Shown: positions 1 through 64,000 of the stretch, one piece after another
How the letters are laid out: each line of letters opens with the position of its first letter
Numbering within the stretch: the stretch's first letter is position 1
Origin: an uncultured Gammaproteobacteria bacterium
Lineage (GTDB): Bacteria > Patescibacteriota > Patescibacteriia > Patescibacteriales > GWC2-42-12
Direction: 5' to 3'
Assembly: GCA_964560005.1 (NCBI GenBank)
Contig: CAZLKB010000001.1
Coordinates: 77,079 to 141,078 of the forward strand
DNA: 64,000 nt
Notes under the pieces: model-generated
What the model was told of the DNA's origin: nothing
The model's input: only the letters and a program-made list of their open reading frames with translations
The model's database searches: none
Position numbers and translations under genes: made by a program

Positions 1-489
1 TTTAATTTTCGCGTCCGCGTATTTATTCGGATCTTTATCGTAGACATAATCAATATTGGAAAGATTGATGATGGTCTTAACGCCGTATTCCTGCGCCATC
101 ATGGTGGCAACATAGTCGGTTGACCGGCCGGGTTTCCAGCCCGAAGCCACAATAATATTCTTTTCGCTATACAGCCTGAAAGTGGGATTTTTAATAATCT
201 CTAAATTGGCCTGATCCCGAAAAATCGTACGAAGCAACTGGGCATTTAGCCTGGTAGCGTGGATACCCAGCCAGTCTAAGTCGTCTTTTTCAATTTTTAC
301 CACCCGGGAAGCCGCCGCCACATAATTTCTGGCCGTAATGCCGCCGCCGGCAATTAGAAAAAACTTACACCCCTGTTTAATCTTATCTAAAATTAAAGCG
401 CGGAATTTCTGTAAAAAATGCCAATCCACGCCTTCTGGCGGTACAATCAGCGACCCGCCGATGGAAATGATGTAAGTTTTATTTTTCAT
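1..489 (-). CDS. pyrH: UMP kinase, archaeal-type (N-terminal 163 codons; 3' end beyond window edge)
   Basis: Absent from ORF track because edge-truncated. Reverse translation from ATG (rc of 487-489) reads MKNKTYIISIGGSLIVPPEG..FFLIAGGGITARNY..ASGWKPGRSTDYVATMMA, matching amino-acid-kinase/PyrH motifs. Confidence 0.8.
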   Translation of the reverse strand, partial: MKNKTYIISIGGSLIVPPEGVDWHFLQKFRALILDKIKQGCKFFLIAGGGITARNYVAAASRVVKIEKDDLDWLGIHATRLNAQLLRTIFRDQANLEIIKNPTFRLYSEKNIIVASGWKPGRSTDYVATMMAQEYGVKTIINLSNIDYVYDKDPNKYADAKIK

Positions 490-496
490 ATTTTCT

Positions 497-567
497 ATTG
501 TCATTCCCGCGGAGGCACCCCGTTTTCTTTTTCTGCGCCGAGGTCTGCACCGAGGAGCAATCCAGAA
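497..567 (-). repeat. GC-rich hairpin repeat, long form, ending in GGGAATGACAAT
   Basis: The rc reads ..TTCTGGATTGCTCC..CCGCGGGAATGACAAT. GACAAT lies exactly 7 nt upstream of the pyrH ATG. Related copies are listed below. Confidence 0.6.
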
Positions 568-698
568 ACATTTTTAAATCATCTTCTATCTCTATTTTAT
601 CATTTACTGATTATTTTGTAAAAACTTATTTTGCCCTCCTTCCAAAGCCCGCCCGCCGGCAGAGGCAGGGAGGGTTTGGGATGTTATATTAATTAGAA

Positions 699-734
699 TA
701 AAAAAAGCGGCCCTGTCTTTTGACTTAAGCCGCT
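699..734 (-). terminator. Rho-independent terminator after dapB
   Basis: The rc reads AGCGGCTTAAGTC..GACAGGGCCGCT followed by a T-run. It starts 10 nt after the dapB stop. Confidence 0.6.
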
Positions 735-744
735 TGAATGATTA

Positions 745-1521
745 TTATTCAAGCCTGAGCACATCCTCCATGGAATACAAGCCTGGGGCTTCTCCAACTA
801 CCCACTTGACAGCGAGCAAAGCGCCGTTGGCGAATGTCTCGCGGCTCGATGCTTTGTGGGTAAGCTCTACCCGTTCGCCGTCTCCGGCGAAAATAACCGT
901 GTGATCGCCCACCACATCGCCCCCACGGACAGAGTGTATTCCAATTTCATTGCAATCACGCATGGTCGTATTACCCTCGCGGCCGGGGGTGGTATGAACC
1001 TTCAATCCTCGCTGTCGAGGGTAAACAGTGCTTCCGGAAAATTGCTGATTGCGAATCATGGAGAGGATTTGGGCCAACCTATTCGCCGTCCCGCTGGGTG
1101 CGTCCTTCTTAAGTCGATGGTGCATCTCAATAATTTCCAGGTCAAAACCCGGGCCAAGTAACTTCGCTGCCTGTCGCACCAAATAGAACAGCGTATTGAC
1201 GCCGACGGAAAAGTTCGAAGCCAACACGATCGGTATAGATTTGGCGTAATTATGAAATTCTGTTCGATCCTGAAGCGGCGGATTATGGCCAGTGGTGCCG
1301 ATAACCATGGCCTTGCCGGCGCCAGCGCACCATTCGACCAAACCAAGCGTTGCCCTAGGGGAGCTGAAGTCCACCACCACATCGGCCTGTCCGAGAACTG
1401 CCTCGATACTGTCTCCAATGTCAACTTGGCCAACTACTGTAATGTTCGGGTGATTAGGAACGCAATTAAGCAGTGCTCGTCCCATTCGTCCTTTGTATCC
1501 GGTTATAATTATTTTTGTCAT
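745..1521 (-). CDS. dapB: 4-hydroxy-tetrahydrodipicolinate reductase
   Basis: 258 aa. N-terminal Rossmann GYKGRMG and the DapB signature EIIEMHHRLKKDAPSGTA. ATG start confirmed. Confidence 0.9.
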   Translation of the reverse strand: MTKIIITGYKGRMGRALLNCVPNHPNITVVGQVDIGDSIEAVLGQADVVVDFSSPRATLGLVEWCAGAGKAMVIGTTGHNPPLQDRTEFHNYAKSIPIVLASNFSVGVNTLFYLVRQAAKLLGPGFDLEIIEMHHRLKKDAPSGTANRLAQILSMIRNQQFSGSTVYPRQRGLKVHTTPGREGNTTMRDCNEIGIHSVRGGDVVGDHTVIFAGDGERVELTHKASSRETFANGALLAVKWVVGEAPGLYSMEDVLRLE

Positions 1522-1547
1522 GACTAAGCTTTCGTTTTTGTTTGTTG

Positions 1548-1629
1548 TTTAAAGGGCATTTGCCGAGCCACAAGGCCTGGCACCCTCTTTTACTAAGCCT
1601 AAATTACCTTAAATTAAGGAAAAAAGCAA
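1548..1629 (-). promoter_or_regulatory. Duplicated promoter plus structured leader cassette, copy 1 (upstream of dapB)
   Basis: About 80 nt, nearly identical to 3449-3531. On the minus strand: TTGCTT (rc 1624-1629), 17 nt, TAATTT (rc 1601-1606), then hairpin GCCAGGCC-UUGU-GGCUCGGC. Confidence 0.45.
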
Positions 1630-1630
1630 T

Positions 1631-1745
1631 ACCAACAAATTTAACAAATTTGCTACAAATATTAAGAATAAAATAACAACTTTTTAGAAAGATAAAAAAA
1701 TATAAATTATTTGTATTATTTGTAGTCGATTTGTTGATTTGTGGA
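1631..1745. repeat. Long low-complexity inverted repeat (ACAAAT/ATTTGT theme)
   Basis: Left arm CCAACAAATTTAACAAATTTGCTACAAAT pairs with right arm ATTTGTAGTCGATTTGTTGATTTGTGG. Same theme as 6571-6690 and 24930-25025. Confidence 0.6.
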
Positions 1746-1749
1746 TGTA

Positions 1750-1786
1750 TAAAAAAAGCGGCCTAAGTCCAAAGACTTTAGCCGCT
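1750..1786 (-). terminator. Rho-independent terminator after the PRTase-like gene
   Basis: The rc reads AGCGGCTAAAGTC-TTTG-GACTTAGGCCGCT plus a T-run. Flanks are near-identical to the 699-734 terminator. Confidence 0.6.
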
Positions 1787-1831
1787 TGAGTATTTATTAT
1801 TCAGCCCGCTTGCTGGCGAGCCAGAATCTCC

Positions 1832-2668
1832 TTATTGCCCGCGCTGGTGGGCTAATTGTTCCTGCCAGAGCTGGCGAAAGTTGGGCTTACCGCCGATAGC
1901 TTCTGAACCCGCCCGGCAGTAAGGGCAAGTTTCCGCACCCGGCGGGTAGCTCGGAACATCGAACTTAAATAAGGCGCGAATCGGCGTGCCGCCGCTTAGC
2001 GCCCCGCTCTGACACCGGTCAACCATGAAGACCGCGTATGGCAGAAATTCAACATACTCCTCGTTCATTTTCACCACCGTCTGCTTAGTCTCAAAGGCGC
2101 TGCCGTCCGGAGTGGTGATCAGTTCGTTGGCCAGCAAAACCCTTGAACTATTCGGAATTTGGAACCGCCAAGCGCTAAGCTTGCCATCTTCCCCCTTTTC
2201 GACGAATCCGGCTCGCGCCCGAAGCTGACGGGCGATTTCGCTCCCCAAGGGGATGCCGGCTAAGGCTGCGGTCACCACCCAGTCAACCTGGCTAACCCAA
2301 CCCCGGCCATCAATGCAGTAATTAATCATCTGCGCCGCCAAAATCTCGCAGATATTAGTCTCGGCGAGAATTAATGAGCAGTTGATATAGATACCGCTGT
2401 GCAAGCCTGACCGCAGCTTCATATGAGGTGCGGTAGCACGAGGCTCGCCCAAGTACTCCCAGTAGCCGCCGGTTAAACCGGCGATATGGGCGAACTCGTT
2501 GCGAGTCATCCGACGGTCAGTGAAATGCACTGGCCTTAACTGTCTGATCCCGTGTAGACCAAAACTTAGAACTTCCTGCTCCATCACCTGTTTTGGAATT
2601 TCCCTAATTATCGCCGGCCCGCCAGGTTCAATTATCGGCGGCAAATTTATTTTGACTGTTTCTTTCAT
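1832..2668 (-). CDS. Phosphoribosyltransferase-fold protein (divergent PyrE-like?)
   Basis: 278 aa. PRPP-loop-like VLLANELITTPDGSAF. Lies immediately downstream of pyrF on the same strand. Confidence 0.5.
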   Translation of the reverse strand: MKETVKINLPPIIEPGGPAIIREIPKQVMEQEVLSFGLHGIRQLRPVHFTDRRMTRNEFAHIAGLTGGYWEYLGEPRATAPHMKLRSGLHSGIYINCSLILAETNICEILAAQMINYCIDGRGWVSQVDWVVTAALAGIPLGSEIARQLRARAGFVEKGEDGKLSAWRFQIPNSSRVLLANELITTPDGSAFETKQTVVKMNEEYVEFLPYAVFMVDRCQSGALSGGTPIRALFKFDVPSYPPGAETCPYCRAGSEAIGGKPNFRQLWQEQLAHQRGQ

Positions 2669-2707
2669 TGTTTTTTTTCTTTTCTTTGTAATGTTTCCAA
2701 TACTCCT

Positions 2708-3412
2708 TTAGTTCAGCGACGCGAGAATCTTCTCGGCCGCGGCTCGAGGATCCGGGTCTTCAGTGATCGGTCGGCCGATGACCAGCCAATTGGCGCCGTC
2801 CTGAATCGCCTGTTTCGGCGTGCCCGTTCGCTTCTGGTCTTGCGCCTCCGCTCCGGGCATTCGGATGCCCGGCGTTACCAATTGAATTTGAGCAGGCACT
2901 ATCTTCCGAACTGCCGCCACCTCTCTTGGCGAGCAAATCAAGCCGTCCAGTCCGGCAATAATAGCCAGTTTAGCGAGCCGTTCCACCTGTCCAAGGGGGT
3001 TATTGAAACCGATCGACTCCACTGCTTTGTGATCGAGGCTGGTGAGCATAGTAACGCCCAACACTAGGGGTGGAGGCTTCTCCATCCCCAAGGCTGTGGA
3101 TTGCGCTGCCTGTTTGGCGGCACTCATCATTTCTAGCCCGCCGCTGGCGTGCACGTTGAGCATACCGACGAAGAGCCTGGTCGCGGCTGCTACCGCTTTG
3201 GCCACTGTGTTCGGAATGTCGTGGAACTTCAGGTCCAAAAACAATAGACCCGCACCACCGGTCGCAACGCGAACCACCAAATTCGGTCCAGCGCTGGTAA
3301 ACAGTTCGCTACCGATCTTAAAACCACCCACCACCCCCTTGAGTTTTTCCACTAAGCTCAAGGCCTGTTCTGCTGTAGGCACATCAAGCGCCACTATAAT
3401 TGGATTTTTCAT
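2708..3412 (-). CDS. pyrF: Orotidine 5'-phosphate decarboxylase
   Basis: Motifs MKNPIIVALDV, LDLKFHDIPNTV and LVIGRPI. Start moved to the ATG at 3412 (aa 22 of the track ORF). Confidence 0.9.
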   Translation of the reverse strand: MKNPIIVALDVPTAEQALSLVEKLKGVVGGFKIGSELFTSAGPNLVVRVATGGAGLLFLDLKFHDIPNTVAKAVAAATRLFVGMLNVHASGGLEMMSAAKQAAQSTALGMEKPPPLVLGVTMLTSLDHKAVESIGFNNPLGQVERLAKLAIIAGLDGLICSPREVAAVRKIVPAQIQLVTPGIRMPGAEAQDQKRTGTPKQAIQDGANWLVIGRPITEDPDPRAAAEKILASLN

Positions 3413-3448
3413 AATCTTGCCTTTTCTTTCTGTTTCTGTGTTTTTTGT

Positions 3449-3531
3449 TTTAAAAGGGCATTTGCCGAGCCACAAGGCCCGGCACCCTCTTTTACTAAGC
3501 CTAAGTTACCTTAAATTAAGGAAAAATGCAA
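3449..3531 (-). promoter_or_regulatory. Duplicated promoter plus structured leader cassette, copy 2 (upstream of pyrF)
   Basis: On the minus strand: TTGCAT (rc 3526-3531), 17 nt, TAACTT (rc 3503-3508). The leader hairpin carries an A-to-G change that repairs the A.C mismatch seen in copy 1. Confidence 0.45.
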
Positions 3532-3540
3532 GGCACTAAT

Positions 3541-3622
3541 CTCGCAACTCATAGCTTATAACTCGTAGCTCAAGATGCAGAATTAAAGAAGTTATGAGCT
3601 ATGAGTTGCGAGTTACGAGCTA
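3541..3622. repeat. Long low-complexity inverted repeat (GAGCTA/CGAGTT theme)
   Basis: CTCGCAACTCATAGCTTATAAC pairs with GTTATGAGCTATGAGTTGCGAG. A second short pair, TAGCTC/GAGCTA, is interleaved with it. Confidence 0.55.
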
Positions 3623-3702
3623 CCAGACCTTGGCTGGACAAAAATAAAATTACATGATATACAATAAGGTTGGTTTGCTCTTTCTATTTGTAAATAAATT
3701 AG

Positions 3703-3763
3703 CAATCATTGCGGTTTTTAGCCTGCCCGCCGAGGAGGCGGGGTCTGTAAACTGCAATGATTG
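3703..3763 (+). repeat. GC-rich hairpin repeat variant (..GCAATGATTG)
   Basis: CAATCATTGCGG..CCTGCCCGCC-GAGGA-GGCGGGG..CTGCAATGATTG. It lies 50 nt upstream of the 3813 ATG. Confidence 0.45.
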
Positions 3764-3812
3764 TTGCAGACATAAATAAACAAACAAAAACACAGAAACT
3801 GAAAGGATAATA

Positions 3813-5438
3813 ATGAAACTAAAGAAAAAACCAGTACAGTTGATCGCCTCCGGTGATCTTCGCTTATCAGCCAACCAGGTCTGCTGGCCGGCTCAAAAAG
3901 CCATGGAAACGGCGCTCTGCATCGCCGTCAGAGACGAGGGCTATCAGGTATTCCGCGCTCATTCCTACGACTCGAAAACCCAGCACGGCTTCATCGCCTC
4001 GCAAAAGCAGGGCATGGAGGTCTTTAAAACGATTGACCCGACCGCGCCGCTCATCGTGGCCGAGGCCGTCTGGCAGTATTCTCACCACGTTCTGGCCGGC
4101 TTGACTACGCACCGTGGCCCGGTCCTCTTGGTCGCCAATTGGTCCGGAATGTGGCCCGGACTAGTCGGTATACTAAATCTGGCCGGCTCGCTTACCAAGG
4201 CCGACGTGAAATATTCCATGCTCTGGAGCGAAGACTTCCAGGACGATTATTTCAAAACCAGGCTCCGGCGCTGGCTCCGGACCGGCCGATGCACGCACGA
4301 CACTAGCCATGTTAGAGAACTGGCTAAGGTCAAACTTTACGCGAAAGCGCAACGGCTTGGCCGCAAGCTCGCCACCGATCTACTGCGTGACAAAGCCATT
4401 ATGGGCGTGTTTGATGAAGGCTGTATGGGCATGTTTAATGCCATCATCCCTGACCATCTGCTCCATGCCGTCGGCGTCTTCAAGGAGCACCTGTCGCAAT
4501 CGGCACTCTACGCCGAGATGCTAACTGTGCACGAAACTGATGCTCAGCATGTCTATGACTGGCTGCTAGCTAAAGGCATGAAGTTCCACACCGGCAGCGA
4601 CCAAGCCACCGAACTGACTGATAGCCAAATCCGTGGTCAGTGCGCCATGTATATCGCCGCAGTCCGCCTTGCCGATGATTTCGGCTGCGCCTGCATCGGC
4701 ATCCAATACCAGCAAGGCCTAAAAGACCTCTGCCCTGCCAGCGACCTGGCCGAAGGCATGCTTAATAACAGCGACCGTCCGCCGGTTAAATCACGCGACG
4801 GCAGTCGGATCCTGTTTGACGGCCAGCCGGTCGTGCACTTTAACGAAGTTGACGAGTGCGCCGGCCTGGACGGTCTCCTGATACAACGCGTACACCTAGC
4901 ACTCGATCAGCCGGTGGAAAACACCCTGCACGATCTGCGCTGGGGTGATACCGACAGATCCGGTGTTACGGGAGGAGCGTACATCTGGGTTTTTGAAATC
5001 AGCGGTTCGGCTCCGCCCGCGCACTTCATCAACGGCTGGGCCGGCGCCGAAGGTTTTCGCCAGCCGCCCATGTATTTCCCTAAAGGCGGCAGCACCTTGC
5101 GCGGCATCTCTAAACCCGGTGCAATCATCTGGTCGCGAATCTTCATCAAAGACGATGCCCTGCAAATGGACATCGGCCGCGGCGAAGTCGCCGAATTACC
5201 GCCCGGAGAAACCGAGCGCCGATGGAATGCCACCACTAAGGAGTGGCCCATCATGCATGCCGTCCTATATGGCATTACCCGTGATCAAATGATGGCCAGA
5301 CACAAGGCCAACCATATCCAAGTGGTCTATGCCACTGACGAAAATAGCGCCGACCAGTGCCTGGCGGTTAAGGCGGCCATGGCGGCCAAGCTGGGAATCA
5401 AAGTTCACGTCTGCGGAACCTTTCCCACGGTCGCATAA
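3813..5438 (+). CDS. L-fucose isomerase family protein
   Basis: 541 aa. The C-terminal half resembles FucI by eye ([40 protein letters not shown]). SD AAAGGA upstream. Leucines are mostly CTG/CTC. Confidence 0.6.
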
Positions 5439-5463
5439 AGTCAAAAAGAAAAAATCACAACCA

Positions 5464-5508
5464 AACACCGGTCCGAGAAGTTAAATTCTCGCCCGGTGTT
5501 CTTTTTTT
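5464..5508 (+). terminator. Rho-independent terminator
   Basis: AACACCGG..CCGGTGTT followed by T7. Confidence 0.6.
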
Positions 5509-5610
5509 ACATAAAAATCCCGAAAATAATTCGGAACTTTTAAATTGACGGCGAAGAATTAAAATAATAAAATATTAATAACAACAAAACCTCAAAAAAC
5601 GGAGGACAAA

Positions 5611-5838
5611 ATGGACCGCTTATTTCAACCGCCGTTGCCTTCTGCCGGTAAGGCAGAAGAGGCTAAATTCGGATTAGCCATAGGTGATTGGGTGCTGATC
5701 CGGGGAGATGGCCCCTTTAAAGGAGGGCACGGGTTTGTGCGCGCCTTCGCCGGTATGGCTGTCGGCGTCGACATCTACGATCAAAATTCTAAAGCCTGTG
5801 GTCTTTTATTTGACTCGGGCGATGTGCAAAAGGCCTGA
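5611..5838 (+). CDS. Hypothetical small protein
   Basis: 75 aa. GGAGGA SD 6 nt upstream and its own terminator downstream. Confidence 0.5.
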   Translation: MDRLFQPPLPSAGKAEEAKFGLAIGDWVLIRGDGPFKGGHGFVRAFAGMAVGVDIYDQNSKACGLLFDSGDVQKA

Positions 5839-5851
5839 TCAAGGCCGCCTC

Positions 5852-5894
5852 AGACCGAACGCGTTTAACTCAATAACGCGGATCGGTCTTTTAT
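5852..5894 (+). terminator. Rho-independent terminator
   Basis: AGACCGAACGCG..CGCGGATCGGTCT followed by TTTTATT. Confidence 0.5.
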
Positions 5895-5917
5895 TAATGT
5901 CGGGAGCTCAATAAAAA

Positions 5918-5968
5918 CTGTGCAGACAGAGACCCCGCGATGAACGCGGAGCAAGGATTGCTCCACCA
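5918..5968 (-). pseudogene. tRNA-Leu 3'-half-like fragment
   Basis: The rc reads GTGGAGCAATCC..CCGCGTTCATCGCGG..TGTCTGCACA. It shares GTGGAGCAATCC and GTCTGCACA with the adjacent tRNA-Leu(TAG). Confidence 0.35.
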
Positions 5969-5986
5969 TGTCTTTACAAAATTTTG

Positions 5987-6068
5987 TGCAGACGGAGAGA
6001 TTTGAACTCTCATGGATTGCTCCACTAGCTCCTAAGGCTAGCGCGTATACCAGTTCCGCCACGTCTGC
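5987..6068 (-). tRNA. tRNA-Leu(TAG)
   Basis: Manual cloverleaf: acceptor GCAGACG/CGTCTGC, anticodon loop CTTAGGA, 13-nt variable arm, T-arm GAGAG-TTCAAAT-CTCTC. No encoded CCA. Confidence 0.85.
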
Positions 6069-6155
6069 GTATTTTTTATCTTCAATTATTCTCTGCTTTT
6101 TGTCAATCATCCCGTTATTCCCATTATACCAAAAATTATGCTATTATAATAACAT

Positions 6156-6239
6156 AATGCGAATACTACAAAAAATATCCAAATACTACAAAAAGTAATT
6201 TATTCGTAGTATTCGCATATCATTTGTAGTATTTGGATT
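6156..6239. repeat. Four-box TACTACAAA module
   Basis: Two direct boxes (GCGAATACTACAAA, TCCAAATACTACAAA) are followed by two inverted boxes in the same order. It ends 9 nt before the ATG at 6248. Confidence 0.6.
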
Positions 6240-6247
6240 ATAACTTT

Positions 6248-6568
6248 ATGACTGATGACAAAACAATCTCTCAAACAGGCGCCGATCCGGATATTGAGGA
6301 AAATAAAACCGTTGCCGCCTTATCCTACATCTGGATCCTGTTTTTACTCCCATTAATCCTAAAAAGGGACTCAAAATTCTGCCAATTTCACGCCAAACAG
6401 GGTTTAATTCTCTTTATTCTTAGTTTTATCGCCTGGTTTCCTGTAATCGGCTGGTTAATCGGTTTAGCGATCTTGGTCGTCTCGGTAATTGGCATTATTA
6501 AAGCCTTGTCCGGAGAGCGATGGGAAATCCCTTTTATTTACGATTTGAGCAAAAAAATTAATTTATAA
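6248..6568 (+). CDS. Small membrane protein (DUF4870-like)
   Basis: AALSYIWILFLLPLIL..FHAKQGLILF pattern. Start moved from TTG (6233) to the ATG at 6248. Confidence 0.55.
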   Translation: MTDDKTISQTGADPDIEENKTVAALSYIWILFLLPLILKRDSKFCQFHAKQGLILFILSFIAWFPVIGWLIGLAILVVSVIGIIKALSGERWEIPFIYDLSKKINL

Positions 6569-6570
6569 AC

Positions 6571-6690
6571 CCCACAAATCAACAAATCAGCTACAAATAT
6601 TACAAATTTAATTTGCAGCATTAGTGTTTATTTACCGTATTTGCGTTTTATTTATTTGTATTATTAGTAGCCAATTCGTAGATTTGTGGG
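6571..6690. repeat. Long low-complexity inverted repeat (ACAAAT theme)
   Basis: CCCACAAATCAACAAATCAGCTACAAATATTACAAAT pairs with ATTTGTATTATTAGTAGCCAATTCGTAGATTTGTGGG. Confidence 0.6.
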
Positions 6691-6709
6691 ATATTAATAT
6701 TTTAAACTT

Positions 6710-9085
6710 ATGAACGCAAATAATTACATAAAATTTTTTGAGGAAACCACGATTAAAGATGTACCTATAGTAGGCGGCAAAAATGCCTCCTTGGGGGAAA
6801 TGTACAAAAACATGACCGGCCAAGGCGTAAAGGTACCCAATGGCTTCGCCACCACGGCCGAAGCCTATAATTATTTATTAGAGCAAACCGACCTTAAACA
6901 AGGCATAAAAAATCTTTTAGCCGGCCTGAACACCCATAATGTCACCGACTTAGGCAAGCGCGGCGCGGCGGTTAGAAAATTAATCATCGCCACGCCTTTC
7001 CCAGAAGATTTAAGCCAGGCTATAGCCAAAAGCTACCGAGAACTATCCCAATTTTATAAAACCGAAAATTTGCATGTCGCGGTCCGCTCCAGCGCCACGG
7101 CCGAGGATCTACCCGACGCCAGCTTTGCCGGACAGCAGGAAACCTTTTTAAATATCTCGGGCGAAGCCGAACTTCTCTTGGCGGTAAAAAAATGCATCGC
7201 ATCCTTATTTACCAACCGCGCCATCTCTTACCGCGTAGATAAAGGCTTTGATCATTTTAAAATCGCCCTGTCCGTGGGCGTGCAGAAAATGGTTCGGTCC
7301 GACCTGGCGGCTTCGGGCGTAATCTTTACCATTGATACTGAATCGGGTTTTAATAATGTGGTCTTAGTCAGCTCAATTTACGGCTTGGGCGAAAATATCG
7401 TGCAGGGTAAAGTCGATCCGGATGAATTTTATGTCTTTAAACCAACCAAAACTATAATTTCCCATAGCATCAGCCGTAAAAATATCAAGATGGTTTACCA
7501 AAATAACCCTAAACGTCCGGTTAAAGACGTAAAAGTCCCGGCGACTGATCAAAAACGCCAATCCATCACCGACGCGCAGGTATTAAAACTGGCCGACTGG
7601 GCCATGAAAATTGAAAAACATTATGGCCGAGCCATGGATATAGAATGGGCATTGGACGGCAAAGAAAATGAATTATATATTATTCAGGCACGGCCGGAAA
7701 CCATCCATTCGGTGCGCGATTACAGCGTAATTGAAGAATATGTAATGCAAAAAAAAGGTAAAATTATCTCTACCGGCCGAAGCGTGGGCAACCGCATCGG
7801 CGCCGGAGTCGCCAATCGGATCATGGCCATTAAAGATATCGCTAAATTCAAGCCGGGCGAGGTCCTGGTTACCGATATGACTGATCCGGACTGGGAGCCG
7901 ATCATGAAAATTGCATCGGCTATCGTTACTGATAAGGGCGGGCGCACCTGCCACGCGGCCATAGTTTCCCGCGAACTCGGCATCCCTTGTATTGTGGGCA
8001 CTGAAAATATCTCTCGAAAAGTTAAAACTGGCCAGGCTATTACGGTAAGCTGCGCTGAAGGCGATATGGGCTTCGTTTATGAAGGAAAAATACCGTTTAA
8101 AATCAATAAAACCAGCATTAAGAATTTGGGCAAGCCAAAAACTAAAATCATGATGAACATCGGCTCGCCCGATATTGCCTTTTCTTCATCTTTTATCCCC
8201 AACGACGGCGTCGGTTTGGCGCGCGAAGAATTTATTATCAACGACCAGATTAAAATCCACCCCCTGGCGCTGATTAATTACGCCAAGTTAAAAGACAAAA
8301 AAGCTAAGAAAAAAATTGACGAGCTAACCGCCGGCTACAAAGACAAAAAACAATACTATATTGATAAGCTGGCCGAGGGTATGGCCATAATCGCGGCCGC
8401 CTTTTATCCTAAAGATGTGATTATCAGATTCTCCGACTTTAAAACCAATGAATACGCCAACCTGATCGGCGGCTCGGCTTTTGAACCGGTGGAATCCAAC
8501 CCCATGATCGGCTGGCGCGGAGCTTCGCGCTATTACGCGCCGGAATTCAAGCCGGCTTTTGAACTGGAATGTATCGCTATAAAAAAGGTTCGGGAGGATA
8601 TGAAGCTGACCAACCTAAAAGCCATGGTGCCTTTTTGCCGCACCATAAAAGAAGCCGAGCAGGTTATAAAAATCATCGCCGATAACGGCCTGAAGCAAGG
8701 CGAAAATGATTTTGAATTATATTGCATGGTGGAAATACCGTCTAATGTCATTTTAGCCGATGAATTCGCCGAGCTTTACGACGGTTTTTCCATCGGTTCC
8801 AACGACCTGACTCAGTTGACGCTCGGAGTTGACCGCGACAGCGCGCTGGTGAGTAAAGTCTATGATGAGAATAATTTGGCCGTAAAAAAATTAATCAAGC
8901 TGGCGATTAAAACCGCCAAAGCATCCGGCATAAAAATCGGTATCTGCGGCCAAGCGCCCTCCGATTTCCCCGAGTTTGCCCAATTTCTGGTTGAATGCGG
9001 CATTGACAGTATCTCCCTAAACCCGGATACGGTCATAAAAACCACTTTAGCCATTTTGGAAACGGAAAAGAAGCTGGGAAAGTAA
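6710..9085 (+). CDS. ppsA: Phosphoenolpyruvate synthase (pyruvate, water dikinase)
   Basis: 791 aa. VGGKNASLGEM, phosphohistidine region GGRTCHAAIVSRELGIPCIVG, and a C-terminal PEP-utilizing domain. Confidence 0.95.
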   Translation: MNANNYIKFFEETTIKDVPIVGGKNASLGEMYKNMTGQGVKVPNGFATTAEAYNYLLEQTDLKQGIKNLLAGLNTHNVTDLGKRGAAVRKLIIATPFPEDLSQAIAKSYRELSQFYKTENLHVAVRSSATAEDLPDASFAGQQETFLNISGEAELLLAVKKCIASLFTNRAISYRVDKGFDHFKIALSVGVQKMVRSDLAASGVIFTIDTESGFNNVVLVSSIYGLGENIVQGKVDPDEFYVFKPTKTIISHSISRKNIKMVYQNNPKRPVKDVKVPATDQKRQSITDAQVLKLADWAMKIEKHYGRAMDIEWALDGKENELYIIQARPETIHSVRDYSVIEEYVMQKKGKIISTGRSVGNRIGAGVANRIMAIKDIAKFKPGEVLVTDMTDPDWEPIMKIASAIVTDKGGRTCHAAIVSRELGIPCIVGTENISRKVKTGQAITVSCAEGDMGFVYEGKIPFKINKTSIKNLGKPKTKIMMNIGSPDIAFSSSFIPNDGVGLAREEFIINDQIKIHPLALINYAKLKDKKAKKKIDELTAGYKDKKQYYIDKLAEGMAIIAAAFYPKDVIIRFSDFKTNEYANLIGGSAFEPVESNPMIGWRGASRYYAPEFKPAFELECIAIKKVREDMKLTNLKAMVPFCRTIKEAEQVIKIIADNGLKQGENDFELYCMVEIPSNVILADEFAELYDGFSIGSNDLTQLTLGVDRDSALVSKVYDENNLAVKKLIKLAIKTAKASGIKIGICGQAPSDFPEFAQFLVECGIDSISLNPDTVIKTTLAILETEKKLGK

Positions 9086-9145
9086 AAAATAATCCTGCTT
9101 AATACAAAATTTTTCTTGGTTTATAAGTTTTTCTGTTCCCTCCTA

Positions 9146-9208
9146 GATTTCCGCTTTCGTCCGCCTCGGCTTCGTTTTAAGGCGAGACGAGCAGGAATGA
9201 CAAAAAAA
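9146..9208 (+). repeat. GC-rich hairpin repeat, long form (..GCAGGAATGACAAAAAAA)
   Basis: Same architecture as 31078-31132 and 497-567. Confidence 0.5.
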
Positions 9209-9307
9209 GTAGAAAGTTCTACCACGCAGAATTGTTTGGGAAATTGAAAATTTAATCATTGAAAATTGTTTAAAAATTAAAAATTATAAAATTAAAAATT
9301 TTTTGTA

Positions 9308-10201
9308 ATGTTTAACTTTCTCCATACTTTCCACCCCTCCCCAATCCTAGTTAGTCTCGGACCAATCCATGTTTATTGGTATGGTTTTTTTATTGTCCTA
9401 GGAGTCTTAGCCGCCTTAACTGTCGCCATATACCTGGCCAAGTTTTATCAAATCAAAACTGATACCATGATTGACTTAGCTCTTTGGCTAGTGATCGGCG
9501 GCATTTTAGGCGCGCGCCTCTACGACATTTTCTTAGAATGGCCATACTTTTCCTCTCATCCCTTGGATATTCTTAAAATCTGGCAAGGCGGACTGGCAAT
9601 CCACGGCGGTATTATCGGCGGCGCCATTTCTCTATGGTTATTTACCCTGTTAAATCCGACGAAGTCGGCACCAAGTGATTTAACTGGGTTTACTAAAAAA
9701 GATAATCACAATTTCTGGCGGCTAGCCACTATCGCGGTTACCGCCTTGCCTCTGGCCCAAGCTTTCGGCCGCTGGGGCAATTACTTTAACCAGGAGCTGT
9801 TCGGCCGGCCTACAAGTTTGCCTTGGGGCATACCAATTGATCAAATTCACCGTCCCTGGCAATATTTAAATTACGACTATTTCCATCCTGCTTTTCTCTA
9901 TGAATCCATGGGCAATCTGCTTATTTTCATAATTCTTATTTCATTGCAAGTCTGGTTCATAAAAAAACAAAAACTTCTTGATTCTAACTTCTTGATTCTA
10001 ACTTCTTACTTCTTACTCTATTCCCTGCTCCGTTTTTCCACGGAATTTCTCAGAATTGACGCTACTCCGACCGTCTTGGGCTGGCGCTGGCCGCAACTGG
10101 TCAGCTTGTTTATTATTATTTCATGCTTGGCATATTTGGCTGTAAAAATTGGACGGAAAATTAGCTCAAACTCCAGCTCAAACTCCACTCTTGATAAATA
10201 A
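9308..10201 (+). CDS. lgt: Prolipoprotein diacylglyceryl transferase
   Basis: 297 aa. Motifs YWYGFFIVLG, GARLY, WQGGLAIHGG and FGRWGNYFNQELFG. Confidence 0.9.
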   Translation: MFNFLHTFHPSPILVSLGPIHVYWYGFFIVLGVLAALTVAIYLAKFYQIKTDTMIDLALWLVIGGILGARLYDIFLEWPYFSSHPLDILKIWQGGLAIHGGIIGGAISLWLFTLLNPTKSAPSDLTGFTKKDNHNFWRLATIAVTALPLAQAFGRWGNYFNQELFGRPTSLPWGIPIDQIHRPWQYLNYDYFHPAFLYESMGNLLIFIILISLQVWFIKKQKLLDSNFLILTSYFLLYSLLRFSTEFLRIDATPTVLGWRWPQLVSLFIIISCLAYLAVKIGRKISSNSSSNSTLDK

Positions 10202-10272
10202 ACAAGTCTATGCTAATATAATTAAATCCTAATTAAATTTATTAAAAATTACAAAATTAAAAATTATATCCT

Positions 10273-10536
10273 ATGCCAAATGCCAGAGCAGCTAAAAAAG
10301 CGGTGCGTAAATCAACCAAACTCAGAGAACGCAACATAAAAGTTGAAAATCATTTGAAAGACTTGATAAAAAAAAGCTATCGACTGATTGAGTCTAAAGC
10401 GAAAGATGCTAAAGACTTGGTCGCTAAGACCTTAACCGCCCTGGATAAGGCGGCGAAACAAGGCGTGATTAAAAAGAATACGCGCGATCGAAAGAAATCA
10501 AGGTTGCAAAAAAAATATAATCAAGCCTTTAAATAA
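10273..10536 (+). CDS. rpsT: 30S ribosomal protein S20
   Basis: 87 aa, basic, starting MPNARAAKKAVRKS. Confidence 0.9.
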   Translation: MPNARAAKKAVRKSTKLRERNIKVENHLKDLIKKSYRLIESKAKDAKDLVAKTLTALDKAAKQGVIKKNTRDRKKSRLQKKYNQAFK

Positions 10537-10589
10537 ATACATTAAGATTTTGTTTGATATCGCTCTTTAGAACGAACTATAGTTTAAAC

Positions 10590-10632
10590 AAAAATCCAGC
10601 CTAAATTAAAAAATTGAAGCTGGATTTTTGTT
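10590..10632 (+). terminator. Rho-independent terminator
   Basis: AAATCCAGC..GCTGGATTT followed by TTTGTT. Confidence 0.6.
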
Positions 10633-10694
10633 ATAAAGAAGACATAATATGCATATGGCTGGCTGAAATTAAAAATTTCCTCTTTTAAAAAACT

Positions 10695-10841
10695 TACCGG
10701 TTAAGCTGCTAGTTTTAAGCGCATGCAAAATCGTAGCAATTTTTTTTCTTAAAATTATCATTAAATAATTAAAATGAGAAAATTTTAAGAAAAAAATGCC
10801 CAGATTTTGTCTAAGTGAAAAACTAGCATCTTAACCGGGTA
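10695..10841 (+). repeat. Structured element, type B, copy B1
   Basis: Unique arms TACCGGTTAAGCTGCTAG / CTAGCATCTTAACCGGGTA enclose the core TTTTAAGCGCATGCAAAATCG..CAGATTTTGTCTAAGTGAAAAA. Confidence 0.7.
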
Positions 10842-10851
10842 CCAACCCTAA

Positions 10852-11895
10852 TCACATCCTCGCCACCAGCAAATTCAGCCCGGTAAGATAATCGCCTCGG
10901 CCCGACTTAACCAGATAGTCAATCTTTACCAATTGGCTAAAAATATTTTTTAGAGTTGCCAAATTAAAATTATTAGCCTGCGCCAGGCCTTTTTGTAAAA
11001 CAAAAGGGTGTAACTTAAGCTGATTGGCAATCTGGCGCTGGCTTAAGCCTAAATCCACCGCCTGCCTGATAGAAAGTAGTATTCTAAATTGCCTGATAAA
11101 CATATTTAATAGATAATGGCCGTCTAAACCGGACTCAACCAACTCTTCTAACAATTTTATAGCCAAGGCTCTGTTTTTTACGCTGATCGCATCGGTTAAG
11201 GAAAAAATGTTGTCGCTGAAATTTCCCCGTACTAAATTTTTTATATCGGATATATCAATTTCCACCGGCGATTCGGTTAACTTAGCCGTTGCCTTAAAGC
11301 TAATTAATTTATCTAGCTCGTTGCTTATCTGCCAGCCGTCCGAGCCCACCAAGCCAACCAGTAATTCGGCCGCCTTAAGGCTGATTTTACCGCCGCGTGA
11401 AACCACTTCTTTCTTCACCCAACCGGCTAATTCAGTATTGCTTAATAAATTGAAACTGCGGTAAGAATATTTTTGTTCGGCCAAAAATTTTAATAACCCG
11501 GACTGAACTTTGTTCAGCGGCTTATCTCGTCCGTCGGCGTCTATTAAAAACGGCAAAAAAACATTTTTTACTTTCTTCTCCCTGATGTTTGATTCCCAAA
11601 AAATAATAATATTATCCCCGTCCTTCTGGTTTTTATTTTTTAAATAATCCGATAATCTTTCAAGAATTTTCGCGTCTTTGTTGGCGAAAATATCTTCAAT
11701 TATAATTAAGCGCTTTTTAGAAAGCAGCGAGGCCGGACTAATGGCTTCGGCGATCTGAGAGAAAGTCGACTTGGCGCCGGCTAAAACTTTTAGCCCGCTG
11801 CCTGATTTATCTATTTCCCTGAGGTATTTTTCCTTAAGCTCGTTTAATTTTAAGCGGCTTCTAAAATTATCCTCGCCGTAAAGCAATATAATCAT
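10852..11895 (-). CDS. holA: DNA polymerase III subunit delta
   Basis: 347 aa, HolA-like N-terminus MIILLYGEDNFRSRLKLNELKEKY. Confidence 0.7.
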   Translation of the reverse strand: MIILLYGEDNFRSRLKLNELKEKYLREIDKSGSGLKVLAGAKSTFSQIAEAISPASLLSKKRLIIIEDIFANKDAKILERLSDYLKNKNQKDGDNIIIFWESNIREKKVKNVFLPFLIDADGRDKPLNKVQSGLLKFLAEQKYSYRSFNLLSNTELAGWVKKEVVSRGGKISLKAAELLVGLVGSDGWQISNELDKLISFKATAKLTESPVEIDISDIKNLVRGNFSDNIFSLTDAISVKNRALAIKLLEELVESGLDGHYLLNMFIRQFRILLSIRQAVDLGLSQRQIANQLKLHPFVLQKGLAQANNFNLATLKNIFSQLVKIDYLVKSGRGDYLTGLNLLVARM

Positions 11896-11944
11896 AAATC
11901 TTGTTAAAATACTAAAATTTTGTTAAACTTAAATTAGTATAGGA

Positions 11945-12118
11945 GCCGGGTGAAGTAGTTCATTTTGAGAGGCTCCTCGGTGCTTCTCTCGATGCCGAAA
12001 CAGCTAAACTGGGGCGAAATTGTAGTAATTTTTTGGAATTATCCGATCTGTGTTTGTCGGATAATTCCAAAAAATACCCAAATTTCGTCTAAGCGAAAAA
12101 TAAACTACTTCACCCGGC
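11945..12118 (+). repeat. Structured element, type B, copy B2
   Basis: Arms GCCGGGTGAAGTAGTTCA / TAAACTACTTCACCCGGC. Core TTTTGAGAGGCTCC..internal hairpin GGAATTATCCGA..TCGGATAATTCC..AAATTTCGTCTAAGCGAAAAA. Confidence 0.7.
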
Positions 12119-12165
12119 GAAAATATCATCTGTAAATTAATCTAATAACTATCAAAGTTCCATCT

Positions 12166-12339
12166 ATGCAAACCACCCAATGCCCGATCTGCTCAAGCGA
12201 CATTATTATTGAAGAAGGATCGGCGGAAAAAGATCTGGTCACCTGCTTAAACTGCGGTGTGGAGTTGGAAATCGTCACCCTGCACCCCCTGCTCTTAGAA
12301 CCGCTGGAAGAATCAACTGACGAAAAAAATATTGAATAA
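12166..12339 (+). CDS. Small zinc-ribbon protein (LysW-like), 57 aa
   Basis: Below the track size cutoff. MQTTQCPICSSDIIIEEGSAEKDLVTCLNCGVELEIVTLHPLLLEPLEE.. has two CxxC pairs. A terminator follows. Confidence 0.5.
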   Translation: MQTTQCPICSSDIIIEEGSAEKDLVTCLNCGVELEIVTLHPLLLEPLEESTDEKNIE

Positions 12340-12372
12340 AACCTAAATTTATAACTTTTGACGGTAGCCCCT

Positions 12373-12404
12373 AACAAAGCCGTAATGGCTTTGTTTTATT
12401 TTTA
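12373..12404 (+). terminator. Rho-independent terminator
   Basis: AACAAAGCC-GTAAT-GGCTTTGTT followed by TTATTTTT. Confidence 0.55.
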
Positions 12405-12483
12405 CCCTGTTAAATACGATTTGAGCCTATTTTATTGATCTTAAAATATAAGTATAGTACATACAAGTTAAAAAAATTTAAAA

Positions 12484-13830
12484 TTATTTAACAGGGTGAA
12501 CCCTCCTAACTTCCCTTTTAAATAAATTGCCTCTTTCTTTATAATTCTTAAACATACCAAAGCTGGCGCAGGCTGTGGATAATAATACAATATCACCCCT
12601 ACTGGCATTTTCTTTAGCGGTCCTCACGGCATCAACGATATTATCCACTATCTTCATTCTGTCTTTCTTAAACCCAATTTTTAATAGATCTTTTTTTATC
12701 CTTGATGTTGAATCGCCAGCCAGCAAGACAACAAATTTAACTCTATTCACAACCTCTTTAGCCAATTCCTTAAAATCCGCCCCCTTATCGGCTCCGCCCA
12801 GGAATAAAACTATGGGTTGGGTAAACGATTTTAAAGCGATAATGGTTGACTCCGGCGTGGTGGCGAAGCTATCATCATAATATTCAACGCCGTTCAACTC
12901 GCGTACCAATTCCAAGCGATGAGGCAAACCTTTAAAATTAGCCACTGCCTTTTCTATAAACTCCTGTTTTACGCCGATAATTTTCGCCACCTCAATCGCC
13001 GCCGCGACATTTTCCTTATTATGCTCGCCTACCAATTTTGACGGTAATTCTGACTTTTTAAAATACACAATCTTGGCTTTTGTATTTAATTCGTAATCCC
13101 TAATTCCTAATTCATAATTCAAAACCGCCTTTTCTCCGCTCTTTTGGTATTTCACAATATTCATTTTCGCTCCTCGGTATTCTTTTAATGTCCTGTGGTA
13201 ATTCGGATTATTCGGATCGGCCGGCGCTAAATGTTCGGGGTACAAATTAGTGATCACCGCAATCCGCGGGCTCGCCGTCATATCCTCAAGCTGAAAAGAT
13301 GATAACTCTAAGACTACCCAGTCGCTTTTTTTAATTTTATCAATAAAGGCGAACGGCGCCACGCCAATATTACCACCCAGCCAAACTTTTTTGCCGGCTC
13401 GTTTCAATATTTCATAAATCAAACTCGCGGTCGTACCCTTGCCCTTGGTTCCGGTGACGCCGATAATATTTTTAGTCGGGCAAAGATCAAAAAACAATTT
13501 TATAGGACTGGATAATATTGTGCCAGCTTTGATGGTTTGTTTAACGCCCGGGCAATCCATCGGCCAACCCGGAGAACGAAACAAAATATCAAATTTTTCC
13601 AAGCCTTGGTTAAATTTTTTACCTAGCTGCCAAAGAATATATGTCTCTATCATTGCGGGCTCGACCCGCAATCCAGCATTTTCTGTTTTCATCTTCACGC
13701 CCGTTCGCGCGTCGCAAACCGTTATCTCGCATTTCACTTTGTGCTTTAATAAATATCTAACCAAGGCTTGATTCTCAATACCCAGCCCTAAAATTCCAAT
13801 TTTTTTATTATTTAAATTATATAAATTCAT
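12484..13830 (-). CDS. murD: UDP-N-acetylmuramoylalanine--D-glutamate ligase
   Basis: 448 aa. N-terminal Rossmann GILGLGIENQA and P-loop GVTGTKGKGTT, with Mur ligase middle and C-terminal domains. Confidence 0.9.
   Translation of the reverse strand: MNLYNLNNKKIGILGLGIENQALVRYLLKHKVKCEITVCDARTGVKMKTENAGLRVEPAMIETYILWQLGKKFNQGLEKFDILFRSPGWPMDCPGVKQTIKAGTILSSPIKLFFDLCPTKNIIGVTGTKGKGTTASLIYEILKRAGKKVWLGGNIGVAPFAFIDKIKKSDWVVLELSSFQLEDMTASPRIAVITNLYPEHLAPADPNNPNYHRTLKEYRGAKMNIVKYQKSGEKAVLNYELGIRDYELNTKAKIVYFKKSELPSKLVGEHNKENVAAAIEVAKIIGVKQEFIEKAVANFKGLPHRLELVRELNGVEYYDDSFATTPESTIIALKSFTQPIVLFLGGADKGADFKELAKEVVNRVKFVVLLAGDSTSRIKKDLLKIGFKKDRMKIVDNIVDAVRTAKENASRGDIVLLSTACASFGMFKNYKERGNLFKREVRRVHPVK
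13646..13676 (-). repeat. GC-rich hairpin repeat copy inside the murD ORF (in frame)
   Basis: Sense strand GGATTGCGGGTCGAGCCCGCAATGATAG encodes GLRVEPAMI. It is near-identical to the intergenic copy at 29804-29829. Confidence 0.65.
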
Positions 13831-13851
13831 AAATTAAAATTTAGCAGTTAG

Positions 13852-13999
13852 CTAAAACTAATTATTTTTGAAGTGAGGACTGTTCGAGCCACCGCCAGTT
13901 CATAATATTCACACCAAAACAAAGCGTAAAAAGGGATAAATAATCTTTAAATAGCTTTCTGAAAGCGAGTGCCGCAACGAGAAAATAATTAGTTTTAGT
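13852..13999 (+). repeat. Structured element, type A, copy A1
   Basis: Arms CTAAAACTAATTATT / AATAATTAGTTTTAG. Core TTTGAAGTGAGGACTGTTCGAGCCACCGCC..GCGAGTGCCGCAACGAGAAAA. The right arm covers the polA stop codon. Confidence 0.7.
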
Positions 14000-16817
14000 T
14001 AACTGCAATATTCTCCATCTCCCCCCAATTATCCCCCTGCTTGGCGTCAACCACAATCGGCACTTTTAATTTTATAACATCTTCCATAATCTTTTTAATC
14101 TTTTCTGATACTTCGACAACCAAACCATCTTTGACCTCAAACACTAACTCATCATGCACCTGCAGCAACATCCGCACTGGCGCAATTTCTGATCCGCGTT
14201 CCTTCGCGTATAATTCGCTTATCATTCGTGCTACCCTGATCATGGCTATCTTAATTATATCGGCCGCTGTTCCTTGAAGCGGCGTATTGATCGCCATTCG
14301 TTCGGCTGATTTGCGCGCCTGGATGGCCGAAGAGTCAATCTCGGGTAGAAATCTTCTCCGGCCGAACAGAGTTTCAGTATAGCCCTTGGTCCTGGCTAAC
14401 GCAATAGTTTCATCAACAAATTCTTTTACGCCGCTATAGGCGATAAAATATTTTTCTATAAAATCTTTAGCCCGAGCATAAGGAATCTCCGCGCCTTGCG
14501 ATAGCCCGTGCGGCCCTTGGCCGTATAAAATGCCGAAATTAACCGCTTTGGCTTCCCTCCTTAATTCCGGAGTCACTTCTTCTGGTTTGATTTGATTAAT
14601 CTCCGCGGCGGTGGCTGTGTGAATATCTTCGCCCTGCTTAAAAGCGGTAATCAGTTTCTTATCGCCCGACATATGAGCCGCTAACCGCAGCTCTATCTGG
14701 GAATAATCAAGCGATAATAATTTATAACCCTGATCGGCCACGAACGCCCGCCTGATCCTCTTGCCCAATTCAGTCCTAATCGGAATATTCTGTAAATTCG
14801 GTTCGGTTGATGACAACCGCCCGGTAGCGGTTACGGCCTGATTAAAACTGGTATGCAACCGACCGGTTTTTAGATTAACCAGCTTTGGTAGAGACTCTAT
14901 GTAGGTCGTTGATAGTTTTGTCAGCTCGCGGTAGTCCTGGATTAAATCAATAATCGGATGCTGGCCTTTAAGCTTGGCTAACTCATCGGCCCCGGTAGAT
15001 AAGCCGGTTTTACCCTTGCTAATGCCAAGAGCCGGAATAGCCAATTTTTCAAACAAAATTTCGCGGAGTTGCTGGGTGGAATTTATGTTAAAATCCGAGC
15101 CGGCTAAATCATGAATCTTTTTTTCCAGCAAATGTATTTTTTTATCAACTTCGCGGCCGATATCGGCTAAAAATTCTTTATCAATTTTTATGCCGTTTAT
15201 TTCCATGACGGTTAGCACTAAAACCAAAGGCATTTCAATTTCGTAAAATAATTTATCAATCTTTTGTTTTTTTAATTCCGGCACTAATTTTTTTATTAAA
15301 CGATTGGTGAAGTCCGCGTCCTCGCAGGAATAATTATATAGTTTTTCCACCGCTACCTGGCTAAAACTGATTTTATCTTTGCCTCTGCCCAGTAAATCCT
15401 CTTTGGTAATTTTTTGATGATTAAAATAATTAAAAGTTACGGCATCTAAATTATGCTGGCGGCTGCCCGGATTAAGGAGGTACGAAGCTACCATGGAATC
15501 GGCCGCTACGCCTCTTACTATAACGCCTTGGCTGGCCATCACCTCAAGATCATATTTAATATTGTGCCCATACTTTTTTATTTTCTCATTCTCCATTATC
15601 GGCTTCAGCCTCTCCAGCCAAGCGTTACCGGCTTTTTTCTTATTCTGATAATCAAACAAATTACTTCTTGCTTCTGACTTCTTACTTCTAACTTCCAAAT
15701 AATAGGCTTCACCCGCCTGCCAGGAAAAACTTATACCTAAGAGCTCGGTATTGATCGGATCAAAATTCGCCGTTTCAGTGTCAAAGGTAAATTCCTTTTG
15801 CTTAGCCAGGGCTTTGAAAAAACTATTGAATTTTTTTTCACTATCCACCAGCTGGTAAGCAAATGATTCTAGATTTCTTTTGAATTTATCCTCTGCTTCA
15901 TAGTCTGGTTTTTTCTCTAAAGACTTTTTGGCGTCTTGCGCTAGGCCTTGCAGCCTGGGCAGGAGAGACTTGAAGTCCAGTTCATTAAACAGTTTTCCTA
16001 ATTTTTCCTGATCAAATTGGCCGAAACGCGCGTTTTTCAAATCAAAGTCAATTTCAGCATCGCGTTTTATAGTCGCTAAATCCTTACTCATGTAAGCATT
16101 GTCTTTATATTGAATTAGCAGTTCACGAATGCGATCTCTAATCTTGCCGGATTTAATGTTCAGGTAGACATTATCCAAAGTCTTAAAAGCTTGCAGCAGT
16201 TCAATCGCCGTCTTTTCGCCGATGCCCTTAACTCCGGGAATATTATCCGAAGGGTCGCCGCGCAAGGCTTTAAAATCAATCATCTGCCCGGGCTCAAGCC
16301 CGTATCTTTGCTTGACCGCCTTTTCGTCGTATATCATGGAGTCGGTTAAGCCGCGCTTCATGGTATAGACCTTGGTATGACCGTTAATCAACTGCAGAGT
16401 GTCCATATCGCCGGTAACAATAATTTTTTCAACCGCGCCGTCAACCAGACTGGCTAAAGTGCCGATTAGATCATCGGCTTCAAATCCGGCCAATTCAAAA
16501 ATCGGAATATTAAAGCCTCTGGCGATTTCCTTAACGCGGGGAATTTGCGCATACAATTCATCCGGCGCCTTGACTCTGGTGGCTTTATAGCCGGCGAATT
16601 GCTTATGGCGAAATGTCTTTTCCTTTCTATCTAAAGTTAAAACCACATATTCCGGTTTAAACTCGCGCAAAGCCTTTATTAGAACCGAGGTAAAGCCATA
16701 AACCGCGTTTATAATTTCGCCGGTCTTAGTGGTTAAGGGCGGCAAAGCGTGAAAACTCCGATGGATCAGCGCATTGCCGTCAATAATCATTAATGTTTCT
16801 TTTTGTTGTTTACTCAT
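13995..16817 (-). CDS. polA: DNA polymerase I
   Basis: 940 aa with 5'-3' exonuclease, 3'-5' exonuclease-like and family A polymerase domains (RRxAKxxNFGxxYG, QVHDELVFE). Confidence 0.95.
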   Translation of the reverse strand: MSKQQKETLMIIDGNALIHRSFHALPPLTTKTGEIINAVYGFTSVLIKALREFKPEYVVLTLDRKEKTFRHKQFAGYKATRVKAPDELYAQIPRVKEIARGFNIPIFELAGFEADDLIGTLASLVDGAVEKIIVTGDMDTLQLINGHTKVYTMKRGLTDSMIYDEKAVKQRYGLEPGQMIDFKALRGDPSDNIPGVKGIGEKTAIELLQAFKTLDNVYLNIKSGKIRDRIRELLIQYKDNAYMSKDLATIKRDAEIDFDLKNARFGQFDQEKLGKLFNELDFKSLLPRLQGLAQDAKKSLEKKPDYEAEDKFKRNLESFAYQLVDSEKKFNSFFKALAKQKEFTFDTETANFDPINTELLGISFSWQAGEAYYLEVRSKKSEARSNLFDYQNKKKAGNAWLERLKPIMENEKIKKYGHNIKYDLEVMASQGVIVRGVAADSMVASYLLNPGSRQHNLDAVTFNYFNHQKITKEDLLGRGKDKISFSQVAVEKLYNYSCEDADFTNRLIKKLVPELKKQKIDKLFYEIEMPLVLVLTVMEINGIKIDKEFLADIGREVDKKIHLLEKKIHDLAGSDFNINSTQQLREILFEKLAIPALGISKGKTGLSTGADELAKLKGQHPIIDLIQDYRELTKLSTTYIESLPKLVNLKTGRLHTSFNQAVTATGRLSSTEPNLQNIPIRTELGKRIRRAFVADQGYKLLSLDYSQIELRLAAHMSGDKKLITAFKQGEDIHTATAAEINQIKPEEVTPELRREAKAVNFGILYGQGPHGLSQGAEIPYARAKDFIEKYFIAYSGVKEFVDETIALARTKGYTETLFGRRRFLPEIDSSAIQARKSAERMAINTPLQGTAADIIKIAMIRVARMISELYAKERGSEIAPVRMLLQVHDELVFEVKDGLVVEVSEKIKKIMEDVIKLKVPIVVDAKQGDNWGEMENIAVN

Positions 16818-16922
16818 ACTGATATTACATCACAACAAACCGGATAAATCAACTAAAAAAATCAGGCTCTTTGATAACTATTGCCTGATTTACAAAATGT
16901 AGAGTTTTGGTTAAATTTATCT

Positions 16923-17363
16923 CTAAATAACCAAAAATATAAAAAATAATACTACCGCTAAGACGATTTCTTGCTTAGAAAAATAATTAATCGGGCCGCG
17001 CAAATTTACTTTTTTATACGGATAAAACGGGAAGTAATCCTGATCGTCCAGCGAATCTAAAATTAAGTGGCTTAAATATGCCGAGCCGAATATCAGGCCG
17101 ATCTTAAAATCAATCATTAGCATAATGCCGGAAACAGCCAGGAAAAAAAATACATTATGAAAATAATTTCTCTGGTTATTAATTAAAGAATTTTGCTTGG
17201 TCGTGGCTAAAATTATTTTTTTAAATTTTAATAAAACATGGTTGCGGTAAAAGGCGAAAAAATGATCTAAATCAACCGCTGTGGCGCCGATAAAGGCGAC
17301 CGTATAATTACCCGTTAATTTACCGATGATTAAACCGGCGGCCAGATGAGTAGGTATGAGCAT
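16923..17363 (-). CDS. Membrane-bound metal-dependent hydrolase (YdjM/DUF457-like)
   Basis: 146 aa. His/Asp pattern THL..DLDHF..HN..SHLILDSLDD across TM segments. Confidence 0.5.
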   Translation of the reverse strand: MLIPTHLAAGLIIGKLTGNYTVAFIGATAVDLDHFFAFYRNHVLLKFKKIILATTKQNSLINNQRNYFHNVFFFLAVSGIMLMIDFKIGLIFGSAYLSHLILDSLDDQDYFPFYPYKKVNLRGPINYFSKQEIVLAVVLFFIFLVI

Positions 17364-17390
17364 AGGTTTAGGATTTGATTAATACTTTTG

Positions 17391-17461
17391 TGGACCTGAG
17401 GGGAATCGAACCCCTATCTCCCGGATGCAAACCGGGTGCTCTACCATTAAGCTACAGGCCC
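17391..17461 (-). tRNA. tRNA-Ala(TGC)
   Basis: Acceptor GGGCCTG/CAGGTCC with G3:U70, anticodon loop TTTGCAT, T-arm AGGGG-TTCGATT-CCCCT. Confidence 0.9.
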
Positions 17462-17580
17462 CAAAAATTAATTTAAAATATTAAATTTTAAATTTAAAAT
17501 GAATGACAAATTAATTAATTTTAAATTTAGTCAATCAAAATTGATTTAAAATTTGTAATTTAAAATTTAAAATTTTGCTA

Positions 17581-17829
17581 TTATTTATATACTCTTAGCA
17601 ACGGCGATAACACCCAGTTTAAAAAACCGTTAATCATGTTGGTCATAATTAAAAAGCCGATAAAAATCGTAGCTAAACCGATAATTTTGTAACCCAGCCT
17701 GGAGCCGCCTTCAGTGCCTAAATGCCGCTCAAAAAATTCAATTCTGCCGAAAGAATTTAACATGGCCTCTGATTTAATCACGATCGCCACGCCGATTGCC
17801 AGTATAATCAGACCGATAATAATATACAT
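17581..17829 (-). CDS. Hypothetical small membrane protein
   Basis: 82 aa with two hydrophobic helices. ATG start. Confidence 0.4.
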   Translation of the reverse strand: MYIIIGLIILAIGVAIVIKSEAMLNSFGRIEFFERHLGTEGGSRLGYKIIGLATIFIGFLIMTNMINGFLNWVLSPLLRVYK

Positions 17830-17906
17830 AAAATTAATTTTTAAATTATATTTAGATATTAAAAATTATAATATTATTTAAAAATTAAAAATTACAAAAT
17901 TTAAAA

Positions 17907-19241
17907 TTACTTTAAGTAATTTAACGGATTATATTTCACGCCGTTTACTATATACTCAAAATGCAGGTGCGGGCCGGTGGAGTTGCCGGTTGAACCCATG
18001 GCGCCGATAGCTTCGCCCTTATCAACCTGTTCGCCTTTTTTAACATAAAACTTGGATAAATGCCCATAACGCGACTTTCGTCCGCCGCCGTGATCTATCA
18101 CAATCTGATTACCATAGCCTGTGCCCCAGCCGGCCACTTCAATGACGCCGGCATCGCAAGCGTAAATCGGCGTACCTTTCTTGTTGGCGATATCAATGGC
18201 GTGGTGGCGCCAAGAGAAATACTGCGTTAGTCGAGCGCCGACGGTCGGCCAAGCTAATTTATTGCTGATAATTGATTTTAAGCTTTCCGGCTTAAATAAA
18301 TCCATAATTGAAGCCGCCGAAGCGCTTGGTGCAGCTTGGCTGGAGGCAACATAAACCTTCCTGCCGCCCGGTATAATCAGCTTTTGGCCTACGGCCAGCA
18401 TTTCCGCGCTGGCTATCTTGTTGGCTTCTAAAATAACATTAACCTCAATGCCATATTTAGAGGCGACAGCAGCTAAAGTATCCCCGCGCTTAACGCTATG
18501 CGTTACTCCGGTCATCGGTAAAATAGCTAATTTGTTGCCCGGCCTGATTAAACTATAGGCGCTAAGGTTGTTTTCCCATAAGATGGTATTAACGCTGATG
18601 CCGAATTGAGCCGCAATCGTGCTGACGGTATCGCCGCTCTGCACCACATAATCAATCGTGCTTTCTCTCGGCCTTTGACCCCGGCTGGTAGCCGCCAGAC
18701 CCGGCTTGACGATCGCGCCGCCGCCTTGAGTATTGCCTTGAGTGTCCTCGAATAAAGCGCCTTCTTCCGGCGCGGCCATCTCCGCCGTTGGCTGGATTCT
18801 AACCGCGGTTAAATTATCCAAATAAGTCTGCTGAACCGGAGTAATAGTCGCCTCTTCATCAAAGTATTCCTCAATCAACTGGTCGGTTTCGCCGAATTCA
18901 CCGGATATTATTTCCGATAGAAAAGTCCTGCCGGTCATTTCTTGGGGCGATACCGCCTGGGTTTTTTGGGTTAAATTAAAAACCATGAAAAATATCGTCG
19001 CCGCCGCTACGACAACATGTATTAATTTTTGATTGACGAACAGAGCAAAGGATTTATTTTTAATGCCGCCGCTCCAACCTAAGCGTTTTATTACGGTTAA
19101 ATACAGCCGATACAGCCTAACGATTAATTTATAAAACAGAAAACGAAGCACCGACTTACCCGGCTTATATAGTAAGCTTACAAAAAAAGCGGTTGACAAC
19201 CTCTTTATAAAAATTAAAGAATTTATGAAAAATATCAGCAA
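17907..19241 (-). CDS. LysM-domain M23 family metallopeptidase
   Basis: Two LysM repeats (YVVQSGDTVSTIA, HSVKRGDTLAAVA) and M23 motifs HHAIDI..GSTGNSTGPHLHFE. The track start is TTG, so the true start is uncertain. Confidence 0.85.
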   Translation of the reverse strand: MLIFFINSLIFIKRLSTAFFVSLLYKPGKSVLRFLFYKLIVRLYRLYLTVIKRLGWSGGIKNKSFALFVNQKLIHVVVAAATIFFMVFNLTQKTQAVSPQEMTGRTFLSEIISGEFGETDQLIEEYFDEEATITPVQQTYLDNLTAVRIQPTAEMAAPEEGALFEDTQGNTQGGGAIVKPGLAATSRGQRPRESTIDYVVQSGDTVSTIAAQFGISVNTILWENNLSAYSLIRPGNKLAILPMTGVTHSVKRGDTLAAVASKYGIEVNVILEANKIASAEMLAVGQKLIIPGGRKVYVASSQAAPSASAASIMDLFKPESLKSIISNKLAWPTVGARLTQYFSWRHHAIDIANKKGTPIYACDAGVIEVAGWGTGYGNQIVIDHGGGRKSRYGHLSKFYVKKGEQVDKGEAIGAMGSTGNSTGPHLHFEYIVNGVKYNPLNYLK

Positions 19242-19376
19242 GTTTACCGATATTTTCTTAATATTTCTACTAATATTTTTGTTGGTTAAATATTATAATT
19301 AACATCGTTATATTAACATTTTCACCTGGCTTAGTCAACCTCAATAACTTATATGGATTGTCAATGACAAATAACA

Positions 19377-19410
19377 TAAAACAGCCCGGCGATACCTAGG
19401 CTGTTTTATT
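19377..19410. terminator. Bidirectional hairpin terminator
   Basis: AAAACAGCC..GGCTGTTTTATT, just downstream of the rnj stop. Confidence 0.5.
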
Positions 19411-19430
19411 AATCCGCTTTAAATTCGCGG

Positions 19431-21230
19431 TTACACTTTGATCACGACCGGTAATACCATGGGCCGGCGCTTAGTCTGGCCGAAAAGAAATTGGCCGATG
19501 TCATTTCTGATTTTATTCTTGATGTAGTCATCATCCGCCGGGGTGCGAGGATTATGATCTTTAACGATTTTCTTCACTTTCATCCTGGTTTTTTGAATTA
19601 ACTCTTTGTTTTCTTTCATATAGACGAAGCCGCGAGAGATAATGTCCGGATTGCCGATAGTGTCGCCGGTCTTGGAATCAATCGTGGCGATAATGACGAT
19701 CATGCCGTCTTCAGCCATAACCCGGCGATCCCGCAAAACGATGTTGGAAACATCGCCAACGCCCAAACCATCAACCATAACATAATCGGTTAAAACTTTA
19801 TCTTTGGTCAATTTACCTGAAACTCTGCCGTCAAGTTTAGAAAATTCAACAATTTGCCCGTTGTCGGCCACAAAAATTTTATCCTTGGGAATACCCACTT
19901 GCTCGGCCAGTTCGGCATGAGCCTGCAACATATAGTGATTGGCTTCTATGGGCATAAAATACTCCGGCTTGATTAAGCGCATCATTAATTTTAAGTCTTC
20001 CTGTTTGGCGTGGCCGCCGGCATGCACATCCATCATTTCATAGTTGATTACTTTAGCGCCTTGCCTGACTATAATATCTCTTAAGGTTTGAATTGTCCTT
20101 TCATTGCCCGGAATGACAGAGGAAGAAAAAATTACCGTATCGCCAGCTTTTAAATTAATACTGCGATGTTCGCCGTTAACCACCCGCATCAAAAAGGCGT
20201 TAGACTCGCCTTGCGCGCCGGTGCCGATGATAATAATTTTATTATCCGGCAAGCGGTTTAATTCATGATCTTCAACCAAGATTCTGGGGTTGAATTTAAG
20301 GTAGCCGATCTGGTGGGCGATTTCCACATTATCATTCATGCTCCGTCCCTGCAAGTTTATCCGGCGTCCGAATTTTTCCCCCAAGTCAAAAAGTTTCTGG
20401 ATGCGGCTTAGCTGCGAAGCGAAAGTGCCGATGATAATCCTGCCGTCCAATTTATCAAAAATACGGCTCATTTCATCGCCGATGGAAGACTCGCTAACCT
20501 GATAACCCGGATGAGTGGCATCGGTAGAGTCCGCCATGAGTAAGAGAACACCCCGGCCGCCGATTTGAGCGATGCGATTTAAATCCGCCGGCCTATCGTT
20601 GACCGGAGAATAGTCTATCTTAAAATCGCCCGAATGAATAATCGTGCCCACCGGCGTATGGATAATAACGGCGAAACAATCGGGAATGGAATGGTTCACC
20701 CTTAAGGTTTCCACTCGAAAATTTCTGCCTAACTGCAATTTTGAATCTTCATTAATTTCGGCGATGTTTAATTTCGGGCATTTATTGAATTCTTCCGCTC
20801 TTTTTCGGACTATGCCGGCCGTCAATTTCCCCATAAACATCGGCGGATTGCCTAACTTGCCCATTAGATGAGGAATGCCGCCGATATGGTCGTAATGGCC
20901 GTGAGTGATAATTACGCCCTTGATCATGTCGGTTTTATCTTCCAAATAGTTTACATTAGGAATGATGTAATCAATGCCCGGCATGTCTTCTTCCGGAAAC
21001 TGTAACCCCATGTCCACGATGATGATTTCTTTATCATACTCAAAAACGGTCATATTACGGCCGACTTCTTCCAAGCCGCCTAAGACTATGACCTTTAACC
21101 TGCTTTCAGGGTGAATTGCTGCCGTCGTTTTCATCGAATTGGATTCAAAACGCCCGGGAGCGAATTCCCTGCCTGTTCTGGCCAGACCGCCAGATTGCTT
21201 TCTAGCTCTTGATTTGTACTTTGTAATCAT
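19431..21230 (-). CDS. rnj: Ribonuclease J
   Basis: 599 aa. Metallo-beta-lactamase motif ITHGHYDHIGG and a beta-CASP region. An alternative start at 21134 is possible. Confidence 0.9.
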   Translation of the reverse strand: MITKYKSRARKQSGGLARTGREFAPGRFESNSMKTTAAIHPESRLKVIVLGGLEEVGRNMTVFEYDKEIIIVDMGLQFPEEDMPGIDYIIPNVNYLEDKTDMIKGVIITHGHYDHIGGIPHLMGKLGNPPMFMGKLTAGIVRKRAEEFNKCPKLNIAEINEDSKLQLGRNFRVETLRVNHSIPDCFAVIIHTPVGTIIHSGDFKIDYSPVNDRPADLNRIAQIGGRGVLLLMADSTDATHPGYQVSESSIGDEMSRIFDKLDGRIIIGTFASQLSRIQKLFDLGEKFGRRINLQGRSMNDNVEIAHQIGYLKFNPRILVEDHELNRLPDNKIIIIGTGAQGESNAFLMRVVNGEHRSINLKAGDTVIFSSSVIPGNERTIQTLRDIIVRQGAKVINYEMMDVHAGGHAKQEDLKLMMRLIKPEYFMPIEANHYMLQAHAELAEQVGIPKDKIFVADNGQIVEFSKLDGRVSGKLTKDKVLTDYVMVDGLGVGDVSNIVLRDRRVMAEDGMIVIIATIDSKTGDTIGNPDIISRGFVYMKENKELIQKTRMKVKKIVKDHNPRTPADDDYIKNKIRNDIGQFLFGQTKRRPMVLPVVIKV

Positions 21231-21332
21231 ACTTTCATTGTTTTTCCTCTGCGGCAGTAGCCGCAGTACGAATTGTTTATTAATTATTGAGAATTCGAAA
21301 ATCTAAAATCGACTTTCGAAAATTTTTTTATG

Positions 21333-21416
21333 TGCCGGAAAGAGGATTTGAACCTCCATGGGATTGCTCCCACAGCGCTCTGAACGCTGCGTGTATACCA
21401 ATTTCACCATTCCGGC
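21333..21416 (-). tRNA. tRNA-Leu(CAG)
   Basis: Acceptor GCCGGAA/TTCCGGC, anticodon loop TTCAGAG, 15-nt variable arm, T-arm GGAGG-TTCAAAT-CCTCT. Confidence 0.85.
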
Positions 21417-21433
21417 AATACAATTAATTATCT

Positions 21434-21823
21434 TTACCACTTTTTAATCTCGGGGTGAAAGTCAACTTGATAGGCTGGTATGCCTAAAAAAATCCCATAC
21501 TGTTTTACCTCGTCATATTGTTTTTTACTTTGCCTGTCGATAAAAAATACTTTTTGACGAAAAATAATATAATGATGAGAATTATTTTTAAAATCAGCGT
21601 ACCAGGAGTGGCGTGGATCAAGTGATTTGCTTAATTCTTCCGCTATTGGAGCGGCTTGATTTTCTAAAATTTCAACTGTATGTAAAGTCCAATGTTCAAC
21701 CCAAGGGGTTTTATGCCTTGCGGTAACTTTTTCAATTTTCGTCCTAATAATTTTTACTTTTTTCAAAACCTCTTTTTTCTCAAGACTCTCTTCAATTATG
21801 ACCCCAATGAAATTATTAGTCAT
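21434..21823 (-). CDS. Hypothetical protein
   Basis: Start moved to the ATG at 21823 (MTNNFIGVIIEE..), which removes the overlap with the upstream gene. Confidence 0.45.
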   Translation of the reverse strand: MTNNFIGVIIEESLEKKEVLKKVKIIRTKIEKVTARHKTPWVEHWTLHTVEILENQAAPIAEELSKSLDPRHSWYADFKNNSHHYIIFRQKVFFIDRQSKKQYDEVKQYGIFLGIPAYQVDFHPEIKKW

Positions 21824-21897
21824 ATTTGATCGTGCAAATGAACAAAAATTAATCCCAGCCCCGACTTTCCACATTATGCGATACGCATTATGCGCTT

Positions 21898-23820
21898 TTA
21901 CCAGACAATTTTTCTGCCTGTTTTCATATACCATTGATTAACATCGGCAAAACGATCGCTGGGTAAAATAATGCTTTTTACATTAAAGCCTTTAATATTT
22001 TTAGATTGAAGGTAGGTATAGTTGGGGCTATAAAGAAATATGGCCGGTTCATCCTCGGCAAGAATCTCCTGAAATTTTTTATATTTTTCCTGACGCACTT
22101 TTAGATCATTGGTCAGCCGGCCGTCTTCCAGCAATTTATCAACTTCCTTATTGCTGTAATCGGCGATATTTAAACCTCCCGGTCCGATTTGCGAAGAGTG
22201 CCAAAAAGGATAAGGGTCGGGATCGGCGCCGGTGATTTCACCGTAAAACAGCGCGGAAAAATTTCTATCCTTAATAATATCGGTTTGAATTTGATTGGCC
22301 GGCACCAGATTGATTATTGTTTTAATATTGACTGCCTGCCAAAATCCGGCGATTAACTCCGCCGTCCGGCTATATTCAGGGTTATCAACCGTAGTCAGCC
22401 TAATGGTTAAGTAATTATTATTTTTAATAAGCCACCGCCCGATTCCCATGTTTACTATGGCTTCGGCCTGTTTTTTAACCGCTTCATCTTCAGAAGTTGA
22501 ATCAGTCTTGGCTTTTTCAACATCCTCGCTCTTAATTTCCGCTATTTTCCAGCCGGCTTCAGTCAGCAATCGGCTGGAAGTGGCGACATCGTAATTATAT
22601 TTTTTGGTGTTATTATTATAGGCAAAACTATCCGGCAACACCGGCGAGTCAATCGCCCGGGCGTTACCGGCCATCACTTCGCTGATAATTTTATTCTTAT
22701 CAATCGCGTAAGCCAGGGCTTGACGCACTTTTTTATCCGCTAAATCCACATTTGATTTAGAATTGAAAAATACGGCTGATAATTTCGGCAAATTAAGATT
22801 GTAAAAACTCAAAGAATCTTGCGCTACCACTTCGCTTTTTGCCTGCTCGGGCAAATAGCTGATGCCGTTTATCAAACTGCTATTTAAAGCGGAAATTGAT
22901 TCGGTTAGATTGCCAAAAATCTTAAAGCTGAAATTAGTGATATGCGCCGGCCCGCCATAATATTCTTCATTGCTGATCAAATTATATGTTTTAATGTTGC
23001 CAGATTTATCCTTGATTAAAGATTTAAATTTATATCCGCCGGAACCGATCGGTTTTAGATTCAATTCCGCCAAACTCGCCGAGGCTGGCTCGATTTGCTG
23101 CCAAAGCTCCTCCGGCAGGATGCCGAAAGTTAAAAGGTCTAAAAATGCCGCGTAAGGTTCGGCTAAATTAAATTTAACCGTCTGTTCGTCTATTTTTTCA
23201 ATTTCCACGCCGGTAAAGCTGGTCCGTAAAGGAGATTTATATTGCGAGTTCTTAATCGCTTCAAAAGTAAAGACCACATCGTCGGCGGTTACCTTGCCGC
23301 CGTTGTGCCAAACGGCGTCGTTTCTGATTTTTAAAGTATAACTCTTGCTGTCTTCGCTTATTTTATAGCTTTCCGCCAGATCATTGGCCAACTGAGCGTT
23401 ATCTCCCCGTTTAAATAACGACGAGTAGACCAGGCTGGCGATATCGCTATCAACATCTGATACTATTGAATATAGAGGATTAATATATTTTATTGAACCG
23501 ACCACTCCTTCAGTGTACTCGCCGCCGTTCACCGGTATAATCTCTAAATGAGTTTTATAAAATCTGCCAGCTAAAAATAAAGAACTTAAAAGAATAACCA
23601 GCAAACAACTGCCGATGGTTAACCGTTCGGCTTGATTTAAATATTTTTTAACATATTTAAGCTGCTTGAAGCTGGGCCATCTTGATTTGGACAAAGAAAA
23701 AACCAATTTTTTATCTAACTCGGTTTGTGCCTGACCGCCCCTAAAAACAGGTTTTATCTTTTTGACAAACCGATTTAGGCTAAAGAAAAATTTTTTCAGC
23801 TTATAAAAAAATTGAGTCAT
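21898..23820 (-). CDS. ABC transporter substrate-binding protein, family 5 (peptide/nickel type), membrane-anchored
   Basis: 640 aa. N-terminal TM segment followed by a typical SBP_bac_5 pattern (AESYKISEDSKSYTLKIRNDAVWHNG). Confidence 0.8.
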   Translation of the reverse strand: MTQFFYKLKKFFFSLNRFVKKIKPVFRGGQAQTELDKKLVFSLSKSRWPSFKQLKYVKKYLNQAERLTIGSCLLVILLSSLFLAGRFYKTHLEIIPVNGGEYTEGVVGSIKYINPLYSIVSDVDSDIASLVYSSLFKRGDNAQLANDLAESYKISEDSKSYTLKIRNDAVWHNGGKVTADDVVFTFEAIKNSQYKSPLRTSFTGVEIEKIDEQTVKFNLAEPYAAFLDLLTFGILPEELWQQIEPASASLAELNLKPIGSGGYKFKSLIKDKSGNIKTYNLISNEEYYGGPAHITNFSFKIFGNLTESISALNSSLINGISYLPEQAKSEVVAQDSLSFYNLNLPKLSAVFFNSKSNVDLADKKVRQALAYAIDKNKIISEVMAGNARAIDSPVLPDSFAYNNNTKKYNYDVATSSRLLTEAGWKIAEIKSEDVEKAKTDSTSEDEAVKKQAEAIVNMGIGRWLIKNNNYLTIRLTTVDNPEYSRTAELIAGFWQAVNIKTIINLVPANQIQTDIIKDRNFSALFYGEITGADPDPYPFWHSSQIGPGGLNIADYSNKEVDKLLEDGRLTNDLKVRQEKYKKFQEILAEDEPAIFLYSPNYTYLQSKNIKGFNVKSIILPSDRFADVNQWYMKTGRKIVW

Positions 23821-23892
23821 TTAATAAAAACTTAAGCCGTCCTCCTAAAACTAGCCCTTGTCCGGTTAAATTACCGCCTACTCCGCTGATAT

Positions 23893-24117
23893 TTAACGGG
23901 CAGAGTATAACAAAACAACGGCTAACGAGATCGCGAAAAACAAAACGCCTAAAATTATAGTCAGAAAAAATAATTTTTTTTCAATACCCCGCTTTGTCCG
24001 ATAAATATTGCCGCCGCCGCCGAAAACGCCGGATAAGCCGACGCCGCGACTCTGCAAAAGAATCGCCAGCATAAGTAAAATAGCAATAACAATCTGAGCT
24101 ATTTGTATACTTTTCAT
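23893..24117 (-). CDS. secG: Preprotein translocase subunit SecG
   Basis: 74 aa, two TM segments with a glycine-rich loop LSGVFGGGGN. Confidence 0.75.
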   Translation of the reverse strand: MKSIQIAQIVIAILLMLAILLQSRGVGLSGVFGGGGNIYRTKRGIEKKLFFLTIILGVLFFAISLAVVLLYSAR

Positions 24118-24214
24118 AATAATGAGAATTTATCGGTATTATTAAGATTATGAGGATTAAAGACAGATTTATTTAACGGGATTCACCCTGTTAAATCCCT
24201 ACGGGAGGCAAAGC

Positions 24215-24568
24215 CTATTTAACGGTGTTAACCTGTTCTAAAATTTTAAGCAGAACGGTCTTATTATTAACCGCTAAATCGGCTAAAATTTTTCTGTCCA
24301 GTTCAATTTTATTTACTTTTAAGAGATGGATAAACTTGGAATAAGACAAGCCTTGCTCTTTGGCGAAAGCGCTGATTTTAATCTGCCACAAAGCTCGGTT
24401 ATCGCGCTTTTTTATCCTGCGGTCAAAATAGGCGTTAACTCCGGCCTTAATCACCGCCTCGCTGGCTCGGCGAATTAAATTCTTCCTGCCCCATTTATAG
24501 CCTTTAGCTCTTTTTAGCAAGTTTCTTCTCTTTTTAAGATGACTCTTGGCTCTCTTGACTCTTGGCAT
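24215..24568 (-). CDS. rplT: 50S ribosomal protein L20
   Basis: MPRVKRAKSHLKKRRNLLKRAKGY.. Confidence 0.95.
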   Translation of the reverse strand: MPRVKRAKSHLKKRRNLLKRAKGYKWGRKNLIRRASEAVIKAGVNAYFDRRIKKRDNRALWQIKISAFAKEQGLSYSKFIHLLKVNKIELDRKILADLAVNNKTVLLKILEQVNTVK

Positions 24569-24699
24569 AATAAATAATGAAAAATGTAAAAATCAAAGTT
24601 CAAAGTGACAATTTAAAAATGTAAAATGCTTTAATTTAAAATTTTTTAATTTTTAATTTTGCATTGTCATTTTCCATTTTGATTTTTTAATTTTTAACT
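24569..24699. repeat. AT-rich low-complexity inverted-repeat spacer (AAAATGTAAAAT / TGTCATTTT theme)
   Basis: Fills the whole rpmI-rplT gap. The right half TTTGCATTGTCATTTTCCATTTTGAT is shared with 33340-33444 and 63815-63955. Confidence 0.55.
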
Positions 24700-24897
24700 T
24701 TAGTTATATGGCATCAACTGCCTAATCACCCGATGTTCAGTGCTAGCTATACTAATATCACGGCGCTTACTGCGTGTAGTAACGCCGGATTCACGCGAAT
24801 TAAAATGGTCTTGTCCGCACTTTCTTTTTAAAATCTTGCCGGTTCTGGTTATTTTAAAACGTTTGACTGTGGCTTTATGAGTTTTTATTTTAGGCAT
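24700..24897 (-). CDS. rpmI: 50S ribosomal protein L35
   Basis: MPKIKTHKATVKRFKITRTGK... Start moved from GTG (24903) to the ATG at 24897. Confidence 0.9.
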   Translation of the reverse strand: MPKIKTHKATVKRFKITRTGKILKRKCGQDHFNSRESGVTTRSKRRDISIASTEHRVIRQLMPYN

Positions 24898-24929
24898 ACG
24901 CACATAAAATTAAATTGTCTTATAAATTT

Positions 24930-25025
24930 CCCACAAATATACAAATCGGATACAAATACAACGAATTCTTATTTAATAATCTTTACTAATTTGTATTATT
25001 CGTAGCTAATTCGTTGATTTGTGGG
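24930..25025. repeat. Long low-complexity inverted repeat (ACAAAT theme)
   Basis: CCCACAAATATACAAATCGGATACAAATAC pairs with ATTTGTATTATTCGTAGCTAATTCGTTGATTTGTGGG. It lies between infC and rpmI. Confidence 0.6.
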
Positions 25026-25093
25026 TTTTTTAATAAAAAACAGGTTAAAATACCTGATTTTCGCCTGCCTGTCCGGTAGGCAGGTATTTCCGA

Positions 25094-25651
25094 TTATTGT
25101 TTATTTATCAATATTATATTAAACCTTCCGCCTTGTTTTGTCAAGCCCTGCTCAATTTCCATGTTAAAGCCGGGGGTTTCTTTGAGTAAATAATAGAATT
25201 TTTTCATCATCTCTTCAGCCTTTTCCGGATGCTGGCGTTCCCTGCCTTTTAATATCAGTTCCAACTTTAATTTATCGCCTCGAGCTAGAAATTTCCTGGC
25301 TTGTTCAACCCTAAGGTCAAAATCATGCTGGCCGATTCTAACCGACAGCCTTAAGCCTTTAATTTCTATCTTTTTTTGCTTAACTTTTTGCTTTTGAGCC
25401 TCTTTTTCCTTTTCATATTTAAACTGCCCGTAATCTATGATTTTAACCACCGGCGGCTGAACTTTCGGGTTAACTTCCACTACATCCAAACCGGCTTCAA
25501 AAGCCAGCGCCAAGGCTTTGGCCGTAGGCATGACGCCGAGGCTCTGCCCGTTTTCATCAATCAAAAAAACTTCGGGTACGCGGATCTGCTGATTGACTCT
25601 GAATCTTTTTTTCTCTGACTCCGGCTTGGGCCGGTGATAAACTCGCCTCAT
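25094..25651 (-). CDS. infC: Translation initiation factor IF-3
   Basis: 185 aa. QIRVPEVFLIDENGQSLGV..VVKIIDYGQFKYE. Confidence 0.9.
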   Translation of the reverse strand: MRRVYHRPKPESEKKRFRVNQQIRVPEVFLIDENGQSLGVMPTAKALALAFEAGLDVVEVNPKVQPPVVKIIDYGQFKYEKEKEAQKQKVKQKKIEIKGLRLSVRIGQHDFDLRVEQARKFLARGDKLKLELILKGRERQHPEKAEEMMKKFYYLLKETPGFNMEIEQGLTKQGGRFNIILINKQ

Positions 25652-25895
25652 TGGTTGAATTATTAAATATTATATGTTATTTATACCTCAGAAACGGTTA
25701 AAAGTCAATTAAACTTTGACATAATATTTAAATAATGATAAGACGATGAAGGAAACCGAGATTGCCTTAGGTTTCTAGGTAATGAAGCGGACTAACAGCC
25801 CAGAAAGCGGGTTAGATCGTATCTCGTCTTGCCAGAAGTGAGACGGATGGAACAGACTCCCATTGCCAATTCCGGCAAACGAAAGATAAGTTAAC

Positions 25896-26513
25896 ATGTT
25901 CATTAAAGCAAAAATTAGGGGCATTCCCCTTTACACGCTCGCCCAGTCCGAGCTATTCCCGCAAATTAAAACCCTCGCCAGCTTGTGGAAAAACCTCAAC
26001 GGGGATAATCCAATAGGCCAGGCTAAACCCATGTATCCAACCATGCTTCTTGCGTGGCTAATGACTACTCTCGCCTTGCTCATATTTTTCGTTAAACCCC
26101 TGGAAAGCACCATCGGCGCAGGGATCTTAATACTTATCATAGGATTCTTCTTTTTCTCGTTAGCTATCCTAGCGCAACCTTGGAAATTCGTCAAAGCCGT
26201 CCGCCGGCTGGACCAATGCCTGGAGCAATTGCAAGACAACGGCATTGCCAGACTTCCTCACACCGGCGAGGAAATAGCGGCTTTTTTAAGGGAACGAATG
26301 ACTGGCATAGCGTATCTGGTCCTACTCTATGAACGAGAAGAAGGCCGTGGATCCGATAGCGCGGAAAAATGGCGCCAGTGTATGAAGAATCTGGGCTATG
26401 TCGCCGTAGAATTTGGCCTTAATTTCGGCCGGCACGATCCATACTACGAGGAAGCTGCGGCCCGGCTGGCCCGGGAAAAAATTTCTGCCGGTCCCGTACC
26501 GGTAAGCGCCTAA
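25896..26513 (+). CDS. Hypothetical membrane protein
   Basis: 205 aa with two central TM helices. Leucines mostly CTC/CTG. Hairpin terminators follow. Confidence 0.5.
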   Translation: MFIKAKIRGIPLYTLAQSELFPQIKTLASLWKNLNGDNPIGQAKPMYPTMLLAWLMTTLALLIFFVKPLESTIGAGILILIIGFFFFSLAILAQPWKFVKAVRRLDQCLEQLQDNGIARLPHTGEEIAAFLRERMTGIAYLVLLYEREEGRGSDSAEKWRQCMKNLGYVAVEFGLNFGRHDPYYEEAAARLAREKISAGPVPVSA

Positions 26514-26606
26514 TCGGCGCAAACAACACCACGCGGCGCGTTCACCATCTGAATCCGCCGCTTTTTTATTAAAAAAACAGCTCTTTTAAAGCTGTTTTTT
26601 TTAGAG

Positions 26607-26681
26607 TGGAGCGGGTAACGGGAATCGAACCCGTATATTCAGATTGGCAACCTGACGTACTAACCATTGTACTATACCCGC
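26607..26681 (-). tRNA. tRNA-Gly(GCC)
   Basis: Acceptor GCGGGTA/TACCCGC, loop TTGCCAA, discriminator U, CCA encoded. Confidence 0.9.
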
Positions 26682-26747
26682 CTACGCTTAAGCTTCGGCG
26701 GGCAAGCCCGCAAAAGTTAGCTGGCAATTTACATATTTGATCTTTAC

Positions 26748-26833
26748 TGGTGGCTCAGGTGGGAGTCGAACCCACATGCCCATAGGACGCAACATTTTAA
26801 GTGTTGTGCGTATACCAGTTCCGCCACTGAGCC
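26748..26833 (-). tRNA. tRNA-Leu(TAA)
   Basis: Acceptor GGCTCAG/CTGAGCC, loop CTTAAAA, long variable arm, CCA encoded. Confidence 0.9.
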
Positions 26834-26836
26834 ATT

Positions 26837-27307
26837 CTATTTTTTACGATTTCTGCCGCGATGCGTTGGTTTTAAACTATGGCAATTGGGACAAAGGATT
26901 CTTAAATTTTCTATTCTATTGTCGCGACTATCGCCATTTATATGATCGAGCTCTAACGGCAAACGCCCATCTGGTGAAACCCTTGCCCAACCACATTCTT
27001 CGCATCTAGGCAATTTTAATTTCTCTTTATATAATCTTTTCTTTAACTTATAGCTTTGAAAATTACTACCTTTGACCAATATTTTATCTAATGCAATTCT
27101 CGGGCTGCTAAAACCTGTTAATCCTTTGTTCCAGCCACGCCCTTTAAGATGGCTCGTATTTATTTTGAAAATAACCAAATATTTTTTTATTTGATTGTAA
27201 TTTCCACCAGCTAGTTTAAGCCCAAGTAATTTTAATACTTGTCTAACGCTGGTTGATTTTTTAACCGCTTCTTTTAACTGCCGTTCGGTCCAACTTTTTG
27301 TTCTCAT
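26837..27307 (-). CDS. HNH endonuclease
   Basis: C-terminal LELDHINGDSRDNRIENLRILCPNCH. Start moved from TTG to the ATG at 27307. The stop lies 3 nt before the tRNA-Leu(TAA) 5' end. Confidence 0.8.
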   Translation of the reverse strand: MRTKSWTERQLKEAVKKSTSVRQVLKLLGLKLAGGNYNQIKKYLVIFKINTSHLKGRGWNKGLTGFSSPRIALDKILVKGSNFQSYKLKKRLYKEKLKLPRCEECGWARVSPDGRLPLELDHINGDSRDNRIENLRILCPNCHSLKPTHRGRNRKK

Positions 27308-27390
27308 ATATAATATTATATCATAATGGTAATGATATAACAATATACATACTAATACGTATACCTGTTCTATCTTTTCAATAAGTCGAG

Positions 27391-27770
27391 TGGAGATGAG
27401 GGGAATTGAACCCCTGTCTAATAAACTTCTTAAAGCATATTTACAGATTAGATCGATTTGTTTTCTCGCTACCGCCGTAAAAACCGAACAAAATCGGCCG
27501 TAGCAGAGCTTATTTTTTAAGATAACCGATAAAGCGATCGATTATTCGAGCCTATGATTTTACACTCGTATCCGGCGTATAGGCGTCAGCCGGGCGAATG
27601 GTTGCGGCTATTAAGCGGCAACAGGGGCAAAGGCCGGCATTTTCCAAGAAAATGTCGCTTTGCTCAATAAGTTTTTGACACTTATTATTTTCGAGCGCGA
27701 TTAAAGTGACGGCTCGAGACGCACTCCTGAATGCTTTAAAAAAATTTTATTATCGATGCCTAGCATCCCC
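27391..27770 (-). ncRNA. ssrA: tmRNA (SsrA)
   Basis: The 5' GGGGATG pairs with the 3' CATCTCC (G3:U70). T-arm AGGGG-TTCAATT-CCCCT. The internal tag frame ends ..PAFAPVAA then TAA TAG (27608-27658). smpB is adjacent. Confidence 0.85.
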
Positions 27771-27774
27771 GGAA

Positions 27775-27916
27775 TAAAATTTTTAATTTTCAATTTTTAA
27801 TTTTTATACAATTTCCAACGATTTAATGATTAAATTTTCAAAATAAGTCGCTATCTGTTTATGTAATTGAAAATTAATCCATTGTTTGAAAATTGAAAAT
27901 TAGAAATTGAAAATTC
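27775..27916. repeat. AT-rich 7-nt-periodic inverted-repeat spacer (GAAAATT theme)
   Basis: TTAATTTTCAATTTTTAATTTTT on the left versus GAAAATTGAAAATTAGAAATTGAAAATT on the right. Confidence 0.55.
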
Positions 27917-28378
27917 TTACCGTTTTGTTAAGGTTCTTATTTGGCGGTCTAACTCTCTCTTTTTAATAACCCCTCTCTTGTCGTATTTCTTCCGCCCTTT
28001 GCCTATGCCGAATTCCAGCTTAATAAAACTATGCTTAGTATATATTTTTATGGGAACTAATGTCAAGCCTTGTTCGTCTTTTTTCCCCATCAGATAACCG
28101 ATTTCTTTCTTTTTTAAAAGCAATTTTCTGGAACGCAATGGGTCGTAGCCGGGGCGGTCGCCGGCAAACTTGTACAGAGGTATATGCGCATTAATCAAAT
28201 AAGCTTCGGGCAAGTTTTTTCCTCTCATCTTTTTGAAAGTCACATAACTGCCCTTTAGGCTTACATGCCCGGTTTTAATTGACTTTACTTCATAACCCAA
28301 TAGTACCAAGCCGGCTTCATAAGTTTCTTGGATGTCATAATCAAAATTCGCGCGTTTATTATAGGCCAGAGTGGGCAT
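27917..28378 (-). CDS. smpB: SsrA-binding protein
   Basis: 153 aa. NKRANFDYDIQETYEAGLVLLGYEVKSIK. Confidence 0.95.
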   Translation of the reverse strand: MPTLAYNKRANFDYDIQETYEAGLVLLGYEVKSIKTGHVSLKGSYVTFKKMRGKNLPEAYLINAHIPLYKFAGDRPGYDPLRSRKLLLKKKEIGYLMGKKDEQGLTLVPIKIYTKHSFIKLEFGIGKGRKKYDKRGVIKKRELDRQIRTLTKR

Positions 28379-28380
28379 AT

Positions 28381-28507
28381 GTAAAATTTTTAATTTTCAA
28401 TTTCTAATTTCTAAACAATCAACAAATGAATTAATTTCCAATTTATTTTGACATTGAAAATTGTATGATTAGAAATTGTTTGAAAATTGAGAATTGAAAA
28501 TTGAAAA
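28381..28507. repeat. AT-rich 7-nt-periodic inverted-repeat spacer (GAAAATT theme)
   Basis: TTAATTTTCAATTTCTAATTTCTAAAC on the left versus GTTTGAAAATTGAGAATTGAAAATTGAAAATT on the right. Confidence 0.55.
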
Positions 28508-29794
28508 TTACTTAACCACATTCCACTCCCTTAATTTCTCCATAACCTTTTTACCGGTTAAGTTATTAGCCACATAATCGCGGTATGACCGGCTCTTTAT
28601 CCTGTCGGCAATTTTTTGATCGCCCTGATATTGCTTTAAAACCTCTTCAATCGCTTTGTCTATATCATGTTCATGGGCTTGGATTTTTTCTAAATTCGCC
28701 ACTTCTCTGACGATTAAAGAAACCTTCACTCGCTTAACCGCGTCCGGCGTCATCTCCAGCATCATCTGCTCGCGGGTCTTTTTTAAGTGCAGTAAATAAT
28801 CTTCAAACTTACCGCCCTGTTTTTTCACGCCATACTCTAGTTCCGACATCATCACCTCGCCCTCATGCTTGATTAAAATCTCCGGTATCTCGCCGAATTT
28901 CGCGCCGGCGATTATTTTATCCAACATGGCGACTTCACTGGCTCGCTCTATTTCCTGCTTTTTTTCCGCCATCAGGCTTTTTTTAATATTACTCTTTAAT
29001 TCTTCCGCCGACTTTAAGCCGAACCCTTTAGCGAATTCTTCATTAACTTCCGGCAAGATCCGCTTATATATTTCTTTGACTTTAACCCTGAATTCGGCCA
29101 TTTTTCCGGCTAGGTTTTTATCATGGTGCTCGGCCGGATAGGGCAGGCTGAATTCTCGGACATCGTTTTTCTTCGCGTTAATAATCTGCTTATCAAAACC
29201 TGGAATAACATAATTTTTTCCGATAATCACGCTGGCGCCCTTGCCTTGGCCGCCTTCAACCGGAACTTTGTCTAAAAAAATCTCTATATCTAAAATTACC
29301 CGATTGCCGGCTTCGGCCGGAGCTTCGGAAATCGTTTCGCTGGCGCGCATTTCTCTTAATTCAGCTATTAATTTCTCCACTTCCTGGTCTTTAACTTCCG
29401 CCTCCGCCTCCTTTATTTTTAAATCTTTATATTTCCCCAGTTTGGTTTCGGGTAGCATGGTTAAAACTACTTTATACTCCATCGGATTATCGGGCGCGAG
29501 CTTAGTGATATTGATTTGCGGCTGGCCGACTATTTGTTCTTTCACATTATCTCTAATCGCCTTATCAGCGGTTTTATCAATGGCGATGCGCGCGGCTTCT
29601 TCTAATATCGTCATCTCGCCGATTTTAGCTTTTAAAATTTCGTACGGCGCCTTGCCCGGACGGAAGCCTTCAATTTTCACTTCCATAGAAACTTTTTCCG
29701 CTCCGCGCGAAACATACGGCTTAAACTCATCCGCCGTCAATTCCACGGTTAATTCAATTTGCGACTTACCTAGATCTTTTTTGGTTATGTTCAT
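28508..29794 (-). CDS. tig: Trigger factor
   Basis: 428 aa. N-terminal ribosome-binding motif GFRPGKAP and trigger factor domain order. Confidence 0.9.
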   Translation of the reverse strand: MNITKKDLGKSQIELTVELTADEFKPYVSRGAEKVSMEVKIEGFRPGKAPYEILKAKIGEMTILEEAARIAIDKTADKAIRDNVKEQIVGQPQINITKLAPDNPMEYKVVLTMLPETKLGKYKDLKIKEAEAEVKDQEVEKLIAELREMRASETISEAPAEAGNRVILDIEIFLDKVPVEGGQGKGASVIIGKNYVIPGFDKQIINAKKNDVREFSLPYPAEHHDKNLAGKMAEFRVKVKEIYKRILPEVNEEFAKGFGLKSAEELKSNIKKSLMAEKKQEIERASEVAMLDKIIAGAKFGEIPEILIKHEGEVMMSELEYGVKKQGGKFEDYLLHLKKTREQMMLEMTPDAVKRVKVSLIVREVANLEKIQAHEHDIDKAIEEVLKQYQGDQKIADRIKSRSYRDYVANNLTGKKVMEKLREWNVVK

Positions 29795-29803
29795 ATGTTA
29801 TAT

Positions 29804-29829
29804 TGTCATTGCGGGCTTAACCCGCAATC
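29804..29829 (-). repeat. GC-rich hairpin repeat, short form (GATTGCGGGTTAAGCCCGCAATGACAAT)
   Basis: GACAAT lies exactly 7 nt upstream of the tig ATG. Confidence 0.6.
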
Positions 29830-29832
29830 TAT

Positions 29833-30150
29833 TTATTTTTTTATCCAATATTTAGTTACCCATTTTTTAATAAACTCCTCTTCTAAATCAATCTTCTGAA
29901 TTTCGGCAATACCCGCCACTATTCCTAATACATCCGATAATTCCTTGGCCATTTCTTTTTTTGATATCTTTGTTGGTAAATATTTTGCCGGCCGGCATCT
30001 TCTATAGTGCAATAAATAAGACTGAACAAATTCTCCGACCTCTTCGGTTAATTTCAATAGTAAATAATCATTTGACAGCTTAATACCGTCTCTTTTTGAA
30101 TTACGCCGAATCACTTTGATCGCCTGTCTTTGCAATTGTTTAATATCCAT
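29833..30150 (-). CDS. MazG-like nucleotide pyrophosphohydrolase
   Basis: 105 aa with the LTEEVGEF and ELSDVLG helices typical of the all-alpha NTP-PPase fold. Confidence 0.55.
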   Translation of the reverse strand: MDIKQLQRQAIKVIRRNSKRDGIKLSNDYLLLKLTEEVGEFVQSYLLHYRRCRPAKYLPTKISKKEMAKELSDVLGIVAGIAEIQKIDLEEEFIKKWVTKYWIKK

Positions 30151-30170
30151 ATATTATTATTTCTATTTTA

Positions 30171-30197
30171 TTGTCATTCCCGCGTAGGCGGGAATCC
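30171..30197 (-). repeat. GC-rich hairpin repeat, short form (GGATTCCCGCCTACGCGGGAATGACAA)
   Basis: Perfect 7-bp stem TTCCCGC/GCGGGAA. It lies 19 nt upstream of the ATG at 30150. Confidence 0.6.
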
Positions 30198-30230
30198 AAG
30201 AGCGTGCCACAGGAATCATTTCATTGTCTT

Positions 30231-30959
30231 CTATCTTTTTCTAAAGACATACTCCCAATGTTTTGCTAATACATCGGCCGTAACGCTGGGCCTGCTATGT
30301 AAATCCTTATAAACTACTTCAAATCTGCTAAATAAATTTTCTACTTCTTGATCAGTAAAAAAGTGATGCGGGAGAAAACCGTCTTTCTGCTTAATATTTA
30401 TTTTTGTACCCGGCTCAAGCTCATCACCTGTTTGATACCTTGGATCATCAACGGAAGGCACGGAAAAAGCTAATAAACTTCCTTTTCTCAAAACTCTTCT
30501 TATGTCCTCAATCCATTTTCTAATTTGCTTCATGCGCCCATGCTCTACCACTAATGTTGATACAATTCCATCAAAATATTCATCTTGATAAGGCAACCCT
30601 TTATCTAAATCATTTATGAAAGTACGCATGGAAACATTACAATTTTTTAATATCCCTGTTTTTTTTATTACTTCATTTACTATCTCTATGGCTTCTTGTG
30701 AAATATCGAAAGACTCAATATGAATGCTCCGCTGACTTAATAAATTTTCTGCCATAAATATTGTGTGTCTACCGGTTCCACATCCAGCATCGAGCAATAC
30801 TAGAGTTTTTTTCTTCTCATGAAGCAGAAGATCTATGAACCTTTTCACGCATGGCATTATTTCGCGCTGAACAATACCAAGCTCCTTATAAATATTTTCC
30901 CATCCTTTATTATCAGTATATTTATCCGCCTGATTTAAATCTTGTTTAATATGTGTCAT
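30231..30959 (-). CDS. Class I SAM-dependent methyltransferase
   Basis: Motif I VLLDAGCGTGRH. Start moved from TTG to the ATG at 30959. Confidence 0.8.
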   Translation of the reverse strand: MTHIKQDLNQADKYTDNKGWENIYKELGIVQREIMPCVKRFIDLLLHEKKKTLVLLDAGCGTGRHTIFMAENLLSQRSIHIESFDISQEAIEIVNEVIKKTGILKNCNVSMRTFINDLDKGLPYQDEYFDGIVSTLVVEHGRMKQIRKWIEDIRRVLRKGSLLAFSVPSVDDPRYQTGDELEPGTKINIKQKDGFLPHHFFTDQEVENLFSRFEVVYKDLHSRPSVTADVLAKHWEYVFRKR

Positions 30960-31021
30960 AAAACAAGTTTTCAAATTTATCCGCTACTATCATTTATAAC
31001 ATATACCTACCATTAACTCAT

Positions 31022-31074
31022 GGATTGCGGGTCCCATACCTACCGGCAGGCAGGAAGCCCGCAATGACAAAAAA
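31022..31074 (+). repeat. GC-rich hairpin repeat (GGATTGCGGG..CCCGCAATGACAAAAAA)
   Basis: Plus-strand orientation, in tandem with the next copy. Confidence 0.55.
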
Positions 31075-31077
31075 TTC

Positions 31078-31132
31078 TGGATTCCCGCCTTCCCTCGGCA
31101 GGCTCGGGACAGGTCGCGGGAATGACAAAAAA
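31078..31132 (+). repeat. GC-rich hairpin repeat, long form (GGATTCCCGCC..GCGGGAATGACAAAAAA)
   Basis: Ends 10 nt before the 5' arm of element A2. Confidence 0.55.
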
Positions 31133-31142
31133 GTACAGTAAG

Positions 31143-31304
31143 CAGTGGGGTGAAATATGTTATTTTTTGAAACGAGGATTGTTTGAGCCACCACCAATTA
31201 ATGCAATTCACACCTAATAGTCTTTATAGCCACTGACAGTTTTATTTAAGCTAACATCTGGCGAGTGCCGCAGTGAAAAAAATTACATATTTCACCCCAC
31301 TGCC
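31143..31304 (+). repeat. Structured element, type A, copy A2
   Basis: Arms GCAGTGGGGTGAAATATGTTA / ATTACATATTTCACCCCACTGC. Core TTTTTTGAAACGAGGATTGTTTGAGCCACCACC..GGCGAGTGCCGCAGTGAAAAAA. Confidence 0.7.
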
Positions 31305-31315
31305 TTTTATATTTA

Positions 31316-33307
31316 CTAAATCAACAATCCAACAATAAGTAGAGCAACAATATTCAAAATCTTTATCATGGGATTTATCGCCGGACCGGCCGTATCTTTA
31401 TAAGGATCGCCGACCGTATCGCCGGTCACAGCCGCCTTATGAGCGTCCGAACCTTTACCGCCGAAATTCCCGTCTTCAATATATTTCTTGGCATTGTCCC
31501 AAGCCCCGCCGCCGGATGTCATGGAAATGGCCACAAAAATTCCCGTAATTATAGAACCCACCAATAATCCGCCTAAAGCTTCAACGCCTAAAATGAAGCC
31601 AACTAAAATTGGCGCGGCCACCGGTATCATGGCCGGAATTATCATTTCGCCGATAGCGGCCTTAGTAACGATATCAACGGTCTTGCCATAGTCCGGCTTG
31701 TCCGTGCCTTGCATAATACCCGGCTTGGCTTTAAATTGCGCGCGCACTTCTTCCACTACGGCTCCGGCCGCCCGGCCCACTGCTTTCATGGCTAAGGCGC
31801 CGAAATAATATGGCAATAGCCCGCCGATAAATAGGCCGGCTAGGACTCTGGGGTCATTAATTAAAAATTGATAAGTTTCAGGAAGACTATGAGTATAATC
31901 CGCGAACAAGACTAGGGCGGCTAAAGCGGCCGAACCGATGGCATAGCCCTTGGTCACGGCCTTAGTGGTATTGCCGACCGCGTCCAAAGGATCGGTTATA
32001 GCGCGAACTTCGTCGCCCATTTGAGCCATCTCGGCGATGCCGCCGGCATTGTCCGTAATCGGGCCGTAAGAATCAATCGTTACGATTATGCCGGCCATGG
32101 ATAGCATAGCCATGGCCGCGATAGCCACGCCGTAAATTCCGGCGAAACTGAAGGCGCCTAAAATCGCGGCCACAATCACCACCACCGGCCAAGCCGTTGA
32201 TTTCATAGACACGGCCAGCCCGGCAATGATATTGGTGCCATGGCCGGTTCGCGACGCTTCGGCAATATCTTTAACCGGCTGATAATCTTTTGAAGTATAG
32301 TATTCGGTTATCACTACCATGGCCGCGGTAACCGCTAAGCCGATGAGCGAGGCTAAATATAAATTCATCACGCTATAAGTTCCGTTATCCGCCATTAGCC
32401 ACTTGGTTATGGGGTAAAAGGTAATGGCGGCTAAAACGCCGCTAACGATTAATGCTTTATACAAGGCACCCATGATATTATTTTTTGCTCCCAGTTTTAC
32501 GAAGAAACTGCCGATGATTGAGGCAATGATTGAGGCCGCTCCTATCACTAAAGGATAGAGTACCGCGTTGCCGAAACCGGCGAACAGCAATGAACCGAGG
32601 ATCATGGTGGCGATGCAAGTAACCACATAAGTTTCAAACAGGTCGGCCGCCATGCCGGCGCAATCGCCCACATTATCGCCCACATTATCGGCGATCACGG
32701 CAGGGTTTCTCGGGTCGTCTTCCGGTATGCCGGCTTCAACCTTGCCGACTAAGTCCGCGCCCACATCAGCCGCCTTAGTAAAAATACCGCCGCCTAGGCG
32801 GGCAAAAATTGAAATTAAAGAACCGCCGAAGCCCAAGCCGATTAAAGCGTGGGTGTCTTTGGTAATGAAATAAAATCCGGCAGTGCCCAGAAGCGCCAGG
32901 CCAACCACCAGCATACCGGTAATATTGCCTCCCTGAACCGCTACCTTCAGCGCCTTAGCTAGCCCGCCCTTGGCCGCTTCAGCCGTTCTGACATTAGCGC
33001 GCACGGAAATATTCATGCCGATATAGCCGGTTAAGGCGGATAAAAACGCGCCGATTAAAAAAGCCAGCGCCATGGTCCAGCCTAATTTAGGTATAAAGCC
33101 CATGATTAAAAAAAGCACAGCCGCCACGACCGCGATAGTTTTATACTGGCGGTTTAAATAAGCTTTGGCGCCATCCTGAATCGCCTTAGCGATGGCTTGC
33201 ATTTTTTCGTTTCCGGCAGGCAAGCGCAAAATAATTCTGATTAGAATCGCGCCATAAATTATGGCGAGCGCCGCGGCGCCGAAAATCAACAGAGTGATTG
33301 AGGTCAT
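31316..33307 (-). CDS. hppA: Membrane-integral (V-type) inorganic pyrophosphatase
   Basis: 663 aa, polytopic. Motifs [18 protein letters not shown] and DNAGGIAEM. Confidence 0.95.
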
Positions 33308-33339
33308 AAATTTAAAGTTAATTTTAGCTTTTAAATCTT

Positions 33340-33444
33340 ATATAATGTAAAATTTAAAAATCAAAATGCAAAATGACAGTTTAAAATGTAAAATTAATAA
33401 TTTTTAATTTTGCATTGTCATTTTACATTTTGAGATTTACATTT
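33340..33444. repeat. AT-rich low-complexity inverted-repeat spacer (AAAATGTAAAAT theme)
   Basis: AATCAAAATGCAAAATGACAG versus TTTGCATTGTCATTTTACATTTTGAG. It fills the hppA-nusA gap. Confidence 0.55.
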
Positions 33445-34887
33445 TTAACTTTTCTTCTTGCTCTTTTTTTTCTTACCCTCAACCGCCAGTTCAGTCTTAG
33501 CTTCCGCCGGACTAACCGCGGTTTCTGCCTTCACTTCTTTTTCAACTTCCGCTTCCGGTTTTATCTCAGCCGCCTTTTCGGCCTCGACTACGGGTTCTTC
33601 TGTCTTCACTTCCGCCTTAGGCGCTTCTTCCGCTTTCACTACCGTACCCTTTTCTCCGACAATATCCAATTTCCAGCCGGTTAAGCGCGCCGCCAGCCTG
33701 ACATTCTGCCCTTCTCGGCCGATGGCTAAAGATAGCTGGTCTTCCACCACTTTTACCATTGCCCTCTTCTCTTCATTATTGAGCTCAACGCCAATAACTT
33801 TAGCCGGCGCTAAGGCCTGAGCGATAAATTTGGCGATATCTTCATTATATTCAATAATATCGATTTTTTCCCCGCCCAGCTCGCTGATGATGGTCTGAAT
33901 TCTCGCCCCTCTCTGCCCTACGCAGGAACCGATCGGGTCGACATTTTCCCCGACCGCGAAAACCGCTACTTTGGAACGATTACCTGCCTCGCGCGCCACG
34001 GCCTTTATTTCCACCAGCCCGTTGGAGATTTCCGGAATTTCCAGATAAAATACTTTTTTTAATATTTCATCCGAAGTTCTGGATAAAATAATTTCCGGGC
34101 CGCGGGAGGTCGTGCCGACATATTTTACGTAAACTTTTATCCGATCGCCCGGGCGGTATCTTTCATTCATAATTTGCTCTTCGGCCGGTAAAACGCCGAC
34201 CGCCTTGCCCAAATCAACTAAAACTATCCGGCCTTCGCGTCGCTGAACCACGCCGGCCACTACTTCATTCTCCTTATCTTTAAATTCGCTAAAAATCATC
34301 TCCCTCTCGGCTTCTCTTAATTTCTGAATGATAACCTGCTTGGCGGTTTGCGCGGCCATGCGGCCGTATTCCGCCGGCGGACTTAACTTGGTTTTTATCA
34401 CATCGCCGACCTTGGCCGTCTTTTTAATTAAAACAGCATCTTTAATTTGCAACTCGGTCTTAGGGTTGAATTTCCTCGCCTCTTCCACTGGCACTTCGCC
34501 CGATCCAATTTCAGCCACGGCCGCAACTTTAGCTCCGTTCTCGGGCATTACCTTAGTTTCTAATTTTTCTTCCTTAATTTTTAATTTTGAATTTTTAATT
34601 TTTAATTTTTCTTCGCCATCATCTCCAGTTATCGGCTTTAGACTACCCTCAGTTTTCACCTCTTCCGTCTCTTCTATTTCTGGCATATCCTCTACCACGG
34701 TTTTAACGTCAAAAACTTTGGATTTAGCCGTTTCCGGATCAAATTCTACCTTAATGTTCTGGTTTTTTTCGCCGAAATCTTTTCGGTAAGCCGCGGCCAA
34801 AGCCGACTCAATGGTTTCTAAAACCGCCTGATAGCTTAAATTTTTCTCTTCACAAATTTGCTTAATAGCATTAGTTATATCAGACAT
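33445..34887 (-). CDS. nusA: Transcription termination/antitermination factor NusA with acidic/lysine-rich C-terminal tail
   Basis: S1 plus two KH domains (GVVQRREGRIVLVDLG, GSCVGQRGARIQ, AIGREGQNVRLAARLTGW). Start moved from TTG to the ATG at 34887. Confidence 0.9.
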   Translation of the reverse strand: MSDITNAIKQICEEKNLSYQAVLETIESALAAAYRKDFGEKNQNIKVEFDPETAKSKVFDVKTVVEDMPEIEETEEVKTEGSLKPITGDDGEEKLKIKNSKLKIKEEKLETKVMPENGAKVAAVAEIGSGEVPVEEARKFNPKTELQIKDAVLIKKTAKVGDVIKTKLSPPAEYGRMAAQTAKQVIIQKLREAEREMIFSEFKDKENEVVAGVVQRREGRIVLVDLGKAVGVLPAEEQIMNERYRPGDRIKVYVKYVGTTSRGPEIILSRTSDEILKKVFYLEIPEISNGLVEIKAVAREAGNRSKVAVFAVGENVDPIGSCVGQRGARIQTIISELGGEKIDIIEYNEDIAKFIAQALAPAKVIGVELNNEEKRAMVKVVEDQLSLAIGREGQNVRLAARLTGWKLDIVGEKGTVVKAEEAPKAEVKTEEPVVEAEKAAEIKPEAEVEKEVKAETAVSPAEAKTELAVEGKKKKSKKKS

Positions 34888-34930
34888 ATTGTTTTGATAA
34901 TTTATTAATTTATTACTCAACTTATTATAT

Positions 34931-35008
34931 AATCCAAATACTACAAAAATTATCCGAATATTACAAATACTTTTTGTAGTATTTGAATAATTTTTGTAGT
35001 ATTCGCAT
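34931..35008. repeat. Four-box TACTACAAA module
   Basis: TCCAAATACTAC, CCGAATATTAC, GTAGTATTTGA, GTAGTATTCGC. It lies 44 nt upstream of the nusA ATG. Confidence 0.6.
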
Positions 35009-35165
35009 TATACTAAAGAAAAAGGCTAGTTTGAATTTAATCAACTAGCCTTAGTATCTATATACTAGCATTATATAATATAGAAGTCAACAATTTTTTT
35101 CCCCCTTAATAAAAGGGAATGAAGGGAGATTTATGCCTTCTAATTCAAGTTAAAATAAAATATAT

Positions 35166-35630
35166 TCATTTCCTAAACATTCTAGGTAAGAACATGGGCA
35201 CTTTCTTTTTATATTCAACATAATCATTACCGAATTTCTCCAGCAGCACCTTTTCTTCTAACCGCATCCAATAAAACATTACTAAGGTCAGCCAGATCAC
35301 GCTAGTTAAGACGGCGAGGGTGGGCCAAAATAAAAAGATGCCCCAGGCTAAGACGATATCGGAAGCGTAGATCGGGTGCCTGACTACGCTGTAAACTCCA
35401 AGCTGTATTAATTTTTCTGTTTTTTCGGCACTTAAATAGGCTTGGCGGTTAAGATAAATGGACAAAGAGAAAAAGTACATCCAGTAGAGCACGGCGGAGA
35501 TAACTAAAATATAAGTCAAAACATTTTGTGCCATCACCGCTTCGGCCGGAACCAGCCAAAGTATCAGCGCTACGCCAGAAATAATTATCAGCCACATCAG
35601 CGCCGGACTGACGAATTTTTTGTTAATCAT
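35166..35630 (-). CDS. Isoprenylcysteine carboxyl / phospholipid methyltransferase family membrane protein
   Basis: 154 aa with VRHPIYASDIV and EEKVLLEKFG motifs. Confidence 0.65.
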   Translation of the reverse strand: MINKKFVSPALMWLIIISGVALILWLVPAEAVMAQNVLTYILVISAVLYWMYFFSLSIYLNRQAYLSAEKTEKLIQLGVYSVVRHPIYASDIVLAWGIFLFWPTLAVLTSVIWLTLVMFYWMRLEEKVLLEKFGNDYVEYKKKVPMFLPRMFRK

Positions 35631-35705
35631 ATAATTACTCCCCCTTGATACCCGCCTGACTGAACAGTCATTCGGGCGGGAAGGGGGCTAGGGGGATTTT
35701 CCCTG

Positions 35706-35975
35706 TTATTTATTTTTCCAAAATTTATCCGCCTCATTCTCCATTTTCGTCAATCTGGTGTAATAATCGCCGAATTCATTTAAATGCGCCCAGGCGATTT
35801 TACCGGTCATGGCCAAATCATCGTCGGTGACATTGGTTCGACCGTCTACCAGGCCATGCTCTAGTTCCACATGAAGCCCTTGCGCGAATTCCTCAATCTT
35901 AGTTTCGGCCCAATTTATGCCGATCTGATCGCCGATTTTCTTCGCTTCTTCATTTGTAAAAAATTTTTTTGTCAT
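35706..35975 (-). CDS. Hypothetical protein
   Basis: 89 aa, ATG start, acidic, no recognised motif. Confidence 0.45.
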   Translation of the reverse strand: MTKKFFTNEEAKKIGDQIGINWAETKIEEFAQGLHVELEHGLVDGRTNVTDDDLAMTGKIAWAHLNEFGDYYTRLTKMENEADKFWKNK

Positions 35976-36005
35976 AGAAAGTTATTTATAAATTATCTCG
36001 CTAAT

Positions 36006-36148
36006 GGCAATCGGGGGAAAATTTGTTTTGAGCGCATACAAAATTGTATTATTTTTTCTTAAAATTATCCAGACCAATTTAATAAAATTTTAAGAAAAAA
36101 TACACAAATTTTGTCGTAAGCGAAAAACAATTTTTTCCACCGATTGTC
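36006..36148 (+). repeat. Structured element, type B, copy B3
   Basis: Arms GGCAATCGGGGGAAAATTTG / CAATTTTTTCCACCGATTGTC. Core TTTTGAGCGCATACAAAATTGTA..ACAAATTTTGTCGTAAGCGAAAAA. Confidence 0.7.
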
Positions 36149-36154
36149 GTCTTA

Positions 36155-37180
36155 TTATGGAATAATCCGTAGATTTGTGGGGCCGACTGCCAACTGCCCG
36201 CAAGCCGCCTTGATATCTTGACCGAACCTATATCTTTCGGTCACATCAATCTTTTGATCCCTTAAAGTTTTCTTAAAATCGAAAATTCTCTTGGCCGGCG
36301 ACGGTTGAAATTCAGCTGTTGGATTATAGGCGATTAAATTTACGAAGAATAACGGCGGGTCTATCTTCTTGAGCAACATCGCTAATTCTAAGGCTTGTTC
36401 CTCGGAATCGTTAAAGCCGTCAATCATTAAATATTCAATCATCGCGCGGCGGCCGGTTTGTTCTAAATAATTATTCAATTCCGCCATTACTTCATCCAGC
36501 GGATATTTTTTATTTGCCGGAATTATTTGGGCGCGCAATTCGTCCGACGGCGCGTGCAGGGATAAAGCCAAATTGATTTGCATTTTTTCCTTGGCCATTT
36601 TTTTTATACCGCTGGTCACGCCAATGGTTGAAATGGAAATATGGCGCGCGCCGATATTTAAACCGTCTTTGTCATTAAGCATCCTAATAGCCGCCAGGAC
36701 ATTTTCGTAGTTTAAAAACGGCTCGCCCATGCCCATAAAAACGATATTGGTAACACGACTGTCTTTCTTTTTCAAAGCTCGGGCAAAAAACAAAACCTGC
36801 TCAACGATCTCGGCTACTGTCAAATTTCTCTTAAAACCCATCTTGCCGGTGGCGCAGAATAAACAGCCCAGCGGACAACCAACCTGCGAAGAAACGCAAA
36901 CCGTATTGCGGCCATCCGCATGATTTAACAAAACCGTTTCAATTTTTAAACCGTCGGCTAAATATATTAAAGCCTTAACCGAATCAGCTTCTTTACTCTT
37001 AACAATTTCGGCTTCAATCGCTAAAGAAGATTTTTGATTTAATTGCTCTCTTAGCGCCAAAGGCATAATAGTCGCTTGATTCCAGTCATCTATCAAATCA
37101 ATAAAAATCGCGCGCTTAGCCTGTTTCAGCCTAAACTTGGGTTCATCTTTCAACAGGTATTCTAATTTTTCTAAATTCAT
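36155..37180 (-). CDS. rlmN: 23S rRNA/tRNA (adenine-C2)-methyltransferase, radical SAM
   Basis: CVSSQVGCPLGCLFCATG and GMGEPFLNY. Start moved from TTG (37228, inside element B4) to the ATG at 37180. Confidence 0.9.
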   Translation of the reverse strand: MNLEKLEYLLKDEPKFRLKQAKRAIFIDLIDDWNQATIMPLALREQLNQKSSLAIEAEIVKSKEADSVKALIYLADGLKIETVLLNHADGRNTVCVSSQVGCPLGCLFCATGKMGFKRNLTVAEIVEQVLFFARALKKKDSRVTNIVFMGMGEPFLNYENVLAAIRMLNDKDGLNIGARHISISTIGVTSGIKKMAKEKMQINLALSLHAPSDELRAQIIPANKKYPLDEVMAELNNYLEQTGRRAMIEYLMIDGFNDSEEQALELAMLLKKIDPPLFFVNLIAYNPTAEFQPSPAKRIFDFKKTLRDQKIDVTERYRFGQDIKAACGQLAVGPTNLRIIP

Positions 37181-37193
37181 ATTTTTACTAGTT

Positions 37194-37339
37194 GGCATGG
37201 GGAGGGCGGGCATTTTAAGTGAATACAAAATTGTATTATTTTTTTATTAAAATTGCTCATAATATAAATATATAGACAATTTTAATAAAAAAATACTCAA
37301 ATTTTGTCCTGAACGAAAAATGCCCGCCCTTCCCATGCC
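37194..37339 (+). repeat. Structured element, type B, copy B4
   Basis: Arms GGCATGGGGAGGGCGGGCA / TGCCCGCCCTTCCCATGCC. Core TTTTAAGTGAATACAAAATTGTA..CAAATTTTGTCCTGAACGAAAAA. An orphan 3' core follows at 37340-37364. Confidence 0.7.
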
Positions 37340-37385
37340 AAATTTCGTCTTAAGCGAGAAAAAGACCTATTTGTCCCGCAACGGT

Positions 37386-38273
37386 TTACGGCTGTAAAAT
37401 ATCTTCGGTTCTGCCGTTTACCGATATTATAACGCTTTCCACCGTGGAAAATTGTTTTAAAGTCTGAATTATTTGCGCTCGTATCGCCGAAACGCGGCAC
37501 GACCCGCCCATGCCCTCTTCCATAGTCTGGTCAAAATCAACTTTTGCCACTCCGTTTTCTATGGTCAGTTTCTGAATTTTCACGCCCGGATTAATACTGG
37601 TTGAATAACTATCGGTTTTTTCTTGATCCGACGGCCCTTTTAACAGCTCTTCTAAGGCCGCCCGCGCCACGGCTGTGGTTTTGGCAACCTGGCGATCAAC
37701 CGGGAAAACTTTATTGCATGAAATCTCCGGATCTAAATTATTATTGTTAAAAAACGCCTTTACGGTTATAGTCTGGCTCGGATTAATTACTACCGGCATT
37801 TCTATCCTTTTGTCATATTCGGGCAAACCGGAGGGATTGTCATTTTTCAATATCAGCTTGCCGGTAGTGGTGGCCGTTGCTTGGTAATTTATTTCTCCTT
37901 TAAACGGCACAAATTTTTCTGTCATCCAATCGCTTTGCGCCTGAACATAGCTTTGGCCTAAAATATTTCCCTGATCATCAATCAGTTCAACCGGAAAACT
38001 TGCTTCAAAAAACCAATTGCCTCTGGCCTGCCCTTCTACGGTTAAGGGGCTATTAACCGCCTGGTTTACTTTTGGATTTGTCACCAGTACTTCGTCCGGC
38101 TGTTTCTGATCGCCGCAAACCGTGGTTGGCTGCGGCGCGCTGGGCTGGCCATGTTTAACCCACTGGCCGTCTTGGCAGATCCAAGTATCTTCCGGCCCGC
38201 TTAAGAACCGAACGCCAAGCACCGCAATTATTAACACTACGACCACTAAACCAATAATTTTTAATGTTTTCAT
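37386..38273 (-). CDS. Membrane-anchored GerMN-domain protein
   Basis: 295 aa with an N-terminal TM segment. C-terminal GerMN-like AVARAALEELLKGPS..GVAKVDF.. Confidence 0.6.
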   Translation of the reverse strand: MKTLKIIGLVVVVLIIAVLGVRFLSGPEDTWICQDGQWVKHGQPSAPQPTTVCGDQKQPDEVLVTNPKVNQAVNSPLTVEGQARGNWFFEASFPVELIDDQGNILGQSYVQAQSDWMTEKFVPFKGEINYQATATTTGKLILKNDNPSGLPEYDKRIEMPVVINPSQTITVKAFFNNNNLDPEISCNKVFPVDRQVAKTTAVARAALEELLKGPSDQEKTDSYSTSINPGVKIQKLTIENGVAKVDFDQTMEEGMGGSCRVSAIRAQIIQTLKQFSTVESVIISVNGRTEDILQP

Positions 38274-38309
38274 ATTTTTATTATTTAATTATTTTCAATA
38301 TCCTTTATG

Positions 38310-38789
38310 TTAAATTCTTAATTTTTTTAACTGTTCAATAAATATATTCATTTTTTCGACGAACGAGCCATCGGCGACTTCTTTGGAAAATAACACTGTT
38401 GAGGCCGCGGCCGATGAGCCCAGTAATTCCTCAATACCCTCTATGGCTTTGCTGACACCTCTGCCGCCTTGAGTTAAAAATATCGCGAACTTTTTAATTC
38501 CGCTTTTTTCTTTGGATAAATATGCTCTGATCGGCGACGACATATGGCCGGCCCAATTCGGGGTGCCAATAACCACCAAATCATAATTACTCGGATTATA
38601 TTTAGTCGCCATGATCTCCGGCAACATCTTTTTCATTGCCTCTTTGCCCGACCTTAAATAACCTAAGACGCCGGCGCGGCTTTTAATATCGCCGACTTTT
38701 TCCCTGTCGCAGGCTAAAACTTTAGAAATTTCCAGAGCCGCTTTTTCGGTCAGCCCGGTTCTTGAATAATAGACTAATAATATTGTCAT
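38310..38789 (-). CDS. Flavodoxin-family protein
   Basis: MTILLVYYSRTGLTEKAA and VVIGTPNW motifs. Confidence 0.7.
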   Translation of the reverse strand: MTILLVYYSRTGLTEKAALEISKVLACDREKVGDIKSRAGVLGYLRSGKEAMKKMLPEIMATKYNPSNYDLVVIGTPNWAGHMSSPIRAYLSKEKSGIKKFAIFLTQGGRGVSKAIEGIEELLGSSAAASTVLFSKEVADGSFVEKMNIFIEQLKKLRI

Positions 38790-38850
38790 ATGATTTATTT
38801 TATGCTAGTCTATATTATAATGAAAATATAATAATTACAAGACTAAAATT

Positions 38851-39372
38851 ATGTTTTATTTTATTGCTTTTGCCTTTCTGCTTTTAATGCCTCTAGCGGC
38901 GGCTAAGGCGATGGTGCCGATCTGCATCGTCTGCACGGCGGCCGTAAGCGCCGGAGTAGGCCTTTCCCGCTGGCTGGGAGTTGACGACACGATTACCGGT
39001 TTATGGATCGGCGGCCTGACGCTATCGGTCGCCTTATGGACGATAAATTGGCTGACTAAAAAAAATATAAAATTTTTTGGCCGCCAACCCCTGATTGTTG
39101 CCTCCTATTACGCTTTATTACTCTGGCCACTATATCATTATAACATGATTGGCCACCCCTTGAACAAATTATGCGGAACCGATAAACTCTTGATGGGTAT
39201 AACGGTCGGTTCTATCGGTTTTATTGGCGCCATTCTGCTTAATGAATACCTTAAGAAAAAAAATAATGGCAAGGTTTATTTCCCTTTCCAAAAAGTTGTT
39301 ATACCGGTTGGCCTGCTAGCCGTTCTAAGTTTGGCCTTCTACCTAATCTGCGCGCTTAATATATTAAATTAA
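38851..39372 (+). CDS. Hypothetical membrane protein
   Basis: 173 aa with about five hydrophobic segments. Confidence 0.5.
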   Translation: MFYFIAFAFLLLMPLAAAKAMVPICIVCTAAVSAGVGLSRWLGVDDTITGLWIGGLTLSVALWTINWLTKKNIKFFGRQPLIVASYYALLLWPLYHYNMIGHPLNKLCGTDKLLMGITVGSIGFIGAILLNEYLKKKNNGKVYFPFQKVVIPVGLLAVLSLAFYLICALNILN

Positions 39373-39377
39373 ATCAT

Positions 39378-39974
39378 ATGGCAATAAATAATTATCAGGA
39401 ATTAGTCAATAAAATAGACAATTTAAAAAAACAGGATAAAATGGACCTGTCTAGCGATCAGGATCTGTCAATCGCTATCATGAACTTAATCAGTATTGAA
39501 GAGCATTTCTTCTTTACCGGCATAAAAACCGGAAAGAATAGCTACTTTGATTTGCTGAACCAGGTGCGTTCCATGCGCAAAGAACTTTTGAAAAAAATTA
39601 TTAAAGACTATGAAGGCGAAGTCTGGTGCATTTCCAAGCATCTTCTGGCCGCCAGCATGCGCTTAATGGAAGTCGGCACTAAAGCGCTGGGGCAAGGGAA
39701 AAAAGAAGAGGCCGAAGATCTATTTAAAAAAGCCTTTGATTTATACTCGCTTTTCTGGGCGGTCAATATGGGCATGATTAACACCGACGGCATCAAAAAA
39801 ATTGACGATAACATGCTGAGCGCTTCGGCGAGCTCCCCTCGGCCTGAGCTCGGGACGAAGGCAACACCAGGTAAAAAAGATGAAAGTAAAACCGGCCCAG
39901 TCACCGGACAAGCAGGCCTAATGGGAAAATTTTCCGCTATTGTTAAAAAGGTGATTGACTGCTGTATTGAATAA
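39378..39974 (+). CDS. Hypothetical protein
   Basis: 198 aa. Tightly coupled to the preceding ORF (5-nt gap). Confidence 0.5.
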   Translation: MAINNYQELVNKIDNLKKQDKMDLSSDQDLSIAIMNLISIEEHFFFTGIKTGKNSYFDLLNQVRSMRKELLKKIIKDYEGEVWCISKHLLAASMRLMEVGTKALGQGKKEEAEDLFKKAFDLYSLFWAVNMGMINTDGIKKIDDNMLSASASSPRPELGTKATPGKKDESKTGPVTGQAGLMGKFSAIVKKVIDCCIE

Positions 39975-39984
39975 TTTTAAAACA

Positions 39985-40167
39985 AAGGGAGTCTAAAATA
40001 TTTAATTTTTGAAGTGAGGACTGTTTGAGCCCCCACCATTTTTTCTCCTTATGGCCCAAACTATTAGAAATTTCAATTTTTTATATTTATTTTACTTTTA
40101 CATGAGTACTTAAAAAATGGTGTGGGCGAGTTCCGCAACGAAAAAATTAATTATTTTAGACTCCCTT
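39985..40167 (+). repeat. Structured element, type A, copy A3
   Basis: Arms AAGGGAGTCTAAAATATTTAA / TTAATTATTTTAGACTCCCTT. Core TTTTTGAAGTGAGGACTGTTTGAGCCCCCACC..GGTGTGGGCGAGTTCCGCAACGAAAAAA. Confidence 0.7.
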
Positions 40168-40207
40168 AAGAACATAAGTTTACCAAGTTTAAAAAACAAC
40201 CCCTAAT

Positions 40208-41500
40208 TTATTCGGGGTTATTTTTTTTAAATAATTTTAACCAATTGGGATGGTCTTTGACTAATTGTATAATAACTCTAAAAACCAAAATTAAAAATGT
40301 CAGCCAAAATAACCCCAGCGCGTAACCGGCGATACAATCGCTAAACCAATGCGCTTTTAAATAAATTCTTGAAAAACCGACGAGCAAGATAAAAAACATA
40401 CTGCCTGAAACGGCCAGATATTTTAACCATTTATTATTAATCTTTTCCAAGAAGAAAAACAAGGCCAAAGAAAAAAAGATTATAGCCATTAACGAGTGCT
40501 GGCTGGGGAAGCTCAGGCCGGTTTCTAAAACCAGGCCGCCGGCCGGCCTGGGGCGATTAACCAGCAATTTGGTGATTGCCCCAAGAATCAAGCCGCCGGC
40601 CGTGCTTAATAAAATCAGGCTGGACCAATACCACTGCCGTTTAATGAAAAAATAGACCGCAGCTATCAAGGTAATGGCAAACAATACTTCCGGGCTGAAA
40701 ATGTTGGAAATAAAAATCATCAATTTGTCGAGCGCGGGCCGCCAAGCTTGCTGGATATTGGCGGTTAACCAAAGATCAAATCTATAGGTTGATTCTCGGT
40801 CGAAATAATCTTCAACCATCTTGGAAAAAACATAAATGGATAAGCCGTTTAAAATCAAATAATAAAGGTGGTATTTGGCGAAAATATGTTTTGTCTTATT
40901 AAGAAAACTATAGCCTAGAATAATTAAAATTATAGTAATGACGGCGGCTAAAATAAATCTGCCGAAATATTTAGAAGCAGTCTCAAAACTTTGCCCGAAA
41001 ATATAACCGACCAATACTGATGAACCGGCCCAGGCCGCTCCGCCGATGACGGCGAAGAAGGCAAATCTGGAGAATTTAATCCGGGAAATTCCGGCGGTGA
41101 AGGCTGACACCGCTCGGACAAACGGGCTAAAGCGGCCGATGATTAGAGCCTTGCCGGCGTGTTCCCGCACCAAGTTTTTTGTTTTTTCATACCTGGCCGG
41201 ATTAAGAAAAAAATATTTGCCATAACGGATAATAAAATCATTGCCGAACTGCCGGCCGATAGCATAAGCCAAAAAATCTCCGGATACGGCGCCCAAAAAG
41301 GCGACGAATATGGCCGCGTCCAATCTGAAGATGCCGAGATAGACCATAAAACCGCTTAAAAAAACTACCGCGTGACCCGGGAAAAAACCGCCGATGATCG
41401 GCAGGCTTTCAACCATGGCCGAGAGGAATAAAACCAAATAACCCCAATGATCAATCAGGGGAAGAGGCAAATTTAAAATAAAATCATTAATGGTTGACAT
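40208..41500 (-). CDS. DedA-family / PAP2 phosphatase fusion membrane protein
   Basis: N-terminal DedA pattern (WGYLVLFLSAMVESLPIIG). The C-terminal part has all three PAP2 motifs: KLLVNRPRP, PSQHS and SRIYLKAHWFSD. Confidence 0.75.
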   Translation of the reverse strand: MSTINDFILNLPLPLIDHWGYLVLFLSAMVESLPIIGGFFPGHAVVFLSGFMVYLGIFRLDAAIFVAFLGAVSGDFLAYAIGRQFGNDFIIRYGKYFFLNPARYEKTKNLVREHAGKALIIGRFSPFVRAVSAFTAGISRIKFSRFAFFAVIGGAAWAGSSVLVGYIFGQSFETASKYFGRFILAAVITIILIILGYSFLNKTKHIFAKYHLYYLILNGLSIYVFSKMVEDYFDRESTYRFDLWLTANIQQAWRPALDKLMIFISNIFSPEVLFAITLIAAVYFFIKRQWYWSSLILLSTAGGLILGAITKLLVNRPRPAGGLVLETGLSFPSQHSLMAIIFFSLALFFFLEKINNKWLKYLAVSGSMFFILLVGFSRIYLKAHWFSDCIAGYALGLFWLTFLILVFRVIIQLVKDHPNWLKLFKKNNPE

Positions 41501-41518
41501 TGAGGTTTATGATAACTT

Positions 41519-42025
41519 TTATATAAACCTGCTGAATCTTTCTTTAGTCGCGCCGCAAATCGGACAAACATCCGGCGCCCCGTCGCGGGCGCAGATATAG
41601 CCGCAAACTTCGCAGCGCCAAACCGGGTGGCTTAAATTATCTAATTTTTTATTCTCGTTGTTCATATTTTTAATTCTTTGTTCTTTTGACGGCCTTCGCT
41701 CCGGAATCGACTTTATCTTTTCTTTATTTTCATAGACCTTTTTTGAAACATACAAACCGCAGACGCAAGCGCCGAATTCGGCCACATCGGCATCGCGATA
41801 ATAACAAGGGCAAATAATATCCAAATCCTCAAGTTTGACTCCCGAGGCCAAGCGGCAAGGGCAAGATTGATAGCCGTATCTTTTTTCGTTAAACAGCAAG
41901 CCCTTAAGTATGCCTTTAGCGTATTTTTCGTCGTGATTAAAATAGTAACCGCGCTTCCGGTTGCTTAAAACCAGCTGATTATAATAATTATCTACTTCAT
42001 TTTTTGCGTTCTGGTTATTGTCCAT
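41519..42025 (-). CDS. Ferredoxin-thioredoxin-reductase catalytic-subunit-like protein fused to a rubredoxin-type zinc ribbon
   Basis: CPCR..CPCYY..CVCGLY cysteine pattern plus C-terminal WRCEVCGY..CPICGATKERF. Confidence 0.65.
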   Translation of the reverse strand: MDNNQNAKNEVDNYYNQLVLSNRKRGYYFNHDEKYAKGILKGLLFNEKRYGYQSCPCRLASGVKLEDLDIICPCYYRDADVAEFGACVCGLYVSKKVYENKEKIKSIPERRPSKEQRIKNMNNENKKLDNLSHPVWRCEVCGYICARDGAPDVCPICGATKERFSRFI

Positions 42026-42311
42026 TTATTTTTCTTAATTTTTCTTCGTCAAAACCGATAATAATATCCTCGCTGTTATTAATTATTACTGTAGGGAAAG
42101 AGGTGCTCTGGTGATATCGCCACATGGCTTCATGAGCTTCTTCCCGATCTCGGCCAAATAACAAATCAACATCAAGATAACTATATTCTAACCCGAGTTC
42201 GCTTAATAAGGCTTTGGTTTTTTTACACCAAAGGCAAGTGCTTAAAGTAAAAAGCATAATTTCTTTTACTTTTTTCCCGGATACTTTTTTTATATTTGAT
42301 TGATAAGACAT
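42015..42311 (-). CDS. Glutaredoxin-like protein
   Basis: 98 aa. CLWC active site in a thioredoxin-fold context. Overlaps the downstream FTR-like gene by 11 nt. Confidence 0.7.
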   Translation of the reverse strand: MSYQSNIKKVSGKKVKEIMLFTLSTCLWCKKTKALLSELGLEYSYLDVDLLFGRDREEAHEAMWRYHQSTSFPTVIINNSEDIIIGFDEEKLRKINGQ

Positions 42312-42386
42312 AAGCTGATGATTGATGGCCGATAAATCTCTTTGACTTTAGTATAAATCAGATTAACATATAATTCAATCGGCCTT

Positions 42387-43328
42387 CTATTTAATCTTGC
42401 ATGCTTTTTTAAGCTCCGCTAAATCGTCTGCGGTAATCTGATTGTTCCCGCTTTCATTTAATCTATACATAATCGCCTCGGGGTTGTTTAAATGTTCCAG
42501 GCCTAAGGCATGACCCAGCTCGTGCGCCAAGACTCTGACTAACTGCTCCTTAGTATCAAATTGATAGATATTGATCCTTTGGCCGGATTGATCGCTCACA
42601 TATTCCCCCTCTTGGAATTCACCGGTAGTTTTCTCGCCGATATTATTATAATTACTGACATTTAAATTAAGCTCGTAGATTAAGCGATTTATGACGCTGG
42701 CTGCCGCGTTAATATTTTCTACGGTTTTATTGATTATCTCCTGTTTCTGTTTAATTTTTTCCACTAAGTTATTTAAATTTTTTCTCTCCTCGTCCAGTAT
42801 GGCGAATTCATCTGGTGTGGCTCCGCCGCGCCGGTTGGCCGCCTTGACCTCGTCTTCATAATCAGCCTTCTGCTCCTCGAAATATTTTATTAAACTGTCA
42901 ATCTCGGTTTTTTGCGCTTGGTAGGTTTTATTAAAGGCGTTGTATTTACTTTTTAAAGTTTCATAAGTAGCCTGATCGCTATGTATCTCTATGCCTAATT
43001 TTTTTAATTTATCCGTGGCTTCCTGCCGCGAATCGTAAATTAGATTTATACTTAAGGCGCCGCTTTCAGTAAAAGCGAATAATTTCTTATTAAGCGGCTT
43101 CTCCCAGATCTCAGCCGCCCGGCTTATGGCTTTTAATAAATCATCTCGGCTGACGCCAAATTCTTCATCGAGATTATGGACGGTATACTTGATTGATTCG
43201 CCGCAGGGGCTGACTATTTTATTTAAATTGCTGATCGCCAGCTTAATATCGGCTTCAAAATATAAAACCAAACCGGTAACTAGCGCCAGGATTAATAGAT
43301 ATTGGGCTATTTTATAAAAAACTTTCAT
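42387..43328 (-). CDS. Membrane-anchored metzincin (matrixin-like) zinc protease
   Basis: HELGHALGLEH followed by the Met-turn AIMY. N-terminal TM segment and a coiled-coil-like middle. Confidence 0.7.
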   Translation of the reverse strand: MKVFYKIAQYLLILALVTGLVLYFEADIKLAISNLNKIVSPCGESIKYTVHNLDEEFGVSRDDLLKAISRAAEIWEKPLNKKLFAFTESGALSINLIYDSRQEATDKLKKLGIEIHSDQATYETLKSKYNAFNKTYQAQKTEIDSLIKYFEEQKADYEDEVKAANRRGGATPDEFAILDEERKNLNNLVEKIKQKQEIINKTVENINAAASVINRLIYELNLNVSNYNNIGEKTTGEFQEGEYVSDQSGQRINIYQFDTKEQLVRVLAHELGHALGLEHLNNPEAIMYRLNESGNNQITADDLAELKKACKIK

Positions 43329-43570
43329 ATATTAATCTAGACAGTTGGCTTAGTATCTAAAAACTATCATAAAACCGTTTATTTTTCAATGAATAAGACG
43401 ACGGCTTGTTCTAAGACTGAATTTTAATCGGATAATCCAAAGGTTTTATTTGAATTTGCACTTTCTAAATAATAAGGTAGAATAGAAATATAGGAGAAAA
43501 AGACACTTGCCTGGAAAACGCTCAATGTGATGAATAATGTCACGGCGTAAAAGCAATATTTAAATTGATT

Positions 43571-44620
43571 ATGAGAAAAATTATTTTTCTTTTCATAGTT
43601 GCTGTTATAGTTTATTCGCCGCAGGCCGCCAGCGGCGCGCATTACGCCGGGGCAGCCGTCGGTTATATACTTTTACAGGTTGAAGCCAACGGCGAGGCTT
43701 GGTATGTTTATCCGACTAACGGCAAAGCCTACTACTTGGGCCGTCCAGCTGACGCTTTTAAGATTATGAAGACGCTGGCCCTCGGCGCCAAGCATGATTT
43801 TGTGGCGAACACGGAGATTTTTCCCGAAAGGCTGTCCGGCCTGATCCTCTTAGATGTGGAAAATAACGGCGAAGCCTATTATATTTACCCGGGCGACAGA
43901 AAAAAATATTACTTGGGCCGGCCGGCTGACGCTTTTCGCATTATGCGCGAACTTGGCCGCGGCATAACCAATGCTGATTTAGCCAATATTCCCGTGGGCG
44001 TAATCGGAGAACCGATTGCCGATTTTGCTGTCCACGAAAAAATCCTTATAAACAATGTGCCTTTTACCTCGCAGGCGCCTTTCGGCGACTGGGCGGATCA
44101 ACGCCAGCAGGACGGCTGTGAAGAAGCCTCGGCTCTAATGGCGGTCAAATGGGCGCGCGGCCAGAGCTTAACTAAGGATGAAGCCTTGAAAGAAATAACC
44201 GGCATGTCTGATTGGCTCTTAAAAAATTACGGCGAATACCGCGACATCTCTACGCAAAACATGATTGATTGGATTTTTAAAGACTATTTTAATTATAATA
44301 AAGCAGTCTTAGTCCACGAAATAACCGTAAATGATATTATCCAGGAGTTGGCCAAGGGCAATCTGGTGCTTACTCCGATGAACGGCCAAATAATGCATAA
44401 CCCTAACTATAAACATCCGGGACCGCCGAGGCACATGATAGTTATCCGCGGCTACGATCCGGCGGCAAAAAAATTTATCACCAACGACCCGGGGACCAGA
44501 AACGGTGAACTTTACCGCTACGACGCTACCGTGCTTTATGAGGCTATCCGCGACTATCCCACCGGCTACCACGAAATCATTGCCGAAATAAAAAAAACCA
44601 TGATCATTGTTAGCAAATAA
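43571..44620 (+). CDS. Secreted C39-like peptidase-domain protein
   Basis: Signal peptide, two GEAWYVYP..YYLGRPADAF repeats, then VPFTSQAPFGDW..DGCEEAS. Start moved from TTG to the ATG at 43571. Confidence 0.6.
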   Translation: MRKIIFLFIVAVIVYSPQAASGAHYAGAAVGYILLQVEANGEAWYVYPTNGKAYYLGRPADAFKIMKTLALGAKHDFVANTEIFPERLSGLILLDVENNGEAYYIYPGDRKKYYLGRPADAFRIMRELGRGITNADLANIPVGVIGEPIADFAVHEKILINNVPFTSQAPFGDWADQRQQDGCEEASALMAVKWARGQSLTKDEALKEITGMSDWLLKNYGEYRDISTQNMIDWIFKDYFNYNKAVLVHEITVNDIIQELAKGNLVLTPMNGQIMHNPNYKHPGPPRHMIVIRGYDPAAKKFITNDPGTRNGELYRYDATVLYEAIRDYPTGYHEIIAEIKKTMIIVSK

Positions 44621-44654
44621 ACTGAATTTTTTCCTTTGTATTTTAAATTAACAC

Positions 44655-44684
44655 AAAACCGCCAATCTACGGCGGTTTTGTTAT
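44655..44684. terminator. Bidirectional hairpin terminator
   Basis: AAAACCGCC-AATCTAC-GGCGGTTTT between convergent genes. Confidence 0.6.
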
Positions 44685-44763
44685 TTATCAGTTGAAACAA
44701 ATATTTGGATCCCTTATAAATTTATCCACTAAGCAGACAAATGGCCAAACAAAATTCGCGAAA

Positions 44764-46215
44764 TTAGACTTTACCCAAATCCAAGTAATCATCAAATTTT
44801 ATTTCTTTAACGAAGTCCGGCATATGGCTAACCATAATCATAGCGCCTTCATACTGATTAATCGCCTTGGCGATTACGGGCAAATGGCGAAAATTAATAT
44901 GATTGGTCGGCTCGTCTAAAATTAAGAGCCCGGGCTGCATCAGCTTTAAACGAGCGAAAGATAATAATCCCTTTTGCCCTTCAGACAGCTCGTTGACTTT
45001 ACGACCCATTAAGTCTCCGCCGATTAAAAATCCGGCGGCGATTGATCTCATGGTTTGCGAGTCGGTGCCTTGCGCCAGGACGCTTGAAAGCGAATCAAAA
45101 ACCGTTTGGCTAAAGTCCAAATTGGCAAAATCCTGGCTATAATAGCCCACGCGCGCCTGATCCAAAATTTTCGCCTGTTCATTTTTATTGGCGACCAGCG
45201 AGCGTAAAAATGTGCTCTTGCCTACGCCGTTCGGGCCGGTAACTAAGAGATGCGTCCCCTGGCGGATGACCTTATCCACTGCTTTTATTATCGGCTCATG
45301 ATTATGGATAACTTTGACGGCGTTAATTCTAACAATATCGCCGACAATTTCTTGTTTAATAATTTTAAACTCTCTAATGGTTTTATCTTCTTGCCTGACA
45401 TCTACCATCTCCTCTTCAAGCTCGGCGGTTTCATCTTTAAGCTTTTTAGCCAGCTTGCGCATTTTGCCGCCCTTATAGGCGAAAAAATTCACCTTCTCTT
45501 TGCGATCTATAATCTGCTTTTTGAGCTGGGCGTTTTTCCGCTGCTCGCGCAAAACCCTTTCGGCGATTTCTTCCACCACCGAGTAATAATCGCCGACATA
45601 GGTCTCGATTTTACGAGTAAAAATATCCAGATATATTACGCCCTCGGTAAAACAATTTAAAAAATCCGCGTCGTGAGAAATTACTATCACGGTTTTATCA
45701 TACATAACTAAAAATTCAACTAGATGGTCTATCCCCGGGCGATCAAGATTGTTGGTCGGTTCATCTAATAGAAGAATGTCCGGATCTTGGATTAGGGCGA
45801 AAGCTAATAATAGCCTGGCTTGCTGTCCGCCGGAAAGATCGCCTACCCGTTTGTCCATCGCCACCTCTAAGTTCACGGCTGATAAAACTTTGGCAATCCT
45901 GCTGGCTATATTAGCCGGCGCCACGGCGAAAGCTTTAATAAAATATTCTTTTATGGATAGGCTGAAATTTTCCCGCGCCATTACCTGGCGAGCGGTAGCG
46001 ATAGTGGCTCCGCCGGTAATGCCTATCCTGCCGGAGGCTGGTTTTAACTCTCCCATGATTAAAGCAAAAATCGAGCTCTTACCCGCTCCATTCTGGCCCA
46101 TTAAAGTAATTTTGGAATTTTTTCGTACGCTAAAACTAGCCTGGTCCAAAATAGGCTTATTGTGCTCGTATTCAAAGCTGACTTCGTCAAACCGTAAAAT
46201 TACTTCCTCGGCCAT
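44764..46215 (-). CDS. ABC-F family ATPase
   Basis: Two ABC cassettes (GQNGAGKSS, GPNGVGKST), a linker, and no TM domain. Confidence 0.85.
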   Translation of the reverse strand: MAEEVILRFDEVSFEYEHNKPILDQASFSVRKNSKITLMGQNGAGKSSIFALIMGELKPASGRIGITGGATIATARQVMARENFSLSIKEYFIKAFAVAPANIASRIAKVLSAVNLEVAMDKRVGDLSGGQQARLLLAFALIQDPDILLLDEPTNNLDRPGIDHLVEFLVMYDKTVIVISHDADFLNCFTEGVIYLDIFTRKIETYVGDYYSVVEEIAERVLREQRKNAQLKKQIIDRKEKVNFFAYKGGKMRKLAKKLKDETAELEEEMVDVRQEDKTIREFKIIKQEIVGDIVRINAVKVIHNHEPIIKAVDKVIRQGTHLLVTGPNGVGKSTFLRSLVANKNEQAKILDQARVGYYSQDFANLDFSQTVFDSLSSVLAQGTDSQTMRSIAAGFLIGGDLMGRKVNELSEGQKGLLSFARLKLMQPGLLILDEPTNHINFRHLPVIAKAINQYEGAMIMVSHMPDFVKEIKFDDYLDLGKV

Positions 46216-46310
46216 ATAAAATAAAAAAGGCGCCGATTACGCCGTTAGTTTCAGCATAGCATGTTATTTTAAAAAGTCCAGGTCAAAGACCATCCTCTGA
46301 TTTTTCTTGG

Positions 46311-46339
46311 TTGCAAAAATATTCAAATTTTTTTATACT
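46311..46339 (+). promoter_or_regulatory. Candidate sigma70-type promoter giving a leaderless greA mRNA
   Basis: TTGCAA (46311-46316), 17 nt, TATACT (46334-46339), then 6 nt to the ATG at 46346. Confidence 0.4.
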
Positions 46340-46345
46340 TAACCA

Positions 46346-46843
46346 ATGAGAATACCAATCAGAAAACCCGGCAAATATACCCACCTCAAACCCGACCAGT
46401 ATATTACCGAAGAAAAATATAATGAGCTGAAAAATAAGCTGGATCGTCTTAAATTTAACCGTCCGCGCCTGGCTAGCGAGGTTAAACGGCTGGCTGAATT
46501 CGGGGACTTTTCGGAAAACGCGGAGTATCAAATCGCCAAAGGCAGCCTTAGGGGCATGAATCAAAAAATTTTAGAGATAGAAGACCATCTAAGGCGCGCC
46601 GTGATAATCAAGCCGGTTAATAATTCAGGCAAAATACGGTTAGGCTGCAGCGCCACCGTGGAAATTGATGGCCGGGAAAGGACCTACTTGATCCTGGGCT
46701 CTGCGGAGACCAATCCCGGGCGAGGCGTAATTTCCCATAACTCGCCCATCGGTGCGAGCTTGATGGGCAAAAAAATCGGCGATAAAATAAAAATTAAATT
46801 AGCTGATAAAATGGTCGAATGTAAAATTATCAAGATTGAATAA
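46346..46843 (+). CDS. greA: Transcription elongation factor GreA
   Basis: 165 aa. EFGDFSENAEYQIAKG coiled-coil tip and a C-terminal FKBP-like domain. Confidence 0.85.
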   Translation: MRIPIRKPGKYTHLKPDQYITEEKYNELKNKLDRLKFNRPRLASEVKRLAEFGDFSENAEYQIAKGSLRGMNQKILEIEDHLRRAVIIKPVNNSGKIRLGCSATVEIDGRERTYLILGSAETNPGRGVISHNSPIGASLMGKKIGDKIKIKLADKMVECKIIKIE

Positions 46844-46887
46844 TAAATAATTAGTCATCAGTAATATTTTATTATTAAAATGTAATT

Positions 46888-47181
46888 ATGGAAAAAGAAA
46901 TGAAATCAAACCAAAGTGAAAGCGAATTTTTATCAACATTTTCTGAAGCAGTCAATAATCCGCCATCCTCAGAAAACTTAAAAAATTTAATCGAGATGGA
47001 GAACGGTCCGCGAAGAGATGCTCTGCTCTTGGCTTATTGCGTTGGTCATGGAAAAAATGAAATGAAATTTGGCACCTTTCCCAAACAAGAGGTCGTTAAC
47101 TCTGAACTAAAGGCTTTCGAATCTCTAGTTGAGCGTCAAGCTAGTCCCTTGGAGCGGCAGCTACTCGAAAACAAAATTTAA
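46888..47181 (+). CDS. Hypothetical protein
   Basis: 97 aa, ATG start, no recognised motif. Confidence 0.4.
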   Translation: MEKEMKSNQSESEFLSTFSEAVNNPPSSENLKNLIEMENGPRRDALLLAYCVGHGKNEMKFGTFPKQEVVNSELKAFESLVERQASPLERQLLENKI

Positions 47182-47247
47182 AACAAATTAATAATCATAA
47201 AATCTGCCTATATCGAAAATTTTTATCATTTAATAAACCACTAAGCC

Positions 47248-47276
47248 CAGTATAAATTATCTTATAATTTATACTG
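47248..47276. terminator. Perfect 13-bp palindrome between convergent genes
   Basis: CAGTATAAATTAT-CTT-ATAATTTATACTG. Confidence 0.45.
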
Positions 47277-47279
47277 TTT

Positions 47280-47765
47280 CTAAATATCCTTGGACTTCAT
47301 TTGTTCATAATTTCTCTTTTTTCCTAAAGGCTCCCGATCATGGCCAGTTTGCTTTTTATATTCCTCGCTGGCTTCTTTAGTAATCATATAAACGCGGCTG
47401 GCTTCGCCCTTTTTGACTACCACGCCCTTGGTGCCGCCCGGTATTTCAAACCAAGTTTTCTTTTCGTAGCCTCGTTCAATCGGGATCTTAACCGTTTCGG
47501 GATGCAAATAGTCCCACTTGCCTTGCTTTAAAGATTCTTCTCTGGCCCAGCCGGTTTTTGGCAATTTTACATTTTCGTCGTTATTGCCCCAAAGAATTAA
47601 TTGCTCGCCGTCTTTTCCGGCAACCGGCAGGACCGCTTCTTTTTGCCAAAAAAATGATTCAATCTTTCCGGTTGTTTTAAATCTCTTAATTAATTCCGGC
47701 GAATAATACTTCTTCAATTCCCGCTCCGGAATATTTTTTATTCTAAAACCCACTCCGCCGCACAT
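47280..47765 (-). CDS. SRAP (SOS-response-associated peptidase)-like protein, short and divergent
   Basis: Starts MCGG (Cys2). WGNN..GWAREES, IPIERGYEK and GHDREP align by eye with the YedK motifs WG..NARVET, ADGWFEW and IHDRRP. Confidence 0.55.
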   Translation of the reverse strand: MCGGVGFRIKNIPERELKKYYSPELIKRFKTTGKIESFFWQKEAVLPVAGKDGEQLILWGNNDENVKLPKTGWAREESLKQGKWDYLHPETVKIPIERGYEKKTWFEIPGGTKGVVVKKGEASRVYMITKEASEEYKKQTGHDREPLGKKRNYEQMKSKDI

Positions 47766-47820
47766 AGGTTGAAAAGTTAATTTACATTTATTATAAATTG
47801 TGCTAATTGCAGAGGTAAAG

Positions 47821-47916
47821 TTTTGGCTAAATTTATTTATTTTTGAAGCGAGGACTGACCGGCCGGCACATAATGAATTTGATCCGCAGCGAAAAAATAA
47901 ATGAATTTAGCCAAAA
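47821..47916 (+). repeat. Structured element, type A, minimal copy A4
   Basis: Arms TTTTGGCTAAATTTATTTAT / ATAAATGAATTTAGCCAAAA. Core TTTTGAAGCGAGGACTGACCGGCCGGCAC..GATCCGCAGCGAAAAAA. Confidence 0.7.
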
Positions 47917-47961
47917 CTATAATCATCAGCTAACACAATCCATATTTATATTATACCATTA

Positions 47962-49170
47962 TTACCCCACTTTCCTAAAGCCGATTCTATCTTTGGCCAG
48001 ACTCTCCATGCCGAACATCCGACCGCGCACCACCGTATATTCGCCGTACTTGTCATTAATCTTATCCAAGGCGCGGCTTAAATCTTTCTTAGCCAGATTA
48101 TCCTCAAAGAGCGACATCTGGCCGGTGACTGACGACAGAGAGCCTACCGAAACCGCCAGCATCCGCACCGGCAGAATGAGCTCGGCTTTTTCTAAAATTT
48201 GATTGGCGTGTTTAAATATTTCTTCGGTCCTAAACATCCTTTCTTTGGTTTTAAAACTCTTAAAATAGCCACCCTCTCTTAAATACGACCAGCCGACCTG
48301 CAGACTTTCCGCCTCCATCTCGCTGTCTCGCAGGCGCCTGCCGGTTTTTTCGCATAATTTATAGAGCACGCCGCCTAAATATTTTTTGTCGGTCGTGCGC
48401 TTAGGCAGGCAATAGGAATGGCCGATTGACTTGGGCGCGGGCGCGCCTTGGTTCACTCGGCTAATCTCTAGTCCGTTAACATTGGCCCAGAGATAATAGC
48501 CGTAGCGCCCTAAGCTCCGCCTTATTTTATCCTGGCTGTAATTTCTTAGATCAAGTAAATTTTTAATTCCCAGTAAATTCAGCCGCGCCTCCAGCCGCGT
48601 ATTTATTCCCCAAGCATCGCACAAGGGCCTGTCGCGCAGCAATCCCGCCAGTTTATTTTGATCTTCTATGACTAAGATACTTTTCTTCGGCGCCACATCG
48701 CCGGCGAATTTAGCTAAAAATTTCGTCCAGGAAATTCCGATTGAGCAGCTTAACCATTCTCCGGCCTCTGCTTTTATCCTCGCTTGTATTTTTTCCGCCA
48801 AACGAACGGCTTGATTAAAATCTTTTACCCAGCCGCTTAAATCAAGAAAGGCTTCGTCAATGCTATACGGTTCAACCGTACCGCTATAGCTTCCCAAAAT
48901 ATCAAAAATCTTTTCCGTGGTGGAGCGGTACTTGGCCGGTTCATTTTCTACCAGGATTACTCTGGGATCCAATTTTTTTGCTTCGTTCACTCGGCAGCCG
49001 GTTCTGATGCCGCGCGCCTTAGCTTCTACGGATGAAGCAATAATACAGCCGCCGGGAGAAAGATAAGAACAAACGCCAACCGCTCGACCTCTTAAAAATG
49101 GATTGGCCTGCTGCTCCACCGACGCGAAATAGCTATTCATATCAATATGCAATATAATTTTATTTTTCAT
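47962..49170 (-). CDS. dinB: DNA polymerase IV (Y-family)
   Basis: 402 aa. ILHIDMNSYFASVEQ and SIDEAFLD motifs. Confidence 0.9.
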   Translation of the reverse strand: MKNKIILHIDMNSYFASVEQQANPFLRGRAVGVCSYLSPGGCIIASSVEAKARGIRTGCRVNEAKKLDPRVILVENEPAKYRSTTEKIFDILGSYSGTVEPYSIDEAFLDLSGWVKDFNQAVRLAEKIQARIKAEAGEWLSCSIGISWTKFLAKFAGDVAPKKSILVIEDQNKLAGLLRDRPLCDAWGINTRLEARLNLLGIKNLLDLRNYSQDKIRRSLGRYGYYLWANVNGLEISRVNQGAPAPKSIGHSYCLPKRTTDKKYLGGVLYKLCEKTGRRLRDSEMEAESLQVGWSYLREGGYFKSFKTKERMFRTEEIFKHANQILEKAELILPVRMLAVSVGSLSSVTGQMSLFEDNLAKKDLSRALDKINDKYGEYTVVRGRMFGMESLAKDRIGFRKVG

Positions 49171-49205
49171 ATACTATCCAAACTATCAAGGCTTGGCTAA
49201 AAAAA

Positions 49206-49454
49206 TCAACCGTCAAAAAATAATTCCTGGAGGCGCCAGCTTAAATCGCGGGTAAAAAAGGCCAAGCGAAAATAATTTACTTTATCCGAAACGCTGAAAT
49301 AATAAATTTTATCATTGCCGCTCTTTTCCTTGTGCACTAAATTCAATTTTTCTATACGATAAGTTTTGCCGCGCCATTTAAAAAAGGTGGGCATGACTTT
49401 ATGTTGAGCAAAATTAACTGAAACCTCAATTGGTTCATTTACTTTTTCCAGCAT
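49206..49454 (-). CDS. Hypothetical small protein, first gene of the dinB transcription unit
   Basis: 82 aa. ATG start 30 nt downstream of a canonical promoter. Confidence 0.45.
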   Translation of the reverse strand: MLEKVNEPIEVSVNFAQHKVMPTFFKWRGKTYRIEKLNLVHKEKSGNDKIYYFSVSDKVNYFRLAFFTRDLSWRLQELFFDG

Positions 49455-49481
49455 AATTTTAGGGTAAGTTATTACTTCTAT

Positions 49482-49509
49482 ATTATAGCGAACAAAAAGC
49501 GAAAGTCAA
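49482..49509 (-). promoter_or_regulatory. Canonical sigma70-type promoter
   Basis: On the minus strand: TTGACT (rc 49504-49509), 16 nt, TATAAT (rc 49482-49487). Confidence 0.5.
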
Positions 49510-49516
49510 GCCTACC

Positions 49517-49546
49517 AAAAAACCGCTGATTTATAGCGGTTTTTTG
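49517..49546. terminator. Bidirectional hairpin terminator
   Basis: AAAAAACCGCT-GATTTAT-AGCGGTTTTTT. Confidence 0.6.
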
Positions 49547-49615
49547 TTTGCTTATTAGAAAATGTTGCTCCTTTATGGACCTATCTTACAAATTGAAAAT
49601 TATTGTTCCCGATTA

Positions 49616-50986
49616 TTAATCTCGAGCCACACTGTACCAATCAATCTTACGCGACACCGTCATAACCAGCGCTAAGATGGCTAACAGCCCGAGCGAACCG
49701 ACCAGCAAAGAATAATCCTCCAACTGTAATATCACGAAAATAAAGCCATAGACAAAAGTAAGAATCAGCGCCTCCAGTAAGGCCGGCCGCCAGGCTTTAA
49801 AGATTGACTTTGAATACAAGGTAATTAAACCGATAATCGTCAGAGCCGATAAAAGATAGGCGGTTTTAAAGCCGAGATATTCGGAAATAGATAAGAGTAA
49901 GAGATAGAATAAAGCCAGGGCTAAGCCGATTAAAATATATTGAAGCGGATGCACGCGCGAGCCGCGCATCGCTTCGTAAAAAAATAGCACCAGAAAAGTC
50001 AGAGATAAAAGCATAATCGCATATTTAAGGGCTCGAACGATTTCCTGATATTCATCAGCCGGAACCAATAATCTTACGCCGAAATTACCCTGATTGATGA
50101 CGCCGGCCTGGGAAATCGCCGGCATCTTTTCACTAAAGCTCGTCTGCATCATCGGTTCTACCGCTCCTAATTGGCCTAAAAACTTTTGCGGATAACTGCG
50201 ATTGAGTTCTAAGACTTTCCACTTAGCCGTAAAACCGGCCTGATTGATCGTATGGCTTTCCGGTAAGAAAGCGCCCTGGAAACTGGGGTCGGCCCAAGCC
50301 GAACTTACTTCTACTTGGGTAGCGCGCCCTAAGGGAGCGAAATAAAGATCTCGGCTGCCATTAAGCGATAGGGTTATTTTAAAATTCTCGCCGCTGTTAT
50401 TACTCTGGCTTAAATCTATGTCGGCATTGATTCCTATCGCCACCACATCACCGGTTTTAACCCCCGGATTAAACGGCTGCTTTTTATTTCCCCATTCCAA
50501 ATCAAGATTCTCTTTAATGCCGCGCGTATCCGGAATGCCCAAAGTCACAAAGGCTTGCTTATATAGAATATCGTCTTTGGCAATATCCCACTTGGAAAAA
50601 TCCGGGGCCAAAAATCGGCCGCTGATTTCCAGGTTGGCATTATACACCACCACCTCATAAATCCCGCGCTGGCGCTTTTCCGGATCAACCATGCCTTTAA
50701 TATTTAATTCTTCGGGCAAAAAATGGGCATAACGAATCGTCTCGTCAATCACCGTGCCTTCAGAGGTAATTCGTTCAACCTTATCTTTATACGGTATGGA
50801 TAAGATCGGACCGGTTATGGTCTGCTCATTGCCCCACTTGCCGCTGACTTCTCGGAAAGCTTCGTCCTGGCGGCTTTCCCTCTCATTGGTTAAAAACGCG
50901 ATCAGGCCGATCGGGATCATTAGGATCGCGATCAAAAAACCGATCACGAATAATTTTAAAGACAAAGATGTTCTGATGTTTAGCAT
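49616..50986 (-). CDS. creD: Cell envelope integrity protein CreD
   Basis: CreD-like N-terminus (ERESRQDEAFREVSGKWGNEQ) and a C-terminal multi-TM block. Start moved from GTG to the ATG at 50986. Confidence 0.75.
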   Translation of the reverse strand: MLNIRTSLSLKLFVIGFLIAILMIPIGLIAFLTNERESRQDEAFREVSGKWGNEQTITGPILSIPYKDKVERITSEGTVIDETIRYAHFLPEELNIKGMVDPEKRQRGIYEVVVYNANLEISGRFLAPDFSKWDIAKDDILYKQAFVTLGIPDTRGIKENLDLEWGNKKQPFNPGVKTGDVVAIGINADIDLSQSNNSGENFKITLSLNGSRDLYFAPLGRATQVEVSSAWADPSFQGAFLPESHTINQAGFTAKWKVLELNRSYPQKFLGQLGAVEPMMQTSFSEKMPAISQAGVINQGNFGVRLLVPADEYQEIVRALKYAIMLLSLTFLVLFFYEAMRGSRVHPLQYILIGLALALFYLLLLSISEYLGFKTAYLLSALTIIGLITLYSKSIFKAWRPALLEALILTFVYGFIFVILQLEDYSLLVGSLGLLAILALVMTVSRKIDWYSVARD

Positions 50987-51047
50987 ATATTTTCTCTTTA
51001 GTATTATTGCTTTCACCTTAGCACCTTAATCTTGGCTTAGCAATGGT

Positions 51048-51242
51048 TTAGTTATCAAAATTAAAAGCTCCGTAAGCGCAATTTTTCACGCAAAGGCCGC
51101 AAGTTATACATTTTTCTTGGTCAATTTCCGGAGCGTTAAAACCACGCTGGCTAATAGCGCCGACCGGGCAAACGCCAATAAGCGGACAAGGGTGGTCCTG
51201 AGGGCATTTTTCTTTATTAGCTATAATTTTTTTTCCTTCCAT
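51048..51242 (-). CDS. Small 4Fe-4S ferredoxin-like protein
   Basis: 64 aa from the ATG at 51242. CPLIGVCPVGA and CITCGLCVKNC. Confidence 0.55.
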   Translation of the reverse strand: MEGKKIIANKEKCPQDHPCPLIGVCPVGAISQRGFNAPEIDQEKCITCGLCVKNCAYGAFNFDN

Positions 51243-51433
51243 AAATTTATTTTTTATCTCTTTTAAAATAATAAGCCGCGTGCCAGAGGGTATGAAAAAT
51301 TGATACCAGTAAAAATGCCCAGCCGAAAACAAAGTGCCAATAGCTAATAATTAACCTCTAAGCCTGGACACCAGCGAATCCTTCCAATTATAGAAATAAG
51401 ATCCCTTGTAGAGCTATTTTAAATCAAAATTCC

Positions 51434-51934
51434 TTATTGAGCTTCCGTATTTCCCGCGTTCGGATTCGGGTCGTTAGGATCCGGACATTCGCCGTCAAAA
51501 TTGGACTCCATATTGCAATAAGTGCCATCGCTTCGTTTGCACATCGGGACCGGCGTGTCTAAGCCTTCAACTTGTCCGCCGGTAATGGCGCAATAAACCT
51601 CGGCGTCATTTACATAGCCGGTAATTTTTACTCCGCCAACCGGACATTGGCCGCGTAAGAGCGCCCACTCTTCGCATTGCCGGTTGTCTTCAAAAAGGCA
51701 GACGCCGTATTCGCCTTTTTTATTTTTTCTAATTTCAATCTTACCGCCTTTTTCCGCGCAATTAACGGATGCCGGATTGGCTAAATTAGCGCTTGGCTCA
51801 CCGGCGGTTTTATTAGCTTCAACTTCCGGAGCGCTTTTCCCGGCGGTGTCCAGCGGTTGGCTGGTAACGGAATTTTGGCAACCGGTTAAAATTAAAATTA
51901 AACCGGAGCCGAGAATTAAGAATCCTTTCATCAT
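51434..51934 (-). CDS. Lipoprotein with DUF333-like domain
   Basis: Lipobox LTGC. NPASVNCAEKGG..YGVCLFEDNRQCEEWALLRGQCP. Confidence 0.65.
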   Translation of the reverse strand: MMKGFLILGSGLILILTGCQNSVTSQPLDTAGKSAPEVEANKTAGEPSANLANPASVNCAEKGGKIEIRKNKKGEYGVCLFEDNRQCEEWALLRGQCPVGGVKITGYVNDAEVYCAITGGQVEGLDTPVPMCKRSDGTYCNMESNFDGECPDPNDPNPNAGNTEAQ

Positions 51935-51990
51935 AATATTGGTAAAAAATTATTAGCTGTTTTAGACTTTCTCCATTAATCACTCTTACT

Positions 51991-52953
51991 TTAATATACC
52001 AGACTAAAAATATTAAATAAATAGCCGATCATGATAATTCCCAGCGCCACAATGCCGAAAAAAATGGCCAATAATTTCATGGTCATAACCTTTTTGAGCA
52101 TAATCGCTTCCGGTAATGACAGCCCGGCTATGGCCATCATAAAAGCCAGCGCCGTGCCTAGAGGAATGCCTTGGGCGGCCAGGGCGAAAACGATCGGCAC
52201 TAGCGTGGAGCAGCCGGCATAAATCGGAATGCCGATTAAAGTGGCGATCGGCACGGCCAAAACCGAATTGATGCTAAGATATCGGCTAAAAAAATCCGCC
52301 GGAACATAGCCGTGAATGGCGGCGCCTACGGCAACGCCGATAGCAATGACCAGCCAAAGTTTTTTAAAGGTTTTAAAACTCTCATTAAGCGAATATTGAA
52401 TTTTCCCTTCAAGGCTCTTGGGCAGATATTCGGGTGATAAGCTTTCGCCGGCAATTTGGTCAAATTTTATAATTATTTCTTTTTCCAGTTTCATTCTTCC
52501 CAATATCAGCCCGGCGGTTATTCCTAAAATAATTCCGGCCAAAGCGTAAAGCGCGGCGATTTTCCAGCCGAAGGTTCCGCCCATCAGCACGAAGACGACT
52601 TCATTAACCAAGGGGGAGGTGATAATAAAAGAAAAAGCGATGCCCAGCGGTACTTCCGCCTTTAAAAATCCGATGAAAATGGGAATTGACGAGCAGGAGC
52701 AAAATGGCGTAACCGCCCCGAGAATTGAAGCGGAGAGATTGCCCGCGCCGAATCTCTGCTTGGCGAACAGCTCTTTAAGCCGGTGCGGCGCCAAAAAAGT
52801 GCGGATAAAAGCGATGACCGCGATAATAATCAAAACCAGCAGGTATATTTTAACCGTATCGTACACAAAAAAATTAATACTGCCGCCCAGTTTCGAGGCT
52901 GAATCAAAATTGAAAATGGAATACACCAGCCACTCGGAAAATCGCTGAATCAT
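51991..52953 (-). CDS. Permease (COG0701/ArsP-like)
   Basis: 320 aa, polytopic, with the FCSCSSIP motif. Confidence 0.7.
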   Translation of the reverse strand: MIQRFSEWLVYSIFNFDSASKLGGSINFFVYDTVKIYLLVLIIIAVIAFIRTFLAPHRLKELFAKQRFGAGNLSASILGAVTPFCSCSSIPIFIGFLKAEVPLGIAFSFIITSPLVNEVVFVLMGGTFGWKIAALYALAGIILGITAGLILGRMKLEKEIIIKFDQIAGESLSPEYLPKSLEGKIQYSLNESFKTFKKLWLVIAIGVAVGAAIHGYVPADFFSRYLSINSVLAVPIATLIGIPIYAGCSTLVPIVFALAAQGIPLGTALAFMMAIAGLSLPEAIMLKKVMTMKLLAIFFGIVALGIIMIGYLFNIFSLVY

Positions 52954-52991
52954 AATTTAAGATTAAAATAAATTTAGTTTTTAATTAAATT

Positions 52992-53288
52992 CTAACAACA
53001 GCTCCCGCTTTTGCCGCCGCAACAGCCGCCGGCGCTTTCCTCGTCGTTAGAATCGCACTCCCCTCCGCCTGCCTGCGCAGGCAGGCCGCAGCCGCAGCCG
53101 CCGGCCTTATTATCGGTTTTAAAAACATTCTTCATAAAATTGACTGCGGAAAATTCTTGCTTGATATTCCTTGACTGGCATTTCGGGCAAGAAAATTTTT
53201 CACTCTTAGCCTCTTCTTTTTCCTTAATGGTCGCTTTGATGTCAAACGAATTGCCGCAAGCCGAACATTTGTAAGCGTAGGTCGCCAT
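52992..53288 (-). CDS. FmdB-type zinc-ribbon protein with Cys/Gly-rich tail
   Basis: MATYAYKCSACGNSF..CPKCQS. The tail is GGCGCG..GGCCGGKSGSCC. Confidence 0.6.
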   Translation of the reverse strand: MATYAYKCSACGNSFDIKATIKEKEEAKSEKFSCPKCQSRNIKQEFSAVNFMKNVFKTDNKAGGCGCGLPAQAGGGECDSNDEESAGGCCGGKSGSCC

Positions 53289-53316
53289 AAATTTTTTAAT
53301 TAATGAATTAAGTTAT

Positions 53317-53589
53317 TTATTTATCTAAAATATCCTCTAATAATTTTTTCGCGCTTAATAACCCTTTTTTGTTTAGAGAATAATATACCCACTTGCCCTC
53401 TTTACGGTCCGCGATCAAACCATTTTCTCGCAAAATACTTAAGTGATGAGAAGCCAAGTTTTGAGGCAAGTCCAGTCTTTTAAAAATATTGCAAACGCAT
53501 TTTTCTCCCGAGGCTAAATAGTCAACAATTCTAAAACGAATATCGTTTCCTAAAACGCAGAACAAGTCGGATGATTTATTGGTTAACAT
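53317..53589 (-). CDS. ArsR/SmtB family transcriptional regulator
   Basis: 90 aa. CVCNIFKRLDLPQNLASHHLSILRENGLI. Confidence 0.85.
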   Translation of the reverse strand: MLTNKSSDLFCVLGNDIRFRIVDYLASGEKCVCNIFKRLDLPQNLASHHLSILRENGLIADRKEGKWVYYSLNKKGLLSAKKLLEDILDK

Positions 53590-53752
53590 AATAACATATC
53601 AAATTATATTGATATGTTATCCTATCTTTATCTTTTAGTCAAACTCATCATATTTTATATCCCTATTATTAAAAAAATACCCTAATTCCAGAGTATTTTT
53701 TATCGCCGATTAAGTAGAAGCTTAGATGGCTGATCGTGCCGGTGCTGAAAAA

Positions 53753-53947
53753 TTATTTATCAAAAATAAACAGCTCGTCAAGGCCGATTTTTAAAACCTG
53801 GGCGATGTTATGAGCCAGCTTTAAAGAAGGATTATATTTTCCCTGTTCAAGAAAAACGATGGTTTCGCGCCTAACCCCGGCTTGGCGCGCCAGTTCTTCC
53901 TGGGTTAAATCATAACGGGCTCTCAATTCTTTTATTTTATTCTTCAT
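53753..53947 (-). CDS. XRE-family helix-turn-helix regulator
   Basis: 64 aa. [23 protein letters not shown]. Confidence 0.85.
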
Positions 53948-53956
53948 GGCTTAAAA

Positions 53957-54337
53957 TTATTTTCCCAGCTTCTGAAAATATTTGAAAATTAGGCTATAAA
54001 AAATTAACAAGGCGCAAATCGCGTAAGCCAGAGTTGAACCGATGGCTTCATAAAGCGGATTTTGGCCGCGCCGGGCGAATAAAACAATAATAACAACCGC
54101 GGCCATCGCGCTGAAAACCGATAGGGCGTATCTGGCGGCTTTACCGGCGATTTCATAATCCCTCTCGTCTTCCAGCACTTCTTTAACCTGCTTTTTCAGC
54201 GCGCGCAGAACCAGGATGAAAGTTAAAATTGCCGCCACGGGCAAAATGTAATTGCCTAAAGTTATGGAGAGCGAGACGATCGCGCCGATCAGCGCGGCGG
54301 CGATCAGTCGGTAAACTAAAAATCTTTTGGCTGTCAT
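53957..54337 (-). CDS. Membrane protein (DUF2178-like), partner of the XRE regulator
   Basis: 126 aa with four TM helices, directly upstream of the small XRE gene. Confidence 0.5.
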   Translation of the reverse strand: MTAKRFLVYRLIAAALIGAIVSLSITLGNYILPVAAILTFILVLRALKKQVKEVLEDERDYEIAGKAARYALSVFSAMAAVVIIVLFARRGQNPLYEAIGSTLAYAICALLIFYSLIFKYFQKLGK

Positions 54338-54541
54338 AAGTTTGATTTAATTATTAATATCTTAATGTTATATAATTCTAACATTATTGTCAAGCCCATT
54401 TGACGGCGCGGCAAAACCTAGCCATCTTTGTTGACATAAATTAATACTGGTGATATAAAATAATGTTAGTTTCGCTCCTTAAATTCAGTCAACATTTTTG
54501 GAATCACAATAGTTAATAAACAACCAAACGAAAGGAAGCTT

Positions 54542-55006
54542 ATGTTTACCGAAATTATCAGAGTTGGGCGACTTCAGAACAAAGAAGTCAATAAAAAGGT
54601 GTTGGAGGATATAAACCGACTGCTCAAGAAACAGCGGCAAGACGCGAAATCAATAACCGAAGAGCATCTTCTTGAGTGCATGGGAAAAATGGGGGTCGTC
54701 GTCGCCTGGGATGACAACGAACATGTAGTCGGCCTGGGGGTGCTTACGCAATCAGGAGGTCTCAACTTCTCTTGTGCTGAAATCCGTCATCTAATAATTA
54801 GCGACGGACAGGACATCTTGGCGGTCGGCGTGCGCATTGTGACCGCCCTCCGCGACATTTACCTACACGGAATTGAATACATTGACGCTGGAGTGTGGGT
54901 GCAGGACGAGGAAATAAAGAATGTCTTTACCGCGCTCGGCTTTAAGGAAAAACCGGGAAGCCGATTCCGCCTACGGACAAATCATCAGCGTAGATTGCAA
55001 TCATAG
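54542..55006 (+). CDS. Hypothetical protein (possible GNAT-like fold)
   Basis: 154 aa. SD AGGAAG upstream, C-terminal ..FTALGFKEK, and a strong terminator downstream. Confidence 0.45.
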   Translation: MFTEIIRVGRLQNKEVNKKVLEDINRLLKKQRQDAKSITEEHLLECMGKMGVVVAWDDNEHVVGLGVLTQSGGLNFSCAEIRHLIISDGQDILAVGVRIVTALRDIYLHGIEYIDAGVWVQDEEIKNVFTALGFKEKPGSRFRLRTNHQRRLQS

Positions 55007-55037
55007 CCCCGCGACAACATTTGCGGGGCTTTTTTTA
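55005..55037 (+). terminator. Rho-independent terminator
   Basis: AGCCCCGC..GCGGGGCT followed by T7. Confidence 0.65.
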
Positions 55038-55154
55038 TACACAAAAACAGGCTTAAAGCCTGTTTTCAACTTTTAGGGTCCCTTATGGAGCTATCTTATA
55101 ACTAATAAATTTTTTAATAATAATTAATTTTATAGAATTATTTTTTAAGATAAA

Positions 55155-55577
55155 TTACAGTAAGTCTCTTTCGATAGCCAGGGCAATACATTTTTTTATA
55201 GCTTTCTCGTTGGTAGCGTTGGCCCGCCAGTCACAATAATCTTCGACAATAATATGATTTGTTGTTTTGTCTACTCTTGTATAGCCAGCACATAATTTAC
55301 TCGAAGATATTCCTGCTTGAACCTGCATATCTAAATGGTGAGATCCTATGTAAATATTAAAATTTTCCATATTGACAGAAATAGCAAGAGGAGAACCTTT
55401 TTTAAGAATCTTAATTATTTCCATTTTATTACCATGCTGGCCAGGCAAACAAACAGTTTTATAAACAGAGGGGTCTGTTTCTAGAGATGCGTCCAATTTA
55501 TGATCAATATTATCTTCTAAGTTTCGGCTTCTTAGATTAGGATCTTCGTCTGGATTATTAAAATTTTTCTCAATCAT
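55155..55577 (-). CDS. Hypothetical protein
   Basis: Start moved from TTG to the ATG at 55577. No recognised motif. Confidence 0.4.
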   Translation of the reverse strand: MIEKNFNNPDEDPNLRSRNLEDNIDHKLDASLETDPSVYKTVCLPGQHGNKMEIIKILKKGSPLAISVNMENFNIYIGSHHLDMQVQAGISSSKLCAGYTRVDKTTNHIIVEDYCDWRANATNEKAIKKCIALAIERDLL

Positions 55578-55827
55578 AATATTTGTCTTCCTTAACAAAA
55601 ATTAAATAAAATATGAATATACCTGAATAAAAATTTTTATACTTTCATTTTACCACTTTCCCCAAATTAGTTCTAACCTCCCATTCCCCTATAGAAAAAC
55701 TGCCCTTACGTGAGGGCAGTTTTTTATTGGGTCGCGTAGTGGAGGATATCGGAACTATTTTAAAGAATACCACTATTAATATCGACATTCCAGATTTAAT
55801 TAAAATAAAATAAATTTAACCATAACA

Positions 55828-56775
55828 AACAGTTAGGTGATATAAAGGATATGGAACAAATTTAGTATAATTAAATTGTGAAGCAATTTAATTATAACTA
55901 TAATTTGCATCCATATGCTCAAATTAAAATTAGATTTTAACGACCGGCAGCTGCAAACTAAATTACGAAAGATTGTTTTTAAAAATGGCCGGTTAAAATG
56001 CCCCCGTTGCGGTTCGTTCATAATTAGGAAGGTTAAATCGGAGAAAAGATATTACTGCAAACGCTGCCGTAAAAAGTTTTCTGCTTTGTCATCCAGCTGG
56101 CTGAAAAATATCAAAATACCTTTGTCTCAATTTACTGTTTTATTACAGCTCTGGTTGAAAGGTTACGGTGTGGCTGAAGCCAATGAACTGACTAAGGTAT
56201 CAGTGCCAACTATTAGGAAATATTACAGTTTGTTTAGGTTAAATATCGTAAAATCCATTGATTTTAAAGCAGAAAACAACGTTCAGGTCGACGAAGCCTA
56301 TTTCGGCAGGTTTCGCAAAGACGGAAACATCTATCATAGCTGGAGGACTTATCATTCACCACCCAAGACCTGCGTCGCCGGCATCGGTTGCCCGGTTAAC
56401 GGGCAATTAGCTACCAGGGTGATAGAAGGAACCAAGGGAGAAAAGATCAGGCGGTTTATTCGTGAACAGGTTCCAACCAACATCCATGTTTATTCTGACG
56501 GCAGTTATATCTATACCAATCTGCGCCAGGACTATCATCACACTTCGCAAACCCATGATCTGGGATTTGAAAACGCCTATTACATCGAATCTTGCTGGTC
56601 CTGGATGAAAAGAAAACTGTTTAAACAATACCACCATTTCCACAAAAAGAATGCCGTAGATTATGTGTCAGAATTGACCTGGCGATTTAACACAAGAAAA
56701 ATGCAGAAAAATGCCTTAGATTATTTACAAAAATCACTTTGACTGTTCCACATCCTTTACATGACCCAAACAGTT
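55828..56775 (+). mobile_element. IS1595-family insertion sequence
   Basis: Imperfect terminal inverted repeats: AACAGTTAGGTGATATAAAGGATATGGAACA (55828-55858) versus the rc of 56744-56775, AACTGTTTGGGTCATGTAAAGGATGTGGAACA. One transposase ORF lies between them. Confidence 0.65.
55915..56742 (+). CDS. IS1595-family transposase
   Basis: N-terminal zinc ribbon CPRCGS..CKRCRKKF and DDE region VQVDEAYFG..VYSDGSYIY..ESCWSWMKR. Confidence 0.8.
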   Translation: MLKLKLDFNDRQLQTKLRKIVFKNGRLKCPRCGSFIIRKVKSEKRYYCKRCRKKFSALSSSWLKNIKIPLSQFTVLLQLWLKGYGVAEANELTKVSVPTIRKYYSLFRLNIVKSIDFKAENNVQVDEAYFGRFRKDGNIYHSWRTYHSPPKTCVAGIGCPVNGQLATRVIEGTKGEKIRRFIREQVPTNIHVYSDGSYIYTNLRQDYHHTSQTHDLGFENAYYIESCWSWMKRKLFKQYHHFHKKNAVDYVSELTWRFNTRKMQKNALDYLQKSL

Positions 56776-56843
56776 GACAAAATAATTTTATTATGTTATT
56801 ATATTCTGTTCAAATACAAAAACAAACAAAAACGGAGGTTACT

Positions 56844-57053
56844 ATGAATAATTGGAAAGCGACCTGTCTGAGCTGTGGGCGACAGTATGAGGTTGAAGCT
56901 CTTTCAGAATCTGCAGCCATTGAAGCTGCTAAAGCGAAGCATGAACGCGAGATGCAACATATCACAGTGTTGCGCTGTGACCAGGGACCTGTGATAAATC
57001 ATGCTTTCAATTTAACTCATCCGGCGCACCCGTGCGCACCGAAAAAATGGTAG
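56844..57053 (+). CDS. Hypothetical small protein
   Basis: 69 aa from the ATG at 56844. GGAGG SD 6 nt upstream and a strong terminator downstream. Confidence 0.5.
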   Translation: MNNWKATCLSCGRQYEVEALSESAAIEAAKAKHEREMQHITVLRCDQGPVINHAFNLTHPAHPCAPKKW

Positions 57054-57078
57054 GAGAATTTCTCCGCAGAAGTCACAA

Positions 57079-57118
57079 TGGCCGGCCTCATGTTGAAATA
57101 TGAGGCCGGCCACTTTTT
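57079..57118 (+). terminator. Rho-independent terminator
   Basis: TGGCCGGCCTCAT..ATGAGGCCGGCCA followed by CTTTTT. Confidence 0.65.
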
Positions 57119-57172
57119 AAAAAAACCGCTTATTTATAGCTGTTTTGTGTTCACTAAATTAACAAGTCGCTG

Positions 57173-57245
57173 GGTGAGATATGGGAATTGAACCCATGAT
57201 GCGAGTACCACAAACTCGCGTGATAACCACTTCACTAATCTCACC
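57173..57245 (-). tRNA. tRNA-His(GTG) with encoded G-1
   Basis: G-1 plus acceptor GTGAGAT/ATCTCAC, discriminator C, loop TTGTGGT, T-arm ATGGG-TTCAATT-CCCAT. Confidence 0.85.
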
Positions 57246-57252
57246 ATAATAT

Positions 57253-57723
57253 TTAAAAATCTTCGTTATGGTCATGCACTAACCAGTGGCAATTTCTGCA
57301 CAACCAAACTAGATTATTTAAATTCGTATTCTTTCTATTTTTATCAATGTGATGTGCTATGATTACTCTTTTATCCGTCAACCCGCATTTTTCACAAATT
57401 ATTTTTCTCCCGGACTTAATCAACTTATTTCTATAAACATGCTCACCGCCTTGCCAAAGATAATGATTTTCTCCCGAGTACACACCGTTCCGCCACTTAG
57501 TCTGGCAGGATTTACTACAGAAAAATTTACCACTCCTAGATCCTTCTATGTCCTTAGGCATCTTCCAAGTCTTTTTACCGCAAATATCACAATTTACATA
57601 CTTACCCTTCCTTCTTGATATGTCGGCACATTTACGAGAACAGTTCTTACCCCATCCCAACTTCAGATGATTGGGTTTCACATAAAATTCCTTATTGCAA
57701 ATTTTACATTTTATCTGAGGCAT
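57253..57723 (-). CDS. HNH endonuclease with N-terminal multi-CxxC zinc fingers
   Basis: IIAHHIDKNRKNTNLNNLVWLCRNCHWLVH. The stop lies 7 nt before the tRNA-His 5' end. Confidence 0.8.
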   Translation of the reverse strand: MPQIKCKICNKEFYVKPNHLKLGWGKNCSRKCADISRRKGKYVNCDICGKKTWKMPKDIEGSRSGKFFCSKSCQTKWRNGVYSGENHYLWQGGEHVYRNKLIKSGRKIICEKCGLTDKRVIIAHHIDKNRKNTNLNNLVWLCRNCHWLVHDHNEDF

Positions 57724-57875
57724 CCCTTAACTATACCACCCAAACCCCAAAATGTAAAACAATAGAGTTGTGGTATCATCTAATGCACTACCCTCATACT
57801 TTCTTTTTTCTTTAAACAAAAGTTGCCTCATCGGCAACTTTTATAATATAACAGAATTTGCTAAAAAGTCAACCT

Positions 57876-58406
57876 CTATCGTACTGTCGCCGCTACCTTT
57901 TTCTCTCTATATAATAACGCCAGACTGGCCTCGTAAGCTCCCACCAAGACTCCGGTATAGAACAAATCCCCTAATAGGCTGTTCCTAAAAAATGGTATGG
58001 CCATAATATATGATTGCATCAGACCGGCAAAATTATGCGCATAGAGCGAACCGAATGCCCAAACCGCTCCGTTGGTTGCCAGATAAAAGATAACACTGCC
58101 TAAAATCGTGCCGCCTAAAATCGTGCCGACTTTCTTGTTCCGCCTCACCCATAAGCCGATTAATGCCGTAAGCGCCAAACCGGCATAAACCGAAAGCATG
58201 ATGGGCAGGCTGTAAAAACCGATAAAAATATCACTAAACAGCATGGCCGCTAACGGCAAGACAATCGCCCATTTTTTCGGCAGATACAGCCCGGAAAAAA
58301 TCGCGATGGCGCCGATGGGCGCGAAGTTGGCCGGATGCGGCAGAAATCTGGCCGCGATGCCCAAAGTAATTAAAATAAAAGCGGGTAATAACTTTTTCAT
58401 GTTCAT
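57876..58406 (-). CDS. Small polytopic membrane protein, candidate vitamin-transporter substrate component
   Basis: 176 aa with about six TM segments. Last gene behind the cobalamin-riboswitch-like leader. Confidence 0.45.
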   Translation of the reverse strand: MNMKKLLPAFILITLGIAARFLPHPANFAPIGAIAIFSGLYLPKKWAIVLPLAAMLFSDIFIGFYSLPIMLSVYAGLALTALIGLWVRRNKKVGTILGGTILGSVIFYLATNGAVWAFGSLYAHNFAGLMQSYIMAIPFFRNSLLGDLFYTGVLVGAYEASLALLYREKKVAATVR

Positions 58407-58488
58407 ATAATTTTATTTAATTCGTAATAATTCGCGTCTAATTCGTTATTTCCATTATACCAGAAAATTCGATAATTTCAATACAAAA

Positions 58489-60156
58489 TTATAAACTAAC
58501 TCCACTATATGCAATAGCCCGAACAGTGTCCCAATCTAAAGCCGATTTCGGCAGATACTTATATACTTTTACGAACACACCAATACCTGCCTGCTCCAGA
58601 CTAAAATCGCGGCTGGCCGGCCGTAAGCCATAAGCCATTAGATCAATCGCTTCTTTATCATTAGTATTTTCCATATCCGCCTCTCGGCCATAGACTTTTT
58701 TAAACTCCGCTTTAGCTCTTGCTTCTGCCGCCGAATTGACCGTTGAAGGTAGCTGATTATTGCTGATTTTTATAATATTTTCCCAGTCAGTTTGAGTTTC
58801 CGGCGTATAACCAAAGGTTGACTTAAAAGAATTGAGCACACCGGCGCGCTCGCCCGCGCCTAACCTGGCGGTGCCAGGAGTTCCCTGCGCTATGAAATCA
58901 GGCGTCTGGCCGCTGATAATGCCGGCGGCTTCCGCGGCAGCACTGTCTAATAATTGCTCGGCCGAAGAGCTGGCGATTTTTACGCCCAATACTTCAGCCT
59001 CTAAATCAGCTTGATCGCCGACATCGGAAACCGGTTTAATACTTTCAACGGTTTCCGCCTCCGGCGCGACGCAAGCTCTCTTTCTCTCCGCATCTTGCTC
59101 GGCCGTTAAAGTGCAATTTACCGGAAAAATTGTTAGAACATTTCTATATTGCCAATTGTCAACGCAAGTATTTTGCCAAATGTCATATTCTACGCTCCGG
59201 CAGTCAACTGGAATAAAAATTCCGCCGCCGCCGGAAGACGGAGCCGGGTCCGGAGCGGGAATTTGATCCGGAATCGGCTGAGGAATATCATAATAGCCGA
59301 TGGGAAAACTCTTGCCGGCCAGAGCGATAACCGCGTATGGCGTCATAGCCTTATTATTAAACTCCGGATTGCCGCTAGGATCCATCCACCAAAAACCGCC
59401 GTCCGCGCCATCTTGCAATAATTGTAAATGAGTTAACGGACTATTGCCATTTTTTATCCAAGCGGCTGGCTGCTCGCCGATTCTATAAATAGCGGAGATT
59501 ACCCAGGCGTCAGAGCCGGAATCGCTGGCCGTGCCCCAGACCGGATCGTTCATAAACCCGCCATCGTCGTTTTGCCGAGTATGGAGAAAGGCAACGGCGT
59601 TAGTGATAACCGCGCTACCCGCATCCAGCCCCATTTCTAAAAGCGCCATTACAGCCGCGGCCGTGTCATTACTGCCGCTTGAGCCGCCGACCGCGTAGCC
59701 CCAGCCGCCATCGGCATTTTGATTGGCCAATAAAAAATCCTTGGCCGCGATCGCTTCAGCCGAGCCTGTCTTTTTGATTGAGGCCAAAGCTAAAATAGAC
59801 CAGATATCGTCGTTTAATAAAGTGGCGTCGCCCATTTGGGTGCCGTCATAGTAGGATTGTAATTTGGCGACATAATCAATACTGCCAAAAGTGGTTGGGT
59901 TTTCCCCGGCCGCGGCCAAAGCTAAAATAGTTTTGGCATAATCATTGGTCGGATTAAAGCCTCCTTCAGCTACGCTTTTCAGATGATCAATCGGCACGCC
60001 GGTTTCGCCGGCCGCGACTAGAGCCTGGGTAATCCAGGCGTCCGGAGTTTGGTTTTTTAAATAATCCACGGCTTCCGGTAGGCCCGCCGAGGCGGCGTTA
60101 GGCAGATAGATTGCTACAAGCGCAAAAAATAAAATTAAAAAAATTTTTGTTTTCAT
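58489..60156 (-). CDS. Secreted protein with prenyltransferase/terpene-cyclase-like alpha/alpha-toroid repeats
   Basis: Signal peptide MKTKIFLILFFALVAIYLPNAASA. Repeats QNADGGWGY, RQNDDGGF and QDGADGGFWW. The track ORF extends to 60195. Confidence 0.55.
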   Translation of the reverse strand: MKTKIFLILFFALVAIYLPNAASAGLPEAVDYLKNQTPDAWITQALVAAGETGVPIDHLKSVAEGGFNPTNDYAKTILALAAAGENPTTFGSIDYVAKLQSYYDGTQMGDATLLNDDIWSILALASIKKTGSAEAIAAKDFLLANQNADGGWGYAVGGSSGSNDTAAAVMALLEMGLDAGSAVITNAVAFLHTRQNDDGGFMNDPVWGTASDSGSDAWVISAIYRIGEQPAAWIKNGNSPLTHLQLLQDGADGGFWWMDPSGNPEFNNKAMTPYAVIALAGKSFPIGYYDIPQPIPDQIPAPDPAPSSGGGGIFIPVDCRSVEYDIWQNTCVDNWQYRNVLTIFPVNCTLTAEQDAERKRACVAPEAETVESIKPVSDVGDQADLEAEVLGVKIASSSAEQLLDSAAAEAAGIISGQTPDFIAQGTPGTARLGAGERAGVLNSFKSTFGYTPETQTDWENIIKISNNQLPSTVNSAAEARAKAEFKKVYGREADMENTNDKEAIDLMAYGLRPASRDFSLEQAGIGVFVKVYKYLPKSALDWDTVRAIAYSGVSL

Positions 60157-60202
60157 AAAATTAATTATTTTATTATTAAAATTATTTATTTTCATATTTT
60201 AT

Positions 60203-60244
60203 TGTTGTCATTGCGAGGAGCCCGTACTCGGGCGACGCGGCAAT
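60203..60244 (-). repeat. GC-rich hairpin repeat variant (..CTCGCAATGACAACAA)
   Basis: The rc reads ATTGCCGCGTCGCCCGAGTACGGGCTCCTCGCAATGACAACAA. Confidence 0.5.
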
Positions 60245-60266
60245 TTCATTAACGGGGTAGAATAAA

Positions 60267-60818
60267 TTAAAAACTTTTTTTCTCATACTTCCATTCTATA
60301 ACATCATTATTTTTTAATTTATAATATGACACGCCGACTTGAGCCGGTTGGCCGTTAACATAATATAGCCAATTTTTACCGGCCGGGTCATTCTTAACGC
60401 CATTAATTTCTTCAATGAAAAACCCCAGTCTGGAATAATCACGACTCTTAAAATCAATTTTATTCTGCTCTTTTAACAACCGCATTAAATCATAGACCGT
60501 GCTATCCGGGGAAACTTGCGCTTCATATTTAACTCCGCTGATTGCTAGATTGGCTAAAATTTTCTTGTTCGGCTCGGACGCCGGAGCTTTGGCTTGGTCC
60601 TGATTTAGCGCTCGTTCATTTTCTTGAGCCGCCTGCTCAGCCGATTTAGTAATGATTTTAGCCTGATTAAGCGCATTTGCTAAACCGCCGGGCGCGTCAT
60701 TACCGGCCAAGGACATTAAACCTACTTCACTGTTTGTCAAATGCTTCACGGTTGAAACGCCAACCCAGGCTAATAGCAGAAAAACTAAAAAAAATATGGC
60801 TAAATTTTTTACTTTCAT
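60267..60818 (-). CDS. Membrane-anchored DUF4430-domain protein (transcobalamin beta-domain-like)
   Basis: C-terminal TVYDLMRLL..GFFIEEINGVKNDPAGKNWLYYVNGQPAQVGVSYYKLKNNDVIEWKY. Start taken at the ATG at 60818. The upstream ATG at 60836 lies inside a repeat. Confidence 0.7.
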   Translation of the reverse strand: MKVKNLAIFFLVFLLLAWVGVSTVKHLTNSEVGLMSLAGNDAPGGLANALNQAKIITKSAEQAAQENERALNQDQAKAPASEPNKKILANLAISGVKYEAQVSPDSTVYDLMRLLKEQNKIDFKSRDYSRLGFFIEEINGVKNDPAGKNWLYYVNGQPAQVGVSYYKLKNNDVIEWKYEKKSF

Positions 60819-60831
60819 ATAATCTATCGCC

Positions 60832-60856
60832 GTCATCCCCGCGAAAGCGGGGATCC
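60832..60856 (-). repeat. GC-rich hairpin repeat, short form (GGATCCCCGCTTTCGCGGGGATGAC)
   Basis: 7-bp stem TCCCCGC/GCGGGGA. Overlaps the longer track ORF start. Confidence 0.55.
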
Positions 60857-60960
60857 AGAAATGCTTAATTACGAAAAACCCGCCCTGCTTCGAGCGGATC
60901 CGATAAATTTAACATTATTAAATTTATTTTCTTTGCTCGAAGAATAACTATATAAGTTAG

Positions 60961-61052
60961 TTATCAGCGTTCTGGCTTGTTCCCCCACCATCTTGGTGAA
61001 GGACATTACAGTTGCGGCACAGCGCCGGGTTTACACCGGACTTTCCTGATAA
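60961..61052 (-). promoter_or_regulatory. Cobalamin riboswitch-like aptamer (compact form)
   Basis: Minus strand: P1 TTATCAG/CTGATAA. Core GGAAAGTCCGGTGTAAACCCGGCGCTGTGCCGCAACTGTAA and B12-box-like AAGCCAGAACGCTG. Confidence 0.7.
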
Positions 61053-61068
61053 CTATTGTTGTTTCTAT

Positions 61069-61096
61069 ATTATATAACTTTTGTAGAAAGAGTCAA
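61069..61096 (-). promoter_or_regulatory. Canonical sigma70-type promoter for the riboswitch operon
   Basis: On the minus strand: TTGACT (rc 61091-61096), 16 nt, TATAAT (rc 61069-61074). The predicted start is about 10 nt before P1. Confidence 0.5.
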
Positions 61097-61100
61097 TCAG

Positions 61101-61172
61101 TACGCCCAGGGGGAATCGAACCCTCATATCCAGCTTAGAAGGCTGGTGTTCTATCCATTGAACTATGGGCGC
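61101..61172 (-). tRNA. tRNA-Arg(TCT)
   Basis: Acceptor GCGCCCA/TGGGCGT (G1.U72), loop CTTCTAA, T-arm GAGGG-TTCGATT-CCCCC with one mismatch. Confidence 0.8.
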
Positions 61173-61211
61173 AAATTTAAATATGGTTTTAGATTCACTT
61201 CACTTTAGAAA

Positions 61212-61276
61212 GAGCTGGTGTTCCCCGCCCGAACGTACCGTTCGGTACGGGCGGGTATCCATTGAACTATGGGCGC
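61212..61276 (-). pseudogene. tRNA-Arg 5'-half copy interrupted by a 32-nt GC palindrome
   Basis: GCGCCCATAGTTCAATGGATA, then the insert at 61224-61255, then GAACACCAGC. Identity to the intact gene ends in the anticodon loop and there is no T-arm. Confidence 0.5.
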
Positions 61277-61412
61277 AAATAAAATAAAATTGCCTAAGAT
61301 AGGCAATAACCCAATCTTAACGGCTAAAACTTAATTTGTCAAAAGAAAATGAAATGAATTGAAAATTAAAACACTGAAAATTCATTGAAAATTGATACTT
61401 GAAAATTAAAAA

Positions 61413-62336
61413 TTATTTCTTCCTCCTCCCATGAAACGCCTTATGCACGTCCCTTAGTTGCTGATCGGTGATATGAGTATAAACTTGGGTGGTAGTGATG
61501 GAGGAGTGCCCGAGCATGGCCTGCACGCTCCTTATGTCCGCGCCGTTCATCAGTAAATCGGTGGCATAGCTATGGCGCATGGTGTGAGGGGTAACCTGCT
61601 TGGTGATGCCGGCTACCTTGGCATATTTTTGCACTAACCGTTGCACGCTTCTCGGTGTAAGCCCCTCTTCTTTTTCGCGTCCGCCTGAAGCTTTGTCATG
61701 GCTGATAAATAAATAGGGATTAATATCATGCCTGACTTTTAAATAATCTTCAATTGAATGCCTGGCCTCGTCGGATAAAAACACTACGCGCAGTTTAGAA
61801 CCTTTTCCTCGCACCGTGAATTCATCTTTTTTTAAATTAATGTTTTCAATTTTTAATTTACATAATTCGGAAACGCGAAGCCCGGTGGAAAAAAACAATT
61901 CTAAAATCGCTTTATCTCGTTTTCTGATAATTTCCGGCAGTTCAATCTTAAACGGCGCCTCCAATATCCGCTCCAAGTCAGAGCCTTCTAAAAAATCTAC
62001 CTGCCTTTGCTGCTGCTTAGCCAATTCCACTTTTTCCGGCTCTAAAGATTTTATGTCGGTCTTCACCAGATATTTTAAAAACCCGCGCAGAGCGATTAAA
62101 TGATAATTTTGCGTATTTTTTTTCAAACCCTTATTTTCATCGCTTCCCAGTCTATTTAAAAATAAGCGGTATTTATGCACTAATTCTTTGCTAATTTTAG
62201 CCGGTGTGCTTACCCCCGCCTCTTTGGCGAAGGCGGCAAATCTATTTAAATAAAAATCATAATTATCAGTAGTATTGCGCGACAAACCCTTTTCCACCTC
62301 CATATATTCAATAAATTGTTTTATATATTTTTCCAT
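61413..62336 (-). CDS. Tyrosine recombinase, XerC/XerD family
   Basis: RHSYATDLL..LGHSSITTTQVYTH catalytic region. Start moved from TTG (62357) to the ATG at 62336. Confidence 0.85.
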   Translation of the reverse strand: MEKYIKQFIEYMEVEKGLSRNTTDNYDFYLNRFAAFAKEAGVSTPAKISKELVHKYRLFLNRLGSDENKGLKKNTQNYHLIALRGFLKYLVKTDIKSLEPEKVELAKQQQRQVDFLEGSDLERILEAPFKIELPEIIRKRDKAILELFFSTGLRVSELCKLKIENINLKKDEFTVRGKGSKLRVVFLSDEARHSIEDYLKVRHDINPYLFISHDKASGGREKEEGLTPRSVQRLVQKYAKVAGITKQVTPHTMRHSYATDLLMNGADIRSVQAMLGHSSITTTQVYTHITDQQLRDVHKAFHGRRKK

Positions 62337-62348
62337 AGGATCTATATG

Positions 62349-62488
62349 GCCGGACAAAGGTTTTAGTTTTGAGCGGCTCCTCTGTGCTTTCCTCGGAGCT
62401 AAAAAGGGGACGAGGGAGAAATTGTTGCATTTTTTAATTAAAAATGCCCAAATTTCGTCTAAGCGAAAAACTAAAACCTTTGTCCGGC
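62349..62488 (+). repeat. Structured element, type B, copy B5
   Basis: Arms GCCGGACAAAGGTTTTAG / CTAAAACCTTTGTCCGGC. Core TTTTGAGCGGCTCC..AAATTTCGTCTAAGCGAAAAA. Confidence 0.7.
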
Positions 62489-62639
62489 GTATTTAACTCA
62501 TTGTTTCTACTCTCATTTTACGACACCTTGCATTATTTGGCAATTAATGTTATCATTGCGTAGTAAGTTTAATTACTAATTAATAACCCTATCTTGGTTA
62601 GAGACTTGTCGCCTCTTACTCGGTTAGGGACACGAAACC

Positions 62640-63050
62640 ATGTTAGATAGAAAAGCCAAGCAAAAAATCATTAATCGGTTCAAGGTTCATGAAACCGATA
62701 CCGGCTCATCGCAAGTGCAGATCGCCATTTTAACCGAAGAAATCAAGCAGTTAAGCAATCATTTAAAGAACCACAAAAACGACCATTCTTCCAGGCGCGG
62801 ACTGTTAAAAAAAGTCAGCGAAAGAAGGCGCTTATTAAAATATTTGCAAAAAGAAGACGGCAAGGCCTTTGACGAACTGGCAAAGAATTTAAAATTGAAA
62901 ATTGCCAAAAAAATGATTGAAGATGAAGAAGCTAGGCAAAAAATTGAAGATGAAATTATCGCCAAACAGGAATTAAAAGCCGAAGCGGCCGAAGCGGCCG
63001 AAGAAGAGAGAGTAAAGGCTGACCATAAAAACAAAGAGGATGAAGAATAA
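62640..63050 (+). CDS. rpsO: 30S ribosomal protein S15 with a 45-aa Glu/Lys/Ala-rich C-terminal extension
   Basis: HETDTGSSQVQIAILTEEIKQLSNHLKNHKNDHSSRRGLLK. Confidence 0.9.
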   Translation: MLDRKAKQKIINRFKVHETDTGSSQVQIAILTEEIKQLSNHLKNHKNDHSSRRGLLKKVSERRRLLKYLQKEDGKAFDELAKNLKLKIAKKMIEDEEARQKIEDEIIAKQELKAEAAEAAEEERVKADHKNKEDEE

Positions 63051-63056
63051 CAATAT

Positions 63057-63143
63057 AATCCAAATACTACAAAAAGTACGCGAATACTACAAATGTTTTA
63101 GAATTATTTCGTAGTATTTGGATATAATTTGTAGTATTCGCAT
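63057..63143. repeat. Four-box TACTACAAA module
   Basis: ATCCAAATACTACA, GCGAATACTACAAAT, CGTAGTATTTGGAT, ATTTGTAGTATTCGC. It ends 9 nt before the ATG at 63152. Confidence 0.6.
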
Positions 63144-63151
63144 TATAATAT

Positions 63152-63649
63152 ATGATAAAACACAAAGAACAGAGAGTCGGCATTTTGGTAGATGTCTCCA
63201 ATATGTACCACAGCGCCAAGAATCTTTATAAAAGAAGAGTTAATTTTAAAGAAGTATTAAAAACGGCCGTGGCCGGCAGAAAATTAATCCGGGCGACCGC
63301 TTATGTTATTAAAACCGAGAATGAAGAAGGCAACGCTTTTTTCGAAGCTTTAAGCCAGCAGGGCTTTGAAGTTAAAATGAAAGATCTGCAAATTTTTCCC
63401 GGCGGCGCTAAAAAAGCCGATTGGGATGTAGGCATCGCGGTTGACGCCATTAAACTGGCGGAAAAACTGGATGTAGTGGTTTTAATAACCGGTGATGGCG
63501 ACTATATACCTTTAGTAAATTATTTACAGAATACCAAGGGCTGCTTGGTGGAAGTCATGGCTTTCCGCCAGACTACTTCTTCAAAACTCATAGAAGAAGC
63601 GGACGACTTCACCAACTTAAGCGAAGATAAAAAGTATTTATTAAAATAA
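63152..63649 (+). CDS. NYN-domain (LabA-like) protein
   Basis: 165 aa. RVGILVDVSNMY..ADWDVGIAVDA..VVLITGDGDYIPLV. Confidence 0.8.
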   Translation: MIKHKEQRVGILVDVSNMYHSAKNLYKRRVNFKEVLKTAVAGRKLIRATAYVIKTENEEGNAFFEALSQQGFEVKMKDLQIFPGGAKKADWDVGIAVDAIKLAEKLDVVVLITGDGDYIPLVNYLQNTKGCLVEVMAFRQTTSSKLIEEADDFTNLSEDKKYLLK

Positions 63650-63650
63650 A

Positions 63651-63745
63651 AACAACGAATTAAAACACGAATTTAAAACGAATCAAACGAATAAACTCAA
63701 AATAATTCGTGTTAATTCGTAAAAATTCGCGATAAATTCGCATTT
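63651..63745. repeat. Low-complexity inverted repeat (ACGAAT/ATTCGT theme)
   Basis: AACACGAATTTAAAACGAATCAAACGAAT versus ATTCGTGTTAATTCGTAAAAATTCGCG. Confidence 0.5.
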
Positions 63746-63814
63746 AATTAACGCTTGACCGATAGATACATAGTGCTGTGAGCCATAACTCATAGTCCTA
63801 CAACCTGTTGGCCA

Positions 63815-63955
63815 AGCAGAAAAATGTAAAGTTAAAATCTCAAAATTAAAAATGACAATGAAAAGTTTAAAATGGTTAAATTTAAAATTATTTAATTTTA
63901 CATTTTAAACTGTCATTTTCCATTTTGATTTTTACATTTTACATTACTTGAGAAA
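63815..63955. repeat. AT-rich low-complexity inverted-repeat spacer (AAAATGTAAA theme)
   Basis: AAAAATGACAATGAAAAGTTTAAAATG versus CATTTTAAACTGTCATTTTCCATTTTGAT. Confidence 0.5.
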
Positions 63956-63958
63956 CAT

Positions 63959-64000
63959 ATGAATAAAGAACAAATGTTTAGTACCGAGTGGCTTGGCCGC
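63959..64000 (+). CDS. Start of an ORF, possibly polynucleotide phosphorylase (14 codons only)
   Basis: MNKEQMFSTEWLGR. The call rests only on rpsO-pnp synteny. Confidence 0.25.
   Translation, partial: MNKEQMFSTEWLGR

Follow-up and report, generated by a model that had tools for sequence, protein, structure and literature searches.

The half tRNA that precedes the intact tRNA-Arg(TCT) gene in the window (the whole 64-kb stretch of DNA analysed here) can be read as the displaced original 5′ part of that gene, and the unit to which it belongs as an ORF-less form of a family of cassettes that carry small GIY-YIG nuclease genes; we give this reading a probability of about 0.55. The unit would most likely be a relic or a non-autonomous member of a kind of cassette, apparently undescribed so far, that enters tRNA genes and rebuilds them, and we infer that a cassette encoding a GIY-YIG nuclease was either its ancestor or the agent that mobilised it in trans. 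For the locus alone, this would make the half tRNA a leftover in a tRNA leader, and not another gene or the scar of an integrase. The window copy is itself an ordinary-looking relic, yet it is the thread that leads to the cassette family.

The tRNA-Arg half-copy and the same leader in relatives

On the minus strand, the elements of the locus follow one another in the order Xer gene, promoter, leader hairpin, tRNA nt 1–21, a palindrome hereafter called PAL, tRNA nt 22–31, spacer and intact tRNA-Arg(TCT). By increasing coordinates they are:

61100..61172, minus strand: intact tRNA-Arg(TCT), a functional gene (ARAGORN; Rfam RF00005, 69 bits; same position in relatives)
61173..61213, minus strand: AT-rich spacer of 41 nt from fragment to tRNA, without an ORF (sequence; homologous spacers in L125 and L131)
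61214..61223, minus strand: part 2 of the tRNA fragment, exactly nt 22–31 (10-nt repeat)
61224–61255, (-) orientation relative to the tRNA: PAL, a 32-nt imperfect palindrome (repeat, fold, copies elsewhere)
61276..61256, minus strand: part 1 of the tRNA fragment, exactly nt 1–21 (repeat; relatives compared)
61280..61277, minus strand: ATTT directly before the fragment, also matching, which extends the exact repeat to 25 nt
61289..61307, minus strand: terminator-like leader hairpin with T-run, between the promoter and the tRNA/fragment (conserved in relatives)
61314..61342, minus strand: sigma-70-like promoter (TTGACA, 17 nt, TAAGAT; the TTGACA box is conserved in relatives)
61413..62357, minus strand: gene for a XerC/D-type tyrosine recombinase (Pfam PF00589, PF02899)

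The first-pass annotation had described a second copy of tRNA-Arg positions 1 to about 38 on the same strand, 39 nt upstream of the intact gene, and the comparison bears this out: nt 1–21 and nt 22–31 are exact, the latter spanning the 3′ strand of the D-stem, nt 26 and the 5′ strand of the anticodon stem, while beyond nt 31 a weak and decayed similarity runs to about nt 38 (local alignment to tRNA nt 1–38). Also correct were the palindrome that splits the D-loop of the copy at 61224–61255 as a nested hairpin and the position of the recombinase gene, which was said to end about 137 nt upstream; as measured here, the fragment lies ~39–41 nt from the intact tRNA and ~136–137 nt from the Xer stop codon. 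Insertion of PAL is unambiguous in the window: it is blunt and falls between A21 and G22 of the tRNA, at the site GGATA/GAAC (TA/GA, the slash marking the junction), and comparison of the sequence of both repeat blocks revealed no target duplication. The last 4 nt of the spacer are ATTT, the same as the 4 nt that precede the fragment. Once PAL is removed, the unit has a period of 72 nt, which suggested a complete tandem copy of the tRNA whose 3′ half has decayed into the spacer. This was rejected, as similarity ends at the anticodon loop and the periods of other ORF-less units range from 31 to 114 nt. L221, from an independent Logan assembly, is identical as far as its contig reaches, which breaks off inside the palindrome; since L221 reproduces the sequence and L131 has an orthologous copy, the window unit is not an assembly artefact. 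Judging from the sequence, transcription from this promoter would place fragment and PAL in the 5′ leader of pre-tRNA-Arg, and in the cell fragment and hairpin are probably just part of this leader, to be removed by RNase P.

The locus was compared with 80 metagenomic loci (L121–L200) that encode orthologues of the recombinase at 59–85% identity, together with L221–L224. In most of the 80 Patescibacteria relatives, the Xer gene is followed by tRNA-Arg(TCT) on the same strand and often then by tRNA-His(GTG). In compact relatives the Xer stop codon and the tRNA are only 43–70 nt apart, a distance essentially taken up by the promoter. Homologues of the recombinase are annotated as XerD or tyrosine recombinase in Patescibacteria, Falkowbacteria and Kuenenbacteria. 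Given this synteny, the annotation of the homologues and the XerC/D domain pair, the Xer protein is no island integrase but the chromosomal recombinase resident in a lineage of Patescibacteria. Its gene is a conserved chromosomal neighbour and a bystander to the mechanism.

Comparing the locus in relatives, as the first-pass annotation had suggested, disclosed both orthologous units and empty sites. Among relatives with a Xer identity of 80–85%, L139, L128, L130 and L223/L224 have no fragment, and their tRNA begins right after the leader hairpin, that is, at the very point where the fragment starts in the window; relatives keep this leader hairpin as 'attgcc..ggcaattttatttt'. L223 also has the AdoCbl riboswitch and the DUF4430 gene downstream in common with the window. 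The site is filled in the window, L221, L131 and L125, which amounts to a presence/absence polymorphism at a conserved target. The orthologous unit of L131 has PAL at the same site and in the same orientation, with a 27-nt hairpin nested in the PAL loop, and two units of another type stand before it. That of L125 carries a different hairpin of 20 nt (cctgcttgtcggcaggcagg) at the same junction of nt 21 and 22, and nt 22–31 of its fragment (GAACACCAGC) are unlike those of its own tRNA (GAACAAGGCC). In L121–123, L129, L136, L222, L153, L154, L197 and L140, other GC-rich hairpins come after fragments of 12 or 21 nt, and the tRNA-Arg leader of relatives also contains units in tandem arrays. The recurrence of hairpin-marked 5′ fragments across relatives thus marks this leader as a hot spot for their accumulation.

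These comparisons bear on three of the alternatives. A recombination scar of unusual polarity was one of the explanations proposed in the first-pass annotation. It would here be an att-like repeat on the 5′ side, left by the adjacent Xer or by another integrase after a crossover in the anticodon loop. This explanation could draw on the recombinase gene 136 nt away and on the fact that the identity of fragment and tRNA stops near the anticodon loop. However, Xer and tRNA-Arg are syntenic with or without the fragment, down to the 43–70 nt gaps and to close relatives that have no fragment at all; the repeats are only ~40 nt apart, so that they enclose no integrated element; the duplicated segment, nt 1–31, is the 5′ part of the tRNA, whereas att scars duplicate the 3′ part; and the same architecture elsewhere has a GIY-YIG gene and no integrase. 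We regard this highly improbable explanation as having in effect failed. Another suggestion made at that stage, a split or permuted tRNA gene, would, like a tRNA with a D-loop intron, find in its favour a perfectly conserved 5′ half and a hairpin that is excisable in principle. Yet the intact tRNA-Arg lies 39 nt downstream, the fragment and the hairpin match no Rfam family at E up to 1, and deletion of PAL in silico yields a tRNA at 0/129 sites. The matching 3′ half, for which a search had been proposed, is not detectable downstream of the fragment, the spacer having no significant similarity to one. A split tRNA would further require a splicing endonuclease which, to our knowledge, is not found in bacteria, and this explanation is effectively excluded. 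It might finally be supposed that fragment and hairpin together are a selected leader element, acting as a decoy or competitor for the 3′ strand of the tRNA, as a processing signal or as a stabilising 5′ hairpin. The unit does lie inside the predicted transcript, fragments of relatives differ little or not at all from the tRNA they accompany, and the predicted fold joins the acceptor strand of the fragment to the 3′ end of the tRNA (z = −3.1), but this pairing is a trivial consequence of the duplication. Moreover, relatives differ in the type of hairpin, in the number of copies and in the length of the fragment, which is 12, 21 or 31 nt, and compact relatives manage without the unit. Because presence and length are polymorphic even in close relatives, we consider a selected role in the leader improbable.

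The palindrome and its insertion sites

In the window, PAL reads CCCGCCCGAACGTACCGTTCGGTACGGGCGGG. On the plus strand it consists of an outer stem CCCGCCCG/CGGGCGGG, a conserved AACG bulge and an inner stem TACCG/CGGTA, and it folds with 8 bp in the outer stem, 4–5 bp in the inner stem and an asymmetric bulge of 4–5 nt (DNA MFE of −12 kcal/mol, z ~ −2.8). The family comprises 22 variants in the loci analysed, all of which share the layout CCCGCCCG-AACG-(inner stem-loop)-CGGGCGGG; the window sequence is the commonest of them, accounting for 136 of the 167 family members in these loci. Inner stems change in a compensatory manner from variant to variant (TACCG/CGGTA, ACCGAA/TTCGGT, ACTGA/TCAGT, ACTGG/CCAGT). 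PAL is found either way round at one and the same site, as in L040 compared with L066.

No second copy with up to three mismatches exists within the 64-kb window. The search for further copies of the palindrome, which had been proposed from the window sequence, nevertheless found the exact 32-mer in other genomes, in more than 120 stretches at least and in at least five phyla of a species-representative genome collection. The hosts among the matches listed include many lineages of Patescibacteria, Bacteroidota, Bdellovibrionales, Ca. Scalindua and a gammaproteobacterial MAG; the Bacteroidota hosts comprise the isolate Cecembia lonarensis LW9 and a 5.3-Mb Ekhidna chromosome. PAL is present once in the 64-kb window, and some Bacteroidota MAGs have many copies. 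A phage or plasmid vector was also considered, and PAL had no match in IMG/VR (2.9 million viral contigs), INPHARED or PLSDB.

Since the sequences that flank PAL are unrelated from site to site, it is the 32-mer itself that moves as a unit. Where the uninterrupted sequence of a tRNA site is known, its insertion is accompanied by no target duplication. Of the 69 non-redundant junctions, 28 have a T at position −2 and an A at position +2 (TN/NA), the expected share being 7.7% (p = 4e-14). Junctions outside tRNA contexts show this preference too (17/54, p = 3e-7), PAL having entered many such sites by the same rule. The target site of PAL is thus weak and symmetric. A general targeting of hairpin loops was rejected, as 25 of 96 PAL-removed junctions fall in predicted loops compared with 202 of 598 controls.

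Of the 123 distinct junctions that remain after deletion of PAL in silico, 27 (22%) are tRNA-like, as opposed to one of 595 controls (0.2%), which corresponds to an odds ratio of 167 (p = 4e-21). The tRNAs concerned are never intact ones: ARAGORN accepted none of the 129 sites once PAL had been deleted. Where an intact cognate tRNA lies within 600 nt, the polarity of the fragments could be assessed. Fragments of the 5′ part, whose hosts are mainly Patescibacteria and Bdellovibrionales, stand upstream of the cognate tRNA, and fragments of the 3′ part stand downstream of it, in Bacteroidota tRNA-Arg, with PAL in the T-loop. In 19 of the 24 non-redundant upstream units, the hairpin follows nt 20–22. 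Accordingly, half tRNA, hairpin and intact tRNA form a linked architecture that recurs across loci. It has a counterpart in the 5S rRNA operon of L062, in which the intact 5S gene is followed downstream by a second, 5S-like copy bearing PAL. In L024 and L071, fragments without PAL adjoin identical fragments with PAL, from which it follows that PAL can also land later, in fragments that already exist. Mismatch density is alike on the two sides of the hairpin (3.8% vs 3.4%) and does not discriminate between an insertion at nt 21/22 and one further downstream.

Small GIY-YIG genes beside tRNA genes

At many PAL loci, the 245–313 nt between hairpin and tRNA are occupied by a small ORF. The product in L040 comprises hardly more than the catalytic domain of a GIY-YIG nuclease (PF01541, E = 1.5e-12), and a GIY-YIG ORF is present in the architecturally identical loci L040, L053, L058, L063, L066, L075, L079 and L201–L220. 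The association was also tested independently of PAL, using one GIY-YIG protein as the query and thereby removing the bias of a PAL-based search. This query retrieved 170 homologues of ~80 aa, mostly from Patescibacteria. The genomic context was analysed for eight of the genes, which were picked solely for their long contigs and represent at least six independent loci. All eight have the same layout, namely tRNA nt 1–21, a PAL-family hairpin, nt 22 to about nt 36, the ORF and the intact cognate tRNA, the tRNAs being those for Ala, Asp, Ile, Val and Lys. The ORF overlaps the start of the tRNA, with its stop codon in the first 15 nt. Exact PAL is the hairpin of L201, L219 and L220, and a variant of it stands in L206, L209, L213, L217 and L218. 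A hairpin between nt 21 and 22 is therefore the constant companion of the small GIY-YIG gene.

The GIY-YIG proteins encoded beside exact PAL are merely 34–65% identical to one another. As such divergence goes together with an identical 32-mer, PAL has not simply been co-inherited with the ORF. The hairpin may be either very strongly constrained or re-seeded from a common pool that is now spreading.

Origin of the unit and relation to known systems

The extra DNA in the 5′ region of tRNA-Arg amounts to ~104 bp and is made up of PAL, a short tRNA tail, the AT-rich spacer and the replacement 5′ part. If the unit belongs to the cassette family, a cassette of this kind would have entered the tRNA-Arg gene and pushed the original 5′ part upstream with the hairpin on it, while a replacement 5′ part (nt 1–21 or 1–31, the 'new' copy) would have joined the resident 3′ part and kept the gene intact. 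The ORF would later have been lost, unless the unit is a non-autonomous form that was moved in trans. As regards the mechanism, the nuclease may cut tRNA genes in the D-loop, near nt 21/22, or in the T-loop for the form present in Bacteroidota, and the cassette may be copied in through repair of the break. The hairpin could be the end of the cassette, the substrate of the nuclease or a disruption of the old target that confers immunity. It would also be able to move alone, solitary hairpins perhaps being moved by the same GIY-YIG enzyme. As it stands, the cassette model leaves unexplained how the regenerated tRNA escapes being cut again.

Neither the 64-kb window nor any of the 84 related Xer loci contains a GIY-YIG ORF (profile HMM; L221–L224 inspected). 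The window unit has 51 nt from hairpin to tRNA, and seven other ORF-less units have 24–93 nt. The tail of the spacer (CTAAAACCATATT) resembles the end of the ORF in L201 and L220 and runs in frame into a TAG at tRNA nt 8–10. The statistics nonetheless do not support the spacer as what is left of a GIY-YIG ORF, 51 of 500 shuffles scoring as well, and among the ORF-less spacers that of L011 alone beats its shuffles in similarity to GIY-YIG ORF ends. The window spacer is so short and so AT-rich that no significant similarity to the ORF ends could persist in it.

The main rival to a descent from the cassettes is that two unrelated neutral events coincide in the window: a local partial duplication of the 5′ part of the tRNA, caused by an error of replication or recombination, and a later arrival of PAL at TA/GA in a pseudo-copy that tolerates insertions. 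The secondary insertions of PAL in L024 and L071 and the different hairpin that L125 carries at nt 21/22 mean that hairpin and duplication may indeed be separate events here. A history of this kind would also accord with the many non-tRNA sites that PAL enters by the TN/NA rule, with the absence of a GIY-YIG gene from the window and the related loci, and with a spacer unlike the GIY-YIG ORFs. Of the explanations put forward in the first-pass annotation, that of a decayed duplicate colonised by a GC palindrome came closest to the findings: the hairpin is mobile and can land in existing fragments, but the cross-phylum element, the recurrent architecture and the GIY-YIG gene were missed. Against two independent events, the spacer is no copy of the upstream leader and the unit hence no simple tandem duplication. 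Furthermore, both the polarity, with the 5′ fragment upstream, and the insertion site recur over unrelated tRNAs and phyla, a PAL-family hairpin stands at nt 21/22 in 8/8 GIY-YIG cassettes, and several types of unit, some in tandem, are stacked in this very leader in relatives. We consider a coincidence of this kind doubtful, and still serious enough to keep substantial weight. Descent from a cassette remains the reading that we prefer.

A wider proposal, for which we would give somewhat less than even odds, is that PAL-family hairpins and genes for GIY-YIG proteins of ~80 aa make up an undescribed class of bacterial mobile elements. These would invade tRNA genes and a 5S rRNA gene at loop positions, regenerate them by a replacement segment (5′ in Patescibacteria, 3′ in Bacteroidota), leave a hairpin-marked pseudo-fragment behind and cross between phyla. 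The hairpin would serve as a cis-acting substrate that can also transpose alone to TN/NA, and the window would hold a non-autonomous member. If this is true, the tRNA genes of Patescibacteria, with their ultra-small genomes, and of Bacteroidota are the targets of a minimal selfish cassette, composed of a nuclease reduced to its catalytic domain and of a single hairpin, which spares its host by rebuilding the tRNA. A 32-nt sequence identical in at least five phyla would then mark recent horizontal exchange among uncultivated bacteria, as few sequences do. The proposal would also account for pseudo-tRNA fragments, for contig breaks at palindromes and for many unannotated 'GIY-YIG nuclease family protein' genes by tRNAs, and it would provide a very small pair of site-specific nuclease and hairpin for study.

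The nearest known systems have features in common with the locus, which nevertheless fails the defining features of each of those compared. Free-standing GIY-YIG genes are represented by the Seg family of phage T4, for example SegB in a tRNA gene cluster, and in Allomyces a mobile endonuclease ORF in atp6 has made a hybrid gene with a displaced duplicate end. As in free-standing GIY-YIG homing genes and fungal mitochondrial mobile ORFs, the cassettes have a small nuclease ORF in or by a conserved gene. Presence and absence vary, and a replacement segment keeps the invaded gene functional while the old segment becomes a pseudo-fragment. Analogues of this kind are treated in PMC3630166 and PMC13096335. 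Unlike homing genes, the cassettes encode a protein of ~80 aa that is a catalytic domain only, without a DNA-binding domain. Their targets are bacterial tRNA genes and a 5S rRNA gene, a hairpin marks the old junction and, in Patescibacteria, it is the 5′ end that is replaced; the window copy has no ORF, and nuclease activity and homing are putative.

Among dispersed palindromes, PAL resembles REP/REPIN sequences with their RAYT partner, short, GC-rich, imperfect palindromes scattered over bacterial chromosomes and presumed to be moved in trans by the product of a hairpin-flanked nuclease gene (PMC2817692, PMC3733652). REP sequences, however, are lineage-specific and high-copy, have a GTAG or CGTC head and have a Y1 HUH transposase as partner, whereas PAL is identical across phyla, present once in the 64-kb window, biased towards tRNA-like DNA and situated beside a GIY-YIG gene, and it starts with CCCG and ends with CGGG, without a GTAG or CGTC head. 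GC-rich hairpins in AT-rich genomes are also known from the GC clusters of yeast mitochondria, the double-hairpin elements of Allomyces and the repetitive hairpin-forming elements of sponges, which resemble PAL in their nesting, insertion near or in tRNA genes and accompanying mobile endonuclease ORFs (PMC4478555, PMC2800124). These elements differ from PAL in being organellar and family-specific in sequence, some of them with target duplications. We know of none that is common to bacterial phyla or tied to position 21/22 of a tRNA. The palindromic elements of Rickettsia are inserted into genes, RNA genes included; they measure 100–150 bp, are confined to one genus and are tolerated in functional genes, whereas PAL is never found in an intact tRNA (0/129). 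The arms of PAL are inverted repeats, as in a MITE, but at tRNA sites of known uninterrupted sequence they come without a target-site duplication. Integrative elements that target tRNA genes likewise leave a partial tRNA copy beside an intact tRNA regenerated by the incoming DNA. Such elements span kilobases, have their own integrase and regenerate the 3′ part, whereas the units described here are ~100–350 bp long and regenerate the 5′ part, and the recombinase near the window unit is the resident Xer.

Neither PAL nor mini GIY-YIG cassettes associated with tRNA genes were found described in the literature searched by sequence and keyword, which includes few subscription journals, so that an earlier description may exist. 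In the same literature, GIY-YIG genes of the CPR appear in connection with horizontal transfer and rRNA insertions only; export of such genes from Patescibacteria by horizontal transfer has been predicted (PMC12455944).

Hairpin-marked copies of tRNA and 5S rRNA genes

At several comparison loci (L004, L007, L010, L079, L100, L107 and L120), two or three different GC-rich hairpins are found within a single pseudo-tRNA fragment, each at its own loop or junction (about nt 10-12, 17, 21/22, 44-45 and 55/56). Since individual fragments carry more than one kind of hairpin, a preference for tRNA-like DNA would seem to be common to several hairpin families. PAL, the 32-nt palindrome that splits the tRNA-Arg(TCT) fragment of the window, is also associated with 5S rRNA genes. 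In locus L062, the arrangement is the same as that of the tRNA loci, an intact gene being accompanied by a hairpin-marked duplicate:

L062 417-523: intact 5S rRNA (77 bits), at the end of an rRNA operon
L062 about 590-710: second 5S-like copy, after the intact 5S, with PAL between GCGCCGA and TGGTAG

Another 5S-like fragment with PAL is present in L047.

GIY-YIG cassettes and tandem units

In the ORF-bearing cassettes of L201, L209 and L217-L220, the GIY-YIG ORF ends at a TAG located within the tRNA itself, either the conserved T8-A9-G10 or T13-A14-G15. With the stop codon in this position, processing of the tRNA by RNase P would strip it from the nuclease mRNA. Expression of the nuclease may thus be coupled to tRNA maturation through this loss of the stop codon.

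Units consisting of fragment, hairpin and spacer or ORF may also be repeated. Several GIY-YIG ORFs and PAL-bearing fragments follow one another in L099 (1180-2375), three units precede tRNA-Arg in tandem in L131, and L024 and L071 contain two tandem units each. Such arrays suggest repeated invasion or unequal crossing-over.

Dispersed GC-rich repeats

PAL is multi-copy in some Bacteroidota MAGs (L012, L015, L022, L025, L065, L087, L114 and other contigs), in which it sits inside a larger repeat, between ..gtggactg and ccgactattaactaattatttatgaaacctgaaaattaagg, as well as within heptamer microsatellite-like tracts (gactgcc / attccat). The hairpin probably interrupts short-read assemblies, because many of these copies lie close to contig ends.

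The long-hairpin element gtcattgcgag...ctcgcaatgac is another dispersed GC-rich repeat family, relatives of which are interrupted by PAL in Lentimicrobiaceae MAGs (L019, L021, L049 and L116). In several relatives (L125, L126, L128, L130, L134, L138 and L222), the element also lies between the XerC/D-type recombinase gene (Xer) and the tRNA promoter. The window itself contains the following pieces:

60209-60245: gtcattgcgaggagcccgtactcgggcgacgcggcaat, a short piece related to the long-hairpin element, upstream of ORF 58489-60195
60835-60854: small GC-rich palindrome atccccgcgaaagcggggat, at the start of ORF 60267-60836
53067-53086: small GC-rich palindrome gcctgcctgcgcaggcaggc, within the small GC-rich ORF 52992-53288

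The last of these is a member of the CCTGCCTGC..GCAGGCAGG family; tRNA fragments in L010, L100 and L125 are likewise interrupted by this family.

Sequences flanking tRNA-Arg

Several features were identified on the two sides of tRNA-Arg:

60919-61072 (-): AdoCbl riboswitch (52.4 bits), immediately 3′ of tRNA-Arg
61096..61069: strong promoter-like site preceding the riboswitch
60267-60836 (-): DUF4430 protein, after the riboswitch
58489-60195 (-): 568-aa protein, likewise after the riboswitch
61289-61307 (-): terminator-like hairpin and T-run, downstream of the tRNA promoter and ahead of the tRNA or fragment
61352-61411: four to five short direct repeats (D2-D4), ttgaaaattaaaa / cattgaaaatt, in the gap that separates the Xer stop codon from the tRNA promoter

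The 568-aa protein contains repeats resembling those of prenyltransferases or squalene-hopene cyclases. Together, the riboswitch and the two ORFs resemble a surface or binding operon under B12 control, inserted between tRNA-Arg and tRNA-His. Relative L223 also has both the riboswitch and the DUF4430 gene; of this pair, L222 has the DUF4430 gene only. On the other side, the leader hairpin sequence (attgcc..ggcaattttatttt) is kept across relatives and might serve as an attenuator, as the terminator of Xer or to stabilise the leader. Strings of the type aaaattgaaaattg, similar to the direct repeats, were found in the distant relatives L159, L160 and L173.
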